Part shown: one piece after another, positions 1 to 64,000 of the stretch
Layout: every line of letters starts with the position of its first letter
Numbering within the stretch: position 1 is the stretch's first letter
IMG/VR virus record: IMGVR_UViG_3300012086_000038
Coordinates: 451 to 64,450 of that record
Direction: 5' to 3' (one strand)
Source: a virus
DNA length: 64,000 nt
Program-made: the position numbers and the translations under genes
Notes under the pieces: generated by a model
What the model was told of the DNA's origin: nothing
The model's database searches: none
Seen by the model: the letters and a program-made list of their open reading frames with translations, nothing else

Positions 1-931
1 TTTTCAAGCGATTCATAGCTTTGATAAATCTCCCCCGATATTTATCGTAGGTCATGGAGGTTCCCTGCTGACCGTTTTCATCATTGAAGAGATACTCTCT
101 TGACACATCATAACGTTTTTCAATGAGTGGACGGATAAGAGGGTGAATAGGAACAAATCTGTTTTTTCCTGCCCGTGTTTTCAAACCGCCAAACATAGTA
201 TTTGCAGAAAGGTCGATATTGGCATTTTTTAAAGTAGCCAATTCTTGTGGTCTCCATCCAGAATAAATATCTATCAGTATCATATCTACAAAAGGTACTT
301 CATCAACATTATCCCACAGAATTTTAATTTCTTCATCGGAAAAAGGAATGTTTTCTTTTTTATTTTCTTCTTTTAGTTCAGCAACAGAATCATCAAGACT
401 GAACATGCGAGCATAATTTTTTTCGGCTGCCTCATGCTCACATGCATAATCAAATAGAAGATTGAACATAGACTTCATTCGTTCCTTTGTAGAAGGTGAT
501 GCCAGTATCTTTTGGCCTTTCTTCTTTCCTGTTGAACCTATAATGTAACCATCGTTAATACAACCCTTAAGATGATATATACGAATATCCTTTACCTTCA
601 TTCTTTCTATGATAGAACAGTATCGCCATGCTGCAGCTATAGTACGTGTTGCAGACTCTGATATAGATTTAAAATACTCCTCTGTCCATAATTCGTAAAG
701 TTCCTTTAAGGTTATTGAATCAGTTTTTATATCGTATGGATTTTGATTGTAATTTGCCAGTGCGTTTATGGCTTCTTGTTTAGTTGCATAAGTACCAAGT
801 AATGGGCGCTCCTGTATCATTTTATCCTGTTCGGGATTGTATATCCAGCCTTTTGTAATTCTGACAGCCCAAGGTTTCCGGCGCTTACCAGAAAGCTTGA
901 CAACGCTGCCATATCCGTTTGGTAGCTTCAA
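1..931 (-). CDS. int: Tyrosine recombinase (phage integrase), 3' end outside window
   Basis: Not in ORF track; read manually: TTG start at 931 after GAGGTG RBS, N-terminus MKLPNGYGSVVKLSGKRRKPWAVRITKGW typical of Firmicutes phage integrases; catalytic Arg region ...IYTGWRPQE. Confidence 0.92.
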   Translation of the reverse strand, partial: MKLPNGYGSVVKLSGKRRKPWAVRITKGWIYNPEQDKMIQERPLLGTYATKQEAINALANYNQNPYDIKTDSITLKELYELWTEEYFKSISESATRTIAAAWRYCSIIERMKVKDIRIYHLKGCINDGYIIGSTGKKKGQKILASPSTKERMKSMFNLLFDYACEHEAAEKNYARMFSLDDSVAELKEENKKENIPFSDEEIKILWDNVDEVPFVDMILIDIYSGWRPQELATLKNANIDLSANTMFGGLKTRAGKNRFVPIHPLIRPLIEKRYDVSREYLFNDENGQQGTSMTYDKYRGRFIKAMNRLK

Positions 932-993
932 GTTAACACCTCATTTGCGGTATATTTATTTTTACGCATAATCTTAAAACAGTATTCAGTTAA

Positions 994-1323
994 TTATTTT
1001 GCAGAAAGCATATTATTAAACTGTATCTGCCATTCAAGTATTTTTGTGAAGTAGAATTGATATTCTTCTCCTGCATAGGTAGAAACTACTAAAGTCTTAC
1101 TTAGCAGACGTTTCTTTTCCGAAACACCTTTGATACTGCTAATCGGGATATCAAAATCATAATCCCCTTGTGTGAGATTTACCAGTAAACCCATGATAGC
1201 GATTTTAGCCAGACTGTGCTTTGAGTATATAAACCTTTGATTGGTAAGTATCGCATGACCATTTTCCACAAATGCGCCTTTAATGTGGTTGCATACGCCT
1301 TGAATGATAATTTTTTCTTCCAT
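994..1323 (-). CDS. Small PH/GRAM-like domain protein (109 aa)
   Basis: True start MEEKIIIQG at 1323 behind GGAGGA; pattern G.AILTNQRFIY...FDIPISSIKGV...LVV.T..GEEYQF resembles bacterial PH-like folds. Confidence 0.6.
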   Translation of the reverse strand: MEEKIIIQGVCNHIKGAFVENGHAILTNQRFIYSKHSLAKIAIMGLLVNLTQGDYDFDIPISSIKGVSEKKRLLSKTLVVSTYAGEEYQFYFTKILEWQIQFNNMLSAK

Positions 1324-1358
1324 CGGTGATCCTCCTAGTTCTGATGAGGTAATGGTAG

Positions 1359-1447
1359 GGATAATCCGTTGGACGCTCCGGTGGAAAGTCCGTGGAAAAT
1401 CCGCTGTAACCAGTACCATTACCAGTACCATTACCAGTACCATTACC
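1359..1447 (+). repeat. Iteron-like array A: 4 x GGAnnnTCC (1359, 1371, 1383, 1394) followed by 7 hexamers (GTAACC, then AGTACC/ATTACC alternating)
   Basis: Read directly; 27/29 nt core identity to 48026-48054. Confidence 0.85.
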
Positions 1448-1477
1448 TTAAAAAGAATATAAATACAGTGTGAAAAT

Positions 1478-2077
1478 TTAATTCAGAACGGACGTTCGGG
1501 GGGGGGGGGTAGAGCTTAACTGTAAATTTTCTACAGTGCTTTGTAGGTCTTCGTATGTAGTTTTTGTTGGTTTTAAAGAAAGCAGAGAACTTAAAGTAAT
1601 GCTTTTTTGATTGCTGCATTTTTCATCCAGGATATATGTAGGCAGCACATAGAACTCCCAGTTTTCTAACTGCAACGGAGATTCATTGCGGTCCTTGCTT
1701 GCATACAAGCAGAATACATATAAATCAGACCAGCGTTTCGATTCCTCGCTATAATCGTTTTCAGCATCCCACGCATACGCAGGGCGTATACTGAATTGTA
1801 TTCTGGACAGTCTCTCTACATTCCAGCTTTGAAGATAAGCAGAGCATTTTACTTCAATCCTTCGGCCTGACTTTGTTTTCAGGTCAAAAGCGGTCCAGTC
1901 TTCCCGGCATTCATTGGTATCTAACCCGATAGCGGAAGCAACGACAAATTCTGCTAAAGCACCACGAAGGGTATTGTTCAGCAGGTCAGAAGAGTTCCAG
2001 GCCCAGAAATCGTTAAGTAGCATCCCTACCGGCATTCCGTCATAGGTGAAATGTTCATTTCCAGTTAAAGTTTGCAT
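1478..2077 (-). CDS. PD-(D/E)XK restriction-endonuclease-like protein (199 aa)
   Basis: Own RBS GGAGGTG and ATG at 2077; motifs RGALAEFVV...FDLKT...RIEVKCS. Confidence 0.7.
   Translation of the reverse strand: MQTLTGNEHFTYDGMPVGMLLNDFWAWNSSDLLNNTLRGALAEFVVASAIGLDTNECREDWTAFDLKTKSGRRIEVKCSAYLQSWNVERLSRIQFSIRPAYAWDAENDYSEESKRWSDLYVFCLYASKDRNESPLQLENWEFYVLPTYILDEKCSNQKSITLSSLLSLKPTKTTYEDLQSTVENLQLSSTPPPRTSVLN
1498..1509. repeat. G12 homopolymer (C12 on coding strand) in the last codons of the nuclease gene
   Basis: 12 consecutive G in an otherwise AT-rich sequence. Confidence 0.9.
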
Positions 2078-2446
2078 TTTCACACCTCCAATCTTTGAAA
2101 AAATAAAAGTGGCAAAATGATTTGCCATCGTTTCTTGCTTTGCCAGAGGAATGGTAATTTCCCAATCTGGCGATATATGACCATAATAGATATGACCTAT
2201 CTCATGTAGCACATGGTAAAATATCTCTGTCAGCGGCAGTTTATCGTTATATGCAATCACATATGAATGTAATTTATAGCTGAAGAAAACAAAAGCGTTA
2301 TAACTGAACTTGCTTTTAAGATTCTCCAAGGACAAATCCAATTTAGATGATATGTTCCTATACGGCGTGAGATGCAAGTCGTAATCTATTTGTCCTCGAA
2401 TTTTTTTACAGCTTCTTGCCGGACAGGAGAATCTTTTTGGTTCCAC
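2078..2446 (-). CDS. ImmA/IrrE-family metallopeptidase domain, in frame with the downstream nuclease with no stop between them; start uncertain
   Basis: HEIGH (HExxH) zinc motif followed by QETMANHFA (E..AN.FA motif); directly downstream of the repressor. Confidence 0.7.
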
Positions 2447-2799
2447 TTGTCTTGACCGGAAGCAGCTATCTTAATAGTTGAATCATGGTATTTATCCAGA
2501 ACTGCCCATACAACCTTAAGGTCACTCTCCGTTGCCTTGCTGTAGCAAGAAATAAGGTTCTCTATTTCCTCGGTAAATGATTGACGGTTGGGAATGGAAG
2601 TAAGGCCAAGGAGATAGTCCGTGCTTACGTTCAGGGCATTTGCTATGGATGCTACCAAATCGACTCGTGGCATACGGTCACTATTAGTCAGGTATCTGGA
2701 TATAGTGGCTTCGGTTGTATGTGCCATTTCTGCTAATGCCCTTTGCGTAATGCCTCGCTGCTGTAGCAGGTTGTATAGTATATTTGAAAAATTCTGCAT
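2386..2799 (-). CDS. XRE-family HTH repressor (CI/ImmR-like, no S24 autopeptidase domain)
   Basis: RGITQRALAEMAHTTEATISRYL...PRVDLVASIANALNVSTDYLLG; divergent from cro-like gene. Confidence 0.9.
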   Translation of the reverse strand: MQNFSNILYNLLQQRGITQRALAEMAHTTEATISRYLTNSDRMPRVDLVASIANALNVSTDYLLGLTSIPNRQSFTEEIENLISCYSKATESDLKVVWAVLDKYHDSTIKIAASGQDKWNQKDSPVRQEAVKKFEDK

Positions 2800-2812
2800 T
2801 ATATCACCTCTG

Positions 2813-2856
2813 ATTATAGAATAGGTATAGGATACCTCAAACTTACCGAATAGTAA
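2813..2856 (-). promoter_or_regulatory. Repressor promoter (TTGAGG-16-TATAAT on minus strand) with operator TTACC-GAAT-AGTAA at 2843-2856 just upstream of -35
   Basis: Hexamers at 2840-2835 and 2818-2813; RBS GAGGTG before ATG 2799. Confidence 0.6.
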
Positions 2857-2886
2857 ATATAACTTACAAAAAATATAATATTCTTA

Positions 2887-2915
2887 TTGACAATTACCAA
2901 TAGGTAAGTTAGAAT
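2887..2915 (+). promoter_or_regulatory. Lytic (cro) promoter TTGACA-17-TAGAAT with operator TTACC-AATA-GGTAA (2894-2907) in the spacer
   Basis: Near-consensus sigma-A hexamers with exact 17-bp spacing. Confidence 0.85.
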
Positions 2916-2948
2916 GACAATATAAAAATTAATAAAGGAGGAGTTAAA

Positions 2949-3170
2949 ATGGATACAAAAAGGCTTCGGGAACTTCGAGCCGGAAGACGTGTCTCTCTTG
3001 ATGAACTGGGTAATGTTATCGGAAAATCTAAAGTTTCCTACAGCAAAAAAGAGAGAGGGGAAGTTAAGTTCCTTCCGGATGAAATCATAGCCTTATCTAA
3101 TTTTTACAATTTAAGCATGGAGGAAACAAATTATATTTTTTTTGACGGGAACTTACCAAATGGTAAGTAA
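2949..3170 (+). CDS. Cro-like XRE HTH protein
   Basis: 73 aa HTH, first gene of rightward operon, AAGGAGGAG RBS. Confidence 0.85.
   Translation: MDTKRLRELRAGRRVSLDELGNVIGKSKVSYSKKERGEVKFLPDEIIALSNFYNLSMEETNYIFFDGNLPNGK
3153..3166. promoter_or_regulatory. Operator TTACC-AAAT-GGTAA within the last codons of cro
   Basis: Perfect match to the recurrent palindrome. Confidence 0.7.
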
Positions 3171-3218
3171 TGTCTCACTTCCATGAGGTTATTATAACCG
3201 GAAAGGAGAGTAAAGGAC

Positions 3219-3734
3219 ATGGAGAGTGGTTGTATAAATACAGGTTACAGTATCTACTTTCAATGTAGGAAAACAGCGGCAAAGTACAATGAGAAGCTGG
3301 AAAGCAGGGAAGGTGCGGCTGAATACCTCGGAATATCAGTTTCTTCTTTAGCAAATTACGAGTTAGGAATTACAAAAGTAGTACCGGTAGATGTAGTCAT
3401 GAGGATGGCCGACTTATACAATGCGCCACAATTAAAAAACCTGTATTGCAAGAATGAATGTCCATTGGGAAAGGAACAGTCACTAGCTGTTGAAGTAAAA
3501 AGTTTGGAAGCGGTGACAGTGAAGATAGTCTCGAATTTGGATAGCGGATTAATTGGGGAAATGAAAAAACGGTTGCTGCAAATTGCAGAAGATGGGCAGT
3601 TATCTTCAGAAGAGGAAGAAAAAGATTTTCGTAAAATTGTGCAGGTATTAGATAAACTGGCAATTACAATCAGTGAATTGAAGTTGCTGGAAAAAAAGCT
3701 ATTGAGTAAAGGTTGTGATGAAATTGGATGCTAA
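3219..3734 (+). CDS. HTH regulator with CII-like C-terminal region
   Basis: SREGAAEYLGISVSSLANYELG HTH; YCKNECPLG motif typical of Firmicutes phage regulators. Confidence 0.7.
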   Translation: MESGCINTGYSIYFQCRKTAAKYNEKLESREGAAEYLGISVSSLANYELGITKVVPVDVVMRMADLYNAPQLKNLYCKNECPLGKEQSLAVEVKSLEAVTVKIVSNLDSGLIGEMKKRLLQIAEDGQLSSEEEEKDFRKIVQVLDKLAITISELKLLEKKLLSKGCDEIGC

Positions 3735-3793
3735 GAAAACAGAAGAATACCATACTGTAAGGAAAGCAGTAGGCTTTATTTATTACAGAGAGG

Positions 3794-4018
3794 ATGATTA
3801 ACATGTGTAGTATTTGTTTACAAAATCCGTGTGCGAGCAGATGTCCGAATGCATCGGAGCCGAAACCAGTTGAATGCTGTGTACTTTGCGGAGAAGGAAT
3901 TTATGAAGGTGGCAAGTATTTTGAAAGTAATGAAGGGCCGGTATGCAAGGAATGCATGGAAGAAAAAAGCTATGAAGAGATTCTAGATATATTTGGTGAA
4001 AGCATGAAGACGGCATAG
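3794..4018 (+). CDS. Small Cys-rich (Zn-binding) phage protein
   Basis: CxxC pairs; RBS; operon context. Confidence 0.65.
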   Translation: MINMCSICLQNPCASRCPNASEPKPVECCVLCGEGIYEGGKYFESNEGPVCKECMEEKSYEEILDIFGESMKTA

Positions 4019-4027
4019 GAGGATAGG

Positions 4028-4648
4028 ATGTTCAACAAAGAGAGTGGCATTCCGGAGTTTCCGGAATTGCAGTTTGAAGAAAGCAGACACATTTATACGC
4101 TTAACGGCCAGATACTCCCAAGTGTGACTACTGTAATGAGGCCGTTGAATGAGGCGTTATATAGGGGAATAGATGAAGAGGTTATGAGATTGGCAGCGGC
4201 AAGGGGAACGGCAATACATAACGCTGTTGAAAACTATGTATTGTACGGAGTGGAAGACATTGAGTCAATCCACAGGGGATATTTTGATGGATTCCTGAAA
4301 TGGTGGGATGATTACAAGCCGGAGCCAATGGCAACAGAAAGCAGGATGTATCATAAATTCCTTCGATACGCTGGAACCGCTGACCTGCCTTGCATGATTA
4401 ATAGCAGGAAAGTCTTGATAGATTACAAAACTTCGGCAGTAGTGAATGAAATGTTGACCGGAGTACAGTTAGAGGGATACGCAAAAGCGTATGAAAGCCA
4501 TGGATTCAGATTTGATGAAAAGGCGATTGTCCATTTAAAGAATGATGGTTCCTATAAGATGATTAAATATAAAGCAATTGATATTGAAAACTGGCAAGTG
4601 TTTAGTTCTCTGATGATTGTCTGGAACCATATTCAAAAATATAAGTAG
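4028..4648 (+). CDS. PD-(D/E)XK exonuclease of the recombination module
   Basis: LPSVTTV...RGTAIHNAVE...YAGTADL...VLIDYKTS...QLEGYA. Confidence 0.85.
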   Translation: MFNKESGIPEFPELQFEESRHIYTLNGQILPSVTTVMRPLNEALYRGIDEEVMRLAAARGTAIHNAVENYVLYGVEDIESIHRGYFDGFLKWWDDYKPEPMATESRMYHKFLRYAGTADLPCMINSRKVLIDYKTSAVVNEMLTGVQLEGYAKAYESHGFRFDEKAIVHLKNDGSYKMIKYKAIDIENWQVFSSLMIVWNHIQKYK

Positions 4649-4658
4649 GAGGCAAAGC

Positions 4659-4922
4659 ATGGAACAGAAAAAAATGTTACTGGTGGAAATGGATGAAAAG
4701 GGGATTCATACAAAAGTTACCGGAGTTCCGGTTGACATTATGTGTATGGCAACTGAAGCATTAAAGGCCAGCAAAGAAGCCCTTGAAAAACATCCGGCTA
4801 TCTGCCCTAAAATGTCAGTGAAGCTCATGGATAACGTAGTAGATACTTACCAGACAGAAGCTCACTATGGTAAAGAAGTGGCAGAGTTTAAGGCATTCTT
4901 AAAATGTTTGAACTTAAGTTAG
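4659..4922 (+). CDS. Hypothetical protein
   Basis: ATG at 4659 behind AGGAGG. Confidence 0.6.
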   Translation: MEQKKMLLVEMDEKGIHTKVTGVPVDIMCMATEALKASKEALEKHPAICPKMSVKLMDNVVDTYQTEAHYGKEVAEFKAFLKCLNLS

Positions 4923-4932
4923 GAGGAAAATA

Positions 4933-5652
4933 ATGAGCAAAGAAGTAACGGAATCAGTAGTAGCAACAGTAGAATTGCCACAAGGGGCTGAGAAAGAAGC
5001 GGTGATTCAGGAAGAGGTCAGCTTGGTAGAGGTCCAGGTAAAAGAAATGGTTATCTCTAATGATGTGGAATACGAACAGGCGGCAAAGCTTGGCAAACAG
5101 ATTAAGGCCAAAGCGAAAGTGGTAACTGACTTTTTTGAACCGATGAAGACTACAGCTTATCAAGCACACCGGGCAGTGTGCGAGAGGGAGAAAACGATGC
5201 TGAAACCTCTTCAGGATGCGGAAAAGACATTGAAAAAAAGCATGTCCACATACCATCAGGAACAGGAACATAAGCGGAGAGAGCTGGAAGAAAAGTTACG
5301 CAGGGAGGCTGAAGCGGAAAAAGAACGTAAGCTGAATGAAGCGATTGCATTAGAAGCGGCTGGAAAGATAGAGGAAGCAGAAGCAGCCATGTTTGATGCA
5401 CAGGTTACGGAAAGTGTTGCTGGAAAAACAGTAGTGGTAATGAGTACACCAAAAGTCAGCGGCGTGAGCAATAGCAAGGATTGGGAAATCGAAAGCATTG
5501 ACAAGGAGAAAGTTCCGGTAAATTTTTCGGGAGTAGAAATCAGACCAGTAGATGAAAAAGCGGTCATGAGGTTAATCAAGGCTTCAAAAGGAACCATCAA
5601 GATACCAGGCATCAAGTATAAAGAAACCGTGAAAATGAGCATAAGGAGGTAG
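4933..5652 (+). CDS. Coiled-coil protein of the exonuclease-recombinase module (Gp157/Gam-like position)
   Basis: Long charged helix; lies between exonuclease and Bet. Confidence 0.6.
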   Translation: MSKEVTESVVATVELPQGAEKEAVIQEEVSLVEVQVKEMVISNDVEYEQAAKLGKQIKAKAKVVTDFFEPMKTTAYQAHRAVCEREKTMLKPLQDAEKTLKKSMSTYHQEQEHKRRELEEKLRREAEAEKERKLNEAIALEAAGKIEEAEAAMFDAQVTESVAGKTVVVMSTPKVSGVSNSKDWEIESIDKEKVPVNFSGVEIRPVDEKAVMRLIKASKGTIKIPGIKYKETVKMSIRR

Positions 5653-5657
5653 TTATC

Positions 5658-6557
5658 ATGACAGAGAAGAAGTCGGAACTTATGGTTGTTGATTACGATA
5701 CCGCCCTCGGACACATCAGATTGACAACAGAAGACGTAAAGAATTATCTGGTAAGCGGTACGTCACAGGTGACAGATAAAGAAATTAAATTGTTTATGGA
5801 GCTTTGTAAATATCAGAAATTGAATCCGTTTACAGGTGAGGCTTATGCAATTAAATTTGGTAATGAATTTCAAATGGTAGTGGGATATGAGACTTACAAG
5901 AGAAGAGCGGAAGAGAATCCGACATACCGTGGAAGAAAATCAGGAATCGTTGTACTTCGGGGAGAAAATGTAGTCCAGAAAGAGGGTACATGCGTATATC
6001 CTTCAGAAATACTTCTTGGTGGATGGTGCAGGGTTTTTGTTCAGCGGCCAGAATTTAAAGATGAAATGTACAAAGAAGTTGGTTTATCTGAATATCGGAA
6101 GATGAAAGACGGAAAGCCTTCAGCTAATTGGGCAACAAAGCCAGCTACCATGATAGAAAAGGTTGCTGTTTCCCAAGCATTAAGAGCAGCCTTTCCTACG
6201 GATTATCAAGGATTGTATACAGCAGAAGAGTTCGGGCAGGATGGAAAGTTGACAGAAGAATTTGTAAATGCGGAGGTAGTTGAGGAAGCTGGTGATTCAG
6301 GAGCGGGTTCAGTTATTATCAATCAGGAGCAGAGGCAAGAGTTTTTGAAGATGGCAACAGATTTCTATGGAAAAAAGAAGGGCAATGCAGTTATCAACTA
6401 TATCTGCCAGCAAATAGGACTTGAATCCACAACAAATATGACAGTGAGCCAGTTTGAAAGAGCTATGGAAATGCTGGAACATGGCATAGAGGTAGATAAG
6501 AAAAAGATGGAACAACCGGCTGAAAAGAGTGAAGTTCCGGATGCAGAAAAGAAGTAA
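5658..6557 (+). CDS. bet: Single-strand annealing recombinase Bet/RecT
   Basis: FMELCKYQKLNPF..EAY.IKFG; W..KPATMIEKVAVSQALR.AFP...GLY..EE. Confidence 0.9.
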   Translation: MTEKKSELMVVDYDTALGHIRLTTEDVKNYLVSGTSQVTDKEIKLFMELCKYQKLNPFTGEAYAIKFGNEFQMVVGYETYKRRAEENPTYRGRKSGIVVLRGENVVQKEGTCVYPSEILLGGWCRVFVQRPEFKDEMYKEVGLSEYRKMKDGKPSANWATKPATMIEKVAVSQALRAAFPTDYQGLYTAEEFGQDGKLTEEFVNAEVVEEAGDSGAGSVIINQEQRQEFLKMATDFYGKKKGNAVINYICQQIGLESTTNMTVSQFERAMEMLEHGIEVDKKKMEQPAEKSEVPDAEKK

Positions 6558-6610
6558 TATTCCCTGGCGGTGGGCGAAAGTCTACCGCCGAAATAAAGGT
6601 GGTGATTTTG

Positions 6611-7417
6611 TTGGCATGGATTAGCGTTCATGACCATGTTATCGGAGGGAAGTTGCGAGAGCTATCAAAAACGCTCGGTTGTTCGCAGAAAGAAGCACTC
6701 GGTATTCTGGTATCACTTTGGATATGGGGAATCAATAACGCTGATAAAAATGGAAAATTAAAAAGTTGTGATAGGAACGATATAGCTGAAGTTTTATCCA
6801 TTGGGATTAGTGACGGCTTGAATCCTGAAAACATCGTCATGGGCCTGATTGAACAGAAATGGATTGATGAAGAGGAAGACGGCACACTTTACCTGCATGA
6901 TTGGGATGTCTGGCAAGAGCAATGGTATAAATTCCTTAGTGCGAAAGAATATGATGCAAAGCGGAAGAGAGAGGCCAGGGCAAGGAAAAAAGCGGAAGCC
7001 CAAGAGGATGAAGAACCACTGGAAGAGAAAAAAGATGACATTCCACTGGAAAGTCCATCGGAGAGTCCAGAGGATAGTCCAGAGGATAGTCCGCCGGATA
7101 AAAAGAATAACCCCTATTCAAAGGATTTTGAAATATTTTGGAGGGAGTATCCAAATAAAGTCGGAAAGGGCGAGGCATATAAGAAGTACAAGGCAAGGTT
7201 GAATGATGGATGGAGTGAGTTAGAACTGCTGGAGGCAGCCAAGAATTACGCAAGTAAAGTAGTGAGGGAACGGACAGACAAGCAGTACATCAAACACGCC
7301 AAGACGTTTTTGTCTGATTCCACACCATTCACGGATTATTTGCCACAGGAAAGTTCAAATGAAAGTGAACCTGCCGGAGAGCAAAAATCAAATCCATTTG
7401 CACAGTGGAAGGAGTAG
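6611..7417 (+). CDS. Phage replication initiator / replisome organizer
   Basis: N-terminal GILVSLWIW, central SPEDSPEDSPPD repeat, C-terminal FEIFWREYPNKVGK...KHAKTFL; upstream of DnaC-like gene; probable TTG start 6611. Confidence 0.85.
   Translation: MAWISVHDHVIGGKLRELSKTLGCSQKEALGILVSLWIWGINNADKNGKLKSCDRNDIAEVLSIGISDGLNPENIVMGLIEQKWIDEEEDGTLYLHDWDVWQEQWYKFLSAKEYDAKRKREARARKKAEAQEDEEPLEEKKDDIPLESPSESPEDSPEDSPPDKKNNPYSKDFEIFWREYPNKVGKGEAYKKYKARLNDGWSELELLEAAKNYASKVVRERTDKQYIKHAKTFLSDSTPFTDYLPQESSNESEPAGEQKSNPFAQWKE
7036..7100 (+). repeat. Intragenic iterons (probable replication origin): GGAnAGTCC at 7048, 7060, 7072, 7084 (12-bp period), degenerate copies at 7036 and 7096
   Basis: Read directly; iterons inside the initiator gene as in lambda O. 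Confidence 0.75.
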
Positions 7418-7422
7418 ATACG

Positions 7423-8274
7423 ATGGTCGGAAACTTAACACAGGATATATTAGAAAAGCTGGCAAACGTATCATATGCTGAAGACGGTGACTATACAGGT
7501 GATGAAGGGCTTCTTTATTGCGGCAAGTGCAACACAAGGAAAGAAAGGGAAATAGTATGGCCTGATAAAACGATTCGGAAAGTTGGCGTGATGTGCAGGT
7601 GCAGGAAAAAAGAAAATGAATCAACCAATGCACGTATGCAGAAAGATGAAGAAATGCGCAACCTACGTTTGGCCAGAATCAGTAGCATGATGGATAATTC
7701 TTTTCATTCATCTACTTTTGATAATTACATTAAGAATAAGTTGAATGAAAAGCATTGGAACAATGCAATGAATTATTGCCGGGAATTTAAGGCGATGTAC
7801 GAGAGGAATCAAGGCTTACTGCTTTATGGCAGTGTTGGAACCGGAAAGAGTTATACAGCCGCCTGTATTGCAAATTACCTACTGAACCATAACGTGTCTG
7901 TGGTAATGACATCTTTTGTCCGCATATTGCAGGAAATGCAGGGGTTCGACCGGGAAAAAGAAGAAGCATTCAGCAGTAAGCTAAGCAGCGTAAAATTGCT
8001 CGTTATTGATGACCTTGGAGCAGAACGCAATACGGATTATGCATTGGAAAAGGTGTACGGAATTGTTGACAACAGGTATAGGGCTAAAAAGCCGCTGATA
8101 CTAACAACCAACCTGACGTTGGAACAGATGCAGGCGGCAAGTGATATCCGCTATGAACGTATCTATGACAGGATATTTGAAATGTGCTTTCCTATAGAGT
8201 TCACCGGAATATCTTGGAGAAAGAGGGAAGCGGCACAACGGTATGAAGAAACCAAAAAATTGTTGGAGGGATAG
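7423..8274 (+). CDS. DnaC/IstB-like AAA+ helicase loader
   Basis: CGKC..CRC Zn motif, Walker A GSVGTGKS, Walker B LLVIDDLG, ILTTNL. Confidence 0.92.
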   Translation: MVGNLTQDILEKLANVSYAEDGDYTGDEGLLYCGKCNTRKEREIVWPDKTIRKVGVMCRCRKKENESTNARMQKDEEMRNLRLARISSMMDNSFHSSTFDNYIKNKLNEKHWNNAMNYCREFKAMYERNQGLLLYGSVGTGKSYTAACIANYLLNHNVSVVMTSFVRILQEMQGFDREKEEAFSSKLSSVKLLVIDDLGAERNTDYALEKVYGIVDNRYRAKKPLILTTNLTLEQMQAASDIRYERIYDRIFEMCFPIEFTGISWRKREAAQRYEETKKLLEG

Positions 8275-8275
8275 A

Positions 8276-8665
8276 ATGGACAGTAATTGCATTGGAGTGA
8301 ACATTAAAAGAATCCGGGAAGAAAAGAGATTATCCCAAAGTAAAGTAGGGGAGCTGATTGGAAAAAGTGAGAGTACAATAGGCAACTACGAAAACGGCAT
8401 AATTGACATTCCGTGTTCGGCATTATTGAAGCTGGCAGAAGCACTGGAATGTGAGCCGGAAGTGTTCCTTGGGGCAAAAGTGGATGATTTCAACCCGATT
8501 GCAGAGTTACGGATATATACGCAGGAAGACAGGCAGAATGTAGCTGGTATCTTAGTGAAGAACGGATATACAGTCAGGCAGATTAAAGTGCCGAGGGAAA
8601 AAGGCAAGAGTAATTACCTTTGTCTTCAGGTGAAGATGGAAGATTCAAATTTAGAAAGCCAGTAA
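8276..8665 (+). CDS. XRE HTH protein with C-terminal extension
   Basis: IKRIREEKRLSQSKVGELIGKSESTIGNYENG. Confidence 0.8.
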   Translation: MDSNCIGVNIKRIREEKRLSQSKVGELIGKSESTIGNYENGIIDIPCSALLKLAEALECEPEVFLGAKVDDFNPIAELRIYTQEDRQNVAGILVKNGYTVRQIKVPREKGKSNYLCLQVKMEDSNLESQ

Positions 8666-8677
8666 GGAGTGGTAAAG

Positions 8678-9133
8678 ATGCAGGAAGTGAAATTTGTAGT
8701 TCTGGGTGAGCCACAAGGGAAAGGAAGACCGAGGTTTGTTGCCAGATATAATCCAGCAACCAAGAAATCATTTGGTCAGGCACATACGCCAGAAAAGACT
8801 ATTGTGTATGAAAATCTTGTAAAGTCGGAATATTGCAGACAGTGCGAAGATTATAAGTTTCCGGATGACGCAATGCTGGATATGAGAATTATGGCCTTTT
8901 ATTCTATTGCACAAAGCAAGAGCAAAAAACAGAAAGAAGCCATGCGAAACCATAAAGTGCGGCCAGTCAAGAAGCCCGATGCTGATAACATCATTAAGGT
9001 TATAGCGGACAGTTTAAACCAAGTAGCTTATCGGGATGATGCACAGATTGTAGACACGATGTTCAGGAAGTATTATTCAGACCAGCCACGCATTGAAGTA
9101 ACAATTAAAGTTGCAGGAGGTGAAAAGCAGTGA
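8678..9133 (+). CDS. rusA: RusA-family Holliday junction resolvase
   Basis: GEPQGKGRPRF; KKPDADNIIKVIADSLNQVAYRDDAQIV. Confidence 0.92.
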   Translation: MQEVKFVVLGEPQGKGRPRFVARYNPATKKSFGQAHTPEKTIVYENLVKSEYCRQCEDYKFPDDAMLDMRIMAFYSIAQSKSKKQKEAMRNHKVRPVKKPDADNIIKVIADSLNQVAYRDDAQIVDTMFRKYYSDQPRIEVTIKVAGGEKQ

Positions 9134-9339
9134 GGAAATGCAAAGGGCGGTACACAAAATATGATGAAGAGCTAAGAAAATTCGTTAATGTTCCGTTTGA
9201 AGAAGGATTGTTTCATCAATGGGGTAATGATTACAACGAATATGAAAGCGGTCCGGCAAATTATACGGTAGGCATAGTGGAACTGCCGAATGGAAAAGTG
9301 GTAATGCCGATAGCAGGTTTTATTCAATTCACAAGTTAA
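9130..9339 (+). CDS. Hypothetical phage protein
   Basis: Overlapping start/stop with rusA; GLFHQWG...GIVELPNG. Confidence 0.65.
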   Translation: MRKCKGRYTKYDEELRKFVNVPFEEGLFHQWGNDYNEYESGPANYTVGIVELPNGKVVMPIAGFIQFTS

Positions 9340-9349
9340 GGAGGACAAT

Positions 9350-9997
9350 ATGAGCAGAGAAGAAATGATACAAAGGTATGAAGAATTGCTGGAAGGGGTA
9401 TCCAGAGAGGGAATCGACAGACTAATGGACTTTATAAGGAAAAGTGATTTCTACACAGCACCGGCATCTATCCGGTTCCATGGGGATTACGAGGGAGGCT
9501 TGTTGGAACATAGCTTGAATGTTTATGAGCGGTTAGTGGATAAAGAACATAATCCTATCTGGGATGGAGTATTTCAAAGGATTGATGTTGATAGCTTTGT
9601 TGTTGTGGCTTTGCTGCATGATATCTGCAAGACATATTTCTATGGTAAGGAAATAAAGAACCAGAAAACCTATGATGAAGAAAAGGTAAGGAATGCAGAA
9701 AGATGGCAGGTGAAGCATGATAACAATGGTGATTTTATCTGGGAAACGGTTCCGGTGTATGTGGTAGACGATAAGATTCCTTATGGTCATGGCGAAAAAT
9801 CAGTGATGATGATTGAGGAATACATTAGGTTGAAACCAGTTGAGAGGTATGCGATTCGTTGGCACATGGGACCGTATAGCGGACAGCAGGACTGGAACAC
9901 CTTTTCGGCAGCTATCACAAAATATCCGTTAACGCTGGCATTATTTGAAGCAGACATGGAAGCAACATATATCATTGAAAACAAGGAGGAGAAGTAA
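9350..9997 (+). CDS. HD-domain phosphohydrolase
   Basis: GGLLEHSLNV...ALLHDICK...GHGEKS...AIRWHMG...AD. Confidence 0.9.
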   Translation: MSREEMIQRYEELLEGVSREGIDRLMDFIRKSDFYTAPASIRFHGDYEGGLLEHSLNVYERLVDKEHNPIWDGVFQRIDVDSFVVVALLHDICKTYFYGKEIKNQKTYDEEKVRNAERWQVKHDNNGDFIWETVPVYVVDDKIPYGHGEKSVMMIEEYIRLKPVERYAIRWHMGPYSGQQDWNTFSAAITKYPLTLALFEADMEATYIIENKEEK

Positions 9998-9998
9998 A

Positions 9999-10280
9999 AT
10001 GGCAAAAACAGAGGTATTTACATGCGACATCTGTAAACAAAGCAAAAGCGCAGGAGATTTGGCAAAGATAACCATTAAATCAGATGGTATTAGAATGAAA
10101 GATGTAGGTTATGGCGGCTTACAGATTGATATTTGCCCCGTTTGTCTCAAAAGAAAGGGATTTGTTGTAGAGCATAAAAATGATGAAGAATTAAAGGAAG
10201 CACAGAAACAGAATAAAGCAACCCTTGAAGACAAGATTTATGAGATTCTTGAAGATATGGGCGTAGCTTTTTGCGAATAA
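9999..10280 (+). CDS. Hypothetical Zn-ribbon protein
   Basis: CDIC...ICPVC; ATG 9999 behind AGGAGGAG. Confidence 0.65.
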   Translation: MAKTEVFTCDICKQSKSAGDLAKITIKSDGIRMKDVGYGGLQIDICPVCLKRKGFVVEHKNDEELKEAQKQNKATLEDKIYEILEDMGVAFCE

Positions 10281-10298
10281 ACCAGGAGGAAAAGCAAG

Positions 10299-10847
10299 AT
10301 GGAAGATTTCAGAGAGCTGAAAGTGGAAGCGGATACCTTTGATAAGATGAGGGCAGATACCAACTTTATCTTACAGAGGGCTTTGGGAATGATGAAGGAA
10401 AAGGACAGCATGGAAGGAAAAGTAACCATAAACCTTGATATTAAGCTGGTGCCAGAGTTTATTCCAAACTTCGATGAAGAAATTGAAGGAGAAACCAGAA
10501 GGATATTGAAACCACAATTTGCCCATAAAGTTACCTCTGCTATCAATATCAAGAATGAGAAAAAAGGCAACTTTGACAGCGAAATGGAAATGGTGTGGGA
10601 TGAAGATGAACAGGCTTATGTCTTGAAATATATCAATAATACAGCACAACGCTCCATATTTGATGATGATATCCGGGAACAGTGGAATCAGGATGGCAAT
10701 AATGCAAATGTAATCGAAACAAGCGAAGAAGGTGATTTCATGAATGTTCCGCTTATTGAAGGAGAAGTTGCTGATGAAACTGCATTGCCTGGACCAGTAG
10801 TTGATTATCCAGAAGATGATGGATATGGATACGAGGATGTAGTATAA
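10299..10847 (+). CDS. Hypothetical acidic phage protein
   Basis: ORF with RBS in operon. Confidence 0.65.
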   Translation: MEDFRELKVEADTFDKMRADTNFILQRALGMMKEKDSMEGKVTINLDIKLVPEFIPNFDEEIEGETRRILKPQFAHKVTSAINIKNEKKGNFDSEMEMVWDEDEQAYVLKYINNTAQRSIFDDDIREQWNQDGNNANVIETSEEGDFMNVPLIEGEVADETALPGPVVDYPEDDGYGYEDVV

Positions 10848-11037
10848 GAATCTCTTGGGCGGTCTGAGACAGAAATCAATGCCGCCCAGAAAAAAAGGTA
10901 GCATAAAACAGGCATACAGAGGTTTTAAAAGCCTTATGAAATAAATTCATCGGTGGGAAGTATAAAACGGAACCAGAGGATAACACAAAGCTACATAAGG
11001 CATTGGAATATAAGCAGAAAATCAAAGGAGAGTTAGC

Positions 11038-11340
11038 ATGAAAAATAGGATGCAAAGTTTTGTGGACAGAGGAAATATCCTGTTAAGCAAGGGAAAGACG
11101 GAAGATGCTATGAAGTTAATTGCCAACGGTCTTCAGTATTACACTAATAGAATCATAAAAGGTGTATCACCATATTCAAAAGCAGATGCAGGGTTACTGG
11201 TTATTGTTCTTCGACATTTAGCAGATCAGATTGAGAAAAAGAATGAGGGTGCAAAAGAATTTGCAGATGGAATGTCAAAATGCTTAGTATTTCCTGAGTT
11301 GGAAGAGGTGGAACGGATAGAAAAAGCGAACAGACATTGA
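11038..11340 (+). CDS. Hypothetical protein
   Basis: AAAGGAG RBS. Confidence 0.65.
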   Translation: MKNRMQSFVDRGNILLSKGKTEDAMKLIANGLQYYTNRIIKGVSPYSKADAGLLVIVLRHLADQIEKKNEGAKEFADGMSKCLVFPELEEVERIEKANRH

Positions 11341-11351
11341 GGTGGGAATGA

Positions 11352-11981
11352 ATGTATGAATATGCAGATATAACAGCATATAAACCAGACAGAAACGGTA
11401 CTCATTTGCAGATTTTCATTCCAGAAAGAAACTTAGAAGAATCTATTCTGAAGAAGAGAATTAAGGATTGTATGGTTTGGCTGGATGATGGCAGACATAT
11501 AAGTGCAGAACAGAGGAAGAAGACATATGCAACCATCAATGACATAGCCGATTTTACCGGATATCTCCCGGAAGAAATGAAAGAGCGGCTGAAATACGAA
11601 CATATCTTACGGACTGGATGTAAATATTTTTCGCTGTCAGACTGCACGATGGATACAGCCAGAGCTTTCATCAATACTATATTGGACTTGGCATTAGAAA
11701 TGGGGATACCGTTACTGGATTTTGGCAGCAACAGGACAGATGATATTGGACATTACCTATATGCTTGTTTGAAGAATGGTAAATGTGCTGTTTGTGGAAG
11801 GTGGGGTGAAACACATCATGTGGATGCTATTGGAATGGGAAACGACCGCAGGGAAGTGGATGATTCAGACAGCAGGAAGATTTGCCTTTGCAGAATACAT
11901 CATACAGAAGCACACACCATAGGAATGGAGCGATTTGAGGAACGGTACAAGGTTTATGGAATCAAGTATACAATAAATTAA
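11352..11981 (+). CDS. Putative HNH-type nuclease
   Basis: ISAEQRKK.YA; CAVCG..GETHHVDAIGMG...CLCRIHHTEAH. Confidence 0.8.
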   Translation: MYEYADITAYKPDRNGTHLQIFIPERNLEESILKKRIKDCMVWLDDGRHISAEQRKKTYATINDIADFTGYLPEEMKERLKYEHILRTGCKYFSLSDCTMDTARAFINTILDLALEMGIPLLDFGSNRTDDIGHYLYACLKNGKCAVCGRWGETHHVDAIGMGNDRREVDDSDSRKICLCRIHHTEAHTIGMERFEERYKVYGIKYTIN

Positions 11982-12006
11982 AATGTATCACTTAAGGAGG
12001 TATGAA

Positions 12007-12291
12007 ATGAGAGACATCGCTAAAGAAGCCATAAAAGAATTTTGGGACTTTGTAACAGATAATGGGTTGACAGTTGTTGATAGTAAAGATGACTTTTGCG
12101 TATATCTGGAACCGGGAGACTTAGAATATTTTGCAGATTTGTATGTGCAAGATTTTGAACAGCGTAAAAAGGCAATAATCTGTCCTAACGGTGACATTTA
12201 CGTGATGGTTATAGATGGGATTCTTAACGGATACGGTATTTCTGTGGAGCAAGTAAAAGAACTGATGCCGAAAAGTTTTAAATTTGGATGA
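12007..12291 (+). CDS. Hypothetical protein
   Basis: AAGGAGG RBS. Confidence 0.6.
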   Translation: MRDIAKEAIKEFWDFVTDNGLTVVDSKDDFCVYLEPGDLEYFADLYVQDFEQRKKAIICPNGDIYVMVIDGILNGYGISVEQVKELMPKSFKFG

Positions 12292-12335
12292 ACTAAACTA
12301 TAATTTACCGGCCAGACCGGAGAAAGGAATAAAGT

Positions 12336-12644
12336 ATGGATAGCAGGATAATTAAAATCGCTGAGACATATGGATATGAACCACAAGCATTAATGCTGAT
12401 TGAAGAAATGTCAGAGCTGACCAAGGCGATATGCAAAATGAACAGAGTGGAGAACCGGGCAAAACGAGGTCCGGTGAAAGCATCTGAATGTGAGGAAGTT
12501 TTTGAAAACCTCATTGATGAAATAGCAGATGTACAAATTATGCTTTTACAGATGCAACATATCATGAAATTGCCAGATGAAAGTCTGAAGGAGCGAATGA
12601 ACAAAAAACTTGACAGGCAGATAAACCGCATAAATAGAATATAG
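12336..12644 (+). CDS. MazG-like NTP pyrophosphohydrolase
   Basis: LIEEMSELTKAICK...LIDEIADVQIML. Confidence 0.8.
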   Translation: MDSRIIKIAETYGYEPQALMLIEEMSELTKAICKMNRVENRAKRGPVKASECEEVFENLIDEIADVQIMLLQMQHIMKLPDESLKERMNKKLDRQINRINRI

Positions 12645-12662
12645 CAGTTTTGCCAGCAGGAG

Positions 12663-12917
12663 GTGAAAAGATTGAGTAACACATATAACCAATTTGGAAC
12701 TTGCAGGATATGCCGTGCAAGAATCATGTGGGTGAAAACTAAGGCAGGAAAGAATATGCCAGTAAATCCAGAGTTTGTAGATTACAAAGCGGTATCAGGA
12801 GGAAAAGAAAGGATTGTTACCCCGGACGGAGAGGTTGTAGTAGGGGAAAAAACGAATCCAGAAGATGCAGACGGACACGGATACATTTCTCACTTTGCAA
12901 CCTGTACAGGAAGATAA
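12663..12917 (+). CDS. Hypothetical phage protein
   Basis: CRICRARIMWVKTKAGKNMPV...SHFATC. Confidence 0.65.
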   Translation: MKRLSNTYNQFGTCRICRARIMWVKTKAGKNMPVNPEFVDYKAVSGGKERIVTPDGEVVVGEKTNPEDADGHGYISHFATCTGR

Positions 12918-13018
12918 AAGAAAAGCTACCCGTTTCCACAGGCAGCCCTCCAATATTCTCCGTAAGCATATTGTAGCAGATATGCTTGAATATGTAAATA
13001 TCAAAAGGAGGATTGCTG

Positions 13019-13603
13019 ATGGGAAAGCAAAAGCAGGTTATATCAAAGGAATTGTTGGAAATGATTACGGAAAAAGCAGCTACAGTGGCTACAAAGAAAG
13101 CGGTAGAAGTAGCAATCAATACTTATAACCAGCAGAAAGCAATAGAGGAAAAGGAGAAGTTCGACAGGAGATTGAGTAACACAAGACTGTTATTGGAACA
13201 TTACAGGGATTTCTCCGATTACGGCGATAAAGCTATTTACCGTATCTATGAAAAGCTGGATGAAGATGTAACGGATATCGTTGAAATGATGGAAGGGAGA
13301 AGATACGATAAGGATACAAGGATAGAGAGTATAGAAAAGGGAGTAATGAGAACCAAGATAATTATGAACCATGTTAATACCATGTTGAAAGTCTACAAGC
13401 AAGGTTGTGATAAATCACCAAATCCGGAGGATAGAAGAAGATATAGGGTGATTGAAGGGCTGTATCTCAAAAAAGTGCCCGAATCGGTACAGGAAATTGC
13501 AGAAAAGGAACAGATTGCAGAGCGTACCGTATACAAAGACGTTACAACAGCTTGCAAGCGTCTTACCGCTCTTATCTTTGGGATTGATGGGTTTCAACGC
13601 TAA
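13019..13603 (+). CDS. Sigma-region-4-like late transcription regulator (ArpU/RinA position)
   Basis: C-terminal QEIAEKEQIAERTVYKDVTTACKRL HTH; last gene of early/middle operon. Confidence 0.7.
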   Translation: MGKQKQVISKELLEMITEKAATVATKKAVEVAINTYNQQKAIEEKEKFDRRLSNTRLLLEHYRDFSDYGDKAIYRIYEKLDEDVTDIVEMMEGRRYDKDTRIESIEKGVMRTKIIMNHVNTMLKVYKQGCDKSPNPEDRRRYRVIEGLYLKKVPESVQEIAEKEQIAERTVYKDVTTACKRLTALIFGIDGFQR

Positions 13604-13642
13604 AATTCAACCATGGGGCAGTCGCAGGGCAAAAAGAGGGCA

Positions 13643-13672
13643 TTGACAGGGCGACTTACCGTATGGTAATAT
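13643..13672 (+). promoter_or_regulatory. Promoter-like TTGACA with operator TTACC-GTAT-GGTAA (13656-13669)
   Basis: Perfect palindrome match; -10 weak (TAATAT). Confidence 0.6.
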
Positions 13673-13733
13673 GTAGCCTATGAACGTCTGATATGTCATA
13701 CCATAAAAAAGAGCGCATATGCTCAATTTCCGT

Positions 13734-13789
13734 TTGACACCAGAGGTGGGTTTGCTAGAATGATGATATAGCAAATTACCAAACGGAAA
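13734..13789 (+). promoter_or_regulatory. Promoter TTGACA-CCAGAGGTGGG..-TAGAAT with downstream imperfect operator TTACC-AAAC-GGAAA (13776-13789)
   Basis: 16-bp spacer; spacer sequence shared with 14692 and 50148. Confidence 0.7.
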
Positions 13790-13791
13790 GG

Positions 13792-14064
13792 GTGGTGTTG
13801 GTGGTCAGAAAAAGCGATATAGTAAGAAGCCTAGTAAAAGAGCAGCAATACAAGAATGCATTGCAGATTGCTAAAGACTTCAGGCTTGGTATAACGCCGG
13901 AACAATCTTCAAAGATGAAGAAAGCGTATGAGTGCATGGTTCATGAAAGGTTCTACCTCTCCCTGGGTGAAAACATACAGGCAAGGATAGATGAAGGCAT
14001 CGAAACGATAGTCAGCATCTACGGAAGGGAGAAAGAAGAGCATGGCAAAGTTGTACACAAGTAG
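13792..14064 (+). CDS. Hypothetical protein
   Basis: GTG start behind GAAAGG; overlaps next gene. Confidence 0.65.
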   Translation: MVLVVRKSDIVRSLVKEQQYKNALQIAKDFRLGITPEQSSKMKKAYECMVHERFYLSLGENIQARIDEGIETIVSIYGREKEEHGKVVHK

Positions 14065-14551
14065 GTTTAGCAACAAGGAATTGGAGTCAGAAAAGTATAC
14101 CGTTGTCGGAGTGGTAAGAAGTATGCCGAGGTTTCCGGTAAAGTATATGATATCCGGTAACATAACGCAGATTGCACCTCCGGGCTATCTTTGGAATGAG
14201 AATGACAGGGATAGATTCAAAGCTCCATATTACAGACATTTAGAAAAAGCAGGTTATCCACTCATAGGGGCAATCATCAGAACCTATTTGGAAAATGGGA
14301 AAGATGTAGTGCTTTGTTGCTATGAGGACGTAAGGAAACCTAATGAATGGTGTCATAGATTGGTATTTGCTGAATGGTGGTATGAAAAAACTGGACAGAA
14401 GATTGATGAATTGCCAGACCCATCAGAAATTAAGGGAGTTAAGAAAACAGCAGATACAAAGCGTGAGGAATTAAAAACGGAACCAGAATACGAACAGTTG
14501 TCCTTTATGAATGACTTATATCGTTCCATGTATCCTCACTATACAACATAA
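14042..14551 (+). CDS. DUF488-like protein
   Basis: KLYTSRF...IAPP...VVLCCYED....WCHRLVFAEWW. Confidence 0.7.
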   Translation: MAKLYTSRFSNKELESEKYTVVGVVRSMPRFPVKYMISGNITQIAPPGYLWNENDRDRFKAPYYRHLEKAGYPLIGAIIRTYLENGKDVVLCCYEDVRKPNEWCHRLVFAEWWYEKTGQKIDELPDPSEIKGVKKTADTKREELKTEPEYEQLSFMNDLYRSMYPHYTT

Positions 14552-14627
14552 CCGCCAATGGCTCAGTGGTAGAGCAACAGACTCTTAATCTGTAGGTCGC
14601 AGTGTTCGACTCCTGCTTGGCGGACCA
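14552..14627 (+). tRNA. tRNA-Lys (CTT) with encoded CCA; one extra bulged T in the T-stem
   Basis: Acceptor CCGCCAA/TTGGCGG; D-arm GCTC-AGTGGTA-GAGC; anticodon arm ACAGA-CTCTTAA-TCTGT; T-arm GCAG(T)G-TTCGACT-CCTGC; ACCA end. Confidence 0.9.
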
Positions 14628-14635
14628 AAAACAAG

Positions 14636-14670
14636 GCTCAGTATCTTCGGATGCTGAGCTATAATTTATT
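14636..14670 (+). terminator. Hairpin GCTCAGTATC-TTCG-GATGCTGAGC after the tRNA
   Basis: 10-bp stem with UUCG tetraloop followed by AT-rich tract. Confidence 0.65.
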
Positions 14671-14691
14671 ATAAAAATAATAAAAAAAGGT

Positions 14692-14719
14692 TTGACACCA
14701 GAGGTGGGTAATTTAAGAT
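14692..14719 (+). promoter_or_regulatory. Promoter TTGACA-CCAGAGGTGGGTAATT-TAAGAT
   Basis: Shared spacer motif; A-tract upstream (UP element-like). Confidence 0.7.
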
Positions 14720-14766
14720 GATGACAAGATAAATAAAACAAATTCACCAGATGGAGGTAACAGGAA

Positions 14767-15000
14767 ATGGCTCACTTAGAAAAAGCTGAAGATAAAATAT
14801 TTAATAGAATTTTTGTTGGAACAAAGGAAGTTATGAATAAGGACTATCGTATGATTGAAAGGAAAGTAACATGTATCCTTGATAAAAATTGTGTAAGATA
14901 TGTGGTTGTTGAAAATGGAAAGCAGATTTCCAGAAGAGAATTTGCGAATGGCAAAGAAGAGCTTTGCTTCAAAAATGCTACGAAAGCATTAAATAAATAA
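14767..15000 (+). CDS. Hypothetical protein (monocistronic)
   Basis: GGAGGT RBS, own promoter and terminator. Confidence 0.65.
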   Translation: MAHLEKAEDKIFNRIFVGTKEVMNKDYRMIERKVTCILDKNCVRYVVVENGKQISRREFANGKEELCFKNATKALNK

Positions 15001-15020
15001 GCAGATTGTATTAACAAATT

Positions 15021-15055
15021 GCCTTGCTCAAACCAAATATGGGCGGGGCTTTTTT
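15021..15055 (+). terminator. Rho-independent terminator
   Basis: GCCTTGCTCA...TGGGCGGGGC followed by T6. Confidence 0.7.
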
Positions 15056-15140
15056 AATGCTTGGGAAGTTTTACAGCCAAATTCAGAGGCTTTACCGTTA
15101 CAGGCAATAAATAACAAAGCAAAGAAAGAAGGTGATGAAT

Positions 15141-16580
15141 ATGCCGCAATTCCAGAATCCAGGAGCGTTCTTTCTGGGAACCTTAGTACCATCAGAACAA
15201 CGATTCTTGAAAGTATTGTTAGAGAACGCCAGAAAGAACGGATATACGAAGCTGGTAGAGCCGTGTGCCGGAGCGTTTGCAATGTCGCACTTAGCTGTAC
15301 AGTCAGGCTTTAAGCCTGAACAGATTGAAGCTTCAGATGTGTCTATGTTTACGTCCATTATGGGTTATGCCATTACTGGAAAATCTTTAGAGGAACTTGA
15401 AATACAGGCAAAAGGGTTTTCGCACGAAGAATTGCTTAATCCGGCTATAGCATTGTACGCATGGAAATATTTAAGCATGGTAAAGAATGCTGGAAAAGAA
15501 TATTTCTATAATTTCATGATTGACTTAGAAGACAGAAGGGAAGAGCATATTAAGGCAATCGAAGAGCAGTTGCAAAGAGCCAAAGAATTGCTTGGAGGAA
15601 TGAGTTACCGTGCATTGGATATGTGGGAACACATGGATGAAATCATAGATGATGAACAATGCATTGTGATAGCAAACCCTCCGACGTATACTACAGGATT
15701 TGAAAAGTATTACGATACCGGAGGGAGGATGACCTGGAAGGAGCCGGAGTACCAGATTTTTGACCCGAATACCGGATTGAAGCAATATATGGATATGTGC
15801 AAAGATGCAAAATGCCTTGTGCTTTGCTACGAAGAAAATGAGCCGGGGAAGACGGCTGGTACTCCGGTATTTGCCAGATATGGCGTTCGCAATGGAGTCA
15901 ATGTATATCTGACATCAAACAGACCGGAAGAAGCTGCTGATTTAGCGAATGGCCGGAAGATTGCAAGACCGGGAGAAAGCAAGCTGGAACAATTGGATTG
16001 CTCCATGCTTCCGAGGGATTATGTGATTACGGAGAAAAGCAAGGTACAGTTATGTCAGATTGAAAGGGCTGAAGCGCAGTATTACCGTCAATTGTGGACT
16101 CATAACTTTGTTGGTTCATCAGCACCTATCAACATAGCGGTTTTGATAGATGGGAAGATAGCTGGTGTGTTCGGTGTAGATAAATCGGCATTAACCATGG
16201 GAGCGTTCGGTACACAGGTATCAGATGCTATTTTCTTGATGTATGGCATGACGGTTCCGCATCCGAATTACCGTCTGAACCGTCTGCTGACAATGCTGGC
16301 TCAGAACAAAGAATTTGTATTCAAGATATGCACTGACTTGGAAAAAGAAAAGGTCGGGCATCTGAAAACAGTTCAGATGACAAAGTATCCGGAGGCAAAA
16401 GAAATGCGTGGGATTATGAAACTCACGAAACGGATTCCAGATAAAAAGATGGGCTTCCGTCTGACTTATGAATCAGAACTGAAAGATCGCACAGAAAAGC
16501 AGACATTGGATGAATGGTTAAGGAGGGAAGAAAAGTGGAAGAAGGAAAGAGCGAAAGCAAAATCCGTTACGAACAAATAG
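15141..16580 (+). CDS. Fusion: Dam-like amino-methyltransferase domain plus C-terminal GNAT/Mom-like domain
   Basis: SAM-binding LVEPCAGAFAMS...EASD; catalytic-like IVIANPPTY; C-terminal AQYYRQLWTH...AVLIDGKIAGVFGV...RLNRLL reminiscent of Mom-like GNATs. Confidence 0.6.
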   Translation: MPQFQNPGAFFLGTLVPSEQRFLKVLLENARKNGYTKLVEPCAGAFAMSHLAVQSGFKPEQIEASDVSMFTSIMGYAITGKSLEELEIQAKGFSHEELLNPAIALYAWKYLSMVKNAGKEYFYNFMIDLEDRREEHIKAIEEQLQRAKELLGGMSYRALDMWEHMDEIIDDEQCIVIANPPTYTTGFEKYYDTGGRMTWKEPEYQIFDPNTGLKQYMDMCKDAKCLVLCYEENEPGKTAGTPVFARYGVRNGVNVYLTSNRPEEAADLANGRKIARPGESKLEQLDCSMLPRDYVITEKSKVQLCQIERAEAQYYRQLWTHNFVGSSAPINIAVLIDGKIAGVFGVDKSALTMGAFGTQVSDAIFLMYGMTVPHPNYRLNRLLTMLAQNKEFVFKICTDLEKEKVGHLKTVQMTKYPEAKEMRGIMKLTKRIPDKKMGFRLTYESELKDRTEKQTLDEWLRREEKWKKERAKAKSVTNK

Positions 16581-17455
16581 CGGATATGGGTTCCGGTCTG
16601 ATTATTGCAAAAGTTCCTGTTGAGTGCATCCGGGAACAGGATATAAATGCCAGAATCATGAAGAATGAAATGCAAAGGCAGCTCACTGACAATATCAAGA
16701 AAAGAGGTCAGTTAGAATCCCTGCCTTTATGTGCATTGACCGAAAACGGAAACAGAATCGAAATCATATCAGGGCATCACAGGATACGTTCCGGAAAAGA
16801 TGCAGGAATGAAAGAGTTCTTTGTTGTACTGGATATAAGCGGACTGAACCGTTCTAAACTTGTAGCAAAGCAGATAGCCCACAATGCCATATCCGGATTT
16901 GATGACCAATCCACATTGAAAGAATTAGCAAAGATGATTGAGGATGTGGATGATATGATTGAAAGCTATGCCGGTAAAGATATTCTGGCAGAACCAGAAG
17001 CGGAATTGGAAAAGTATTTATCTCCAACTGTAGAGTTTGACTGGAAGAATATCACGTTTACCTTCCTGCCTCATCAGATAAAGGATACGGCAAAACTCAT
17101 AGATGCTCTGGAAAATACGAAGCCGGATTTTCTGGGAGTAGCCGACATTGAACAGCATAAGCCATTGTTGGAAACGCTGTCAAAATACCAGCAGTTCTCC
17201 AACGTGAAGAATACAGGAGCCGCAATCCATGCAATGATAAAATGTACAGAGCAGATGTTTGAGGATATTGGATATTCGGGAGATGGAGAGTGGGAGCAGC
17301 TAACAAGTATCTTTGGCAGTAGCGCAGTACCGGCAGAAGCCGCAGAAGTTATCAAGGAGGCCGTAAAGAAAATGGTTGATGACGGTGTAGTAGGGCAGAA
17401 AAATAAGTGGCAAGCCATTGAATACCTAGCGGCAGATTATCTGGCTGGAAAGTAG
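16535..17455 (+). CDS. ParB/sulfiredoxin-like domain protein
   Basis: QLTDNIKKRGQLESLP...EIISGHHRIRS...QIAHNAISG; overlaps upstream gene. Confidence 0.85.
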   Translation: MEEGKSESKIRYEQIADMGSGLIIAKVPVECIREQDINARIMKNEMQRQLTDNIKKRGQLESLPLCALTENGNRIEIISGHHRIRSGKDAGMKEFFVVLDISGLNRSKLVAKQIAHNAISGFDDQSTLKELAKMIEDVDDMIESYAGKDILAEPEAELEKYLSPTVEFDWKNITFTFLPHQIKDTAKLIDALENTKPDFLGVADIEQHKPLLETLSKYQQFSNVKNTGAAIHAMIKCTEQMFEDIGYSGDGEWEQLTSIFGSSAVPAEAAEVIKEAVKKMVDDGVVGQKNKWQAIEYLAADYLAGK

Positions 17456-17464
17456 GTGTAAAGC

Positions 17465-17944
17465 ATGGCAGCACCGTTAAAATATAACCAGGCATATCAT
17501 GATGATTGGGCATGGTCCTTGGCTATAAAAGGTGCTGACGATAATGAAATTGCTGAAGCATTTGGTATATCTGCCAGGACAGTTAATAGGTGGAAAAAGG
17601 ACCATGAGAGTTTTGCACAGGCGTTGACAATGGGAAAAGATGCGGCAGATGCAAAAGTGGAAAGAAAATTGTATGAACGTGCAACTGGATATAAGTATGA
17701 GGAAGTTGAGACAGTCATGGAAATTGATGCTAATGGAAACAGGAAACCTGCAAAGGTAAAACGTGTGCAGAAAGAATGCCCACCGGATGTATTGGCACAG
17801 ATGTACTGGCTGAACAACAGAAAATCCGTACAGTATAAAAGAAATCCTGAAAACTTTGTTAAGCCTGAAAGGATAGAAACAGAGGATGAAGTGGTGTTCT
17901 ATCTGCCAGATAACGGAAGGGGTGAAAGTGGTGGGGAAGAATAA
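17465..17944 (+). CDS. terS: Terminase small subunit
   Basis: HTH (EIAEAFGISARTVNRWKK), ADAKVERKLYERATG, PPDV.A..YWLNNR; precedes terL. Confidence 0.8.
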   Translation: MAAPLKYNQAYHDDWAWSLAIKGADDNEIAEAFGISARTVNRWKKDHESFAQALTMGKDAADAKVERKLYERATGYKYEEVETVMEIDANGNRKPAKVKRVQKECPPDVLAQMYWLNNRKSVQYKRNPENFVKPERIETEDEVVFYLPDNGRGESGGEE

Positions 17945-19340
17945 AATAATTATCAGGCCCCAACCCGGACCGCAGGAAAAGTTTTTATCCACATCGGCAG
18001 ATATTTGTATTTATGGTGGAGCGGCAGGAGGTGGAAAGACATACGGCTTGTTACTGGAACCGCTCAGACATAAAAATAATCCGAATTTCGGTACTGTTAT
18101 CTTCAGACGTAATTATACACAGGTTACTGCTGAAGGCGGCCTATGGGATTCTAGCAAGAAAGTATACAGACATGTCAGAGGTGCAATATCGCTAAAAACG
18201 CCAAAACTTCATTGGGAATTTTCCGAAGGTGGGAAAGTGACATTTGCACACTTAGGAAGTGACAGCGATTGTGAAAGCTGGCAAGGTACTCAGATAACAA
18301 TGGTCGGATTTGACGAACTGACGCATTTTTCAAAGCATCAGTTTTTCTACATGTTATCACGTAACCGTTCGGATTCAGGTATTGCACCATATGTCAGAGC
18401 TACTTGTAATCCGGATGCAGATAGCTGGGTAGCTGAATTTATAGAATGGTGGATTGACCAAGAAACAGGATACCCGATACCGGAACGAAGTGGCAAGATA
18501 CGTTATATGGTCCGTATCAATGATGAAATAACATGGGCTGATACAAAAGATGAACTTGTTGCAAAAGGCATAGATAGAGAAGACATAAAAAGCGTCACTT
18601 TCATTGCCAGTACCTTGCAGGATAATCAAATATTGCTAAAAGTAGACCCCGGATATCTTGCGAATCTGAAGGCGTTGCCGCTCGTGGAACGTGAACGCTT
18701 ATTGTTTGGTAACTGGAAGATTAAACCAGCAGCAGGGTTGTTCTTTAAAAGAAGCCAAGTAGGTGAATTCCTTGAAGAAGTACCGAAAGATGTTGTTGTT
18801 TGGGCAAGAGGATGGGACCTTGCTGCCACATCTGAAGATGAAGACGGTGACCCAGCATATACGGCAGGGGTTTTAATTGGCAAACGGAGGAATGGAAGAT
18901 ATGTAGTAGCGAACGTAACGAATGTAAGATTAGCCGCTGGTGATGTAAGAAAACATGTTAAGAACACCTGCATCATGGACAGGAAGATATATAAACGTGT
19001 TGCCGAACGTCTGCCACAAGACCCAGGGCAAGCAGGGAAAGAACAGGCACAAAGTTACATCAAAATGCTTGCAGGATTTTACGTTAAAGCCATACCAGAG
19101 ACAGGAAGTAAAGAAGCAAGGGCAGAGCCATTCGCAGCACAATGGCAACCTGGTAATGTAGATATTGTTATTGGTGATTGGAACGAAAGCTATCTTGCAC
19201 AGCTTGAATCTTTTCCGGAAAGTAAATTTAAAGATATGGTTGATGCAAGCAGTTCAGCCTTTGCGGAGATTGAGAGTGGATATGCTACTTCACCACCGCC
19301 TGAAGGTCCTACAAAAGAAAGCTATTGGAAAGGGAGGTGA
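17931..19340 (+). CDS. terL: Terminase large subunit
   Basis: Walker A YGGAAGGGKT, Walker B VGFDELTHF, C-terminal nuclease RGWDLAA...DMVDA. Confidence 0.95.
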   Translation: MGKNKIIIRPQPGPQEKFLSTSADICIYGGAAGGGKTYGLLLEPLRHKNNPNFGTVIFRRNYTQVTAEGGLWDSSKKVYRHVRGAISLKTPKLHWEFSEGGKVTFAHLGSDSDCESWQGTQITMVGFDELTHFSKHQFFYMLSRNRSDSGIAPYVRATCNPDADSWVAEFIEWWIDQETGYPIPERSGKIRYMVRINDEITWADTKDELVAKGIDREDIKSVTFIASTLQDNQILLKVDPGYLANLKALPLVERERLLFGNWKIKPAAGLFFKRSQVGEFLEEVPKDVVVWARGWDLAATSEDEDGDPAYTAGVLIGKRRNGRYVVANVTNVRLAAGDVRKHVKNTCIMDRKIYKRVAERLPQDPGQAGKEQAQSYIKMLAGFYVKAIPETGSKEARAEPFAAQWQPGNVDIVIGDWNESYLAQLESFPESKFKDMVDASSSAFAEIESGYATSPPPEGPTKESYWKGR

Positions 19341-19345
19341 TAAGG

Positions 19346-20860
19346 ATGACAAGTATGGATGAAGTTGGCCGTATAGGTCAGAACCGATATGGTGGAACGT
19401 TTTATGAAGAATTTCTCCGGGAATTAAGAGGTAAAAAAGGCGTAGAGACATATAAGGAAATGTCAGAAAATGATGATACCATTGGAGCTATTATTTTTGC
19501 TATTGAAATGCTGATAAGACAGGTGACTTGGAATATAGAACCTTCCGGCGATACACCAAAAGATAGAGAATCTGCTGAATTTGTGGAACAATGTATGCAT
19601 GATATGCAAGATACATGGACAGATACCATTAGTGAGGTATTATCGTTCTTGACATTTGGATGGTCCTATCATGAAATAGTGTACAAAAGACGAATGGGCA
19701 AAACGGGCAATCCCAAAACTAAAAGCAAATACAGTGATGGGCTGATAGGGTGGCGAAAACTTCCTATCCGTGCGCAGGAAACACTATATCAGTGGGAGTA
19801 CGATAACGAGGATAATCTTATCGGAATGACACAGCTACCGCCTCCGGATTACGGCTTGATAACTATACCGATAGAAAAAGCAATGCTGTTCAGGACAAAA
19901 AGCCGGAAAGGAAATCCGGAAGGAAGAAGCATACTAAGAAATGCATACCGCTCCTGGTATTTCAAACGTAGGATTCAGGAAATAGAGGGGATTGGAATTG
20001 AGAGGGATTTGGCAGGTCTTCCAGTAATAACAGGACCTGAGGGTATGGATCTTTGGAATGCTGAAGACCCAGATGCAGTAAGAATCAGAACCGGGCTGGA
20101 AGCCATGGTTAGAAAGGTACGCAGGGATGAATCGGAAGGAGTTGTGCTTTCGCGTGGATACGATTTTCAGTTATTGAGTACAGGTGGAAGCAGACAGTTC
20201 GATACCAATGCAATCATAGACAGATACGATACGAGGATAGCAATGACAGTTCTAGCTGATTTTATTTTGTTGGGGCATCAGCAGGTGGGAAGTTTTGCAC
20301 TTAGTTCCGATAAGACGGAATTATTTGCTATGGCGATAGGGTCATATTTGGATATCATATGTGAGACATTTAACAGCCAGGGAATCCCTGCATTGATTGA
20401 CATTAACGGCTCGCATTTTGATGGGATTACCGATTACCCTACTCTGGAACACGGAGATATCGAACATGAGGATATACAGAAGCTGGCAGCATATATCAAA
20501 GATATGACAGGAATTGGTGTCTTAATACCTGACGATGGCTTGGAGGATTTCGTAAGAGAAACGGCAAACCTTCCTGACAGGACAGAAAATAGTCATGAAA
20601 TATCAGAATTAAGAAGACAGCAGCAAAACCAGAATGAACCACCAGAATCACAAGTGACACCTGGCAGCGGTAAAGAAGGAGAACCCGAAGAATTACCTGA
20701 TAAACAGATACAAGCGGCAAAGAAGCGGTTAGGAAGAGAATTGGAAATTGATTTAGCAACAAGAGAACAAAAGTTCCAAAATGCGGAGTATGCTGCACAA
20801 CTCTATAAGAATAATCAGAGTAAAACATCAACAAAGAAGCAGTCAGGAAGGGGCGGTTAA
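19346..20860 (+). CDS. Portal protein (DUF935 / Mu gp29-like)
   Basis: Follows terL; GNPEGRSILRNAYRSWYFKRRIQEIEGIGIERDLAG. Confidence 0.85.
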   Translation: MTSMDEVGRIGQNRYGGTFYEEFLRELRGKKGVETYKEMSENDDTIGAIIFAIEMLIRQVTWNIEPSGDTPKDRESAEFVEQCMHDMQDTWTDTISEVLSFLTFGWSYHEIVYKRRMGKTGNPKTKSKYSDGLIGWRKLPIRAQETLYQWEYDNEDNLIGMTQLPPPDYGLITIPIEKAMLFRTKSRKGNPEGRSILRNAYRSWYFKRRIQEIEGIGIERDLAGLPVITGPEGMDLWNAEDPDAVRIRTGLEAMVRKVRRDESEGVVLSRGYDFQLLSTGGSRQFDTNAIIDRYDTRIAMTVLADFILLGHQQVGSFALSSDKTELFAMAIGSYLDIICETFNSQGIPALIDINGSHFDGITDYPTLEHGDIEHEDIQKLAAYIKDMTGIGVLIPDDGLEDFVRETANLPDRTENSHEISELRRQQQNQNEPPESQVTPGSGKEGEPEELPDKQIQAAKKRLGRELEIDLATREQKFQNAEYAAQLYKNNQSKTSTKKQSGRGG

Positions 20861-20861
20861 T

Positions 20862-21824
20862 ATGGCGTTCCTCTTTAAGCAAAAGGCAGGAAAGAAGAAA
20901 CTGAAAACACAGGCCAGTTTGGATGTTCTTGAAAGGCTGAATGGATATCTGGATGAAAATATTGCCGAGCCGGTGCAGTTCCTTGTTGATTTCTGGAAGG
21001 ACCAGACAGAAGCAATCACCTACAAGGAGATTCGGCAAGCCATAATTGACGGTTATATGTCAGAAGAAACCCTTCGGTTGTGGGCACAGGATTATTCGAT
21101 ATTGGTTTCGGAGAGGATGTATCCGCTTTGGAATCAGTCTCTTGCGGCAGGTTCAATCAGCCAGCCTGTCATGGATAGGTTAGTCACATCATTTGCCTTT
21201 GACCTGAACACTCCGTCCGTTATGTCATGGATAAACGAAAGGGGAGCGCAATTTGTTACGGCAATAACAGCAGAACAGAAAGAAGCGATAAAAGTATTTT
21301 TTTCTGAATATGTGAATGGAACATACACCGTTGATGAACTATCAAGGGTAATACGTCCATGCATAGGGCTTAATAAGTCGCAATCAGAAGCCAATTTGCG
21401 CTACTACAACAATATCAAGGCAAAGCTGCAAAAAGAGCATCCTAAGATGAAACCAGAAAGTATTCGGAAGAAAGCAAGGGAAGCGGCTACTAAATATGCA
21501 GAAAGACAGCACAGGCAGAGAGCTTTTGATATAACACAGACAGAAATGGCGTTCGGATATAACAAAGGTGCTGACGAAGGAGTCCGACAGGCACAATCGC
21601 AGAACCTGCTTGGAGTCATGGAAAAACGTTGGAGTACATCTGGTGATGGAAGTGTATGCGCTGTTTGTGCGGCATTGGATGGTGTACAGATTGAAATGGA
21701 TGAAGAGTTTGACTTTAAAGGGAAAGTTCTGTTTGCTGGGCATAAGCGCACCCCACCAGCCCATCCAAAATGTGCGTGCGGTGTACAGTACATTGAAATT
21801 TCTCCACCTATATTTACAGAGTAG
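20862..21824 (+). CDS. Minor head morphogenesis protein (Mu gpF-like)
   Basis: RAFDITQTEM...KRWST..D.SVCAVCAALDG...PPAHPKCAC. Confidence 0.85.
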   Translation: MAFLFKQKAGKKKLKTQASLDVLERLNGYLDENIAEPVQFLVDFWKDQTEAITYKEIRQAIIDGYMSEETLRLWAQDYSILVSERMYPLWNQSLAAGSISQPVMDRLVTSFAFDLNTPSVMSWINERGAQFVTAITAEQKEAIKVFFSEYVNGTYTVDELSRVIRPCIGLNKSQSEANLRYYNNIKAKLQKEHPKMKPESIRKKAREAATKYAERQHRQRAFDITQTEMAFGYNKGADEGVRQAQSQNLLGVMEKRWSTSGDGSVCAVCAALDGVQIEMDEEFDFKGKVLFAGHKRTPPAHPKCACGVQYIEISPPIFTE

Positions 21825-21839
21825 AAAGGCGGTGATGTA

Positions 21840-22382
21840 GTGAAGAGTTTTGGAGAGATAACCGGATGTGTAACAAAACCACCGGATTCTGTTATCAAAA
21901 CAGAAAAAAACGTAACAGAAACAGGAAAAGCCGTAACTAAAGCAGGAGAAAGTGGAAGCAAGCCAGCCGAAAATGTAATTAAGGGCAGCTTCAAGATACA
22001 CAAATCCGATGATGATAAAATGCTAGCATTCGGCTGGGCAAATGTAGCAGTTACAGCAGATGGAAAACAGGTTACAGACCTTCAGGAAGACATTGTAGAC
22101 CCAGAGGTTTTAGAAGAAGCCGCCTATCAGTTTGTTGAGTTATACCGGGAAGGTGGCGAAATGCACGAAAGGGGCGGTTGCGCTGTCCTGATAGAAAGCA
22201 TCATGTTTACAAAGGAAAAGATGGTAGTTATGGGAATCCCTGAAGGCACATTGCCGGAAGCTTGGTGGATTGGATTCAGGGTTACTGACCCGGATGTATG
22301 GGATAAAGTGAAATCAGGTGAATACCAGATGTTTTCCATAGAGGGAATGGCAGAACGAATTGAGGTGAAGGAAGATGGGTAA
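21840..22382 (+). CDS. XkdF-like putative head maturation protease
   Basis: FGWANV...DLQEDIV..EVLEEAAYQF...GEMHER...WWIGFRV.D.DVWDKVKSGEY.MFSIEG. Confidence 0.85.
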   Translation: MKSFGEITGCVTKPPDSVIKTEKNVTETGKAVTKAGESGSKPAENVIKGSFKIHKSDDDKMLAFGWANVAVTADGKQVTDLQEDIVDPEVLEEAAYQFVELYREGGEMHERGGCAVLIESIMFTKEKMVVMGIPEGTLPEAWWIGFRVTDPDVWDKVKSGEYQMFSIEGMAERIEVKEDG

Positions 22383-22479
22383 TGTACTGCTATGTGTTGG
22401 CTTATTTTTTATCGGAGCATTTTTCGGCGTTATGGTTATGTGCCTATGCTCCGTAAGCAAAGATAAAGATGATGAATAA
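22375..22479 (+). CDS. 34-aa hydrophobic peptide (DUF3789-like)
   Basis: Not in track; MGNVLLCVGLFFIGAFFGVMVMCLCSVSKDKDDE with GAGG/AAGGA RBS. Confidence 0.55.
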   Translation: MGNVLLCVGLFFIGAFFGVMVMCLCSVSKDKDDE

Positions 22480-22552
22480 GTATGATAATCCAGAATACAT
22501 CCGAAAGGGTGTTTTTGTTTTATAAAATTTCAGGAAAGGAGGAGATATTGGA

Positions 22553-23794
22553 TTGGCTAAGACAAAGCTAAAGAACTTAAAGGTAACGAAGGTAGATTTC
22601 GTGGATGCCGGTGCTAACCCAAATGCAAACGTGGTTTTGTATAAAAACAAGGACGGAATACCGGCTTCACAACAGGCGGACCAGTCAGAAACAGAAGGGG
22701 TAAAGCCTGAAGGAATGTTTAAAAGATTCATTTCAGCCATAGGTAAAGCGGTGGGGCTTAAACAGGAAGAAATAGATGCCACCATTGAGGAAATTGCAAA
22801 GGGAAGTGAAGCAGAGACATTCGGGGAAAAAATGAATGAGGTCAAACGAAGGAAGATTACTGATGAAATGTGGGATTTGTGTTATGCGTTGCAGTCTTCC
22901 CTATGCTCCATTATCTGTGATGATGAAGTCGGAGATAAAGCAGAGGAACTTATGAAGACCAGCCTGGAAGAGTTTGCATCCGTAATGAATAATTCCATAG
23001 AACAGTGGGCAGATGGCAAAACCTCAAATGTAATCCAGAAATCATCCGAGCCAGTTACGGAAGCTGAAATAAGCTATATGAAATCAGTGCATGAAAGATT
23101 GCAGGATATGATAACAAAAGCAGAATCAGGCAATGGAAGCAGTGGAACGGATGAATTAGAAGATTTAGGAGAATCGAAAGGAGAAGAAGTGGATATGAGT
23201 AAAGTTGATAAGAGTAAAATGACTCCTGCTGAAAGAGCTTTCTTTGAAGATATTGAAAAGAGGTATAGCGAAGGGGAGAAAACAGGAGAAGGAACAGAGG
23301 AACAGGATAATCCTGTGGCAAAATCAACGCAGGTCGCTACACCTCAACCTGTGGCTACGGAAAATGCGGCAACCGAAGATATTTACAAAGGCCTGCATCC
23401 GGCAGTAAAAGAGGAACTGGAAAGGCTGAAAAAGCGTGCGGATGAAGCGGAGGAAAAAGAACTTACCGACATTGCCAAGAAATATGAAATCATAGGTAAA
23501 AAGCCGGAAGAACTGGTTCCTTTACTAAAGAGCTTGAAAATAGCCGGAGGGGATTCATTTGGTAACATGGTTGCCATTCTTGATGCATCCGTGGAAGCAG
23601 TGAATAAGTCTAGCATGTTTTCTGAAATCGGAAAAAGCGGCGGTTATGGTGGAACAGAACTGGGTGCATGGGCGAAAATCGAAAAGAAGGCAGATGAAAT
23701 CCAGCAAGCAAAGCCGGAACTTAGTCGGGCAGCAGCTATTGATACTGCCTGCCAGCAGAATCCACAATTAGTTCATGAATATGAGAATGAATAG
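22553..23794 (+). CDS. Head scaffolding-like protein
   Basis: Acidic coiled coil between protease and capsid genes; TTG start behind AGGAGG. Confidence 0.65.
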   Translation: MAKTKLKNLKVTKVDFVDAGANPNANVVLYKNKDGIPASQQADQSETEGVKPEGMFKRFISAIGKAVGLKQEEIDATIEEIAKGSEAETFGEKMNEVKRRKITDEMWDLCYALQSSLCSIICDDEVGDKAEELMKTSLEEFASVMNNSIEQWADGKTSNVIQKSSEPVTEAEISYMKSVHERLQDMITKAESGNGSSGTDELEDLGESKGEEVDMSKVDKSKMTPAERAFFEDIEKRYSEGEKTGEGTEEQDNPVAKSTQVATPQPVATENAATEDIYKGLHPAVKEELERLKKRADEAEEKELTDIAKKYEIIGKKPEELVPLLKSLKIAGGDSFGNMVAILDASVEAVNKSSMFSEIGKSGGYGGTELGAWAKIEKKADEIQQAKPELSRAAAIDTACQQNPQLVHEYENE

Positions 23795-23809
23795 AGAGGA
23801 GACAGTACC

Positions 23810-24202
23810 ATGGCAACTTATTTAGGAACAACAATCAATGAAAGCCCTACGATTATTTTGACAGCAGGTGAAGATATTGAAAAGGCACAGGGTAAGGCTG
23901 TGAAAATCATCAATGGAGAGATAGTGGCGGCAACTGCCGGAGTGAACGCTATCGGAGTGATACCGCTGTCTGAGGATGAAATCATTAAGAAAGGCACCGA
24001 AGTGACAATCCAGATAAAGGATATCGGTGCATGGGTGGCAGGAGGAGAGATTGCAGTTGGTGATGAACTTACCGCAGATGCAAACGGTCATGCGGTAAAG
24101 GCTGCTACAGGGAATTTCATTTCAGCAATTGCAATGACAGCAGCGGAAGAAGCTGGAATTATCATAAGAGCGCAGTTTGTAAAAGCTGGCTACAAAGCGT
24201 AA
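23810..24202 (+). CDS. Capsid decoration/cement protein (DUF2190-like)
   Basis: Ala/Gly-rich, GGEIAVGDELTADANG.AV. Confidence 0.75.
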   Translation: MATYLGTTINESPTIILTAGEDIEKAQGKAVKIINGEIVAATAGVNAIGVIPLSEDEIIKKGTEVTIQIKDIGAWVAGGEIAVGDELTADANGHAVKAATGNFISAIAMTAAEEAGIIIRAQFVKAGYKA

Positions 24203-24217
24203 GGAGGATGGATTATT

Positions 24218-25252
24218 ATGGGTGACAGACAGGCAACAAACAATGGCGATATCCAGGCCAGAATTATGAAGGGTTGGAAGCCGAACAGATATTTAAGCAA
24301 CATGAGCATGGCATACTTTGCAAATCCGGGTGATTGGGTAGCAACAAGAATCTTCCCGATATGTCCGGTGACGTTAAGCACTAGCTACTATTACACGTTC
24401 CTGAAAGGTGATTTGGCAAGGGATAATGTTCAGAGGAAACCTGCTTATGGCAAAGTCAATCCTGCAGTAATGGGGCATACGGACAACACGTATAAGTGTG
24501 CAGTAGACCAGATTATTGTAGGAATAGACCAGATTGGCACTCTGGATTACCAGAGAAGCAATACTCCGGCATCCATTGACCCAAGACGCTCTAAAGTAAG
24601 ATTCACGACAGAGCAGATGAATCTCCATCTTGATGTAATATTTGCAAAGAATTACTTCAGAAGCGGAGTATGGGAGAACGAATTGAAGGGTATTGATTCA
24701 GGTATTCCCGGCGCAAGCCAGTTTCTGAAATTCAATGATGCTAATTTCGACCCGGTTCATTTCTTCAATGAAAGACGTAGGGAGATTAAACTGAATGGAC
24801 GCAGGGAACCGAATAAGCTGTCTCTGGGATATGATTCTTATACTGCATTGACAGAACATCCGGACATTCTGGAACGTGTTAAATACACTGGTTCTACAGC
24901 AAATCCGGCAATCGTTACCAGACAGGTACTAGCACAGGTATTGCAGATGGAAGAAATATGTGTTTTGGAAAGCACATATAACATAGCCGAACCTGGACAG
25001 GAAGATGACATGCAGTTTATCTGTGACAGCACAGGAGCATTGCTTACTTATACGACATCTTCACCTGCCATTGATGAACCTTCTGCAGGGTACATCTTCA
25101 CATGGGATATGTTAGGAAACGGTTCATGGACAGCAACGGACCAGTTTGAAGGAGAGCCGGGAACCCACACAGAGTTCATCGAAAGCTTAATGTCAACAGA
25201 CATGAAAAAGACTGCTGATGACCTTGCCTGCTATATGAAAAATTGCGTATAG
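24218..25252 (+). CDS. Major capsid protein
   Basis: 344 aa, position after decoration gene, size and composition. Confidence 0.8.
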   Translation: MGDRQATNNGDIQARIMKGWKPNRYLSNMSMAYFANPGDWVATRIFPICPVTLSTSYYYTFLKGDLARDNVQRKPAYGKVNPAVMGHTDNTYKCAVDQIIVGIDQIGTLDYQRSNTPASIDPRRSKVRFTTEQMNLHLDVIFAKNYFRSGVWENELKGIDSGIPGASQFLKFNDANFDPVHFFNERRREIKLNGRREPNKLSLGYDSYTALTEHPDILERVKYTGSTANPAIVTRQVLAQVLQMEEICVLESTYNIAEPGQEDDMQFICDSTGALLTYTTSSPAIDEPSAGYIFTWDMLGNGSWTATDQFEGEPGTHTEFIESLMSTDMKKTADDLACYMKNCV

Positions 25253-25262
25253 GGGGTAGCGT

Positions 25263-25778
25263 ATGAGTGAGTTTGTTTGCAAAAAGCCTATTACGCTGTC
25301 TGGGCATAGCTTCTCATATGGAGAAGTTATCCCTGACGGATATGTTTTACCGAAAAGGGCATTGGCATTAATCCGCAGTAGCTACATTGCTGAAATAGAA
25401 AGCGGACTGCTTATGGAATTAGCAGAGCCAATTCAGCCCATTCAAGCACAAATTGGAGAGTTCCAACTTACAATACCTATTGTCACCGAAAAAGGCAACC
25501 TAGAGCTTACCACGAGTTCTGAGACGGTAGTAATTGTCTTTGCTATCATGCAAAAGACCGTGGAAGAAGCCGCAAAGGATATTGCCGTTTTGGAAGATGA
25601 AGATGCATTGATTCTGCTGAATGCTATAGATTCCCGGAAAGGCATCCAGAAAGCGGCAGAAGAAAGAAATGCAAAACTGCATGGAAATAGTGGAGTGCCA
25701 GAAGAAATAGAAGCAAGCCAGAAGCAGGAAGACAATGTTGACACTGTAACAGAAGGAGAAAGTACAGGTGATGTCTGA
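25263..25778 (+). CDS. Hypothetical head/neck protein
   Basis: Operon position. Confidence 0.6.
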   Translation: MSEFVCKKPITLSGHSFSYGEVIPDGYVLPKRALALIRSSYIAEIESGLLMELAEPIQPIQAQIGEFQLTIPIVTEKGNLELTTSSETVVIVFAIMQKTVEEAAKDIAVLEDEDALILLNAIDSRKGIQKAAEERNAKLHGNSGVPEEIEASQKQEDNVDTVTEGESTGDV

Positions 25779-26194
25779 TGGCAAAAACCTATACGTATGA
25801 CCCATCAATGATTGCTGAACATGGCAGGGACCGGATGCGGTTTGAGTTGGGGGATACAATGGTTGAGGGTGGAGCTGATACCTCTGCCCTTACTGATGAA
25901 GAAATCATGGCTGTTATCGGGATGTATCCGAAAAGGTGGAAAAAAGCAAAGTTAGCCATGCTGGAAAGCCTATGCCGTAGGTTTGCGTATGAACCGGACA
26001 CGAAGGAAGGACCATTATCATTTGCTTTCGGCGGGCGTGCAAAGCTGTGGCGTGAGGATTACGAAAAGCTGAAAGCAGAGGTTGCAAGTGGCTCCGTAAC
26101 TGTTCCTGAATATGGAACGGATTCTAAGGGCAATGATAAGCCACCGTATTTCTATGTGGGGATGATGGAAAACAAGGAGGCGAAGGTTGAATGA
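25778..26194 (+). CDS. Head-tail connector protein
   Basis: DRMRFELGDT...LTDEEI. Confidence 0.7.
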   Translation: MAKTYTYDPSMIAEHGRDRMRFELGDTMVEGGADTSALTDEEIMAVIGMYPKRWKKAKLAMLESLCRRFAYEPDTKEGPLSFAFGGRAKLWREDYEKLKAEVASGSVTVPEYGTDSKGNDKPPYFYVGMMENKEAKVE

Positions 26195-26541
26195 GGAACT
26201 TTATGTACCTAAGACCCGGCAATCTGTATAAAGATTTCATCATTGAAGAGAATACGGCAGACATTGGCACGAACGGAAGACCGAAAACAAGCTATGATGA
26301 TTCGGGGGAAAGGATGCTGAAAGGAGCATTGGCATTAGCAGACCATAGACAGAAAATGCGCTGGGAACAGCTTGGGCATCCGATCACCCACTCTATCGTA
26401 CAGGACGGACCACAGAAAGCAAAAGCAGAGGATAAGCTGGTACTCGGAAACCGGATATTTCTGGTTCAAGGTGCTGATGATGTCGGAAGCCTTGGCATAT
26501 GCACAATCTACTATGTAGAGGAAAGGACGGATGTGAAATGA
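26191..26541 (+). CDS. Head-tail adaptor/stopper
   Basis: Position; ATGA overlap. Confidence 0.6.
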   Translation: MRNFMYLRPGNLYKDFIIEENTADIGTNGRPKTSYDDSGERMLKGALALADHRQKMRWEQLGHPITHSIVQDGPQKAKAEDKLVLGNRIFLVQGADDVGSLGICTIYYVEERTDVK

Positions 26542-26978
26542 GCAGTACAAGGGAAGCAAGTGCTGCCCTGCATATTGCAGTTGACAGGGTGGTTCAAAAT
26601 GTCGGGAACCAAGTTGTTTCCAGAGGAACCAGAGCCGTCAATGCCATCAGGAATGCAGAACTGGATGTGTTGAAAGGAAGCAGGAGCGGCAAGGTATATA
26701 AGAAACCATTCAGCAGAGCAACTTACAGGGCATCTGCTCCCGGAGAGCCTCCGGCCAGAAGAACAGGTGCATTAAGGCTTAACTGGAATGGGGCGGTCAG
26801 GGGAGGAATCACTTCAGGAAATGAAGTGAAGATAACGGCAGAGTTACAAAGCAATCAAGATTACTCCGGATACTTAGAAGAAGGAACACCCCATATGGAA
26901 GCAAGGCCATACAAGGATAAGATAATAGAAAAGGCAACTCCGGAAATAGAAGCTATTTATAGCGAACCATACAGTTAG
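26538..26978 (+). CDS. HK97 gp10-like tail component
   Basis: ASAPGEPPARRTGALR...Y.GYLEEGT..MEARPY. Confidence 0.8.
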   Translation: MSSTREASAALHIAVDRVVQNVGNQVVSRGTRAVNAIRNAELDVLKGSRSGKVYKKPFSRATYRASAPGEPPARRTGALRLNWNGAVRGGITSGNEVKITAELQSNQDYSGYLEEGTPHMEARPYKDKIIEKATPEIEAIYSEPYS

Positions 26979-26983
26979 GAGGT

Positions 26984-27283
26984 GTGCAAATGCCGTTGGT
27001 TATTGATACGGTATCAACGATATTCGATACCACGCTAATTAAAAAAGGCTGCCTTATGTACGCAAAGCATAGAACATGGACTGAAGGTAAGGGTGGATTT
27101 GTTACTGCCGTGAAAGACACTGAAATAACAGTCCAGTACCATCCAGGAATTGGAAATGTAACGAACCATTTCTTTCTGCCTGTAAGCGAAGTAACAGCAG
27201 GAGAATGGGAAGTGAGATGGTCCGATGACCTGACGGCTGTTAGTGAATTTATAGTTGAAAGCGGTGGTGGTGATGAATCTTGA
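26984..27283 (+). CDS. Hypothetical protein
   Basis: GGAGG RBS. Confidence 0.6.
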   Translation: MQMPLVIDTVSTIFDTTLIKKGCLMYAKHRTWTEGKGGFVTAVKDTEITVQYHPGIGNVTNHFFLPVSEVTAGEWEVRWSDDLTAVSEFIVESGGGDES

Positions 27284-28154
27284 AGAATTGATTTATAAGT
27301 GGTTTTCAGAATATAAGCCAATTACAGAGCTGATGGCTTTGTTTTCCGGAAAGCCTGCAATATTCTATCAGATTGCTCCGGATGACCGTCAAAAAGGATG
27401 GAATGGAAAGTCACAATATCCAAGAATTGTTTACGGGATTGACATGCAGGTGAATCAGGAACGTAAAAGTGCAGGAACGATGGAGATTAGCCTGTTATGT
27501 GATGAAGCCGGAACGGAACCTGAAAAAATTGAGCCATTAATAAGGGAATGCTTGAAAGATCTTATCATCAATCCAGATAATAGCTCACCGTATTGCTTTG
27601 CATGGTCAAGAACAGACGGCTTTGAAATACCAATTCGTGAAAGCGGGGCGAATACAAGGGTTATAGGTTCTGAAATCCGCTTTGATATTTTAGAATATCC
27701 AAGTCAGGAGACAACGGACCCAGACCCGGTTGTTGCCCTGAACAGATATGTCAAAGATAAATTTCCTGAAGCCTTTGTTATGGGGCTAGATAACATGGAT
27801 TCATTTAGGGTAGCCGATGTGAAAGCACCTGTTTTCTATTGCCGTCTGGAATCCGTTGAAAAAGGGCGTGAAACAAATACAGTTGCATGGATGGATGGTA
27901 AAATTGCCATCCATGTTTTATGTCCAGCAGCGGATATACGACTGAAAATGATAATGTCACTTGCCAACAACCTGTCATTGGATGGGGAAGTAATCATGCT
28001 TGATAAATCTCCAATGACGGTTAAGAGGCTGCAAGTGAATAATAAGGCTGATTACCTGAAAGAAGGGCAGCTTTTTGTAACAGGACATTATGGTTTGCTT
28101 CGCTACAAAAGTAAACCCCATATGATTGCAGAAGTCAATATTGACTTCGGATAG
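27273..28154 (+). CDS. Tail completion/terminator-like protein
   Basis: Position upstream of sheath. Confidence 0.55.
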   Translation: MNLEELIYKWFSEYKPITELMALFSGKPAIFYQIAPDDRQKGWNGKSQYPRIVYGIDMQVNQERKSAGTMEISLLCDEAGTEPEKIEPLIRECLKDLIINPDNSSPYCFAWSRTDGFEIPIRESGANTRVIGSEIRFDILEYPSQETTDPDPVVALNRYVKDKFPEAFVMGLDNMDSFRVADVKAPVFYCRLESVEKGRETNTVAWMDGKIAIHVLCPAADIRLKMIMSLANNLSLDGEVIMLDKSPMTVKRLQVNNKADYLKEGQLFVTGHYGLLRYKSKPHMIAEVNIDFG

Positions 28155-28163
28155 GAGGTAAGC

Positions 28164-28397
28164 ATGGCAGCAAAGAAAGCAACGGATGAAGCCGCCGTAC
28201 AGACAGAAACCCAAAAAGCTGAAACGGAATCTGTCTACAGCGTGGAAGAACTTGCTGAAAGTTCAATAAAGGTATTTGGCTTAAAAGTAAGAAGTGAATG
28301 TGTTGTGGCGGCATTCAAAAGCATTGGAAAAGATTCAGCTACGGTGACTGAAGCAAAAGAAATCGTAGCTGCATTTATGAAAAAGGAGGTTAAATAA
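28164..28397 (+). CDS. Hypothetical small tail protein
   Basis: GGAGGT RBS; coupled to sheath. Confidence 0.6.
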   Translation: MAAKKATDEAAVQTETQKAETESVYSVEELAESSIKVFGLKVRSECVVAAFKSIGKDSATVTEAKEIVAAFMKKEVK

Positions 28398-29806
28398 TGG
28401 CTGGAACATTTATGGTTGGAGAGGTAAAGATAAGACCGGGAACCTATTTCAACATACAGAAGACAGGAGATGGTTCCCTTAGTGGTGCGATTAATGGAAT
28501 TGTAGTGGTTCTGTTCAAATCAGACTGGGGACCGCTTGGAGAAGCGGTTGAATTAAGTGCCGATGACGGATATGAAAAAGTATTCGGGACTGAAATGACA
28601 ACAGATGCAATTGCACTTGCTTTTGAAGGCGGCGCAACTACAGTGATATGCTGTCGAGTAGGGAATGGGGGAACGCAGGGAAGCATCAAGTTGAAACTGG
28701 AAGATGGAAGCGTAGATGCAATTACCATTACGGCAAAGCATGTTGGAACAAAGGTTTTTTCGGTATCTGTTAAGGATAAATTATCGGATGAAACAAAAAG
28801 GGAATGCATTATATATACGGGTACCAGGGAATTTGAAAAAGTAACTTTCGATAAGGGGGCAGATGAAGTTGCTGCCATTGTTGAGGCTTTTGCAGGTTCT
28901 TCAAATTTTAAGGTTTCAAGAATCGGAACTGCAAGCGGAATTTTGGCTGCTGTCACTCAGGCAGCATTCACCGCAGGTACAAATCCAGTAACGACAACAG
29001 AAGATTACAGTGATGGTTTTGTTGCAGTGGAAAGTTATTATTTCAATACCATTTGTGTGGATACCGAGGATATATCTATACATGGCCTATTGGTTTCTTT
29101 TCTGGACCGTATTTTTAACGCTGGTCAGTTGGCACAAGGTGTTATCTCTGAAAAGAAGACGTTATCCTTGGATGACAGGATGACTCATTCCGCCGCATAT
29201 AACAGCGAGAAAATGGTATATGTCGTGAACTCCAATGTCACAAGCAATTCGTTTGGGGAGATTTCAGGTTATCAGACAGCAGCAAAAATAGCTGGTATGA
29301 TAGCGGCTTGCGCTTCCAATAAATCACTGACGCATACAGTTCTGGATAGGGTTACGCAGCTTAATGATGTACTTACGCCAACCCAGATGACGAAAGCAGA
29401 AACAATGGGTGGACTGGTTTTAAGCGTTAATAAAAGGAAGCAGGTCTGGATCGACAGTGCGATTAACACATTAGTTACTCCATCAGACAGCCAGGATGAC
29501 GGCTGGAAGAAAATACGGAGGACAAAAACCAGATACGAGCTTATCACAAGAGCGAATGACCAGGCAGACTCACTTGTTGGAAAGGTAGATAATGATGTCA
29601 ATGGCCGGGCTACCATAGTGAGCCAGATTCAGGGTATCGGAACTACCATGGTAGAAGAAAGTAAGCTGGTATCCTGTAAAGTAACGGAAAGCTCCATCTA
29701 CAAAGCAGAGGGTGACAGTGCATGGTTTGACATTGACTGTGTGGATAAGGATTCCGCTGAACACATTTACCTGACCTACATGTTCAGGTTTAGTACACAA
29801 GGATAG
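28397..29806 (+). CDS. Contractile tail sheath protein (XkdK-like)
   Basis: RPGTYFN...WGPLGE...WIDSAINTL...WKKIRRT. Confidence 0.92.
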   Translation: MAGTFMVGEVKIRPGTYFNIQKTGDGSLSGAINGIVVVLFKSDWGPLGEAVELSADDGYEKVFGTEMTTDAIALAFEGGATTVICCRVGNGGTQGSIKLKLEDGSVDAITITAKHVGTKVFSVSVKDKLSDETKRECIIYTGTREFEKVTFDKGADEVAAIVEAFAGSSNFKVSRIGTASGILAAVTQAAFTAGTNPVTTTEDYSDGFVAVESYYFNTICVDTEDISIHGLLVSFLDRIFNAGQLAQGVISEKKTLSLDDRMTHSAAYNSEKMVYVVNSNVTSNSFGEISGYQTAAKIAGMIAACASNKSLTHTVLDRVTQLNDVLTPTQMTKAETMGGLVLSVNKRKQVWIDSAINTLVTPSDSQDDGWKKIRRTKTRYELITRANDQADSLVGKVDNDVNGRATIVSQIQGIGTTMVEESKLVSCKVTESSIYKAEGDSAWFDIDCVDKDSAEHIYLTYMFRFSTQG

Positions 29807-29818
29807 GAGGAATGATTT

Positions 29819-30280
29819 ATGGCAATTAATGCAAGAGCAGCCGGAGATTCCCGGCAAGGTAGGACTGGTAAAGACGGGGCATTTTATAACAAAGATGGAG
29901 TAATGCTGGCAACCGTTGAGACATTTACTTCAAATGTTACGTTTAATAATGCAAAATATAGTGTTTTAGGCGACCCACAGGAACATGAAACCGCAGCGCT
30001 ATATTCAGTAAACCTTACAATGACGCAGATGGTTGTTGAAGATGATGAATTCATTGTTGAGCTCATGGAAGCCCTCGCAACCGGGGAAATGCCGGTATGG
30101 GATTTCCAGGGAACACTGAAAGGCAGGAACAACTCGGAAGAACGTGTTGTATATAGGGACTGCCTGCCATCTGGTCAGGTGGATATACAGAATGTCACGG
30201 TTGGTGATGTCGTTAAGAGGGCATGGAATTTCTTCGTGAACAGGCCACCGGCATTGCAGAAATTATTAACAATAAGTTAA
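29819..30280 (+). CDS. Tail tube protein (XkdM-like)
   Basis: Follows sheath; 153 aa. Confidence 0.85.
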   Translation: MAINARAAGDSRQGRTGKDGAFYNKDGVMLATVETFTSNVTFNNAKYSVLGDPQEHETAALYSVNLTMTQMVVEDDEFIVELMEALATGEMPVWDFQGTLKGRNNSEERVVYRDCLPSGQVDIQNVTVGDVVKRAWNFFVNRPPALQKLLTIS

Positions 30281-30286
30281 GGCATG

Positions 30287-30320
30287 GGCATCATATCTGT
30301 AACGGTATGATGCCTTTTCT
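30287..30320 (+). terminator. Rho-independent terminator after sheath/tube
   Basis: GGCATCATA...TATGATGCC-TTTT. Confidence 0.75.
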
Positions 30321-30327
30321 ATTTTGA

Positions 30328-30885
30328 ATGGAGGAAAACGTTATGTTAGCGAAAGACAATAATACAACAGAAATTATGGAAACACAGATTGAGGACATGG
30401 AATTTACGAAGGAAGAAACCAAAACACAAATCAGAATGTTTGAGGGAGATTTCATCAAGGGACTGATAGCAGCGGCTGATTTCCGCACGGAGGAAATACA
30501 ACGTATTGAAATAATCCGCAACAAGAATCTGTATTTTGCTTTTAATATCCGGGCATTAAGTGAAGAAGAATACGACAAGTGTAAGACGAAACATACGAAA
30601 TATGTCCGTAACAAACAGCTTGGCATCACACTTCCGGAAGATACCAATACCGTAAAATACAGATGCGCCCTTATCTATCAGGCCACTGTCGAAGAAGACA
30701 GGAATAAGCTTTGGGATAATAAGCAGATTTGGAAAGCACTTAATGCGAAGGATCTTCAGATTATGAACGGATTGGATGTCATTGAGAACACGCTGAAAAG
30801 CGGTGAAAAGGACAAAGTCATTGAATGTATTGACAAATTATCGGGATATGACAATAACAACCTGGAGGAAGTGGCAAAAAACTAA
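30328..30885 (+). CDS. Tail assembly chaperone (XkdN-like)
   Basis: Between tube and tape measure genes; ends ...EEVAKN*. Confidence 0.85.
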   Translation: MEENVMLAKDNNTTEIMETQIEDMEFTKEETKTQIRMFEGDFIKGLIAAADFRTEEIQRIEIIRNKNLYFAFNIRALSEEEYDKCKTKHTKYVRNKQLGITLPEDTNTVKYRCALIYQATVEEDRNKLWDNKQIWKALNAKDLQIMNGLDVIENTLKSGEKDKVIECIDKLSGYDNNNLEEVAKN

Positions 30886-31049
30886 TTGAGGCCGGTGGAA
30901 GGGCCACTCTTTTACATCATATTTTCCAGAAGACCGGGATGACACCGGATGAATTTTACAAGAAGCCCCCCGGAGTGAGGGCTTTTTGCTTTGAATCAAT
31001 GAAGATAGCATTACAGCCACACGGGGAAGGAGGTGAAGCAGATGGCTGA
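30876..31049 (+). other. Programmed -1 frameshift site A-AAA-AAC (30876-30882) and the extension it opens
   Basis: -1 frame reads KLIEAGGRATLLHHIFQKTGMTPDEFYKKPPGVRAFCFESMKIALQPHGEGGEADG* to 31049; lambda G/GT-type arrangement. Confidence 0.8.
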
Positions 31050-34000
31050 AACCGTCAGGATTGAAATACCAATTGAGACAGTAGATAATACAGAACCGGG
31101 ATTGTCAAATATCATCCAGAATATTCAGCAATTAGGGCAATCGGCTCAAAACACACAGTCCAGAGTGGCAAATGCGAATAGAACAGTCTCGCAATTTGAC
31201 CAATCGTCTGAAAGGACACAAAGGAGTCTGGTAAACTGGGCAAAAGAAAAATATCAGGTGCTGTTAGAAGCAAAGGATAAGGTTGCTCCGATTCTCAATA
31301 CGGTTAAAGATGGGCTGAAAACAATAGGCGGCAAGGTTTGGAATGTTACTATGAAAGCTGTGGATTTGGTGACATCCCCAGTAAGAGGCATAATAAATCT
31401 GCTAAAGAATCCTATCTTTCAAGTGGGAGCAGTTCTCGGAATTAGTATTGGTTTGAAAGACACAATAGATACCTTTACTAATTTCGAAGCTGCAATGAGT
31501 CAGGTGAAAGCCATTAGCGGAGCCACAGGAACGGATTTTGAAGAACTGACAGATAAAGCAAAAGAAATGGGAGCCACCACGAAATTTACGGCTACGGAAG
31601 CTGCCGAAGGCTTCAATTACATGGCAATGGCAGGATGGAAGACACAGGATATGCTGGACGGCATTGATGGAATCCTGTCATTGGCAGCAGCATCTGGTGA
31701 AGACCTTGGAACTACCAGTGATATTGTGACTGATGCGCTTACAGCGTTTGGGCTGAAAGCATCAGATTCCGGACATTTTGCAGATGTGTTGGCACAGGCA
31801 TCTGCTAACGCAAATACGAATGTAAGTATGCTTGGAGAAAGTTTCAAATATGTGGCTCCGGTCGCTGGGGCAATGGGATATAAGGTAGAAGATGTTTCTC
31901 TGGCACTTGGCTTGATGGCTAATGCAAGCGTAAAAGGCTCCATGGCAGGAACTGCTTTAAAGACAGCTATGGCAAACATGGCAGCACCGACAGATAAGAT
32001 GGCAACAGCTATGAAGAAATACAGTATCAGCCTTACTGATAGCAAGGGTGAGATGAAAACCTTTGAAGAGTTAATTCAGAACATCAGAAAAGGTTTGGGT
32101 GGATTGTCAGAAGCAGAACAGACAGCGGCGGCATCTACCATATTCGGTAAAGAAGCGATGGCAGGAATGCTGTCAATCATCAATGCATCAGAAGAAGACT
32201 ATAACAAACTTGCAGAAGCAGTTAATAACGCAGACGGAGCATCGAAGCAGATGGCTGATACAATGTTAGATAATCTGCAAGGTGCTTTTACTTTGCTTCA
32301 GAGTGCGGTAGATGGCGTGAAATTATCTCTCGGTGAACGCCTAAAGCCGTATCTCATGGATTTGGCTAATTGGATAACAGATAAAATGCCAGACATTGAA
32401 AAAGGGTTAATGCAGTTCATGGACTTTGTAGATGAAAAAGTTGACAGCCTAAAAGAAAAAATAGCAGAGTTTACGTCAACAGACGCATGGAATAATGCTG
32501 ATATTTTTGGCAAGGTGAAAATAGCATGGGATGAAATCATTGCAAAGCCATTCTCTGAATGGTGGGATAGTAAAGGTCATGATTTGATTGTCGGAAAAGC
32601 TGGTTCTATTGGACGTGGAATAGGCAGTGCCATTTCAACAGGTCTGCTTGCTTTGCTGGGAATTGATGTATCGGGTGCTATTGGTGAAGGCGAGAGTGTA
32701 GGCAGTGCTTTTTCAAAGGGATTAATAGACGGTTTTGATATTGATGCATTGAAGGATAAGGTATGGGAAGGCATCAAAGGGATATTTTCCAATGCAGCAA
32801 AGATACTTCCAGGAGGCGAAGAAGCTGATTTGTCTTCTTGGCTTTCGGCGGCATTGATAGCAAAGGTTGGAACACCAATAGTCAGTACCATGTTTAAAGG
32901 AGCATCATTGGGAAAAAGTGTTTTCGGAACTACCACAGTAGCGGCAGAAGGTGGCGGCACAACGATTGTTCCGGGCATAGGAAGACAGCTTATCGGGAGT
33001 GCTGGTGCTGGAACTGGATTGCTTGGTTTTGGAGCAAATACAGCCATAAAACTTGGTGCTGGGAATCTGGCAGGAGGAGCTTCCCTATCAACAGGCGCAT
33101 TGTCGGCAGTTGGATTGGGTGCAGCGGCAGGTGGTGTAATTGGAGGAGCAACATTAATTAGCGGTGGAATGGACCTTTACAAAGGATTTAAGTCTGAGGA
33201 CAAAGAAGAAGCGACGGCATATAAGGAATCCGGAGCATGGAAAATCGGTGGCGTAGCTGCTGGTGCAGCAACAGGAGCCGCTATTGGAAGTGTTGTTCCG
33301 GTACTTGGAACAGCAGTGGGTGCGCTAATCGGTGCTGGTGTTGGAGGCATTGCAGGATGGATAAAAGGCGATAGTGCGAAAAAGGAATACGAGGAAAACT
33401 TGAAAGCCGCACAAGAAGCGGCAGAAGCACTTGCCTTGGCAGAGGAACAGGCGAAATATGAGTCTCAGGAACTGAAGGATGCTCTGGCTGACAGTAGCAT
33501 GACGGCAGAAGAATTTGGGCTGAAATTCCAGAAAGCGGTTAGCGGAAATCTAAAAAAGCATTTTGGTGATATAAAATTATCCATGAGTGAAATTCAGACG
33601 ATAGCAAAGAAACTTGTATTTTCTGATACTGTCGAAGAAGTGACACGGTTTGCCGAAGCGTATAGTCAGGTGGAGAACACATACAGCAATATGCAAACAG
33701 CAATATCCAGTATGGATAAATTGAACTGGAAAGCAAGCCTGGGGTTGACCTTTGACGATACTGACATACAGGAGTACATTGCTGGCATTGAATCCCTAAT
33801 CACAAGTGCCAAAGAACATATTGAAAGCCAGCACTATGAAGCAAAGACAGCGATTGACCTGCTTGTGGAACCTGGTAATCCAGCGGATATGATATCTGGC
33901 TTGAACGCAGCATACGCAGGATTGCAGGAACAGATAGACAGTTTAAGTACAGACCTGAAGGCAAAAGTTGAGGTTGCTTTGGAGGACGGGGTAATTACCT

Positions 34001-35601
34001 TAGATGAACAGGCTGAAATCACGAACCTGCAAAACCAGATTACTGCAATCACCCAGAAAATATCAGATGCACAGACAGAGGCAGAATTTAAGGCTTTGAA
34101 AATCAAGTACAGCGGAGCCAATTTAGATGCTGATTCCTTTGCTGAATTGCAAGCCGAATTGCAGGAACAGGTTGCAAGCTCGACAAAGAACTATGATGAA
34201 GCATTAAAGGTTGGTATTGCCAATCTGGAATTGCAGTTGAGCGAAGGAGCAATAAACAGGGAGCAGTACGATGAACAACTACAAGCCCTTGCAAATGGAT
34301 ATGAAGCAAAAATAAACGATATACAGGTAAGGGTGGAGAGCCTTCAATTAGAGGCAATTGCCGAAGCATATTCATCCGAACTGGAAAACATTTTGCCGGA
34401 ACTTGAAGGAACCACATCCGAAAAATTACAGACAGCACTCCATAATGCTATAGCGAGTGGAGTGGATGCACCTACATGGGATACGGAAACAGCAGCCAAG
34501 TGGCTTGGCTTAGAAAATCTGAGTCTGGAAATGCAGGCAGCAATTGCAGAATTAATGAGCGGAGTTGCGTCAACTATTCCAAAGAGTATGCAGGAAGAAA
34601 TTTTGGTATCCTTTAAAAGTAATAATATTGACTTCATTGGTCCGTTTTCAAATGAGTTTTATGAACAAATGAAAACGGCAAATTTATCACAGGGAATGGA
34701 TGTATTAAGCACCAATCTATTAACGCAATCCGTAACAACGAATTTCACAGGAATCAGCACACAATTTGGAAGTGTAGTTGGACGTGCGATTCAAGATACG
34801 GATATGGAACCGATTAATTCCGCAATCGGTATATTGAAAGAAAATACACAAGCAGCTATTGATACGGCTTTTTTACCAGGATTTAATGCCGAAATCAGTG
34901 CGGTGAAAGACAATGCGAAAGCAGCCATTGACACGGCTTTTTCTCCGGGATTCAATACCACAACGCCAGTGCTGATAACAGCGGATTATAAACTGGCGAA
35001 TCCTACAGCTAACATCAGCTTTTCAGGAGGTGGCACTGGAACGGCAATAGTAAATGCAAATATAGCAAAAAATGCCGATGGAGATATTGTGAATGGACCG
35101 CTTCTAAGCTGGATAGGGGAAGATGGACCAGAGGCTATCATTCCGCTGGGAAACAAACGCAGAAGCCGCGGACTTAGCCTGTGGGAAAAAGCAGGTAAGT
35201 TGCTTGGTGTGAGAAAGTATGCTGATGGTGGCTTGGTTGGAAAATCAAATTACGGCTTAAATCAGCTTCAAAATGTTGAACACTTAAATTACATCAATGA
35301 AACTATTTCAAAAGCACCCAGAGGTTATAACGAGTTCTCAGAGGGGGATATGATAGATGATATTCCATCTAAAAACATGCCGCTTACATCAGAACATGAG
35401 GCATCAGAAAACAGAGTACCTGAAATCAATGTACAGGTTCAGGTGTCACCAAAGTTTGAGATTACTGGAAGCAATGGGAACGAAGAGGATATAGTCAGAA
35501 TCATTAAAGCACACATGAAAGAGCTTGTAGATGAAATGGGTGGGGAATTGGCAGAGAAACTGGAAAAGGTATTTGCCAACATGCCATTAAAGGAGGCGTA
35601 A
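31042..35601 (+). CDS. Tape measure protein (TP901-type core)
   Basis: FEAAMSQVKAISGATG...KFTATEAAEG..YMAMAGW; about 1520 aa; C-terminal SWIGEDGPEAIIPL. Confidence 0.95.
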   Translation: MAETVRIEIPIETVDNTEPGLSNIIQNIQQLGQSAQNTQSRVANANRTVSQFDQSSERTQRSLVNWAKEKYQVLLEAKDKVAPILNTVKDGLKTIGGKVWNVTMKAVDLVTSPVRGIINLLKNPIFQVGAVLGISIGLKDTIDTFTNFEAAMSQVKAISGATGTDFEELTDKAKEMGATTKFTATEAAEGFNYMAMAGWKTQDMLDGIDGILSLAAASGEDLGTTSDIVTDALTAFGLKASDSGHFADVLAQASANANTNVSMLGESFKYVAPVAGAMGYKVEDVSLALGLMANASVKGSMAGTALKTAMANMAAPTDKMATAMKKYSISLTDSKGEMKTFEELIQNIRKGLGGLSEAEQTAAASTIFGKEAMAGMLSIINASEEDYNKLAEAVNNADGASKQMADTMLDNLQGAFTLLQSAVDGVKLSLGERLKPYLMDLANWITDKMPDIEKGLMQFMDFVDEKVDSLKEKIAEFTSTDAWNNADIFGKVKIAWDEIIAKPFSEWWDSKGHDLIVGKAGSIGRGIGSAISTGLLALLGIDVSGAIGEGESVGSAFSKGLIDGFDIDALKDKVWEGIKGIFSNAAKILPGGEEADLSSWLSAALIAKVGTPIVSTMFKGASLGKSVFGTTTVAAEGGGTTIVPGIGRQLIGSAGAGTGLLGFGANTAIKLGAGNLAGGASLSTGALSAVGLGAAAGGVIGGATLISGGMDLYKGFKSEDKEEATAYKESGAWKIGGVAAGAATGAAIGSVVPVLGTAVGALIGAGVGGIAGWIKGDSAKKEYEENLKAAQEAAEALALAEEQAKYESQELKDALADSSMTAEEFGLKFQKAVSGNLKKHFGDIKLSMSEIQTIAKKLVFSDTVEEVTRFAEAYSQVENTYSNMQTAISSMDKLNWKASLGLTFDDTDIQEYIAGIESLITSAKEHIESQHYEAKTAIDLLVEPGNPADMISGLNAAYAGLQEQIDSLSTDLKAKVEVALEDGVITLDEQAEITNLQNQITAITQKISDAQTEAEFKALKIKYSGANLDADSFAELQAELQEQVASSTKNYDEALKVGIANLELQLSEGAINREQYDEQLQALANGYEAKINDIQVRVESLQLEAIAEAYSSELENILPELEGTTSEKLQTALHNAIASGVDAPTWDTETAAKWLGLENLSLEMQAAIAELMSGVASTIPKSMQEEILVSFKSNNIDFIGPFSNEFYEQMKTANLSQGMDVLSTNLLTQSVTTNFTGISTQFGSVVGRAIQDTDMEPINSAIGILKENTQAAIDTAFLPGFNAEISAVKDNAKAAIDTAFSPGFNTTTPVLITADYKLANPTANISFSGGGTGTAIVNANIAKNADGDIVNGPLLSWIGEDGPEAIIPLGNKRRSRGLSLWEKAGKLLGVRKYADGGLVGKSNYGLNQLQNVEHLNYINETISKAPRGYNEFSEGDMIDDIPSKNMPLTSEHEASENRVPEINVQVQVSPKFEITGSNGNEEDIVRIIKAHMKELVDEMGGELAEKLEKVFANMPLKEA

Positions 35602-35604
35602 GTT

Positions 35605-36282
35605 ATGGATATTTATTTGAATGAAGTATCAAACAAAAATTCAAGTTTTGCGTTTCCTTCCCTACCAGAAAAAATCAAGGTGAAAGCCGGAACCAGATAC
35701 CAGACATATAACATCATTGGTAAAGGAACCGTTAAGATTCCCAAAGGGCTTGAAGCCGGAACCATTTCATGGACCGGTACTTTTTATGGGGAAAAGAAGA
35801 AAGAAGAAATCATGATTCATAAATGGATTTCTCCCACTGACTGTAAAAAGACATTAAATAAGTGGATGGAGACAGGAACGGTTCTGAGATTACTGGTTAC
35901 CGGCACAAGCATTAACTATGATGTTACCATTGGTGTTTTTGAATATGAGGAATATGGAGCATATGGCAATGCTGAATATACCATATCCTTTACACTGAAC
36001 GAAGAATTGAAGATTTATACGACTTCGGAACTGAAGATAGCTGCATTTGTAAAAAAGACAGTTGCAAGGGCAACACCTGCATCATCTAAAACCTATACGG
36101 TGGTAAGCGGTGACAATCTCTGGAAGATTGCCAGACAGTTTTATGGAGGGAGCGGCTCTGACTGGAATAAGATATACAATGCAAATGCCGCTGTGATAGA
36201 AGAAACTGCAAGGAATTATGGTAAAGCATCATCTGATAACGGACATTGGATTTATCCCGGCACTGTATTTTCGATTCCGTAG
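35605..36282 (+). CDS. LysM-containing tail tube initiator (XkdP-like)
   Basis: YTVVSGDNLWKIARQFYG...IYPGTVFSIP. Confidence 0.9.
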   Translation: MDIYLNEVSNKNSSFAFPSLPEKIKVKAGTRYQTYNIIGKGTVKIPKGLEAGTISWTGTFYGEKKKEEIMIHKWISPTDCKKTLNKWMETGTVLRLLVTGTSINYDVTIGVFEYEEYGAYGNAEYTISFTLNEELKIYTTSELKIAAFVKKTVARATPASSKTYTVVSGDNLWKIARQFYGGSGSDWNKIYNANAAVIEETARNYGKASSDNGHWIYPGTVFSIP

Positions 36283-36293
36283 GAGGTAGCAGA

Positions 36294-37301
36294 ATGATTG
36301 ACATATCAAAAATTAAGTACCGACTGATTATCATGACCGAAAGCAAGAAGCAGTACAATATAAAAGACTATGTTGAAGATCTTGGCTGGGAAGAAAATGA
36401 TGGCGAGCTGGCGGTGAGGATTTCCTTTACTGCAAAGAATCATAATACAAGCGCCGGTTTTATTTCATCACTGGCTAAGTTAGGCTGCCTTGTTGGCATA
36501 TTTGCCGAACATGGTTCCACAAATGAGGAAGTGGCAAGGGGTTATATTGTTGACTGGAAGCCGACTATATCCGGACAGACGGATAAATTTGATGCTACAT
36601 GTTATGACGAACTGTATAATCTGCAGGAAAGCCAGGATATGATCTACTATTCCTCTGGAATTGGAACAAAGTCAGCGATTATGCAGATTTTTAATGAACG
36701 GGAGATACCAATGGAAAAGTACGAAGGTCCCGATGTCACCCACGGAAAATTAGCATTCAGGACGGAGTATTTGTCCGATGTCCTACTGGATATCCTTGAT
36801 GATGCGAAGAAAAAAGGTGGGGGAGCCGCCATGATTAGGGCGGCAGAAGGAAAGGTCAGCGTCTTGGAATGGGGAAGCAATAAAACGGTATATCATTTTG
36901 AAGCAGACAATACCGTGCTGGCCTCCCATAAAATGAGTACAAGTGGAATGATAACCAGAGTTAAGGTGATAGGGCAGGAAGATGATGATGGACGTTCGAG
37001 CGTGGAAGCGACAATTGATGGGCTGACTAAATACGGAGTAAGGCAAAAAATATATGTCCGTGGCAAGGAGGATGACAATTTGAGCGATGCTAAATTGGCT
37101 GCACAGGATATTATTAATGAAAAAGGAGTAATACAGGAAGACATAACTGTACAAAGTCCAGATGTGCCTTTTATCCGGAAAGGGGATTTGGTACATCTGA
37201 AGGTTGGAACGTTGGAAGGGTACTATTTTGTAAAAGGAATCCGGCACGATGCAGAAACCGCCTCTATGACAATGGATTTAAAAAAAGCGGCTGCTGAATA
37301 A
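36294..37301 (+). CDS. Baseplate hub (XkdQ-like)
   Basis: Position and size; ITRVKVIG...KYG. Confidence 0.8.
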   Translation: MIDISKIKYRLIIMTESKKQYNIKDYVEDLGWEENDGELAVRISFTAKNHNTSAGFISSLAKLGCLVGIFAEHGSTNEEVARGYIVDWKPTISGQTDKFDATCYDELYNLQESQDMIYYSSGIGTKSAIMQIFNEREIPMEKYEGPDVTHGKLAFRTEYLSDVLLDILDDAKKKGGGAAMIRAAEGKVSVLEWGSNKTVYHFEADNTVLASHKMSTSGMITRVKVIGQEDDDGRSSVEATIDGLTKYGVRQKIYVRGKEDDNLSDAKLAAQDIINEKGVIQEDITVQSPDVPFIRKGDLVHLKVGTLEGYYFVKGIRHDAETASMTMDLKKAAAE

Positions 37302-37318
37302 ACAGGAGGGTGATAGCT

Positions 37319-37678
37319 ATGGCTTATCAGGGAAATCCCGGTGCAAATCATTTAGCAAGAGTGTTGTCAGAGCGTATGCACAAGGAAAATGAATCTCCAT
37401 TAGTTTTAGATTTTGGGAGTATTGAGGCAGATTACAGTCTAAAGACGAATACTTTTCCAGTGCCTATACCTAAATCGGATTATACAGTTTGTAAGCATGT
37501 CGGTGGATTAACTCTTGTAGCAACTGGCGGCAAACATTCAGGGCATGAATCAGGAACTGGCGAACATAGTCATAGCATAGCCGTTCCGACAATAAAGCCG
37601 GGAGACAGGGTGCTTGTAGCATGGGTACAGAGCGAAGCAGTTGTAATTGATGTTATCGTTCCTGCAAGCAGGATATAG
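37319..37678 (+). CDS. Baseplate spike-region protein (XkdR-like)
   Basis: IKPGDRVLVAW; His-rich tip motif HSGH...HSHS. Confidence 0.7.
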   Translation: MAYQGNPGANHLARVLSERMHKENESPLVLDFGSIEADYSLKTNTFPVPIPKSDYTVCKHVGGLTLVATGGKHSGHESGTGEHSHSIAVPTIKPGDRVLVAWVQSEAVVIDVIVPASRI

Positions 37679-37688
37679 GAGGTATGGA

Positions 37689-38153
37689 ATGGGAGATAAT
37701 GCTTTATTCCCTACAGCGGAAGTACCGAAATTCATAGAAGAATCGGAACAGTACGATGAAAAATATAAACCCAGTATAGCTTGGGATATGGAAGCTGGTG
37801 ATTTCGTTAGAAACGGAGCCAACCAATTAGTGGAATGCAATGGCCGGAAAGCCTATAAAGTATGGTGTTACAAGGTGGTAAAGACAGAGCGTTTTGCCTG
37901 TCTTGCATATCCGGATTCAATTGGCACGGAAATGGAATCAGCCATGAAGGAAGAAAGCAACGAAGCCGTAGAATCGGCAGTGGAAAGAGCCATAACAGAA
38001 GCATTGCTTGTGAATCCCCGGACAGAGTTTGTTCGGGGATTTACCTTTGAGTGGGACGGTGATGAATTGCAATGTGGTTTTGATGTTAAAGGAATTGAAT
38101 GGGAAGAGTTCCCATTGAAAGTAACTATAAATAGTACACAGGAGGTGAGTTGA
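37689..38153 (+). CDS. Baseplate wedge protein (XkdS/DUF2634-like)
   Basis: W.YKVVKTERF..LAY...IGTE...RAITEALLVNPRTE.V. Confidence 0.8.
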   Translation: MGDNALFPTAEVPKFIEESEQYDEKYKPSIAWDMEAGDFVRNGANQLVECNGRKAYKVWCYKVVKTERFACLAYPDSIGTEMESAMKEESNEAVESAVERAITEALLVNPRTEFVRGFTFEWDGDELQCGFDVKGIEWEEFPLKVTINSTQEVS

Positions 38154-39283
38154 AAATGGCTGTAGAGTTTGTTGCACCTGATTTTGTAAAGGACAATGCC
38201 CCGGAAGATATTCAGCAACGGATGATGGATAATCTTCCGGTAGATATTGATGATATGCCCGGTGGATTTCCGTATGATTTTACTATGCCTACTGCTTTGG
38301 AGAAGTCGGAACTTATCCAGTTCCACCTTGTCAGGACGCTCATGCTCATGTTTCCAATGTGGGCATGGGATACGTGGCTTGACCTTCATGGCAAACAGAA
38401 AGGTGTAACCAGAAAAGAAGCGAATAAAGCAAGCGGAAGCATTACGATAGAGGGCATTCCCAATACAAGGGTTGCTTCTGGGTTTATGGTATGCACTCCG
38501 GCTACAGATGCTGGCCCATCCATTGAGTTTCTTCTGGATGAAGAAGTTTTTGTTCCGGAAAATGGGAAGATTACGACAACGGTTACAGCGGTTCAAGCCG
38601 GGAAAGCATCGAATGTGAAATCAGATACGGTAACTCTTATGTCAAAGCCAATCGAAGGAATCACCAAACTGTATAATGAGCAGGAAATCATAGGAGGAAC
38701 GGATGAAGAAGACAATGTTTCCTATCGTGAAAGAATCATGGAAAATTATGAATCCGAGGGGACCTCCTACATTGGCAATGATGCAGACTATAAAAGATGG
38801 GCAAAGGAAGTAAGCGGAATCGGTGATTGCATTGTTGTTTCAACGTGGAACGGACCGGGAACGGTAAAATTAGTATTGGTAGACTCAAACGGAAGACCGG
38901 CAAATGAAAAGCTGGTTCAGGCAGTAGAGGACCATATCATTTCACCAAATGACAGAGAAAACAGGTTGATGCCAACCGGAAGTGCGGTGCTTACTGTTGT
39001 TGCGGCAGATACAAAGCTCATTTCTTACTCATGCAGTGCATTGGCATATGATAGTAGCACAGATACGGAACAGATTGTTTCTGACTTCAAAGAAGCGGCC
39101 ATGAAATACTATTCCGAAGCAAAACAGTACAATGTTGTGAAATATAATAAAGTACACGCAATCCTTACAAGTCTGCCGGGAGTCCTTGATTTTGAAGACC
39201 TCAGGATAAATGGTGGGGAAAAGAATGTTGACCTGGACCAAGATGAATACCCAGAAACAGATGATGTGGATTTTAGCAGTTAG
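38150..39283 (+). CDS. Baseplate J/gp47 protein (XkdT-like)
   Basis: GGTDEED..SYRERI...GN..DYKRWAKEVSG.G...WNGPGTVK. Confidence 0.92.
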   Translation: MKMAVEFVAPDFVKDNAPEDIQQRMMDNLPVDIDDMPGGFPYDFTMPTALEKSELIQFHLVRTLMLMFPMWAWDTWLDLHGKQKGVTRKEANKASGSITIEGIPNTRVASGFMVCTPATDAGPSIEFLLDEEVFVPENGKITTTVTAVQAGKASNVKSDTVTLMSKPIEGITKLYNEQEIIGGTDEEDNVSYRERIMENYESEGTSYIGNDADYKRWAKEVSGIGDCIVVSTWNGPGTVKLVLVDSNGRPANEKLVQAVEDHIISPNDRENRLMPTGSAVLTVVAADTKLISYSCSALAYDSSTDTEQIVSDFKEAAMKYYSEAKQYNVVKYNKVHAILTSLPGVLDFEDLRINGGEKNVDLDQDEYPETDDVDFSS

Positions 39284-39292
39284 GAGGCCGTT

Positions 39293-40507
39293 ATGAACTT
39301 AGAAAACTTTCCAACGAGTGAAGCTGCCGTCCGTATGCTGGATAGCGTATCAAATGGGTTTTATGATAAGTCTTATGTCGGCAAATGGATGTATCAAATC
39401 ATGGGCTTGGAGATGGATGAAGCCAGAAAGATTTTTGAGGAACTTCCCTATCAGGCTTTTCCGGAAACCGCCACATGGGGATTGAGATATCACGAACAGA
39501 AATATACCCTTCCTGTCAGGGAAAATCTGCCGTATGAGGAACGCCGGAAATACATCTTTAATAAAAGAGACATCCGGACACCGATGAACCCCTACAGGAT
39601 GGAAGTCATACTGGGGAACACCATAGGCCGGAAAGTACATGTGGATGATGAATCAGGACCGATAAATACATTCACAGTTGAAGTTGAAAGTGGTGATAAT
39701 GCTGTTGATGTAACAACCGCAATAAAAAGGCTGAAAGCAATTAAGCAATCCCATGTATCATTTACGTTACGCTTTACATCGGTTGCTTATCTGGGAATCG
39801 GTACAAAGACAGAAAAATACAAACAGCAATATACATTGTGCGGTACGGTTCCGGACTTAAGTACCCAGTTGCGTACATTAAAATCCACTGTTTTAGTGAG
39901 TACTTCAGGGATTCCCAACAAAGCACATTTCCCCATGGCAGGTAATTCAGGAGAAGCCGGGTTGTATCCGAAAACCAGCAGAGGCTTAAAAGTAGCTGGT
40001 ACAGGTACGGAAATTGATGCTTCAGGAAATAGTCAGGCAGTAAAGTACCAGATGACCGGAGAAGACCTGAAAACCGGAACCAATCCTATGACAAGCCGGA
40101 GGGCTGTTATCACTAAGGCTGAAATAGAAGCCGATTTGGATGCAGAGGTATATGGATTTCAAAATCCGGTTGCCGGTACAAAGCCGGGAACCAGTTGGAA
40201 ATGGGAAGTGCATGAAACAGAAGCACATCTGGCGGCAGATTCTGACATATGGGATGTTCAATATGACCTCACAGGAAACACAGAATCAGGCATGAATCCA
40301 GTAGTAAACCGGAGATTGGCAGTAGTGCAGGAACAGGCAGTGATAGAGACTGAAGGTAAAGGGCAGAAAATAAAATATGAATTATCCGGCACAGTTCCGA
40401 TAACGTCCAACGGAGTTGGCCAGTCAGACAATTCAATGATTCCAGAGGTGGAAACAGAAACGTTTGCCATAAGGTATCCGCTATGTGGCAACACCTTTGA
40501 GATATAG
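39293..40507 (+). CDS. XkdU/YmfQ-like baseplate protein with repeated C-terminal extension
   Basis: QAFPETATWGLRYHEQKY.LP; later degenerate Y-x-L/M-x-G...G-x-x-P repeats. Confidence 0.7.
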   Translation: MNLENFPTSEAAVRMLDSVSNGFYDKSYVGKWMYQIMGLEMDEARKIFEELPYQAFPETATWGLRYHEQKYTLPVRENLPYEERRKYIFNKRDIRTPMNPYRMEVILGNTIGRKVHVDDESGPINTFTVEVESGDNAVDVTTAIKRLKAIKQSHVSFTLRFTSVAYLGIGTKTEKYKQQYTLCGTVPDLSTQLRTLKSTVLVSTSGIPNKAHFPMAGNSGEAGLYPKTSRGLKVAGTGTEIDASGNSQAVKYQMTGEDLKTGTNPMTSRRAVITKAEIEADLDAEVYGFQNPVAGTKPGTSWKWEVHETEAHLAADSDIWDVQYDLTGNTESGMNPVVNRRLAVVQEQAVIETEGKGQKIKYELSGTVPITSNGVGQSDNSMIPEVETETFAIRYPLCGNTFEI

Positions 40508-40521
40508 GAAGGAGGCATACC

Positions 40522-40848
40522 ATGAAGTTATTGACAAGCAAGGCGATACAGGGCTATAGGGATTATACCAAGCGGACTGTTGCCTATGCGAAGTACAAAG
40601 CAGGCTCAACCTACTACAAAGCAATAATTGATTCGGTTGAGGTGACAAATGATGGAGCCGTTGAGGTAGGATTTAAGATTGAAACAAAAACCACCGGGGC
40701 GGTTACCGTTACAGAAATCCAATTGTATGACACAAATAATGATTTGTGGCTCTCAAAGCAGGAATCCTTACAGATGGATTCGGTTGCAGAGGGCTTTTAT
40801 TATGTCTGCAAACTGATAATAAGCGAAAAGGAGGATAATGGAGCATGA
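40522..40848 (+). CDS. Hypothetical tail-associated protein
   Basis: RBS, operon position. Confidence 0.65.
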   Translation: MKLLTSKAIQGYRDYTKRTVAYAKYKAGSTYYKAIIDSVEVTNDGAVEVGFKIETKTTGAVTVTEIQLYDTNNDLWLSKQESLQMDSVAEGFYYVCKLIISEKEDNGA

Positions 40849-41336
40849 GGGATTTGGTGAATTGGAAAGACCATATCGTTGAATATCCCGGACGGTTTGA
40901 AGAAACCGATTTGGGGAACGGACTGGTTCAGTTGGCTGCCTCACCTGGAAAGATTAAGCAGCAAGGCACTCCGCAGAACGCCACAAACTTAAATGCCATG
41001 GACCTTGCGGCATTTGAAGCTATGCTGATGGTTAATGAGAATACCCGGAATATCCGGCATGTAAGAAATACGGCTGATGGCTTGGTTGGTGAAAAGATTC
41101 AGGTTACACTTACCAATACGCAGTTATATCCGCACAACAATTCCACAAAATCAGTCCAATTATCTGCATCAAGGAACAATAAAGATTACACAATTGAAGC
41201 GGAAACGGTCAGCGTGTCAGGCGGTGCGGTCGGTAATATTGAATACAGTGATAAGCTGTTGAATGGGTTTAAAGTAGCATTTACTGGCTCTGCAAGCTCC
41301 GTTGTGTTGAATCTTTATGTGAGGGGAGGAATTTGA
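40845..41336 (+). CDS. Hypothetical tail-fibre-associated protein
   Basis: WKDHIVE...GTPQNATNLNAMD. Confidence 0.65.
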   Translation: MRDLVNWKDHIVEYPGRFEETDLGNGLVQLAASPGKIKQQGTPQNATNLNAMDLAAFEAMLMVNENTRNIRHVRNTADGLVGEKIQVTLTNTQLYPHNNSTKSVQLSASRNNKDYTIEAETVSVSGGAVGNIEYSDKLLNGFKVAFTGSASSVVLNLYVRGGI

Positions 41337-41337
41337 T

Positions 41338-41508
41338 GTGGCAAATATAATCATTCCGAACCAAAAACGTAAGACTGATGCAGAATATGTCATGAAAAAG
41401 TATGGCGTTGACCGCAGTAACCCAGCCATGCGTGAAGCAGCGGAAATTACGGCGGCCAGAACGAATGAAGCTATTGAGATGGCTGAAAAAAGAAGGAGGT
41501 ATTTTTGA
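41338..41508 (+). CDS. Hypothetical 56-aa protein
   Basis: Not in track; GTG start behind GGGAGG; MANIIIPNQKRKTDAEY...KRRRYF*, ATGA-type overlap with next gene. Confidence 0.55.
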   Translation: MANIIIPNQKRKTDAEYVMKKYGVDRSNPAMREAAEITAARTNEAIEMAEKRRRYF

Positions 41509-41876
41509 TGAAGGTAATTCATATGCCGGAAGATGGCAAGAAATTTATTCCTTATGAGGTTGCAGGGAATAACATTGATTTCAACGATGGTGAGATGGCG
41601 ATTAATCTTTCCAAAAAAGAAAGGGATTACGAGGTATTGGTAGATGTCTGCATGGACTATACAGGAGGACTTGTTTGCGGTACCGCCGATGGGTTAAGGT
41701 ATGTAGCTCAGGTCACTATCCCTGAAAGGGAATACACAGAGATAGAAAAACCTAATCCGGAATATACGGAAGATGGTGAAGGAGAAGGAACGGTATCCCC
41801 AACTATTATAGACAGGGAGCCGGTTCCTTTTGACATTGAAAAGTGTGAATTAAGATTATGGGAATTGGAGGTATAG
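41505..41876 (+). CDS. Hypothetical protein upstream of DGR target
   Basis: AGGAGG RBS. Confidence 0.65.
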   Translation: MMKVIHMPEDGKKFIPYEVAGNNIDFNDGEMAINLSKKERDYEVLVDVCMDYTGGLVCGTADGLRYVAQVTIPEREYTEIEKPNPEYTEDGEGEGTVSPTIIDREPVPFDIEKCELRLWELEV

Positions 41877-41880
41877 GCAA

Positions 41881-42933
41881 ATGGCAAATTTTGATGATTT
41901 TAAGTTGGCAATAGAGGCTATGTCCGGAGGAAAAAATACGGTCTTGTATGATGATTTGGAAATGCCTTCCGTGATGGTGCCGTTTCCGAAAATGAAGATT
42001 TCAGAAATTATGACTGGTGGAAGCCAGAATATCCATCCAGCATTTTTGGTGGGTGGGGTAGAGAAAGATAAAATTTATGTATCTAAGTTCCAGAATATCG
42101 TATTGAATGACAGAGCATATTCGCTTCCTATGCGTGACCCAAAAGTGAGCTTAAATTGGGATGCCGCAAATACCTATTGCCGAAACAAGGGTAAAGGATG
42201 GGGATTGAATCCATATTCCCTCTGGTCTGCAATTGCTCTTTGGTGTCGGAAAAACGGAACAATGCCGAGGGGGAACAACAATTATGGAGGTGACCACTCA
42301 TACGCGCATGAAAAGGGTGTTCCGTGTGCTTATGAATCCGATGGTAGGACGGCAAGATGCTTGACAGGCTCCGGTCCAGCAAGTTGGTATCACAATTGGA
42401 TGCCGGATGGTATTGCTGACCTGAACGGTAATGTATGGGAATGGTGTGCCGGAATGAGGCTTATGGCAGGAGAAATCCAGATTATTCCATACTCCAACAG
42501 TCTATTGGCAGAAACAAGTATGTCCGCAACGTCCACGGAATGGAAAGCAATATTGTCTGACGGTTCATTGGTAGCACCTGGAACATCAGGAACTCTGAAG
42601 TGGGATTGGGTATCCAGTAAAATCCAGCTTACCAATGGTTCGGTGACTTATACGACAGATGCAGGAAACGGAATGCAATATAACGCAATGTCGTTGGTTT
42701 CTGGACTTACCGCACCTGAACTGGCAAAAGTATTATTACTATACCCAGATGAACCAGGCGGTGATTACGGTGGAGATTATCATTGGATGAATACTGTCGG
42801 CGAGCGTTTGCCGATTTGCGGCGGCTGTTGGTACAACACTGGCGGTGCTGGCGTGTTCAGGGTCAATCTCCTCAATCCACGTTCGTACGTGTCCTGGTAC
42901 ATTGGCTTCCGCTCCGCTTATGTTGCCCTGTAA
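41881..42933 (+). CDS. DGR target protein, C-type-lectin/FGE-sulfatase fold; probable receptor-binding protein
   Basis: GIADLNGNVWEW; C-terminal VR ending IGFRSAYVAL. Confidence 0.9.
   Translation: MANFDDFKLAIEAMSGGKNTVLYDDLEMPSVMVPFPKMKISEIMTGGSQNIHPAFLVGGVEKDKIYVSKFQNIVLNDRAYSLPMRDPKVSLNWDAANTYCRNKGKGWGLNPYSLWSAIALWCRKNGTMPRGNNNYGGDHSYAHEKGVPCAYESDGRTARCLTGSGPASWYHNWMPDGIADLNGNVWEWCAGMRLMAGEIQIIPYSNSLLAETSMSATSTEWKAILSDGSLVAPGTSGTLKWDWVSSKIQLTNGSVTYTTDAGNGMQYNAMSLVSGLTAPELAKVLLLYPDEPGGDYGGDYHWMNTVGERLPICGGCWYNTGGAGVFRVNLLNPRSYVSWYIGFRSAYVAL
42804..42919 (+). repeat. DGR variable repeat (VR)
   Basis: 116 bp; differs from TR at 10 positions, all TR adenines. Confidence 0.97.
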
Positions 42934-42952
42934 CCTGTTACCCTGTAACCTG

Positions 42953-43014
42953 ATAGGCGAACGATAGTGAGCCTATATGAAAATAAAGCCTATATCTCAG
43001 ACGGTATAGGCTTT
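42953..43014 (+). other. Two hairpins downstream of VR (ATAGGC/GCCTAT 42953-42976; AAAGCCTATA/TATAGGCTTT 42985-43014)
   Basis: Inverted repeats in the position of the DGR target-recognition hairpin. Confidence 0.7.
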
Positions 43015-43027
43015 TATGGGGTGAAAA

Positions 43028-43390
43028 ATGAAAAACGAAACAGAAACACTGAAAATCTTACAGAAAATTGAAGACATGATGGAATATGCATATCCGGCTT
43101 TAGCACAATATCCAAAATCAGAAAGGTTTGCCATGGTAGCAGATATGAAACGGAGCATGGATACCATGTTGGAAAGAGCTATTGAAGCTGAAAAGAAATA
43201 TTACAAGAAGACCACCCTGCAGGAGTTGGATGTTGAAATCATGAAGATGAAGACATATGTAAAAATGTCCTACCGGCTGGGTTTCCTACCGGATAAGAAA
43301 AGGAATGTAATGAACGATTATCTGGTTGAAATAGGTAAAATGCTGGGTGGCTGGATTAAAGCATGTCAGAATCGTGAAGTAAAGAAGTAA
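43028..43390 (+). CDS. avd: DGR accessory variability determinant (four-helix bundle)
   Basis: 120 aa; YPKSERF....KRSM...L.ELDVEI...EIGKMLGGWIK; between target and TR. Confidence 0.92.
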   Translation: MKNETETLKILQKIEDMMEYAYPALAQYPKSERFAMVADMKRSMDTMLERAIEAEKKYYKKTTLQELDVEIMKMKTYVKMSYRLGFLPDKKRNVMNDYLVEIGKMLGGWIKACQNREVKK

Positions 43391-43424
43391 GGTTTACAAT
43401 AATCAAATTTGGGAACCGGCTATT

Positions 43425-43540
43425 GCGTTTGCCGATTTGCGGCGGCAGTTGGAACAACACTAGCAGTGCTGGCGTGTTCAGGGTCAATCTCAACAATCCA
43501 CGTTCGAACGTGAACTGGAACATTGGCTTCCGCTCCGCTT
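43425..43540 (+). ncRNA. DGR template repeat (TR), part of the template RNA
   Basis: 116 bp with 24 adenines, rich in AAC codons; ends GGCTTCCGCTCCGCTT. Confidence 0.95.
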
Positions 43541-43756
43541 TACTCTTATTGTCAGATGTCTGTCACTCATGGGTGCCATTCCAGTACATAGAGTATAAAG
43601 GAGCCTGTTTCCACTCTGGGCCGGAAGGCAGGAGGAAAATAAAAGCCTTGGTGAACAGAATTCATTAAGGCAGACCATGGAAGCCGCAAGTAACCATGAC
43701 GAATTTCGTCAGGTGAAAGCTGCAACACATGGAATAAGCATGAAGAGGTTAGAAAG

Positions 43757-44899
43757 TTGAAGATTAAGAATGTTTTCAACATTATCTTCTCTATGGATAA
43801 TTTGTACAATGCCTTAGAGGACGCTTCCAAGGGAAGACGGTACAATAGGGATGTTCTAAAATATAATTTTGACTCGTGGGCGTTGCTCCGGGAATTGCAG
43901 GAAGAAGTATTGGACGGAAGGTATGAAATTAAAAATTATCATATTTTTTATGTCTATGAACCAAAGCAAAGGATGATAATGTCCATTGCCTTTAAACACA
44001 GGATTGTCCAATGGGCAATATACAGGGTGATTAATCCGATACTGGTAAAGGGATATATAGAGGATTCTTACGGATGCATACCCGGACGTGGCGGACTGAG
44101 CGCAATGTTAAGGCTGAAATACTGGTTAGCACAAGTCAGCCGAAAGGAAAATAACTGGTATTACCTGAAGCTGGACATAAGCAAGTATTTTTACCGTATT
44201 TCGCATAAAATCCTGAAATCGTTGTTAGCAAAGAAAATAAAGGACAAAAGGCTTTTACAGTTGTTAAACGGCATAATTGATTGCGAACATACCCCATTTG
44301 GCTTGCCGCTTTGGCGTTCCCCAGATGAAGTTGAATTAGAGGAACGCCTTTTTGATGTAGGTATGCCGATTGGGAACCTTCTGTCACAGGTGTTTGCAAA
44401 TGTGTATCTGGATACATTAGACCAGTTTTGCAAACGGGAATTACAGATACATTTCTATATCCGTTATATGGATGATGTGATAATTCTTAGCGATAGCAAA
44501 CAACAGTTGAAGGAATGGAAAGACAAGATTGAAACTTTTCTTCTTGACAAACTTGAACTTCACTTAAACCAAAAGACCTGCATAAGACCGATTAATCAAG
44601 GAATCGAATTTGTCGGATACCGGGTATGGGCAACTCATGTTACAATCCGGAAAAGCACCAGCTTAAGGATAAAAAGAACTTTGAAGGCAAAAGCAAGGAG
44701 ATATAAGGTATATAAAGTGTCTTTCACTGATGTTACTAATACGTTAATGAGTTATTTAGGCATGTTGGAGCATTGCGACAGCTACCTTTTGAAAAGAAAG
44801 ATTTTAAATGAATTAGTGCTGACACATGCTGATAAAACGGAGGAGTGCCATGAACTACAGCAAGCAGGAGTTATTGGAATTGCAGAACACAATTATTGA
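43757..44899 (+). CDS. DGR reverse transcriptase
   Basis: LKLDISKYF, GMPIGNLLSQVFAN, YIRYMDD, GIEFVGY; intact 380-aa frame with TTG start. Confidence 0.97.
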   Translation: MKIKNVFNIIFSMDNLYNALEDASKGRRYNRDVLKYNFDSWALLRELQEEVLDGRYEIKNYHIFYVYEPKQRMIMSIAFKHRIVQWAIYRVINPILVKGYIEDSYGCIPGRGGLSAMLRLKYWLAQVSRKENNWYYLKLDISKYFYRISHKILKSLLAKKIKDKRLLQLLNGIIDCEHTPFGLPLWRSPDEVELEERLFDVGMPIGNLLSQVFANVYLDTLDQFCKRELQIHFYIRYMDDVIILSDSKQQLKEWKDKIETFLLDKLELHLNQKTCIRPINQGIEFVGYRVWATHVTIRKSTSLRIKRTLKAKARRYKVYKVSFTDVTNTLMSYLGMLEHCDSYLLKRKILNELVLTHADKTEECHELQQAGVIGIAEHNY

Positions 44900-45029
44900 A
44901 AACCAGCAGTATGTAATAGCTGAATTGATGAAATTGTACTGCATTGAACCCACTTTTAAGCTGGATGAAAAATTACAGGAAGTGATCCGTCAGAACAACC
45001 AGCTTATAAAAGTATTGGATACGCCGTGA
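44850..45029 (+). CDS. Hypothetical 59-aa protein overlapping RT 3' end
   Basis: GGAGGAG RBS before ATG 44850. Confidence 0.6.
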   Translation: MNYSKQELLELQNTIIENQQYVIAELMKLYCIEPTFKLDEKLQEVIRQNNQLIKVLDTP

Positions 45030-45051
45030 ATGGGAAAGGAGGAGGTAACGG

Positions 45052-45222
45052 ATGGAAGAGAAGGTTAAGGAGCTTGAAAGAAGAGTTTCAACCCTCGAAG
45101 CGCAAGTTCAAGAGTTGAAACAGAGTGAAATGAATGCCGATAAAATATTAGAAATTATTGCTGACCGGATGAATGAGGTCTGTCATGGCATTCTTGTTCC
45201 AGCTGCTCATGATACATTTTAA
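45052..45222 (+). CDS. Hypothetical 56-aa coiled-coil peptide
   Basis: Not in track; AGGAGGAGGT RBS; MEEKVKELERRVSTLEAQVQELK... Confidence 0.6.
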   Translation: MEEKVKELERRVSTLEAQVQELKQSEMNADKILEIIADRMNEVCHGILVPAAHDTF

Positions 45223-45349
45223 GACATTCGATTGTGACTGTCAAAGCCTGGCTGCTTATGACATTTGCCATTTTAGACATTGATTCATCTGGTGGATATT
45301 GCTTGTCAATCCGGGATTTAATAGATTGATGAATGACTTCAAAATCCAT
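45155..45349 (-). CDS. Hypothetical 64-aa protein, antisense to the late operon
   Basis: GAAGGAAGGAG RBS before ATG 45349. Confidence 0.55.
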   Translation of the reverse strand: MDFEVIHQSIKSRIDKQYPPDESMSKMANVISSQALTVTIECLKMYHEQLEQECHDRPHSSGQQ

Positions 45350-45527
45350 ATGTATTGTCTCCTTCCTTCAATACTCGGCTCGCTACAGCCTGTAGGTACA
45401 GTGTAATGGAGATTCAGGGATATGGCAACAGGAGGACACGCATAGAAGGGAGGATATATGAGGATTAGGGACGGACCTGGAAAGGTCTTATTTTTATGCA
45501 GAAACCAAATTAAAAGGAGGACAGAGT

Positions 45528-45791
45528 ATGCCAGAAAGTAAAGATTTTGAACGTGAAGTTTTAGACCGCCTGATAAAGATTGAGGCAAAAATAGAAAGCT
45601 GGGAAAATTCAAAGAAGCAAGCATACGACAATCAGCGAGACATTATAAAGCTACAGCAGTGGAATACTCAGATACAGGAAGATGTGAACGAATTGAAAGA
45701 AGGCAACAAATGGCTAAAAAGGACAACGGCCGGAGCCGCCATTGCGGCAGTCGTAAGCACCATTGTTGCCATCGTCCTTGCTTCATTTTGA
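45528..45791 (+). CDS. Hemolysin XhlA-like lysis-associated membrane protein
   Basis: Coiled coil then KWLKRT..GA plus C-terminal TM helix. Confidence 0.8.
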   Translation: MPESKDFEREVLDRLIKIEAKIESWENSKKQAYDNQRDIIKLQQWNTQIQEDVNELKEGNKWLKRTTAGAAIAAVVSTIVAIVLASF

Positions 45792-45937
45792 TATGAATCA
45801 TGCGGTGCATATTTGCCCTAATTTCAGATTTTGTGGGCAAGGCAAACATTTATACCTATCACTAATTTAAACGTAACCCAGAAACAACCAGAGGATTTTA
45901 AGAGCCTCTATAATTTTATCCAAAGGAGGATACCAAG

Positions 45938-46168
45938 TTGAAAAATATTAATTGGGCTAGGAAACTTACGAGCAGGAAACTGTGGACGGCGGTAGCAAGT
46001 TTTGTTTCCATGATGGTGGTAGCAACAGGCGGCACGGAAAGTGCGGCAACGCAGGTAACGGCATTGATTATGGCAGGAGCCTCAGTAATTACCTACATCA
46101 TTGGAGAAGGGCTTGCGGATGCTTCATATACGGAAACAACCGTAGAGATTGAAGAAGAGGGCGAATAG
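45938..46168 (+). CDS. Holin
   Basis: KLTSRKLWTAVASFVSM, two TM segments, acidic tail; precedes endolysin. Confidence 0.85.
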   Translation: MKNINWARKLTSRKLWTAVASFVSMMVVATGGTESAATQVTALIMAGASVITYIIGEGLADASYTETTVEIEEEGE

Positions 46169-46179
46169 CCCTCTTTTTT
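46155..46179 (+). terminator. Terminator-like hairpin between holin and endolysin
   Basis: AAGAGGGC-GAATA-GCCCTCTT-TTTT overlapping the holin stop and abutting the endolysin RBS. Confidence 0.55.
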
Positions 46180-46191
46180 GGAGGTAATTTT

Positions 46192-47910
46192 ATGGATGAT
46201 TATATCGGGAAACTCGTAAAGAAATTTGAATCAGGAAGTAAAGGCAGTCTTGCTCTTGGCAGTTGCGGTAACGATTGGGGATTGAGTTGTGGTTCCTATC
46301 AGCTTACCTTACGCTGGGGGAATTGTATCAGCTTCCTGAAGAAATATTTTCCCTGGAAAACGGTGGGCTTGTATTTTAATTCCGGAAAATCTGATTTTGC
46401 ACAGAAGACATGGCCGGGAGCAGAATATTGTTCGTCACCGGAAGAAGTGCAAAGCATCTGGACGACATGTTACAACGAAGCAGGGGCAGATAAGTTTTTT
46501 AGATACGAACACGAATATATCCAGAACAGTTATTACGAACCCCTCATGAAAAAGTTGACCGGATATTATAATCCAAACAATAGCTGCAGTGCAATGCAGG
46601 AATGCATGTGGAGCTGGGCGGTCCATAGGGGAAGTTCCGGAGCCTACAGTGAATTTAAGGCGGCTATGGATACGGAAGGCATTCATGACCCAGAATCCGT
46701 TAAGGCAATTGAGTTGTTGGAAATATGCTATGACAAGCGTTATGCAGTGAGCGGAACTACCAGGTATTCGACTTCAGGCGGCGAATCAAGTGAAAGAATT
46801 GTTTTAAGGGAATATATATGTTCCGCACCTTTGAAGTATGAGGGACGCAACCCTACAACGGAAATTAAGGAGGAATCAGCAATGAAGGTTATTGAAAAAA
46901 TCGCAACCCAGAATCCATGCTATAAGGCAGGAAAGACTATTACGCCATCTGGTATCATGATTCATAGCGTGGGGTGTCCACAACCAGACCCTCTTGTGTT
47001 TGTGAAGAATTGGCAGAGTGCATCCGCACAAGTATGTGTTCATGCAGTGTTAGGTACAGATGGGAACGTGTATCAGTTATTACCGTGGAATTGGAGAGCA
47101 TGGCATTGTGGAATCGGCTCAAAAGGTTCCTGCAATAATACCCATATCAGTTTTGAAATGACGGAGCCGGCAACGATTGCATATACGAGTGGCGCAAATT
47201 GGACTGAAAAAAATCCGGAGGCAACCAAGGCACATGTGCTTGCAACGTATAAGTATGCGGTTGAGCTTACGTCATACCTTTGTGAAAAGTATGGTCTTAA
47301 TCCACTTGCAGACGGAGTGGTTATCTCTCATAGCGAAGGCAATAAGCGAGGTCTGGCTTCAAACCATGGGGATGTTGAGCATATCTGGTCCAAGTTTGGA
47401 TTGACGATGAATCAATTCAGGCAGGATGTCAAGGCGGCTATGGGTGGAAAAGTCGTTGAAGTAGCAAGCACCGATAACAAAAGCACATCTGATGTTTCAG
47501 AAAGTACAACAGGTACAGTTGTAAAGGTTACGGTTGATTCTTTAAACATCCGTAGCGGTCCGGGAACCTCATATACGATTGCAGGTTCCATCACCGATAA
47601 GGGAAGCTATACCGTAACTGAAATATCGGACGGATGGGGAAGGTTAAAATCCGGAGCCGGATGGATTTGCCTTAGTTACACAAATTATTCTGGAAATGCC
47701 ACAAGCACAGCAGCTACATCGAAATTTCCTTATACAGTAACGATTACCGCCAAAGTCCTTAATGTGAGGAAAGGTGCTGGTACTTCCTACGGCATTGCAA
47801 CTACTGTAAAAAAGGACGAAAAGTATACCATTATTGAAGAGAGTAACGGTTGGGGAAAATTAAAATCCGGAGCCGGATGGATTTCCCTTGAATATGCAAA
47901 GAGATTATAA
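46192..47910 (+). CDS. Modular endolysin: N-terminal lysozyme-like domain, Amidase_2 domain, two SH3b domains
   Basis: KKFESGS...G.S.GSYQL (VgrG3-like muramidase pattern); IMIHSVGC...VHA...AWHCG...ISFEM...SHSEG..HGD; GWGRLKSGAGWI twice. Confidence 0.88.
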   Translation: MDDYIGKLVKKFESGSKGSLALGSCGNDWGLSCGSYQLTLRWGNCISFLKKYFPWKTVGLYFNSGKSDFAQKTWPGAEYCSSPEEVQSIWTTCYNEAGADKFFRYEHEYIQNSYYEPLMKKLTGYYNPNNSCSAMQECMWSWAVHRGSSGAYSEFKAAMDTEGIHDPESVKAIELLEICYDKRYAVSGTTRYSTSGGESSERIVLREYICSAPLKYEGRNPTTEIKEESAMKVIEKIATQNPCYKAGKTITPSGIMIHSVGCPQPDPLVFVKNWQSASAQVCVHAVLGTDGNVYQLLPWNWRAWHCGIGSKGSCNNTHISFEMTEPATIAYTSGANWTEKNPEATKAHVLATYKYAVELTSYLCEKYGLNPLADGVVISHSEGNKRGLASNHGDVEHIWSKFGLTMNQFRQDVKAAMGGKVVEVASTDNKSTSDVSESTTGTVVKVTVDSLNIRSGPGTSYTIAGSITDKGSYTVTEISDGWGRLKSGAGWICLSYTNYSGNATSTAATSKFPYTVTITAKVLNVRKGAGTSYGIATTVKKDEKYTIIEESNGWGKLKSGAGWISLEYAKRL

Positions 47911-47915
47911 TATTT

Positions 47916-47947
47916 ATCCCCTGTCAAACGGCAGGGGATTTTTTTTA
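47916..47947 (+). terminator. Rho-independent terminator ending the late operon
   Basis: ATCCCCTG-TC-AAAC-GG-CAGGGGAT-T7. Confidence 0.9.
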
Positions 47948-47987
47948 TTTTGAGAAAATTTCATTTTATCTGAAAAGTCAATCATTT

Positions 47988-48071
47988 CAAACGTCCTTCG
48001 GACAATCCTATGGACAATCCACCGAAAAATCCACTGTAACCAGTACCAGTACCATCACCAGTACCATAACC
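47988..48071 (+). repeat. Iteron-like array B: GGACAATCC at 48000 and 48012, degenerate copies at 47988 and 48024, then 6 hexamers (GTAACC AGTACC AGTACC ATCACC AGTACC ATAACC)
   Basis: Read directly; same architecture and orientation as array A. Confidence 0.85.
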
Positions 48072-48352
48072 AGAAAAAAGAAGAAAATGAAACACGCACG
48101 TACACACATAAAATCAATGTTTGTTAGAGTGTTTGCACTATCTATACAAAATGAACAAAAACGAAGCATGTTTTTTGACGTAATGAATCCCAGTCAATCC
48201 TACAGAATTATTCAATATAATCTATGGCTAACAGTAAAAACGTATTCAGAAGCATTTCAGAAGTTCTCAGAGGCTCTTGAAAAAGAGTTTCTTCTATTAT
48301 ATAAAGCACGTCGTTTATCTTAAAAAACTTTCAAAAAACATAAACTTAATGA

Positions 48353-48411
48353 TTGACAATTACCGAACGGTAAGCTAAGATGATTGCAAGATATAAATTA
48401 CCAAACGGTAA
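48353..48411 (+). promoter_or_regulatory. Promoter TTGACA-17-TAAGAT with operators at 48360-48373 and 48398-48411
   Basis: Two perfect TTACC-N4-GGTAA; module duplicated at 57063-57122. Confidence 0.85.
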
Positions 48412-48444
48412 GCATATTGGTTAAGAGTGAAAGGAATGGTTGGC

Positions 48445-48666
48445 ATGACAAGACAGAAAGCAGAAAAGCACTTAGAAAGAGCAATAGAGCATAGAGAGTA
48501 TTTAAGAGAATACTACGTTGAGGTAAAGAGAAGTCCAAAATGGAGAAACCTGGATTTGCCCTGGAGTCTCTTTGGTAATCCTTTTCAAAAGGAACTCAAT
48601 GAAATTAAAAACGACTTGAAGGAAATTAATGAAAGAATTTCAAAATATGAACGTATCCTCAAATAA
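48445..48666 (+). CDS. Hypothetical protein
   Basis: First gene after right-arm promoter. Confidence 0.55.
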   Translation: MTRQKAEKHLERAIEHREYLREYYVEVKRSPKWRNLDLPWSLFGNPFQKELNEIKNDLKEINERISKYERILK

Positions 48667-48789
48667 TAGAGGGAATGTAGAAGTAAAAGCTAATCTAAAC
48701 GAAGCAGTAAGGCTGGGAGCTACCGACATGGCTCTGGTTCCTGGTCTGAAAAGTAGTAAGATAGCTGGAAAATAAAAGGAGGAAATGGC

Positions 48790-49110
48790 ATGAGCGTTTA
48801 CACAATCAGCTACGAAGGAGAAAAGAAGAGTTTCCAGTATGACAGAGATAACGCAACGGTTTTGTATGTTGCGAAAGCATCCGCTGAAGATATTGCAGTT
48901 AATCAGGAGTGGGTGACTAAATATGGCAAGCCATTATTTGAAATTCTGGGTGATGGATACATGGTATTTGACAGTATCGGACTCAGCAGAGAGAATTGGG
49001 ATGACAAAGAAGCCAGAGACGAATACCTGCATGGATGGATGTTTGAGATGGAAGAAGAGCTGGCTTATATGATGGAAGATGCGGTGAAAGAATTTGGATT
49101 GGAGGTGTAA
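48790..49110 (+). CDS. Hypothetical acidic protein
   Basis: AGGAGG RBS. Confidence 0.7.
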   Translation: MSVYTISYEGEKKSFQYDRDNATVLYVAKASAEDIAVNQEWVTKYGKPLFEILGDGYMVFDSIGLSRENWDDKEARDEYLHGWMFEMEEELAYMMEDAVKEFGLEV

Positions 49111-49111
49111 G

Positions 49112-49363
49112 ATGAAAGGACCTTTAGTAGCAGAGATAGCAGTAAGGTGTGCAAAGTTAGCAGTTGCGGTTGATGAAAGTGGGGACGTGACATTTGGTGA
49201 ATATGTCAATGAGTATGTTGAACAGCTTGAAGATGGAACGTATCTGACATACTTGAAGTCTTGGATAGGCTGGATGATTGAAAGTGGAAGCAAGGAAGCA
49301 GTTGAAATCATGAAGCGTGTTATCAGATGTGAAATGAAATCTACCGAATGGGAGGAAGCTTAA
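49112..49363 (+). CDS. Hypothetical protein
   Basis: GGAGGT RBS. Confidence 0.65.
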   Translation: MKGPLVAEIAVRCAKLAVAVDESGDVTFGEYVNEYVEQLEDGTYLTYLKSWIGWMIESGSKEAVEIMKRVIRCEMKSTEWEEA

Positions 49364-49366
49364 TAG

Positions 49367-49705
49367 ATGGCTAAGAAATATGTTAATCATGTAAAAGGTC
49401 AACCGATTACAAGAAACACGGACAACATTAGAGTGGAAGGGCGTATTGGTACATGGTATGTAATCGATGAAACATACCACAGAGGATGTAAGATATTCCT
49501 GCTTGAACACGAGATATATGGGGACGAGGCTGCTTGTATTGCAGTTGATAAAAATGGGAAAGTTGTATGTGAAGATATATATGATGATTTTCCTGATTGC
49601 TTGGACTGTGCAGAAAATCATATCGAAGTGCCTATTTTCAGCGAGGAAATGAACGAAGATGGAAGCTATGACATTATAGGATACCGTAAAGAATATACGG
49701 ACTAA
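49367..49705 (+). CDS. Stand-alone domain resembling a module of large polyvalent proteins of Clostridial conjugative elements
   Basis: IRVEGRIGTWYVID....G.KIFLLEHEIYGDEAACIAVD..G.VV.EDIYDDF. Confidence 0.55.
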   Translation: MAKKYVNHVKGQPITRNTDNIRVEGRIGTWYVIDETYHRGCKIFLLEHEIYGDEAACIAVDKNGKVVCEDIYDDFPDCLDCAENHIEVPIFSEEMNEDGSYDIIGYRKEYTD

Positions 49706-49726
49706 TCAAACAGAAAGGCAGAGAAA

Positions 49727-50116
49727 ATGGTTAGATATTACAGCACACAACGCCCAGTTCTTCCGGGAGGTTTCCCGAAAAAAGTAGAGGTTGAGAGGAT
49801 TGAGAATTTTGATACGAAGACATTCTGTGAAGAAATCGGCCGGGAAGCGTGGGGGTACATAGAGTACAGTACGGCACTTACAACAGAGGAAGCAGGTGCA
49901 TATGAGCTGACGCTAGGCGGCATGAAAACTTATTATTGCGTGACTACTTCCATTGATGACAGAGGAACGGTAAAAGCAGCAATCACAAATGTTATTCAGA
50001 CCGTTTGTAAGCCGGATAATAGTTCTAAGAGTTTGAAATGCAAGGATGTTTATAATGACTGGTTTGATAGCCGGGAGGAAGCTGAAAAATTTGTGGAGGA
50101 AGCAAAGACGGCATAG
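49727..50116 (+). CDS. DarA C-terminal-like (defence-against-restriction) domain protein
   Basis: RYYSTQRPVLPGGFP...IGREAWGYIEY...LT.EEA..YEL, recognised from memory only. Confidence 0.5.
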   Translation: MVRYYSTQRPVLPGGFPKKVEVERIENFDTKTFCEEIGREAWGYIEYSTALTTEEAGAYELTLGGMKTYYCVTTSIDDRGTVKAAITNVIQTVCKPDNSSKSLKCKDVYNDWFDSREEAEKFVEEAKTA

Positions 50117-50147
50117 AATAAAAATCCATAAAAAGTAAACTTTCCGA

Positions 50148-50205
50148 TTGACACCAGAAGTGGGTAAGTTATGATGAAGATACAAAACAACTTACCGGAA
50201 GGTAA
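50148..50205 (+). promoter_or_regulatory. Promoter TTGACA-CCAGAAGTGGGTAAGT-TATGAT with operator TTACC-GGAA-GGTAA (50192-50205)
   Basis: Both recurrent motifs present. Confidence 0.8.
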
Positions 50206-50226
50206 GTTGGAAAGGAGGAAGTTAAT

Positions 50227-50439
50227 ATGACATACATTGAGAGAATCAATCAAAAAGTCGGGGAAATGAAAGACGAAGGATACACTGGTACGGAAGCAAT
50301 CATGGAACTGGCAATGGAAGCCGGGCTGGACACATTCAATCCTTACAAGGCAACTGAAGAAGAGCTTAAGGAAATCGCAGACATGCTTCAAAAAGCAGAA
50401 ACAAAAGAACTGCCCAACAGCTATTCTACCCAGAATTAA
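50227..50439 (+). CDS. Hypothetical protein
   Basis: AAGGAGG RBS. Confidence 0.65.
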   Translation: MTYIERINQKVGEMKDEGYTGTEAIMELAMEAGLDTFNPYKATEEELKEIADMLQKAETKELPNSYSTQN

Positions 50440-50654
50440 GCGATATTGAAGGGACAGTTCTCAGCAGAAGGGGAGTTACAGCTCCCCTACCTGTTGAGTA
50501 TAACATAGACGAATCAAGAAGTAAATGAAAAAACAAGAGGTTAAGGACGAAAGAAGAATTGAAAGTAATTAGAACTGGTACCGGTATATGAAACCAGCAC
50601 AGTTATTCAGATGGAATGGAAAACCGAATGGCAGGGGGAGAAGGGAGGTAACAA

Positions 50655-50837
50655 ATGACACAGTATCAAAGGAAAACAGTAGATTGCTGGAGGATGTATG
50701 TAAATTATGGATACGGATGGGAACACGAATTGACTGAGTACAGCAAGACGGAAATCAATGACAGGAAGAGAGAGTATGCCGAGAATTGTCCTCAGTATCC
50801 AGTGAGAGTTGTTAAAGGAAGGGAACGAAAGGAATGA
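50655..50837 (+). CDS. Hypothetical protein
   Basis: GGAGGT RBS; YVNYGYGWEHE motif. Confidence 0.7.
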   Translation: MTQYQRKTVDCWRMYVNYGYGWEHELTEYSKTEINDRKREYAENCPQYPVRVVKGRERKE

Positions 50838-50877
50838 TTGGTATTAACTCCCCACCAGTAGACAAGGAGGAAAGAAG

Positions 50878-51462
50878 ATGGCAATTATCGAAAATGGTAC
50901 AATATCTTTCAAAGGGGCTGTTATAAAAACATGGGACCATTATTGGATTGATGGCATGGTTAGTGAATATGCGCTGGTATGGAATATTGAGAAACATGAA
51001 TACGAGACGGTCAATATTGGATATTACGGCTCGGATGGTCATGACTTCATAGGAATCAAATGTGAAGTGGAAGTCAGTGAAATAATATCAAGGGATATTC
51101 TAAAACATACCAAGAAATCAGCAATATATAGCTTCTGCCAGTCGGTAATCGAAAAGAAGAGTCGTATTGAAGCAGGAATTGATGCAGTGGTGGTAAGAGG
51201 CAGAAAGGTTCAGAAAGGAAAGAAACTGAATGTTTTTTGGGTTGGTGAAAGACCGACCTTTACCGGATACGGCACTGAAGGAATAGCTGGTTGTTATGAT
51301 GAACAGGGCAATAAAATCTGGATAAAAGCAGATTATCTGAAAAATGTTACACCTTTAAAAAGCCCTACTGTGAAAGAACGGAAAAAATACATAAATTGGT
51401 ACATAGAACAGAATACAGAAAAGCATGTGAGGAGGATTGCTGGGTGGCACAACATGGTTTGA
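50878..51462 (+). CDS. Hypothetical protein
   Basis: AAGGAGG RBS. Confidence 0.7.
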   Translation: MAIIENGTISFKGAVIKTWDHYWIDGMVSEYALVWNIEKHEYETVNIGYYGSDGHDFIGIKCEVEVSEIISRDILKHTKKSAIYSFCQSVIEKKSRIEAGIDAVVVRGRKVQKGKKLNVFWVGERPTFTGYGTEGIAGCYDEQGNKIWIKADYLKNVTPLKSPTVKERKKYINWYIEQNTEKHVRRIAGWHNMV

Positions 51463-51680
51463 GAAAAGGCAATTATCGGATATTTACTGAATGTTCCAGA
51501 GGACCTGAAGCAGGGTACAGGAAACAGCTTCGGGCTGGAACGAAAATCAGGGTGGACTTGTTTGATGGGCTTCCGCTCTGGAAAGTTCCTGAATTGCTGA
51601 AATGCAAAAACTGGAAAGTTGACAGCAAATACGGTAAAGGTGTTTGCATGACATACTACATAGATATTTTAGAGAGATAG
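51396..51680 (+). CDS. Hypothetical protein (start uncertain, possibly TTG 51459)
   Basis: Fills gap in the operon. Confidence 0.5.
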   Translation: MVHRTEYRKACEEDCWVAQHGLRKGNYRIFTECSRGPEAGYRKQLRAGTKIRVDLFDGLPLWKVPELLKCKNWKVDSKYGKGVCMTYYIDILER

Positions 51681-51693
51681 GAGGAAGAAAACA

Positions 51694-52005
51694 ATGAAGT
51701 TGATGACAAAAGAGATTGAGAAGAAGTTTAAGGAGTTTCCATTAATGAGCCAGGATGGGAAGGGTATGGATGCCGAAGTTGTGGTGAAGTATTTCAATCC
51801 GTTCGGTACCGGAACCTGGCTGATTACCGAAGGCGAGAAGCAGGAGGATGGAGATTGGGAGCTGTTCGGATACTGCCATATCTTTGAATGGGAGTGGGGA
51901 AGCGTGATGCTGAGCGAACTGGAGAACATACGGACTCCGTTCGGCGGCATTGAAAGGGATCTGTATATCGGCGAACATAGCAAGGTCAAGGACTTGGTGA
52001 GATAG
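51694..52005 (+). CDS. DUF2958-like protein
   Basis: PLMSQD.....VVVKYFNP.GTGTWLITE...LFGY......EWGSVMLSELE....IERDLY. Confidence 0.8.
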   Translation: MKLMTKEIEKKFKEFPLMSQDGKGMDAEVVVKYFNPFGTGTWLITEGEKQEDGDWELFGYCHIFEWEWGSVMLSELENIRTPFGGIERDLYIGEHSKVKDLVR

Positions 52006-52010
52006 GAGGG

Positions 52011-52382
52011 ATGAAAGTGATTACAGTGTGTTATGAGGAGTATCACAATGATTATTTCAGGAAGGAGCATGAGAAACGGTTTGCGAATCTGGCAGAACTA
52101 GAGGAGTGGATATTCGGGCAGATGAAGCAGGACTATTCGGACAAGGAGAAGGGATGGTTGAGAATGTTCTTCCCTGTGCATGAGACGCCTTCCAGGATTG
52201 GGTTTACGCCGCAGTGGGGCGGACCTAACTGCTGGATACACCAGATTGAAAGCGAGAGGGGCATCATCTTTACCGATGGAAGGCATACTGCCGGGCAGAA
52301 GCATTGGAACCAGGAAGTAAGGGACTGGCTGAAGCATTGTAAGGAACGCCAGTATTCCCCGAAGTTTGTGTTTGCGGAGTGA
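52011..52382 (+). CDS. Hypothetical protein
   Basis: AGGAGG RBS. Confidence 0.7.
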   Translation: MKVITVCYEEYHNDYFRKEHEKRFANLAELEEWIFGQMKQDYSDKEKGWLRMFFPVHETPSRIGFTPQWGGPNCWIHQIESERGIIFTDGRHTAGQKHWNQEVRDWLKHCKERQYSPKFVFAE

Positions 52383-52429
52383 TTCGGAATGAGACCCACC
52401 CGGCAGACAGCCGGAGGAAGGAGCAGATT

Positions 52430-52819
52430 ATGGATATTTTGGAAAAACAGAGATTGACGGAGGTGCAGATAGAACAGTTGGCACTGGAAATCAGGGAGTT
52501 CCTGCTGAGACATGGGATGTGGCAGGACGTGGACATCTACTTCAATCATAAGAGATTTGGTTGCAAAGGTCCGGACGGTCACTATTACTACAATGACCGG
52601 GAACATCTGTTTGTAGAAGAAGGGATTGAGCCAGAAACATTTTTTGAGTATGTGAATCCGGCTCATATCTTCAGCATGAGTTTTGAAGGTCCGGTGTGCG
52701 AGATGCTTTACTACGGAATGTATCCTACCACCAGAAATAAGTTTGATGCAATATTCGAGCGATACGGCCTCTATTATGAGTTCGGCAATCACTGGAATTT
52801 CAGTTGTTATTACATTTGA
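52430..52819 (+). CDS. Hypothetical protein
   Basis: AAGGAG RBS; FSMSFEGP...YGLYYE.G..WNFS. Confidence 0.7.
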   Translation: MDILEKQRLTEVQIEQLALEIREFLLRHGMWQDVDIYFNHKRFGCKGPDGHYYYNDREHLFVEEGIEPETFFEYVNPAHIFSMSFEGPVCEMLYYGMYPTTRNKFDAIFERYGLYYEFGNHWNFSCYYI

Positions 52820-52831
52820 GGAGGATTAGAT

Positions 52832-53230
52832 GTGGAAGAAAGAAGAGACATTGAGAAGCTTAAAATTGAATTTGAAGTCGTGGTAACGAATGAGGATATT
52901 GATGATATTATGTGCAGTGCATTGGAAGGCGGCATAACTTACTGGTGCTGCAATGCAGAAGTAATTGGAGAATATTTGGGAGAATACGGCAGTGAGCAAA
53001 TTAGCAGAGGTGGAAAACTCCGACTTTACGATAGTGAAGAAGATAAGGCCTATGAATTGACAAGAGGCAAGTTCATGAAAGGATTGAAAATGTACTTTGC
53101 AAAACAGATAGCAGGAGGTTTTTTGGATTCCACTGGTCATGGACTTTGCTTGGATCCAGGTTATGCAGATGCTTTTACGGCGGATGCAATAATTCAGTAT
53201 GCACTGTTTGATGATGTGATTTATGGATAG
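52832..53230 (+). CDS. Hypothetical protein
   Basis: DIMCSALEGGITYWC...ADAIIQYALF.DVIYG. Confidence 0.75.
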   Translation: MEERRDIEKLKIEFEVVVTNEDIDDIMCSALEGGITYWCCNAEVIGEYLGEYGSEQISRGGKLRLYDSEEDKAYELTRGKFMKGLKMYFAKQIAGGFLDSTGHGLCLDPGYADAFTADAIIQYALFDDVIYG

Positions 53231-53438
53231 GAGGATGTTTATGGATGTAGGTTGTTGGTATACAGAAAGCTGGTGCGATGAAGATTTGGAATTGGCATTG
53301 GAAAATGCTGAAATTCCGGTTACAGAGGAAAATATAAGCAAACTGGGGGAAGCCTGCAAAGGAATCTTTGATGATAAATCAGAGAGAAATGAAATGATTG
53401 CGCAAATGGCTCGCGAAACATTCGGAAAGGAGGTTTAA
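53223..53438 (+). CDS. Hypothetical protein
   Basis: Overlaps previous stop. Confidence 0.65.
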   Translation: MDRRMFMDVGCWYTESWCDEDLELALENAEIPVTEENISKLGEACKGIFDDKSERNEMIAQMARETFGKEV

Positions 53439-53440
53439 GG

Positions 53441-53953
53441 ATGTCTATGATGAACGCTATTAGAAAAGAATTTAGGAACGAACTCATTGTACTGAGGGAA
53501 GAAAAGAGGCAATTGGAAAGCCTGGTAATAAAAAAGCGGGAAGAAATCACAGCAATAAGGATGTCACTGGTTACAGAAATGTGTGCACATTGCGTTGAAG
53601 AAAATACTATTGAATGGAATACAAGAAAGCAAGGATATGTAGCATATTGTCCTAACTGTGGGAGACGGCTGATGATATGTAGTGAATGCAGGGCATATGG
53701 TTTTCCTTGTAACTATAACCCGGACGAAGATATATGTTACCGCATGGTTGAAAAAATGTGGAAGGAATTTGAAGAGATACCGTTGGATGTTGATAAAGAT
53801 GGGCGTGAGTATTTTGAAAAAGAATTTAGCTTATGTGGATATGAGTTTCCTGCAGGAATTGAAAAGAATGAGGTTTGGGGCTGGTTCGACTGCCATCATC
53901 CAAAGGGGATTGATTATCTTTTGAATGAGTTCGAATATGGAGGTGGAGAATGA
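53441..53953 (+). CDS. Zn-ribbon-containing hypothetical protein
   Basis: CAHC...CPNCG...CSEC. Confidence 0.7.
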   Translation: MSMMNAIRKEFRNELIVLREEKRQLESLVIKKREEITAIRMSLVTEMCAHCVEENTIEWNTRKQGYVAYCPNCGRRLMICSECRAYGFPCNYNPDEDICYRMVEKMWKEFEEIPLDVDKDGREYFEKEFSLCGYEFPAGIEKNEVWGWFDCHHPKGIDYLLNEFEYGGGE

Positions 53954-54041
53954 GAGGATAGAGATTGAGATGATTGCGTTAGCCAAGATGAACATTGTTA
54001 ATTTATCAACTATAATTTAACTCTTGAAAGGAGAAAAAAGA

Positions 54042-55397
54042 ATGAAAAACAAAGAAATTGTAAACATCGGGATTGAGTTTATACATCCACATCCAGAAAA
54101 TCCACGAAAAGAGCTTGGAGATTTAGCGGAGCTTGCAGAATCAATAAAAAAGAACGGAGTAATGCAAAACCTTACGGTTATACCGTTAGAAGGTCAACCG
54201 GGCGAATATACGGCAATCATCGGACACAGACGCCATGCAGCGGCAAAGCTAGCGGGTATTCTGGAAGTGCCATGCAGAATTGTTGAGGAAATGAGCGATA
54301 AAGAACAGATGGCAACTATGCTTGAAGAAAATATGCAGCGCAATGACCTTACAATCTACGAACAGGCACAGGGCTTTCAAATGATGCTGAACCTTGGGGA
54401 AACAGAGGAAACAATAGCCCAAAAGACAGGTTTTAGCAAGACAACTATCCGACACCGTTTGAATATCGCAAAGCTGGACCAGAAGGAGTTACAGAAAAAG
54501 GAGAAGGACGATAGTTTTCAGATGACATTGAAGGATTTGTATGAGCTGGAGAAGGTCAAAGATGTTAAGGCGAGAAATAAGATTTTGAAAGAGGCCAATA
54601 ATTCCAGAGACATTGTTAACCGAGCGCAGAGCGCAGTGGCTGAAGCAAAAAGGGCAGAAACTGCCAAAGTCATTGGTAATATGCTGAAAAACCTTGGTAT
54701 AGAGAAGGCACCGAAAGAAGCTGAGAATGAAATGTATTCCGGAAAGTGGAAAACCGTCAAAGAGTTCGAGCTTGAAAAGGATGCGCCCAAACGGATAAAG
54801 CTTCCTGAAGAGAAGGAGCAGATGTACTATCTGGTATACTATAGATCCCTTCGGGTAATTACGAAAGCATCGAAAGAAAAGAGGGAACTTTCTCCTTGGG
54901 AGCAGGAGCAGAAACAGAAAGATAAGGTAAGGAAGCAGATTAAGGCTATCCTCAAAGAGAGTTCTGCCAGAAGAAAGGAGTTTATCCAGAATATCATTTC
55001 TGGAAAGATTGATGCGGTAAAAGATGAGGCGAAGGAAGTGGATTTGATATGGCAAGCGCTGGTACCGCTTGGGGCCTGCATATATGAATCAACGCTAAGG
55101 CGGTTTTTCCTTGACAAAGATGAATATAACCATACGGACGAAGAAAGGGAGGAGGCACAAAAGAAAGCAGAGAGTCTCGGCACGCTTCATCAGATGCTGA
55201 TTATCTTGAACGCATCCATGACAGGTACCAATGAAACATTCGATTATAAATTACAATTCAATCCGGCCAAAGGAAATGCACTGATGAAAGGATACGAAGC
55301 ATTGGAACCATATGGATGGTATTTTGAGAGTGAAGATGAAAAGAAAGTGCTGGACGGTACGCAAGAGCTATATGTAAAAAAAGAGGCAGACGCATGA
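54042..55397 (+). CDS. ParB/RepB/Spo0J-family protein
   Basis: IHPHPENPRK...LAESIKKNGVMQNLTV...IIGHRRHAAA...ENMQRNDL...HTH ETIAQKTGFSKTTIRHRL. Confidence 0.9.
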   Translation: MKNKEIVNIGIEFIHPHPENPRKELGDLAELAESIKKNGVMQNLTVIPLEGQPGEYTAIIGHRRHAAAKLAGILEVPCRIVEEMSDKEQMATMLEENMQRNDLTIYEQAQGFQMMLNLGETEETIAQKTGFSKTTIRHRLNIAKLDQKELQKKEKDDSFQMTLKDLYELEKVKDVKARNKILKEANNSRDIVNRAQSAVAEAKRAETAKVIGNMLKNLGIEKAPKEAENEMYSGKWKTVKEFELEKDAPKRIKLPEEKEQMYYLVYYRSLRVITKASKEKRELSPWEQEQKQKDKVRKQIKAILKESSARRKEFIQNIISGKIDAVKDEAKEVDLIWQALVPLGACIYESTLRRFFLDKDEYNHTDEEREEAQKKAESLGTLHQMLIILNASMTGTNETFDYKLQFNPAKGNALMKGYEALEPYGWYFESEDEKKVLDGTQELYVKKEADA

Positions 55398-55428
55398 GGA
55401 TAAATGAAAAAATATGGGGGAGGTAAAA

Positions 55429-55962
55429 ATGAAAAATATGGAATTAAGTACAGATGATGGCGGCAAGAATATGTCAGAAATACTGAAGGATGCTCTGATG
55501 TCAAAGAATATATCTCAGCGGAAATTTGCAAAGATGATGGGCTGGACACCGCAGAATTTCGGGCAGAGGCTGAAGAAAGGTTCGTTCACGGCAGAAGAGT
55601 GGAACCGGATGATGAATACGCTGGGCTATGAGGTTAAGTTGATAGAGCTGGAAAGCGGAGTTGAGTTTGAATCCCGGAAGATAGGACATGGCAGAAGGCT
55701 GAGACAGGTGAGGAATGGCATAGTGTATGATACCTACAAGGCAGACGCTCTTTGCAGTGATTTTTACAGTGATGGTGAAAATGAGTATACTGACGGAATG
55801 GCTTTTGAACTGTATGTAGATTCATTCAGGAGGTTCTTTGTAGCGAGATATGTTGAATGGGATAATGGAACAGACAGTATCTCTCCCATAACCAAAGAAG
55901 AAGCAAAGAAATTATTTCAAAAGTATGGCGATAATTTGGCTATTGACACTTACTTTATTTAG
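55429..55962 (+). CDS. HTH protein with C-terminal domain of unknown function
   Basis: ISQRKFAKMMGWTPQNFGQRL; YDTYKA...ELY. Confidence 0.7.
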   Translation: MKNMELSTDDGGKNMSEILKDALMSKNISQRKFAKMMGWTPQNFGQRLKKGSFTAEEWNRMMNTLGYEVKLIELESGVEFESRKIGHGRRLRQVRNGIVYDTYKADALCSDFYSDGENEYTDGMAFELYVDSFRRFFVARYVEWDNGTDSISPITKEEAKKLFQKYGDNLAIDTYFI

Positions 55963-55975
55963 TTTTGCTCTTAAC

Positions 55976-56053
55976 TTACCAATCGGTAACTTGCGGATAA
56001 AATAATATAATTTCGTCAACCTCAATTGCAATTACCAGTCGGTAAGCTAGAAT
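55976..56053 (+). promoter_or_regulatory. Two operators (55976-55989, 56032-56045) and promoter TTGCAA-16-TAGAAT
   Basis: Perfect TTACC-N4-GGTAA twice; precedes the BRO-N operon. Confidence 0.75.
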
Positions 56054-56098
56054 GATGATGTAACAAAAACAACCACTTATGACGGGCATCAAAAGTGG

Positions 56099-56404
56099 TT
56101 GCAAAACGAGCTTGAAGCTACGGTTTTAGTAATAGCAACATTATTATACCATGGCCGAAGCTCCGAATCAAGACACGAAGGAGTGGTAAGTATGCGAGAA
56201 TTAGAAAGTTGCATCATCAAAATGAATGAAGTGGCAGCACTAATCCGGATGATTGACGATACGTTTGTTTGTGGGCATATCGGGATAGCTGACGGTGAAG
56301 ACGGAGTGCATTTGGAACTTGCAATGAACCTGTTGAAAGAAGAGTTTAGCATGAAGTATGAGAAGCTCAGGTCAGTATTTTACGGAGGTGTATGCCATGA
56401 ATAG
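56099..56404 (+). CDS. Hypothetical protein
   Basis: TTG start; overlaps BRO-N gene. Confidence 0.5.
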   Translation: MQNELEATVLVIATLLYHGRSSESRHEGVVSMRELESCIIKMNEVAALIRMIDDTFVCGHIGIADGEDGVHLELAMNLLKEEFSMKYEKLRSVFYGGVCHE

Positions 56405-56978
56405 GTATGTGTTTGAAGGGAAGAATTTTGAGAATTGTGTGGTGTTTACGGATGACAGGTTTGGCGAAATTCGGGTAATGGTAGAGCCGGAGGGAGAAAA
56501 CATCTATGTCGGGATTGACATTGCATCCTGCATGGGCTATGCAGCTCCCGGAAAAGCAATAGCACGGTCTGGGATTAACAGCAAAATAAGAATGGTTCCA
56601 TGGGTGTTCAAAAAGAAGCAGGGTATGGCTAATACCCATTGTTTCTCCGAGGAAGAAGCAAGGCGGTTCATTGACCGTGGTCAGGAATTGCCGGAAGGAT
56701 TCAGGGATTGGTTTTTCCAGGAGGTGGTTCCACAAGCAAGAAACCTAAAAGTTGAAAATGTAGCACAGGAAGATGAAGCAAAACCGGATAAAGGCATGGA
56801 AGCAGATGGTGATATGATTGAGTGGGAATCGTTCAGAGCGTTCACTGGGGAACTCGCAGATACAGAGCCATCAGAGGTTAATATGAAAGAAGTGCTACGA
56901 AAATTTGATGAAATCGTGTTAGAGATGCTTATGCTGAAAAAGGATTTAGTTGAAAAGATGAATATGCTTAACAAGTGA
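56397..56978 (+). CDS. BRO-N domain antirepressor-like protein
   Basis: RFGEIRVM......YVGIDIASCMGYA.P.KAI...F.DWFFQEVVP. Confidence 0.8.
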   Translation: MNRYVFEGKNFENCVVFTDDRFGEIRVMVEPEGENIYVGIDIASCMGYAAPGKAIARSGINSKIRMVPWVFKKKQGMANTHCFSEEEARRFIDRGQELPEGFRDWFFQEVVPQARNLKVENVAQEDEAKPDKGMEADGDMIEWESFRAFTGELADTEPSEVNMKEVLRKFDEIVLEMLMLKKDLVEKMNMLNK

Positions 56979-56979
56979 T

Positions 56980-57010
56980 GCCGGAGGAAACAAGTCTCCG
57001 GCTTGCTTTT
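56980..57010 (+). terminator. Rho-independent terminator
   Basis: GCCGGAG...CTCCGGC-TTGCTTTT. Confidence 0.75.
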
Positions 57011-57062
57011 ATCAACTACAGAATTTATTGTTAAAAACTTTCAAATAATATAAACTTTATGA

Positions 57063-57122
57063 TTGACAATTACCGAACGGTAAGATAAGATGATTGCAAG
57101 ATAAAAAGTTACCAAACGGTAA
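57063..57122 (+). promoter_or_regulatory. Promoter TTGACA-17-TAAGAT with operators at 57070-57083 and 57109-57122
   Basis: Near-copy of 48353-48411. Confidence 0.85.
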
Positions 57123-57146
57123 GATAACAGAGCAGGAGGAAAAAAG

Positions 57147-57710
57147 ATGAAAGCCAATAGCATTCAGGAAGCATGGAATAAAGTAAACGAAATTTTCCCG
57201 ACCGATTATGAAAAAGATTATGCTTCAAGCGAAAGAGCAGGATATGACATTTACAGGCACCCAACACTTAATTATTATAGCCGCATTTGTGATTTAGGAA
57301 ATAGGCTTGAAGTTCTTACCGGCGAATATGGCGAAACAGTAACCAACGTTTGGATTGAGAATCAGACGGAGCAGGAAGATATCAAAGAAAGCGTAGATGC
57401 AATGCACGCCGTAAAGGAGTTGGGCGTAAATATATTTCCACTGTTCGAGATGGAAACCTACACCAAGATTACACTGGTAGTTGACGGCAGCAAGTGGAAT
57501 ACAAACGAAACAGAGAGGAAGGTCTACAATGGTTTAAAGAGAGGCGAGAACCAGTTAGCAAGTGACCTGGTGGCAAGCTACTGTGATAATCATGGAATTA
57601 GATGGGGCACAATTGGGGGATTGCACATTAGCTATTACGAACACGGCAATAAGGGAGAAAACGGCGGTCACTTTATAATCACTGCATACATCGGGAAGCG
57701 AGTTGATTGA
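57147..57710 (+). CDS. Hypothetical protein
   Basis: AGGAGG RBS; two-domain appearance. Confidence 0.7.
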   Translation: MKANSIQEAWNKVNEIFPTDYEKDYASSERAGYDIYRHPTLNYYSRICDLGNRLEVLTGEYGETVTNVWIENQTEQEDIKESVDAMHAVKELGVNIFPLFEMETYTKITLVVDGSKWNTNETERKVYNGLKRGENQLASDLVASYCDNHGIRWGTIGGLHISYYEHGNKGENGGHFIITAYIGKRVD

Positions 57711-58001
57711 ATGGGTAAGTATGAAGAAGTAGATATCACGAATTTGCGAATTATGTGCGAGGGATATGATGATGGCGAGGGACTGCAAATTTACAATAAG
57801 TGTTCAAGGGCAGAAGCAGAAAAGCGCATGAATATAAGAATTACCTTCCTGCAAAAAGATTTTCTGGGTTATAAACTTGAAAATTTAGAGTTTCTTACAG
57901 ATAGCGAGATAAAGACTCTTCAGAAAGTTCTTGGGTATTCAGATGCTTGGATAAATCAGATTAGAGAGAATGGATATATTGATTTCACAGAGGGGAGGTG
58001 A
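57711..58001 (+). CDS. Hypothetical protein
   Basis: Operon position. Confidence 0.6.
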   Translation: MGKYEEVDITNLRIMCEGYDDGEGLQIYNKCSRAEAEKRMNIRITFLQKDFLGYKLENLEFLTDSEIKTLQKVLGYSDAWINQIRENGYIDFTEGR

Positions 58002-58006
58002 GAAGC

Positions 58007-58177
58007 ATGGGTTATAGAGGGAATCAGCGATTGAATGAAGACATTGAAAGATACATTGATACATGGCGTGGAACGGCAATTGGTCAGTCCGTTAAGAACA
58101 TGTATGAAAATGATTTAGATTATGAAAGCATCTGTGAGGTAATGCAGATTGATTATGAAGAATATGAGGAGGGATGA
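58007..58177 (+). CDS. Hypothetical 56-aa acidic protein
   Basis: Not in track; GGAGGTG RBS; ATGA overlap with next gene. Confidence 0.6.
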   Translation: MGYRGNQRLNEDIERYIDTWRGTAIGQSVKNMYENDLDYESICEVMQIDYEEYEEG

Positions 58178-58698
58178 AGATGCCAACACTACATTACATG
58201 TTGAATTGTTTTGGAAAGGATTGCGGAGAATGCAAGAATCCTTGTGAAGATGAAATATATCTTCCATGTTCGCCTAGTTGCGTGTTGTTAGGTGCAGATA
58301 GAAGCAGAGATATCAAGAAATGTCTGGAAGCCAGATGTGATGCCTATGAGCCGGGTGAGGAAATGATTGCAGTAACCATAGAAGTGACACAGCAGGAATA
58401 CATAGACCTGTTACAGAAACTGAAAGCAATGGGAGTAACGGCAGAAGAGGCATTACAAGCATTTGCCAGCAGTTTCGGCGGTAAGCAAGAGAAAATGTTA
58501 TATAAAGTACCATGTAGGTTTTGCGGTAAAGAAAAGGTTATTGAAATGACGTATGACCAGTATGATAGGCTTGGAAAGTTCAATAACGGAGAAGGGCAGA
58601 TTCAGGATTTGCTTCCTGATTTGCCGAAAGAAATCCGGGAAATGTTCATTAGTGGCATGTGTCCGGAATGCTGGAAAAAATTATTTTGTAGAAAGTGA
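58174..58698 (+). CDS. Cys-rich hypothetical protein
   Basis: Multiple CxxC; C-terminal IQD..PDL....REMFISGMCPECW. Confidence 0.7.
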   Translation: MKMPTLHYMLNCFGKDCGECKNPCEDEIYLPCSPSCVLLGADRSRDIKKCLEARCDAYEPGEEMIAVTIEVTQQEYIDLLQKLKAMGVTAEEALQAFASSFGGKQEKMLYKVPCRFCGKEKVIEMTYDQYDRLGKFNNGEGQIQDLLPDLPKEIREMFISGMCPECWKKLFCRK

Positions 58699-58708
58699 GG
58701 AAGAAAGG

Positions 58709-58900
58709 ATGTTTAAATTGGAAATCAAGACCGGAGGAGCTGCATTCATGGAACCGTCAACAGGCGAAGAAGATGAATATTATGAGGCGGCAGAAATCAA
58801 TCGTTTACTTCGGATTGTGGGAGTGGATTTGAGAAATGGTTGCACATCTGGAACGTTGCTTGATGTAAATGGAAACAAAGTTGGCTCATGGAGCAGATAG
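58709..58900 (+). CDS. Hypothetical protein
   Basis: FKLEIKTGGAAF...LLDVNGNKVGSW. Confidence 0.65.
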   Translation: MFKLEIKTGGAAFMEPSTGEEDEYYEAAEINRLLRIVGVDLRNGCTSGTLLDVNGNKVGSWSR

Positions 58901-58910
58901 GAAGGAAAAT

Positions 58911-59264
58911 ATGAATTTTAATGAAGCACTCAATATCCCAGACGAAATCAAAAATACGAATGAGGGATTTAAACAGAAGTACAGGATGATTATTAATGCA
59001 CTTGGCTATGAAGACGTGAAGCAGTGTATTCCATTTAGCATTGATGAATTGAAGAAGGCATACGAGAGTGATGTGCATTTTAATAATCTGCCACTAAGAA
59101 AATGGGATTCTGCGGCTGGATATATTGGTGGTCCTGCACGGTGTATCCGAGAGGGTAGCAGATTGACAAGACTTTATTGGGAGCGGTGCAAGGTAAACAC
59201 ATACTCGTGCAGTGATGGTGTATGTATACTGAAGGAGTGCGCAAGAATGTGGGTAGAAGAGTAA
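58911..59264 (+). CDS. Hypothetical protein
   Basis: AGGAAGG RBS. Confidence 0.65.
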   Translation: MNFNEALNIPDEIKNTNEGFKQKYRMIINALGYEDVKQCIPFSIDELKKAYESDVHFNNLPLRKWDSAAGYIGGPARCIREGSRLTRLYWERCKVNTYSCSDGVCILKECARMWVEE

Positions 59265-59374
59265 AAATGCCAGTAAGGCGTTAGAGCATAAATATGAGTT
59301 AATAAAAACAGCTTGAAATAATGTTTGAAGCAAAGGGAATGTAAATAAATTTAACGCAGAAAGGAGCAACCTGT

Positions 59375-59509
59375 ATGTTTGACATAATTTTCGATAGATT
59401 GAAAAACAAAATAGTGACAGATATGGACGCAGTTGACATGATAGTTGGAGCATACATAAGAAACGAAATAGATGAGGAAGAAAAGGAAATGCTTTTAGAT
59501 TTTGTATAA
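59375..59509 (+). CDS. Hypothetical 44-aa protein
   Basis: Not in track; AAAGGAG RBS. Confidence 0.5.
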   Translation: MFDIIFDRLKNKIVTDMDAVDMIVGAYIRNEIDEEEKEMLLDFV

Positions 59510-59531
59510 TCAAAAGTTAGGAGTGAAGCAT

Positions 59532-59705
59532 ATGACGAAAGCAGATATAAAAATTCAATTGTTGATTTTAAAACAACAATGTGATGGAAAAAGAAGAAAT
59601 GCATTAAGAGCAACGGATGATATTGGCGATTTTGAACATGGAAAAGCTGTTGCATATGAGGATATTGTTAACAGGTTAGATAATTTTATTGATAAACTAA
59701 CTTAA
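59532..59705 (+). CDS. Hypothetical protein
   Basis: AGGAG RBS. Confidence 0.55.
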   Translation: MTKADIKIQLLILKQQCDGKRRNALRATDDIGDFEHGKAVAYEDIVNRLDNFIDKLT

Positions 59706-59724
59706 AATTTAACGGAGGTGGGAT

Positions 59725-59907
59725 ATGGATTTTAATTTCTTAGGTGTAGCATTTGTAGATGATGGTTTGCCAAAAGAAACCACCAGAATAGTAGAAGATA
59801 AGATGGAGGAATTACATGAGAAAGTAAGGGAAGAGTTTGGTTCTTGGCTTTCCCAAAATGGATTGGAACAGGTTATGGGTATTGTAATTGAAAAAAGTAG
59901 AAATTAA
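59725..59907 (+). CDS. Hypothetical protein
   Basis: GGAGGT RBS. Confidence 0.6.
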   Translation: MDFNFLGVAFVDDGLPKETTRIVEDKMEELHEKVREEFGSWLSQNGLEQVMGIVIEKSRN

Positions 59908-59931
59908 AAAATTATTTGGAGGCAAAAATTT

Positions 59932-60891
59932 ATGATGAATTATAAAATATTCAAAGAAATGGTAAAAGAAAGATTTCTGGCCTACATGCTGCCGGAATAT
60001 GCGAACTGCAGTATTGGCATACAGCAGGTAACAAAAGTGAATAAGACAGTGGACTGCATCAATCTGATTCAAAAGTATAACACTGGAAATGCCGGATATT
60101 CAGCATCCCCAAACATATACATTGATACCATGTATGAGCATTACAAGGAATGTGGGGACTTACATGAAGTATTACGGACTGCCGCGGATGCGATGGTTCA
60201 TGGCCTTGAGGGAATGATGCAGATTGTACAAAAATTTGACTTTGATACCGCAAAGGACAATATCATCTTTCAGTTAGTAAATACAAAACAGAATAAAGAA
60301 ATGTTATGCGGAGTTCCACACCGTACATTTCAGGATTTATCAATCATTTATCGCTGGATAATAGAGCAGGATTCCAGAGGAAATGCAAGTACGATTGTGC
60401 ACAATGGACTTGCTGAAAAGTTGAATGTTGATGAAGAATCTCTTTTTGCAGCGGCAGAAGTGAATACTGAAAAAATATTACCACCCGTAGTTAAAAAAGT
60501 GAATGAAATAATGCATGAATTGTATGTTGAGCAAGGTTTGCCAGAAGAAGTCATTTCTATGTTTGTAGAGGAAATGCCTGAGGACATGTGCATGTATGTG
60601 ATTAGCAACGATATGAATTACTATGGTGCTGCATCTATGCTGAATGAAAATATTCTGCATAAACTGGCTGAAAAACTACAAAGCGACCTTTATATTATGC
60701 CATCTTCAATCCATGAGGTTATTGCAATTTCTACAAATGCTGGTACTCCAAATACGCTGGCTCAGATGGTCACAGAAATCAACATGAATGAAGTAAGTCT
60801 GGAAGAAAGGTTGTCAAATCAGGTTTACCATTATGATAAAGACTTGAGAACAATTTCTCAAGCAACAGACGGGACAAGCGACTTGGCATAA
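59932..60891 (+). CDS. DUF5688-like protein
   Basis: SPNIYI..MY; NIIFQLVN...PH..F.DLSIIY; MYVISN..NYYGAASML; LYIMPSSIHEVI; LSNQVYHYD. Confidence 0.75.
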   Translation: MMNYKIFKEMVKERFLAYMLPEYANCSIGIQQVTKVNKTVDCINLIQKYNTGNAGYSASPNIYIDTMYEHYKECGDLHEVLRTAADAMVHGLEGMMQIVQKFDFDTAKDNIIFQLVNTKQNKEMLCGVPHRTFQDLSIIYRWIIEQDSRGNASTIVHNGLAEKLNVDEESLFAAAEVNTEKILPPVVKKVNEIMHELYVEQGLPEEVISMFVEEMPEDMCMYVISNDMNYYGAASMLNENILHKLAEKLQSDLYIMPSSIHEVIAISTNAGTPNTLAQMVTEINMNEVSLEERLSNQVYHYDKDLRTISQATDGTSDLA

Positions 60892-60929
60892 ATGTGGCCA
60901 CACTTTGGCTTGAATGGAGAACAAGGCGA

Positions 60930-60958
60930 ATTAGCCTCAAAACGGGCTGATTTTTATT
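60930..60958 (+). terminator. Rho-independent terminator
   Basis: ATTAGCCT...GGGCTGAT-TTTTATTT. Confidence 0.65.
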
Positions 60959-60970
60959 TAACCCATATAA

Positions 60971-60984
60971 TTACCGATTGGTAA
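60971..60984. promoter_or_regulatory. Operator TTACC-GATT-GGTAA
   Basis: Perfect palindrome match in intergenic DNA before the last operon. Confidence 0.7.
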
Positions 60985-61050
60985 GTAAAAATCTAACCAG
61001 AGGGCAATCAGAAAGCCTTCTGGCTAGATACAGACAAAGAATAAGGAGGA

Positions 61051-61257
61051 ATGTTTATGGTTGTTAAGTTTCAAAGAGAATTGCTCGGTGGCGGTAAAGT
61101 TTTGGTATATGACAAAAAAGAAACCATCTATCAGGAATTGCCAATGACAGGCGAAATCAAGAAACTGTTTAGCGGCAAATTGAAGATGTACCGTAAGTGC
61201 AGTTTGGACGAAAAAGGGATGTTACATATCGGAAAAGAAGTGAGAGCAAATTTCTAG
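61051..61257 (+). CDS. Hypothetical protein
   Basis: AAGGAGG RBS. Confidence 0.7.
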   Translation: MFMVVKFQRELLGGGKVLVYDKKETIYQELPMTGEIKKLFSGKLKMYRKCSLDEKGMLHIGKEVRANF

Positions 61258-61263
61258 GAGGAT

Positions 61264-61815
61264 TTGAAAATGGTTGATAAAGTATCAAGAGGTGAAATCT
61301 ATTACGTGTATCCGGAAGAAGTAACTGGAAGCGAGCAAAGTGGTGGCAGACCTGCTGTCATTGTAAGCAATGATATAGGGAATGTACATTCTCCGATTGT
61401 GGAAGTAGCCTACTTAACAACGCAGGAAAAGAGAAATCTGCCCACACATATCAGAGTAGCTTCATCGTCAAAACCATCAATAGTTTTATGCGAACAGATT
61501 GATACCGTGCATAAAGGAAGGGTAGGAGATTATATAGGCCAGCTATTTGATGCTGAATTGAAAGCATTGGATAAAGCACTGGCTATCAGCTTGGGAATTG
61601 GACTGACAATTAATACGAATAAGTTAGTTAAGCAATGGGGAGCAGCCTACGGAGTGGAACCTGACAGAACTATGTCTGATGCTCTTGCAAAGATTGATGT
61701 TTCGGGACTTCCTGAAGACGTAGAGGAAAAAGATACCATCGCCGAACCGACACCTGCAAAAAGCGTGGATATGACTGAAATGCTTGTGAAATACAGGTCA
61801 GAAAGGGATGTATGA
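61264..61815 (+). CDS. PemK/MazF-family protein with C-terminal extension
   Basis: RGEIYYV....GSEQ.GGRPAVIVSND.GN...V.VAYLTT...LPTH...IVLCEQI.TV.K.R. Confidence 0.88.
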   Translation: MKMVDKVSRGEIYYVYPEEVTGSEQSGGRPAVIVSNDIGNVHSPIVEVAYLTTQEKRNLPTHIRVASSSKPSIVLCEQIDTVHKGRVGDYIGQLFDAELKALDKALAISLGIGLTINTNKLVKQWGAAYGVEPDRTMSDALAKIDVSGLPEDVEEKDTIAEPTPAKSVDMTEMLVKYRSERDV

Positions 61816-61851
61816 AAAGCATCCAAGAAAGAATTGCGTAGGAGAATAATC

Positions 61852-62013
61852 ATGATATATAGTGTGAGAATTATATTAGATACCATCGAAGTAGAGGCAG
61901 AAAATGAAGAAGAAGCGAATGCAATTGCTGAAGACGTTTATAACGGAGATGCAAGGACACATCTTGACTATGGGCTTGCTATTGTAGATTTTGAAACAGA
62001 ATGTATAGAATAA
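61852..62013 (+). CDS. Hypothetical 53-aa protein
   Basis: Not in track; AGGAG RBS; VEAENEEEA motif. Confidence 0.6.
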   Translation: MIYSVRIILDTIEVEAENEEEANAIAEDVYNGDARTHLDYGLAIVDFETECIE

Positions 62014-62028
62014 GTGGAGGTAATAGAA

Positions 62029-62487
62029 ATGATTGAAATGAAGTTCAGAGTATTTGACAGAATCCATAAATGTATGCACATTGTAGGAACAGACCAACAC
62101 GATACATTCCATATTTGGGATGATAATCAGGTAACTTATTATAATTACCAGACTGGTGAGCCAAGTCTGCTTCAGGAAGAAGAATTGCCGGAAGACGGCA
62201 GCGGATATATACTGATGCGATATTCTGGAAAACATGATATATCAGGTCAAGAGGTATACGAAGGGGATATTATCGAAAGCCATTTGGGAGGCCAAGTCCT
62301 TGCTGGAAATATGGTAATCAAGTATGGAGTATATCAGGCATACTGTCCTGCAGATAAGTGCAATATGGACAGCGTGGGATTCTATGCAGAAACGCAAGGA
62401 TATCCGGATATGCCTATTGGTCCCTTAGAAGATTATGCAAAAGTAATCGGTAATATTTATGAAAATCCAAAATTGATTGGCAGCTAA
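62029..62487 (+). CDS. YopX-family protein
   Basis: MKFRVFD...LMRYSG..D..GQEVYEGDII...KVIGNIYENPKL. Confidence 0.88.
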   Translation: MIEMKFRVFDRIHKCMHIVGTDQHDTFHIWDDNQVTYYNYQTGEPSLLQEEELPEDGSGYILMRYSGKHDISGQEVYEGDIIESHLGGQVLAGNMVIKYGVYQAYCPADKCNMDSVGFYAETQGYPDMPIGPLEDYAKVIGNIYENPKLIGS

Positions 62488-62513
62488 CTTAAGATTTAGG
62501 AAAGGATATTATT

Positions 62514-62654
62514 ATGTGTAATTGTATACATTGCAGGATTGCGGAATTAGAAGCAATTCTCCTAAATTGCTCGGAAGAACATTCAGAAGACGAAATAAAG
62601 GAATTTGAAAGTGAGTTATCAGAATTATATAAAACCGAAAAGTTAAACAATTAG
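62514..62654 (+). CDS. Hypothetical 46-aa protein
   Basis: Not in track; AAAGGA RBS; CNCIHC. Confidence 0.45.
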   Translation: MCNCIHCRIAELEAILLNCSEEHSEDEIKEFESELSELYKTEKLNN

Positions 62655-62731
62655 GATTTAAATGAATAAGCGGAAAGGAGTAATGTGGTTTGCTGGCCAG
62701 CGGAAAGACGTCTTTACTCTAAGTACATGAA

Positions 62732-63292
62732 ATGATAGTAGATATTATTAATTCAGTAAAAAAGTATGAAGTAATTTATACAGACCCACCATGGGAACAG
62801 AAAAAGGGTGGTAAGAAAAATGCTAGACCGAAATCAAGCGGAATGGAATTGGATTATCAGACAATGACTTTAAACGAGATAAAAGATTTTCATGCCAGTG
62901 TGTTAACCAATAATGTCCAAGATAAACATAACCTGTTCATGTGGACGATAGACAAATATCTGCCTGAAACAGAGACAATGATGAAAGACTTAGGATATGA
63001 ATTGCATGCTAGAATTATTTGGGATAAGGTTACGGGTATTCCGGCAGCATTCACCTTACGGTATGCTCATGAATATTTACTATGGTTTTATAAGAAAGGT
63101 AAATTATTAAAACCATGTGATGAAATGCGTGGTAAGTACACAGATGTAATACGTGAAAAGGTTGTTAAGCATAGCAAAAAGCCGGAATGTGCTTATAAAA
63201 TGCTGGAAGATATGTTTCCAGAAGCTAAAAAGATAGAATTGTTTGCCAGAGGTAAGCGGATAGGCTGGGATTGCTGGGGAAATGAAGTTTAA
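62732..63292 (+). CDS. MT-A70-family adenine methyltransferase
   Basis: YEVIYTDPPW, LFMWT, IIWDK, HSKKPE, KIELFAR. Confidence 0.92.
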   Translation: MIVDIINSVKKYEVIYTDPPWEQKKGGKKNARPKSSGMELDYQTMTLNEIKDFHASVLTNNVQDKHNLFMWTIDKYLPETETMMKDLGYELHARIIWDKVTGIPAAFTLRYAHEYLLWFYKKGKLLKPCDEMRGKYTDVIREKVVKHSKKPECAYKMLEDMFPEAKKIELFARGKRIGWDCWGNEV

Positions 63293-63364
63293 TAAATTAA
63301 AATTTAAGGCAGAGCAGTTTTTCAGTAATAAACAGTAATAAACAATACAGAGGGAGATTGACAA

Positions 63365-63601
63365 TTGGAAAATAAGAAAGTATACTTAGATGTACCAGAA
63401 TTTACAGGTGAAAACGTTCCGGTAACTGTAGCTGCGTCTGTAATGAAAAAAGACCAGCAATTCATAAGGCAAGGCATTATACAGGGTATTCTCCCTTTTG
63501 GTGTAGCATTCAAAAAAGAAGGTAGCACCCAGTTTGATTATTATATATCACCTATGGAATTTTGGAAATACACAGGCTACATTTATCATGGTGAAGAATG
63601 A
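63365..63601 (+). CDS. Excisionase-like winged-helix protein
   Basis: VPVTVAASVMKKDQQFIRQGIIQGILPFG.AF......DYYISP..F; typical terminal gene of Lachnospiraceae elements. Confidence 0.65.
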   Translation: MENKKVYLDVPEFTGENVPVTVAASVMKKDQQFIRQGIIQGILPFGVAFKKEGSTQFDYYISPMEFWKYTGYIYHGEE

Positions 63602-63804
63602 TATTTTAAGCCATGATTTGGTGTCATAAGCCGTCAATAGGAAACCACTAGGTAACAAATTGACAAGAATACCTTTAAAAATGGGAAGTTGCAGTCTCCT
63701 TAGAGGAAGCGGCAACTGAAGGAAAGTTCTAGGATATTATGTATTGACGGTTTTTTAATAATTAGCAGTGTTGTAACCAGCTTATTGTTAAAAGGAGATA
63801 AAAA

Positions 63805-64000
63805 ATGTCTGACAATGAATTGTTGCTTGCTATATCAAGCATGATAGATCAAAAATTAAAACCGATATCAAACATGATAGATCAAAAGTTAGAACCTATA
63901 AACGACCGATTAAAGAGAATTGAACTGACACAAGAAAATGATATTCTTCCGCGTCTGCAAAATATTGAGTCATGTTACACGTCAACATGCAAGCGATATC
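63805..64000 (+). CDS. Hypothetical protein, partial (possibly host chromosome)
   Basis: AAAGGAG RBS; MSDNELLLAISSMIDQKL...; runs off right edge. Confidence 0.6.
   Translation, partial: MSDNELLLAISSMIDQKLKPISNMIDQKLEPINDRLKRIELTQENDILPRLQNIESCYTSTCKRY

Follow-up and report, generated by a model that had tools for sequence, protein, structure and literature searches.

A widespread four-part phage gene kit with a proposed role in DNA modification

To the best of our knowledge, the Mom protein of phage Mu is the only example to date in which an amino acid is transferred from a charged tRNA onto DNA, and glycine is the only adduct. Mom is a late-expressed phage enzyme of the GNAT fold (PDB 8bv8), and it moves glycine from Gly-tRNAGly to the N6 of adenine in dsDNA (Silva et al. 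2026, PMC13219725). The locus described here lies in a 64,000-nucleotide stretch of phage DNA (the window) and encodes an enzyme which has the GNAT fold in common with Mom, and by analogy the linkage of the locus to a tRNA gene would fit an aminoacyl-tRNA donor. Unlike Mom, the window enzyme carries a fused Dam-like domain and its sequence falls outside the Mom family, and the module adds a DUF488 gene, a ParB-like partner and its own tRNA gene, which is of the Lys type and not of the Gly type.

Three other described systems share features with the locus. First, in Staphylococcus, FemXAB-type GNAT-fold transferases pair with non-proteinogenic tRNA-Gly. The D-loop and T-arm of these dedicated tRNAs are unlike those of elongator tRNAs, and these departing features plausibly divert them from translation. 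However, the acceptor of the FemXAB-type enzymes is a peptidoglycan precursor and not DNA, and their tRNAs are host-encoded and of the Gly type only, whereas the window tRNA is encoded within the module and has a C1-G72 acceptor signature. These transferases are mentioned in the legend to Fig. 5 of PMC13219725. Second, the alpha-class N6-adenine MTases Dam, T4Dam and DpnM share the fold of the N-terminal half of the window enzyme, with motif I followed by an acid at the end of strand 2 and then by motif IV. Unlike them, the window family has N-P-P-x-Y with a poorly conserved first residue, lacks the second motif I glycine and a PF02086 match, and has a GNAT domain attached. Third, in the 5mYOX176/ParB176 thymine dioxygenases a stand-alone ParB-like protein, which has no obvious DNA-binding domain and is encoded beside a post-replicative DNA-modifying enzyme, activates the phage DNA dioxygenase on dsDNA and is needed for its action there (PMC13229309). 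The window ParB-like protein is likened to ParB176 at the level of the genes only, and, unlike the window fusion, 5mYOX176 belongs to the Fe/2OG dioxygenases.

The gene neighbourhood of PF22555, PF22559 and PF22751, which probably originates in comparative genomics of the Aravind laboratory (for example Burroughs and Aravind 2023, NAR Genom Bioinform lqad029), has the same neighbours as the window and is identical in kind at the protein level. Searches of the literature with the Pfam names, with antirestriction adenine methyltransferase and with DUF488 plus GNAT plus tRNA gave no description of the module, and the searchable literature was likewise silent on the private tRNA, on its acceptor hallmark and on class switching. 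The comparison of sequences presented here suggests that the module is a widespread four-part phage gene kit, for which we propose a DNA-modifying role.

Layout and distribution of the module

The gene order DUF488, tRNA, fusion enzyme and ParB-like protein (Table 1) is retained in about 150 related loci of seven bacterial phyla, which come from IMG/VR, from prophages of Bacillota, Synergistota, Desulfovibrio, Bacteroidota, Chloroflexota and Actinomycetota, and from three cultured phages (FP_Brigit, which is of the Lys type, ValentiniPuff and mycobacteriophage Jeon). The ParB-like gene was found directly 3' of the fusion gene in 149 of the 150 loci, in support of an earlier note on this DNA which had named it as a partner. 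A DUF488 homologue was found 5' of the fusion gene by tblastn in 125/150 loci, and an HMM search added the ValentiniPuff, Jeon, Mariniphaga and Streptomyces loci; in the window, the two genes stand on either side of the fusion gene. The fusion architecture and the gene placement are well past chance level.

In many lineages the module is positioned at the head of the packaging operon. The same note had placed three co-oriented genes (fusion, ParB-like and TerS), overlapping or closely spaced, at this position in the window, and their coordinates were confirmed. It had also counted TerS in the modification system, and this part was not sustained; TerS and TerL are neighbours of the module rather than demonstrated members, and in Jeon the module is not adjacent to the terminase. 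The extent given there was correct for the fusion and ParB-like genes and left out the conserved DUF488 gene and the tRNA upstream, the two parts that say most about the chemistry. The module adjoins the packaging genes and the fusion gene is followed without a gap, so that late expression together with these genes is probable.

The 77-aa ORF between the tRNA and the fusion gene matched neither Pfam nor PHROGs, has a homologue in only 2 of the 150 loci (tblastn), and probably stands outside the module. The terminator-like hairpin is not kept in the relatives, whose homology stops at 14637.

Table 1 Features of the module and its surroundings (positions in the window).
Feature	Position	Strand	Basis and remarks
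DUF488-family protein, 169 aa	14042..14551	+	Weak Pfam; AF2/AFDB; synteny; first gene of the module
tRNA-Lys(CUU)	14552..14627	+	ARAGORN Lys(ctt); Rfam RF00005; only tRNA of the window
Terminator-like hairpin, 11 bp	14635..14660	+	Consensus scan; just 3' of the tRNA
Promoter-like TTGACA-16-TAAGAT	14692-14719		Consensus scan; 5' of the 77-aa ORF
77-aa ORF	14767..15000	+	Between tRNA and fusion gene; non-conserved
Dam-like/GNAT-like fusion enzyme, 479 aa	15141..16580	+	PF22555 + PF22559, phrog_7858, AF2, Foldseek
Dam-like domain of fusion	about 15171-15983	+	PF22555 DAM-like-phage1
Motif I-like EPCAG	15258..15272	+	Residues 43-47, 482-aa numbering (subtract 3 for the 479-aa protein)
Motif IV variant NPPTY	15675..15689	+	Residues 182-186, 482-aa numbering (subtract 3 for the 479-aa protein)
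GNAT-like domain of fusion	about 16035-16529	+	PF22559 GNAT-phage-like; residues 302-466
ParB/Srx-fold partner, 313 aa	16514..17455	+	N-terminal ParB-like domain; 67-nt overlap with fusion gene
terS, terminase small subunit	17465..17944	+	phrog_309, E 4.9e-41; 9-nt gap after ParB-like gene
terL, terminase large subunit	17886..19340	+	Terminase_6N + Terminase_6C (Pfam); phrog_979, E 7e-168

The fusion enzyme and its protein partners

The ORF of the fusion enzyme spans 15132-16580. Because the ATG at 15141 is preceded by a Shine-Dalgarno-like AGGTG and the alignment of the homologues begins at residue 4 (482-aa numbering), this ATG is the right start and the protein has 479 aa; the earlier note had chosen the same start and had given the length as 480 aa. 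PF22555 DAM-like-phage1 matched the N-terminal part with 254.7 bits (E 1.2e-75, profile 1-273 of 274) and PF22559 GNAT-phage-like matched the C-terminal part with 180.7 bits (E 2.5e-53, profile 1-163 of 164), both above the gathering cut-off of 27 bits across the full profile length. The window protein belongs to both families over its full length and with high scores, and the fusion family is already known, since Pfam curates PF22555 as well as PF22559. The protein also matched phrog_7858 (E 9e-172), and its AF2 model has a pLDDT of 94.4; the EPCAG and NPPTY motifs and the separate C-terminal alpha/beta domain noticed earlier were all present. A PDB sequence search gave no match to the fusion protein, and NCBIfam has no model for it.

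In the Dam-like half, EPCAG was aligned with DLFCG of T4Dam, 86 of the 94 homologues keep P44 and 91 keep G47, and the acid D69 is near-invariant (91/94); by sequence, E-P-x-x-G together with D69 would be compatible with an adenosine-type ligand. The family consensus of motif IV is N-P-P-x-Y (N 61/94, P 83/94, P 91/94 and Y 64/94), which departs from the canonical (D/N)PP(Y/F/W) by one additional residue ahead of the aromatic one and by having Asn in only 61 homologues. When this half was searched with Foldseek, EcoDam, T4Dam and DpnM were matched with E of about 1e-4 and TMt of 0.40-0.50 over 270-300 aligned columns, and the resemblance takes in the Rossmann-type catalytic domain and the helical DNA-binding domain. 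In the fusion protein, PF02086 gave no match at E <= 0.1, and hhalign against T4Dam gave a probability of 10% with motif I alone aligned.

The C-terminal half matched RimI, Naa50 and Mom in Foldseek. As modelled, its fold is closer to RimI and Naa50 (TMt 0.56-0.61) than to Mom (8bv8_B, TMt 0.46, E 1.3e-3). No Pfam match to the Mom family PF25680 was found, hhalign against Mom gave a probability of 0.5% with at most a weak local R-x-x-W-x-H resemblance, and hhalign and Pfam yielded no equivalents of the essential Mom residues R111 and S124. The Mom-like GNAT of the earlier note has thus kept its fold after the structure check and lost its place in the Mom sequence family. Conservation is equally strong in the GNAT domain and in the Dam-like half, and H324, R381, R426 and G427 of the GNAT domain are near-invariant. 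From the sequence and the secondary structure of the model, the acetyl-CoA motif Q/R-x-x-G-x-G/A is missing from the beta4-alpha3 loop; strand 366-374 and helix 382-390 are joined by the loop TVPHPNYR, with a family consensus of P-H-x-x-x-R and no glycines. The residues which discriminate Lys-linked from Gly-linked enzymes are concentrated on strand beta4 and helix alpha3 of the GNAT domain (D350S, M370W, G372V, T374K and T387Y), and loop 354-363 is absent from both independent Gly lineages.

The ParB-like protein has a box II variant, G87-H-H-R90 (G87-H-H-R-I-R), and matched ParB_N with 20.5 bits (E 5e-4; cut-off 26.3), phrog_7405 (E 8e-98), ParB-like PHROGs (1.6e-9) and PDB ParB chains (E 3.5e-4). 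The architecture of a chromosome-partition ParB was not recovered; TIGR00180 scored 21.3 bits, under the cut-off of 58.45, and Pfam and NCBIfam searches gave no HTH DNA-binding domain. The complex prediction for the fusion and ParB-like proteins, in which both chains were folded without alignments, gave a score of 0.00, which speaks neither for nor against a contact.

The DUF488 protein was matched by PF04343 (E 0.006) and PF22751 DUF488-N3a (E 0.025), both under the cut-off. Its AF2 model (pLDDT 84) matched E. coli YeaO in AFDB (TM 0.71, E 1.9e-3) and also Rv3073c, and gave only weak Cys-phosphatase-like rows against the PDB in Foldseek (E >= 0.18); a PDB sequence search gave no match. Residues C93, E95 and D96 and the motif C104-H105-R106 are invariant in 27 homologues.

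The private tRNA

The tRNA-Lys begins directly after the stop codon of the DUF488 gene. It scored 63.2 bits with RF00005 (gathering score 29) and has a cloverleaf, a CUU anticodon, A73 and an encoded CCA. Its acceptor stem starts with C1-G72/C2-G71/G3-C70 and not with the canonical G1-C72, and its T stem has a 1-nt bulge and departs from the regular 5-bp form. With A37, G18G19 and C56, it is the most canonical copy of its clade. Because of this, and because AAG accounts for 527 of the 1173 Lys codons of the phage (45%), the window copy may have a decoding role.

Homologues of this tRNA were found in 49/50 loci of the clade with at least 67% identity. Using identical relaxed settings, a same-strand tRNA was detected in 109/120 upstream flanks and in 16/135 downstream flanks, and in 27 genome loci the generic Rfam model placed a single tRNA at an upstream distance of 25-1180 nt. 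With ARAGORN at its default settings, just 4 of 19 IMG/VR loci yielded a tRNA; the idea of a sporadic tRNA linkage was overturned by alignment, Rfam and profile search. No tRNA was found in loci L133 and L139 despite an adequate flank.

The acceptor end is a hallmark of these tRNAs. All 27 tRNAs of the genome loci begin with CCG, and 26 of them, as parsed, end with CGG ahead of the discriminator, the 3' end of the remaining one (L111) being parsed one base out of register. The same CCG/CGG end is present in all 30 profile-located Gly-type copies and in all 15 aligned copies of the Lys clade (14 Lys and 1 Pro), while acceptor pairs 4-7 co-vary freely. In contrast, a CCG start was seen in 0 of 59 host tRNAs. 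The tRNA-Gly of Jeon, with a normal GCG acceptor start, is an exception to the hallmark.

The anticodon class follows the enzyme clade, with Lys CUU, Gly UCC/CCC/GCC, Pro UGG/CGG and Arg UCU/UCG, and the discriminator tracks the class (A for Lys and Pro, U for Gly and Arg). Within one anticodon class the isoacceptors differ; this variation and the co-variation of the discriminator fit selection on charging identity and not on the codon. The correlation between enzyme and tRNA class reflects mostly vertical inheritance with few independent switches, and in one locus (L017) a Pro anticodon arm is carried on a Lys-clade scaffold. Many copies have odd features, such as a bulged T stem, U at position 37, loss of the G18G19/C56 elbow, a D stem of 3 bp or a T stem of 4 bp, and anticodon loops of irregular form, and from their sequences many copies look unfit for decoding.

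Two other explanations for the tRNA were considered and rejected. The tRNA is complete with an encoded CCA, its acceptor is unlike that of host tRNAs and it lies far from the lysogeny genes, which speaks against an attP remnant; methylation of A37 was dismissed, as most Lys-type copies have a U there.

Proposed mechanism and alternative explanations

Judged from sequence, a non-canonical base modification would be the best reading of the fusion and ParB-like genes, and the two-step scheme of the earlier note, understood as methylation plus acylation, may hold as well. We propose that DUF488, the private tRNA, the Dam-like/GNAT-like fusion and the ParB-like helper may form a four-part phage DNA-hypermodification module acting by aminoacyl transfer, a proposal which draws on analogy with Mom and whose chances we consider to be about even. 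Because Mom uses Gly-tRNA (PMC13219725), a tRNA-dependent aminoacyl modification, lysine-derived in the window, would be the best reading. First, the host lysyl-tRNA synthetase would charge the phage tRNA-Lys(CUU) via the CUU anticodon and A73, and the fixed C1-G72/C2-G71/G3-C70 acceptor end would be recognised by the fusion enzyme. Second, the Dam-like half would bind dsDNA and flip the target adenine into the N-P-P-x-Y pocket, and the GNAT-like half would transfer the lysyl group to the adenine N6, in the way that Mu Mom transfers glycine. The lysyl adduct may rearrange afterwards like the Mom product, the Dam-like half may use SAM in addition, and the ParB-like protein would load the enzyme onto dsDNA or activate it there, as in the ParB-dependent phage thymine dioxygenases. 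The likely purpose would be to shield the virion DNA from host nucleases. We know of no description of a lysine-derived, positively charged adenine adduct in any DNA.

More tentatively, and as a possibility that we would not call probable, the system may be programmable, with the transferase reading the fixed tRNA handle and the anticodon arm and discriminator setting the amino acid that is placed on adenine. The choice of the host synthetase would be decided by these two elements, and the adduct (glycyl, lysyl, arginyl or prolyl) could be switched by a swap of the tRNA body, as in L017.

If these proposals are true, natural DNA chemistry would be widened to cationic amino-acid adducts, and a class of non-translational phage tRNAs, missed or mislabelled by most tRNA finders, would be revealed. 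In addition, the very common pair of a 'hypothetical protein' and a ParB-like protein heading the packaging operons of gut, rumen and soil phages would be explained, and a modular route for writing different groups onto DNA would be available. The module is directly testable, as it is carried by three cultured phages.

We regard it as rather unlikely that the fusion is an ordinary or orphan SAM-dependent N6-adenine MTase which makes m6A for anti-restriction, with a non-catalytic or regulatory GNAT domain and an unrelated tRNA linkage. The Dam-like fold with its helical DNA-binding region and the conserved motif I, D69 and motif IV prolines are consistent with such an enzyme, as are the name of one UniRef homologue ('putative antirestriction adenine methyltransferase') and a phage-encoded SAM synthetase gene located 1.8-3 kb upstream in 30 relatives. 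However, the poorly conserved Asn and the extra residue in motif IV, the unmatched PF02086 and the T4Dam alignment limited to motif I argue against it, as does a GNAT domain conserved equally to the Dam-like half, and it leaves unexplained the family-wide private tRNA with its fixed acceptor, DUF488 and the GNAT residues that co-vary with tRNA class. Because motif I and D69 are kept and the SAM synthetase gene is near in these relatives, plain or additional methylation is possible.

It is improbable that the fusion, DUF488 and ParB/Srx-fold proteins instead modify, repair or shield the phage tRNA or its aminoacyl group, by which the phage would evade host anticodon nucleases or tRNA-targeting defences, or reprogram translation. 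Among nucleic acids, only the tRNA has a demonstrated tie to the module, and anticodon nucleases are known to attack Lys and Arg tRNAs. The weak Cys-phosphatase likeness of DUF488 and the kinases included in the ParB/Srx fold would also fit, and GNAT toxins acetylate aminoacyl-tRNAs (PMC7595197 and PMC7367177). However, the N-terminal half is structurally nearest to DNA adenine MTases over a full-length alignment, ParB-like partners are documented beside DNA-modifying enzymes, and the module heads the packaging operon in many lineages; moreover, the U37 of most Lys-type copies means that m6A37 is not the target, and many copies seem unfit for translation.

Phages often carry tRNAs, AAG is used frequently here, the window copy retains A37, G18G19 and C56, and a moron-like ORF and the terminator-like hairpin separate the tRNA from the fusion gene in the window, but a tRNA that merely hitch-hikes or supplements codons at an insertion hot spot between early and late genes, next to an enzyme using acyl-CoA or another small molecule as donor, is very unlikely in view of the missing canonical acetyl-CoA motif, the frequent degenerate decoding features, the variable choice of isoacceptor within a class, and a position, strand and acceptor hallmark which are kept over seven phyla and four anticodon classes, the hallmark being found in 0/59 host tRNAs.

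Gene layout and fusion enzyme

The window comes from a complete IMG/VR virus record of 64.8 kb (CheckV 100%). Faecalibacterium phage FP_Brigit, which carries a Lys-type module, is a relative, and the two fusion proteins share 74% identity. The genes placed by the earlier note at the head of the packaging region, namely the fusion gene, a ParB-like gene overlapping it and TerS, are all present on the plus strand. The fusion start given there, position 15141, is also backed, since the ATG is preceded by a Shine-Dalgarno-like AGGTG and homologues align from residue 4, so that the protein has 479 aa (residue numbers here follow the 482-codon ORF). The interval between tRNA and fusion gene holds, besides a non-conserved ORF, a terminator-like hairpin of 11 bp and a promoter-like TTGACA-16-TAAGAT; a G/C-rich run and a T run come after the ORF, in that order. 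Hairpin, promoter-like site and ORF look like a moron inserted into the module. Farther upstream lies an HNHc_6-type nuclease gene (PF16784, E 5e-32), a type often tied to terminase function in cos/HNH phages.

Features of the window and of related loci (locus coordinates for the latter)
Feature	Source	Position	Strand	Remark
HNHc_6-type nuclease gene	window	11352-11981		upstream of late region
DUF488 protein ORF	window	14042-14551		weak Pfam match; AF2 match to YeaO
tRNA-Lys(CUU)	window	14552-14627		begins at base after DUF488 stop codon
tRNA to fusion gap	window	14635-15060		hairpin, promoter-like site
ORF, 77 aa	window	14767-15000		between tRNA and fusion gene
Fusion ORF, 482 codons	window	15132-16580	+
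ParB-like ORF, 313 aa	window	16514-17455	+	67-nt overlap with fusion ORF
TerS	window	17465-17944	+
TerL	window	17886-19340	+
Portal gene	window		+	
SAM synthetase	FP_Brigit gp17 (L001)	2993-4171		one of 30 loci
DUF488 homologue	Jeon gp65 (L003)	3928-4353		adjoins tRNA-Gly upstream
tRNA-like element	ValentiniPuff (L183)	3855-3927
Type II hammerhead match	Dehalococcoidia prophage L136	996-1059
Type II hammerhead match	Dehalococcoidia prophage L137	473-536

The reading of the fusion protein as EPCAG (residues 43-47) and NPPTY (182-186) motifs joined to a separate C-terminal domain was correct, and this domain is GNAT-like by Pfam as well as by AlphaFold2/Foldseek. In Pfam, residues 14-284 match PF22555 'DAM-like-phage1' (E 1.2e-75), and 302-466 match PF22559 'GNAT-phage-like' (E 2.5e-53). 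In the AlphaFold2 model built with 94 diverse homologues as input (pLDDT 94.4, pTM 0.86), Foldseek matches the N-terminal half to EcoDam, T4Dam and DpnM and the C-terminal half to GNATs, with RimI and Naa50 best and Mu Mom (8bv8) ranked 30th. When conservation was counted over 94 diverse homologues, motif I read E-P-x-x-G (P44 in 86, G47 in 91), D69, the acid ending strand 2, was kept in 91, and motif IV read N-P-P-x-Y, with its prolines in 83 and 91 and the Asn in only 61. The adenine pocket and an adenosine-type ligand site look retained in the Dam-like domain, and its catalytic Asn/Asp is not strictly kept. Because motif I is the only part of this domain that aligns in profile comparison with T4Dam, we regard it as a remote Dam-fold relative. 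The GNAT-like half carries near-invariant H324, G348, R381, L385, T413, R426, G427 and Y446 in the same 94 homologues, and the Q/R-x-x-G-x-G/A acetyl-CoA motif is absent from its beta4-alpha3 loop.

The private tRNA as part of the module

The private tRNA is a component of the module and not a passer-by. An exhaustive search gave 910 cluster representatives of the fusion family, and about 150 loci were compared, drawn from IMG/VR contigs, prophages of one-per-species genomes (hosts in Bacillota, Synergistota, Desulfovibrio, Bacteroidota, Acidobacteriota, Chloroflexota and Actinomycetota) and three cultured phages, FP_Brigit, Microbacterium phage ValentiniPuff and Mycobacterium phage Jeon. Conservation of gene order is strong: the fusion gene is directly followed by a ParB-like homologue in 149/150 loci and has a DUF488 homologue upstream in 125/150 by tblastn, and a profile search found DUF488 also in the ValentiniPuff, Jeon, Mariniphaga and Streptomyces loci. 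First, the tRNA-Lys(CUU) is the sole tRNA within the 64-kb window, and nucleotide homology among close relatives spans the tRNA and ends just beyond its 3' end in all of them; in a 15-locus alignment, column identity is 89% in the element against about 73% in the flanks. Second, default ARAGORN calls a tRNA in just a few close relatives, and under identical relaxed settings same-strand calls occur in 109/120 upstream flanks compared with 16/135 downstream. Third, all tested copies reach 47-64 bits with the Rfam tRNA model (gathering score 29). By profile search, a Lys-type element is found in 49 of the 50 loci whose enzyme shares 67% identity or more with that of the window, the remaining locus having an upstream flank of just 438 nt, and a compact Gly-type element in 30/30 loci of the 59-62% clade. 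In the genome collection, 27 loci from five phyla have one Rfam-located tRNA each, on the same strand and 25-1180 nt upstream. In ValentiniPuff, the module lies at the extreme left genome end and a tRNA-like element at the extreme right, and the two are adjacent in the concatemer.

The Rfam-located and profile-located Lys/Gly copies start with CCG and carry CGG before the discriminator, which gives the pairs C1-G72, C2-G71 and G3-C70 (the 3' end of L111, one of 27 Rfam-located copies, was parsed one base out of register), and acceptor pairs 4-7 are variable with compensatory changes. None of 59 distinct tRNAs from three host genomes starts with CCG, and C1 occurs among them in tRNA-Pro and initiator tRNA-Met only. 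The one clear exception to the fixed acceptor end is the Jeon tRNA-Gly, with a normal GCG start. CCA is encoded in 63/71 distinct private tRNA sequences. The anticodon class shifts with the enzyme clade: Lys (CUU) in the window's clade and in Ammonifex/Desulfovibrio, Mariniphaga and Promineifilaceae MAGs; Gly (UCC, CCC or GCC) in a Lachnospiraceae/Oscillospiraceae clade and Jeon; Pro (UGG or CGG) in loci L017 and L134; and Arg (UCU or UCG) in Dehalococcoidia and Streptomyces. Lys and Pro copies have A as discriminator (32/33 and 2/2), Gly and Arg copies have U (25/25 and 6/6). The window tRNA body is nearest the host tRNA-Lys(CUU) and the Dehalococcoidia copy nearest the host tRNA-Arg(UCU), so the module tRNAs apparently stem from genuine tRNAs of several classes, each recruited and provided with one common acceptor end; in L017, a Pro anticodon arm is carried on Lys-clade acceptor and T arms. 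In the copies of Streptomyces prophages L140, L142 and L145 and of ValentiniPuff, both the cloverleaf and the CCG...CGG acceptor end are preserved. In the two Dehalococcoidia prophages of the table, the hammerhead matches exceed the Rfam gathering score and lie 2.4-3 kb upstream of the module.

Proposed chemistry and competing readings

The maximum-likelihood tree places the gut Gly-linked enzymes in a single clade with full support, which sits within the Lys-linked lineages. The positions separating the two classes (D350, M370, G372, T374 and T387 in the Lys class; S, W, V, K and Y, respectively, in the Gly class) are concentrated in strand beta4 and helix alpha3 of the GNAT domain, the acyl-donor site of GNATs. 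G372 is invariant in 23/23 Lys representatives, distant ones too, and the two independent Gly lineages (the gut clade and Jeon) both lack the loop 354-363. These features fit a larger, acid-lined pocket for lysine, which with few independent switches is only suggestive.

The GNAT enzyme Mu Mom takes glycine from Gly-tRNAGly and attaches it to the N6 of adenine in dsDNA; the adduct then rearranges (PMC13219725). For a phage thymine dioxygenase, activation by a ParB-like protein has been demonstrated, specifically on dsDNA (PMC13229309). Phage DNA methylases often carry fused ParB-fold proteins. On these precedents, we propose that the module carries out tRNA-dependent aminoacyl modification of DNA, a reading to which we give an even chance and for which we infer the charging, the transfer, the target base and the modification. 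The private tRNA would be charged by host LysRS and its fixed acceptor end recognised by the fusion enzyme; the Dam-like half would bind DNA and flip the adenine, the GNAT-like half would move the lysyl group to N6, and the ParB-like protein may load or activate the enzyme on DNA. Compared with Mu Mom, which takes glycine from Gly-tRNAGly, the window module has a Lys(CUU) private tRNA, and of the Mom likeness proposed earlier the GNAT fold stands, whereas likeness in sequence does not, as profile similarity between Mom and the GNAT-like half is not significant.

Plain or additional methylation appears unlikely. The Dam-like half possibly uses SAM. In 30 relatives, though not in the window, a phage gene for methionine adenosyltransferase (SAM synthetase) is located at a distance of 1.8-3 kb upstream of the module, which hints at SAM demand in those phages. 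An RNA-directed role of the module is slightly more doubtful, and a small share of the probability falls to none of the readings. That the tRNA is an unrelated decoder is very improbable: isoacceptors vary inside a class and the amino-acid class stays constant, as expected of selection on charging identity and not codon reading, and many copies look poorly suited to decoding, with a conserved 1-nt T-stem bulge shared by every Lys-type copy (the window's among them), U37 and a lost G18G19/C56 elbow pair in most Lys-type copies, D stems of 3 bp and T stems of 4 bp in Gly-type copies, and irregular anticodon loops that leave several actinobacterial copies untypable by ARAGORN.

Partner proteins, novelty and variants

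The ParB-like identity proposed for the second gene is supported by a probable ParB/Srx-type N-terminal domain with a box II variant, G87-H-H-R. The module lies immediately upstream of terS, overlapping or nearly abutting, and expression with the late genes is therefore likely. TerS itself, which the earlier note had counted as part of the system, is better seen as a frequent neighbour, because TerS/TerL follow the module in many lineages and are absent beside it in Jeon. The DUF488 protein has weak DUF488 hits in Pfam, its AF2 model matches E. coli YeaO with a TM of 0.71, and C93, E95, D96 and C104-H105-R106 are invariant; the conserved Cys-His-Arg site and phosphatase-like fold are the only clues to its role. 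Jeon gp65, annotated 'virion structural protein', matches the module DUF488 profile (E 3.9e-15); a wrong annotation is one possible explanation, packaging of the DUF488 protein in the virion another.

Pfam already has curated entries for the fusion family and its neighbours, probably derived from Aravind-lab comparative genomics. New here are the Lys(CUU) identity of the window's private tRNA, the family-wide switching of tRNA class (Lys, Gly, Pro, Arg) and the discriminator that co-varies with it, the fixed C1-G72/C2-G71/G3-C70 acceptor end as a mark of module tRNAs, DUF488 as fourth conserved part, and the co-variation of donor-site residues with tRNA class. No description of those tRNA, DUF488 and donor-site features was found in the literature searched, and the likely Aravind-lab source lies outside that search. 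As three cultured phages carry the module, the finding can be readily tested.

Some fusion homologues are enlarged. Five of about 670-790 aa (P0150, P0167, P0176, P0195 and P0220) carry an insert of about 250-280 aa in the Dam-like domain directly behind the N-P-P motif, where the Pfam match is interrupted (profile position 178); the insert itself gave no Pfam domain and is possibly an intein or inserted domain at the active-site motif. In another homologue, P0218 (619 aa), an HNH endonuclease domain is fused C-terminal to the GNAT-like domain, which recalls modification-plus-nuclease pairings.
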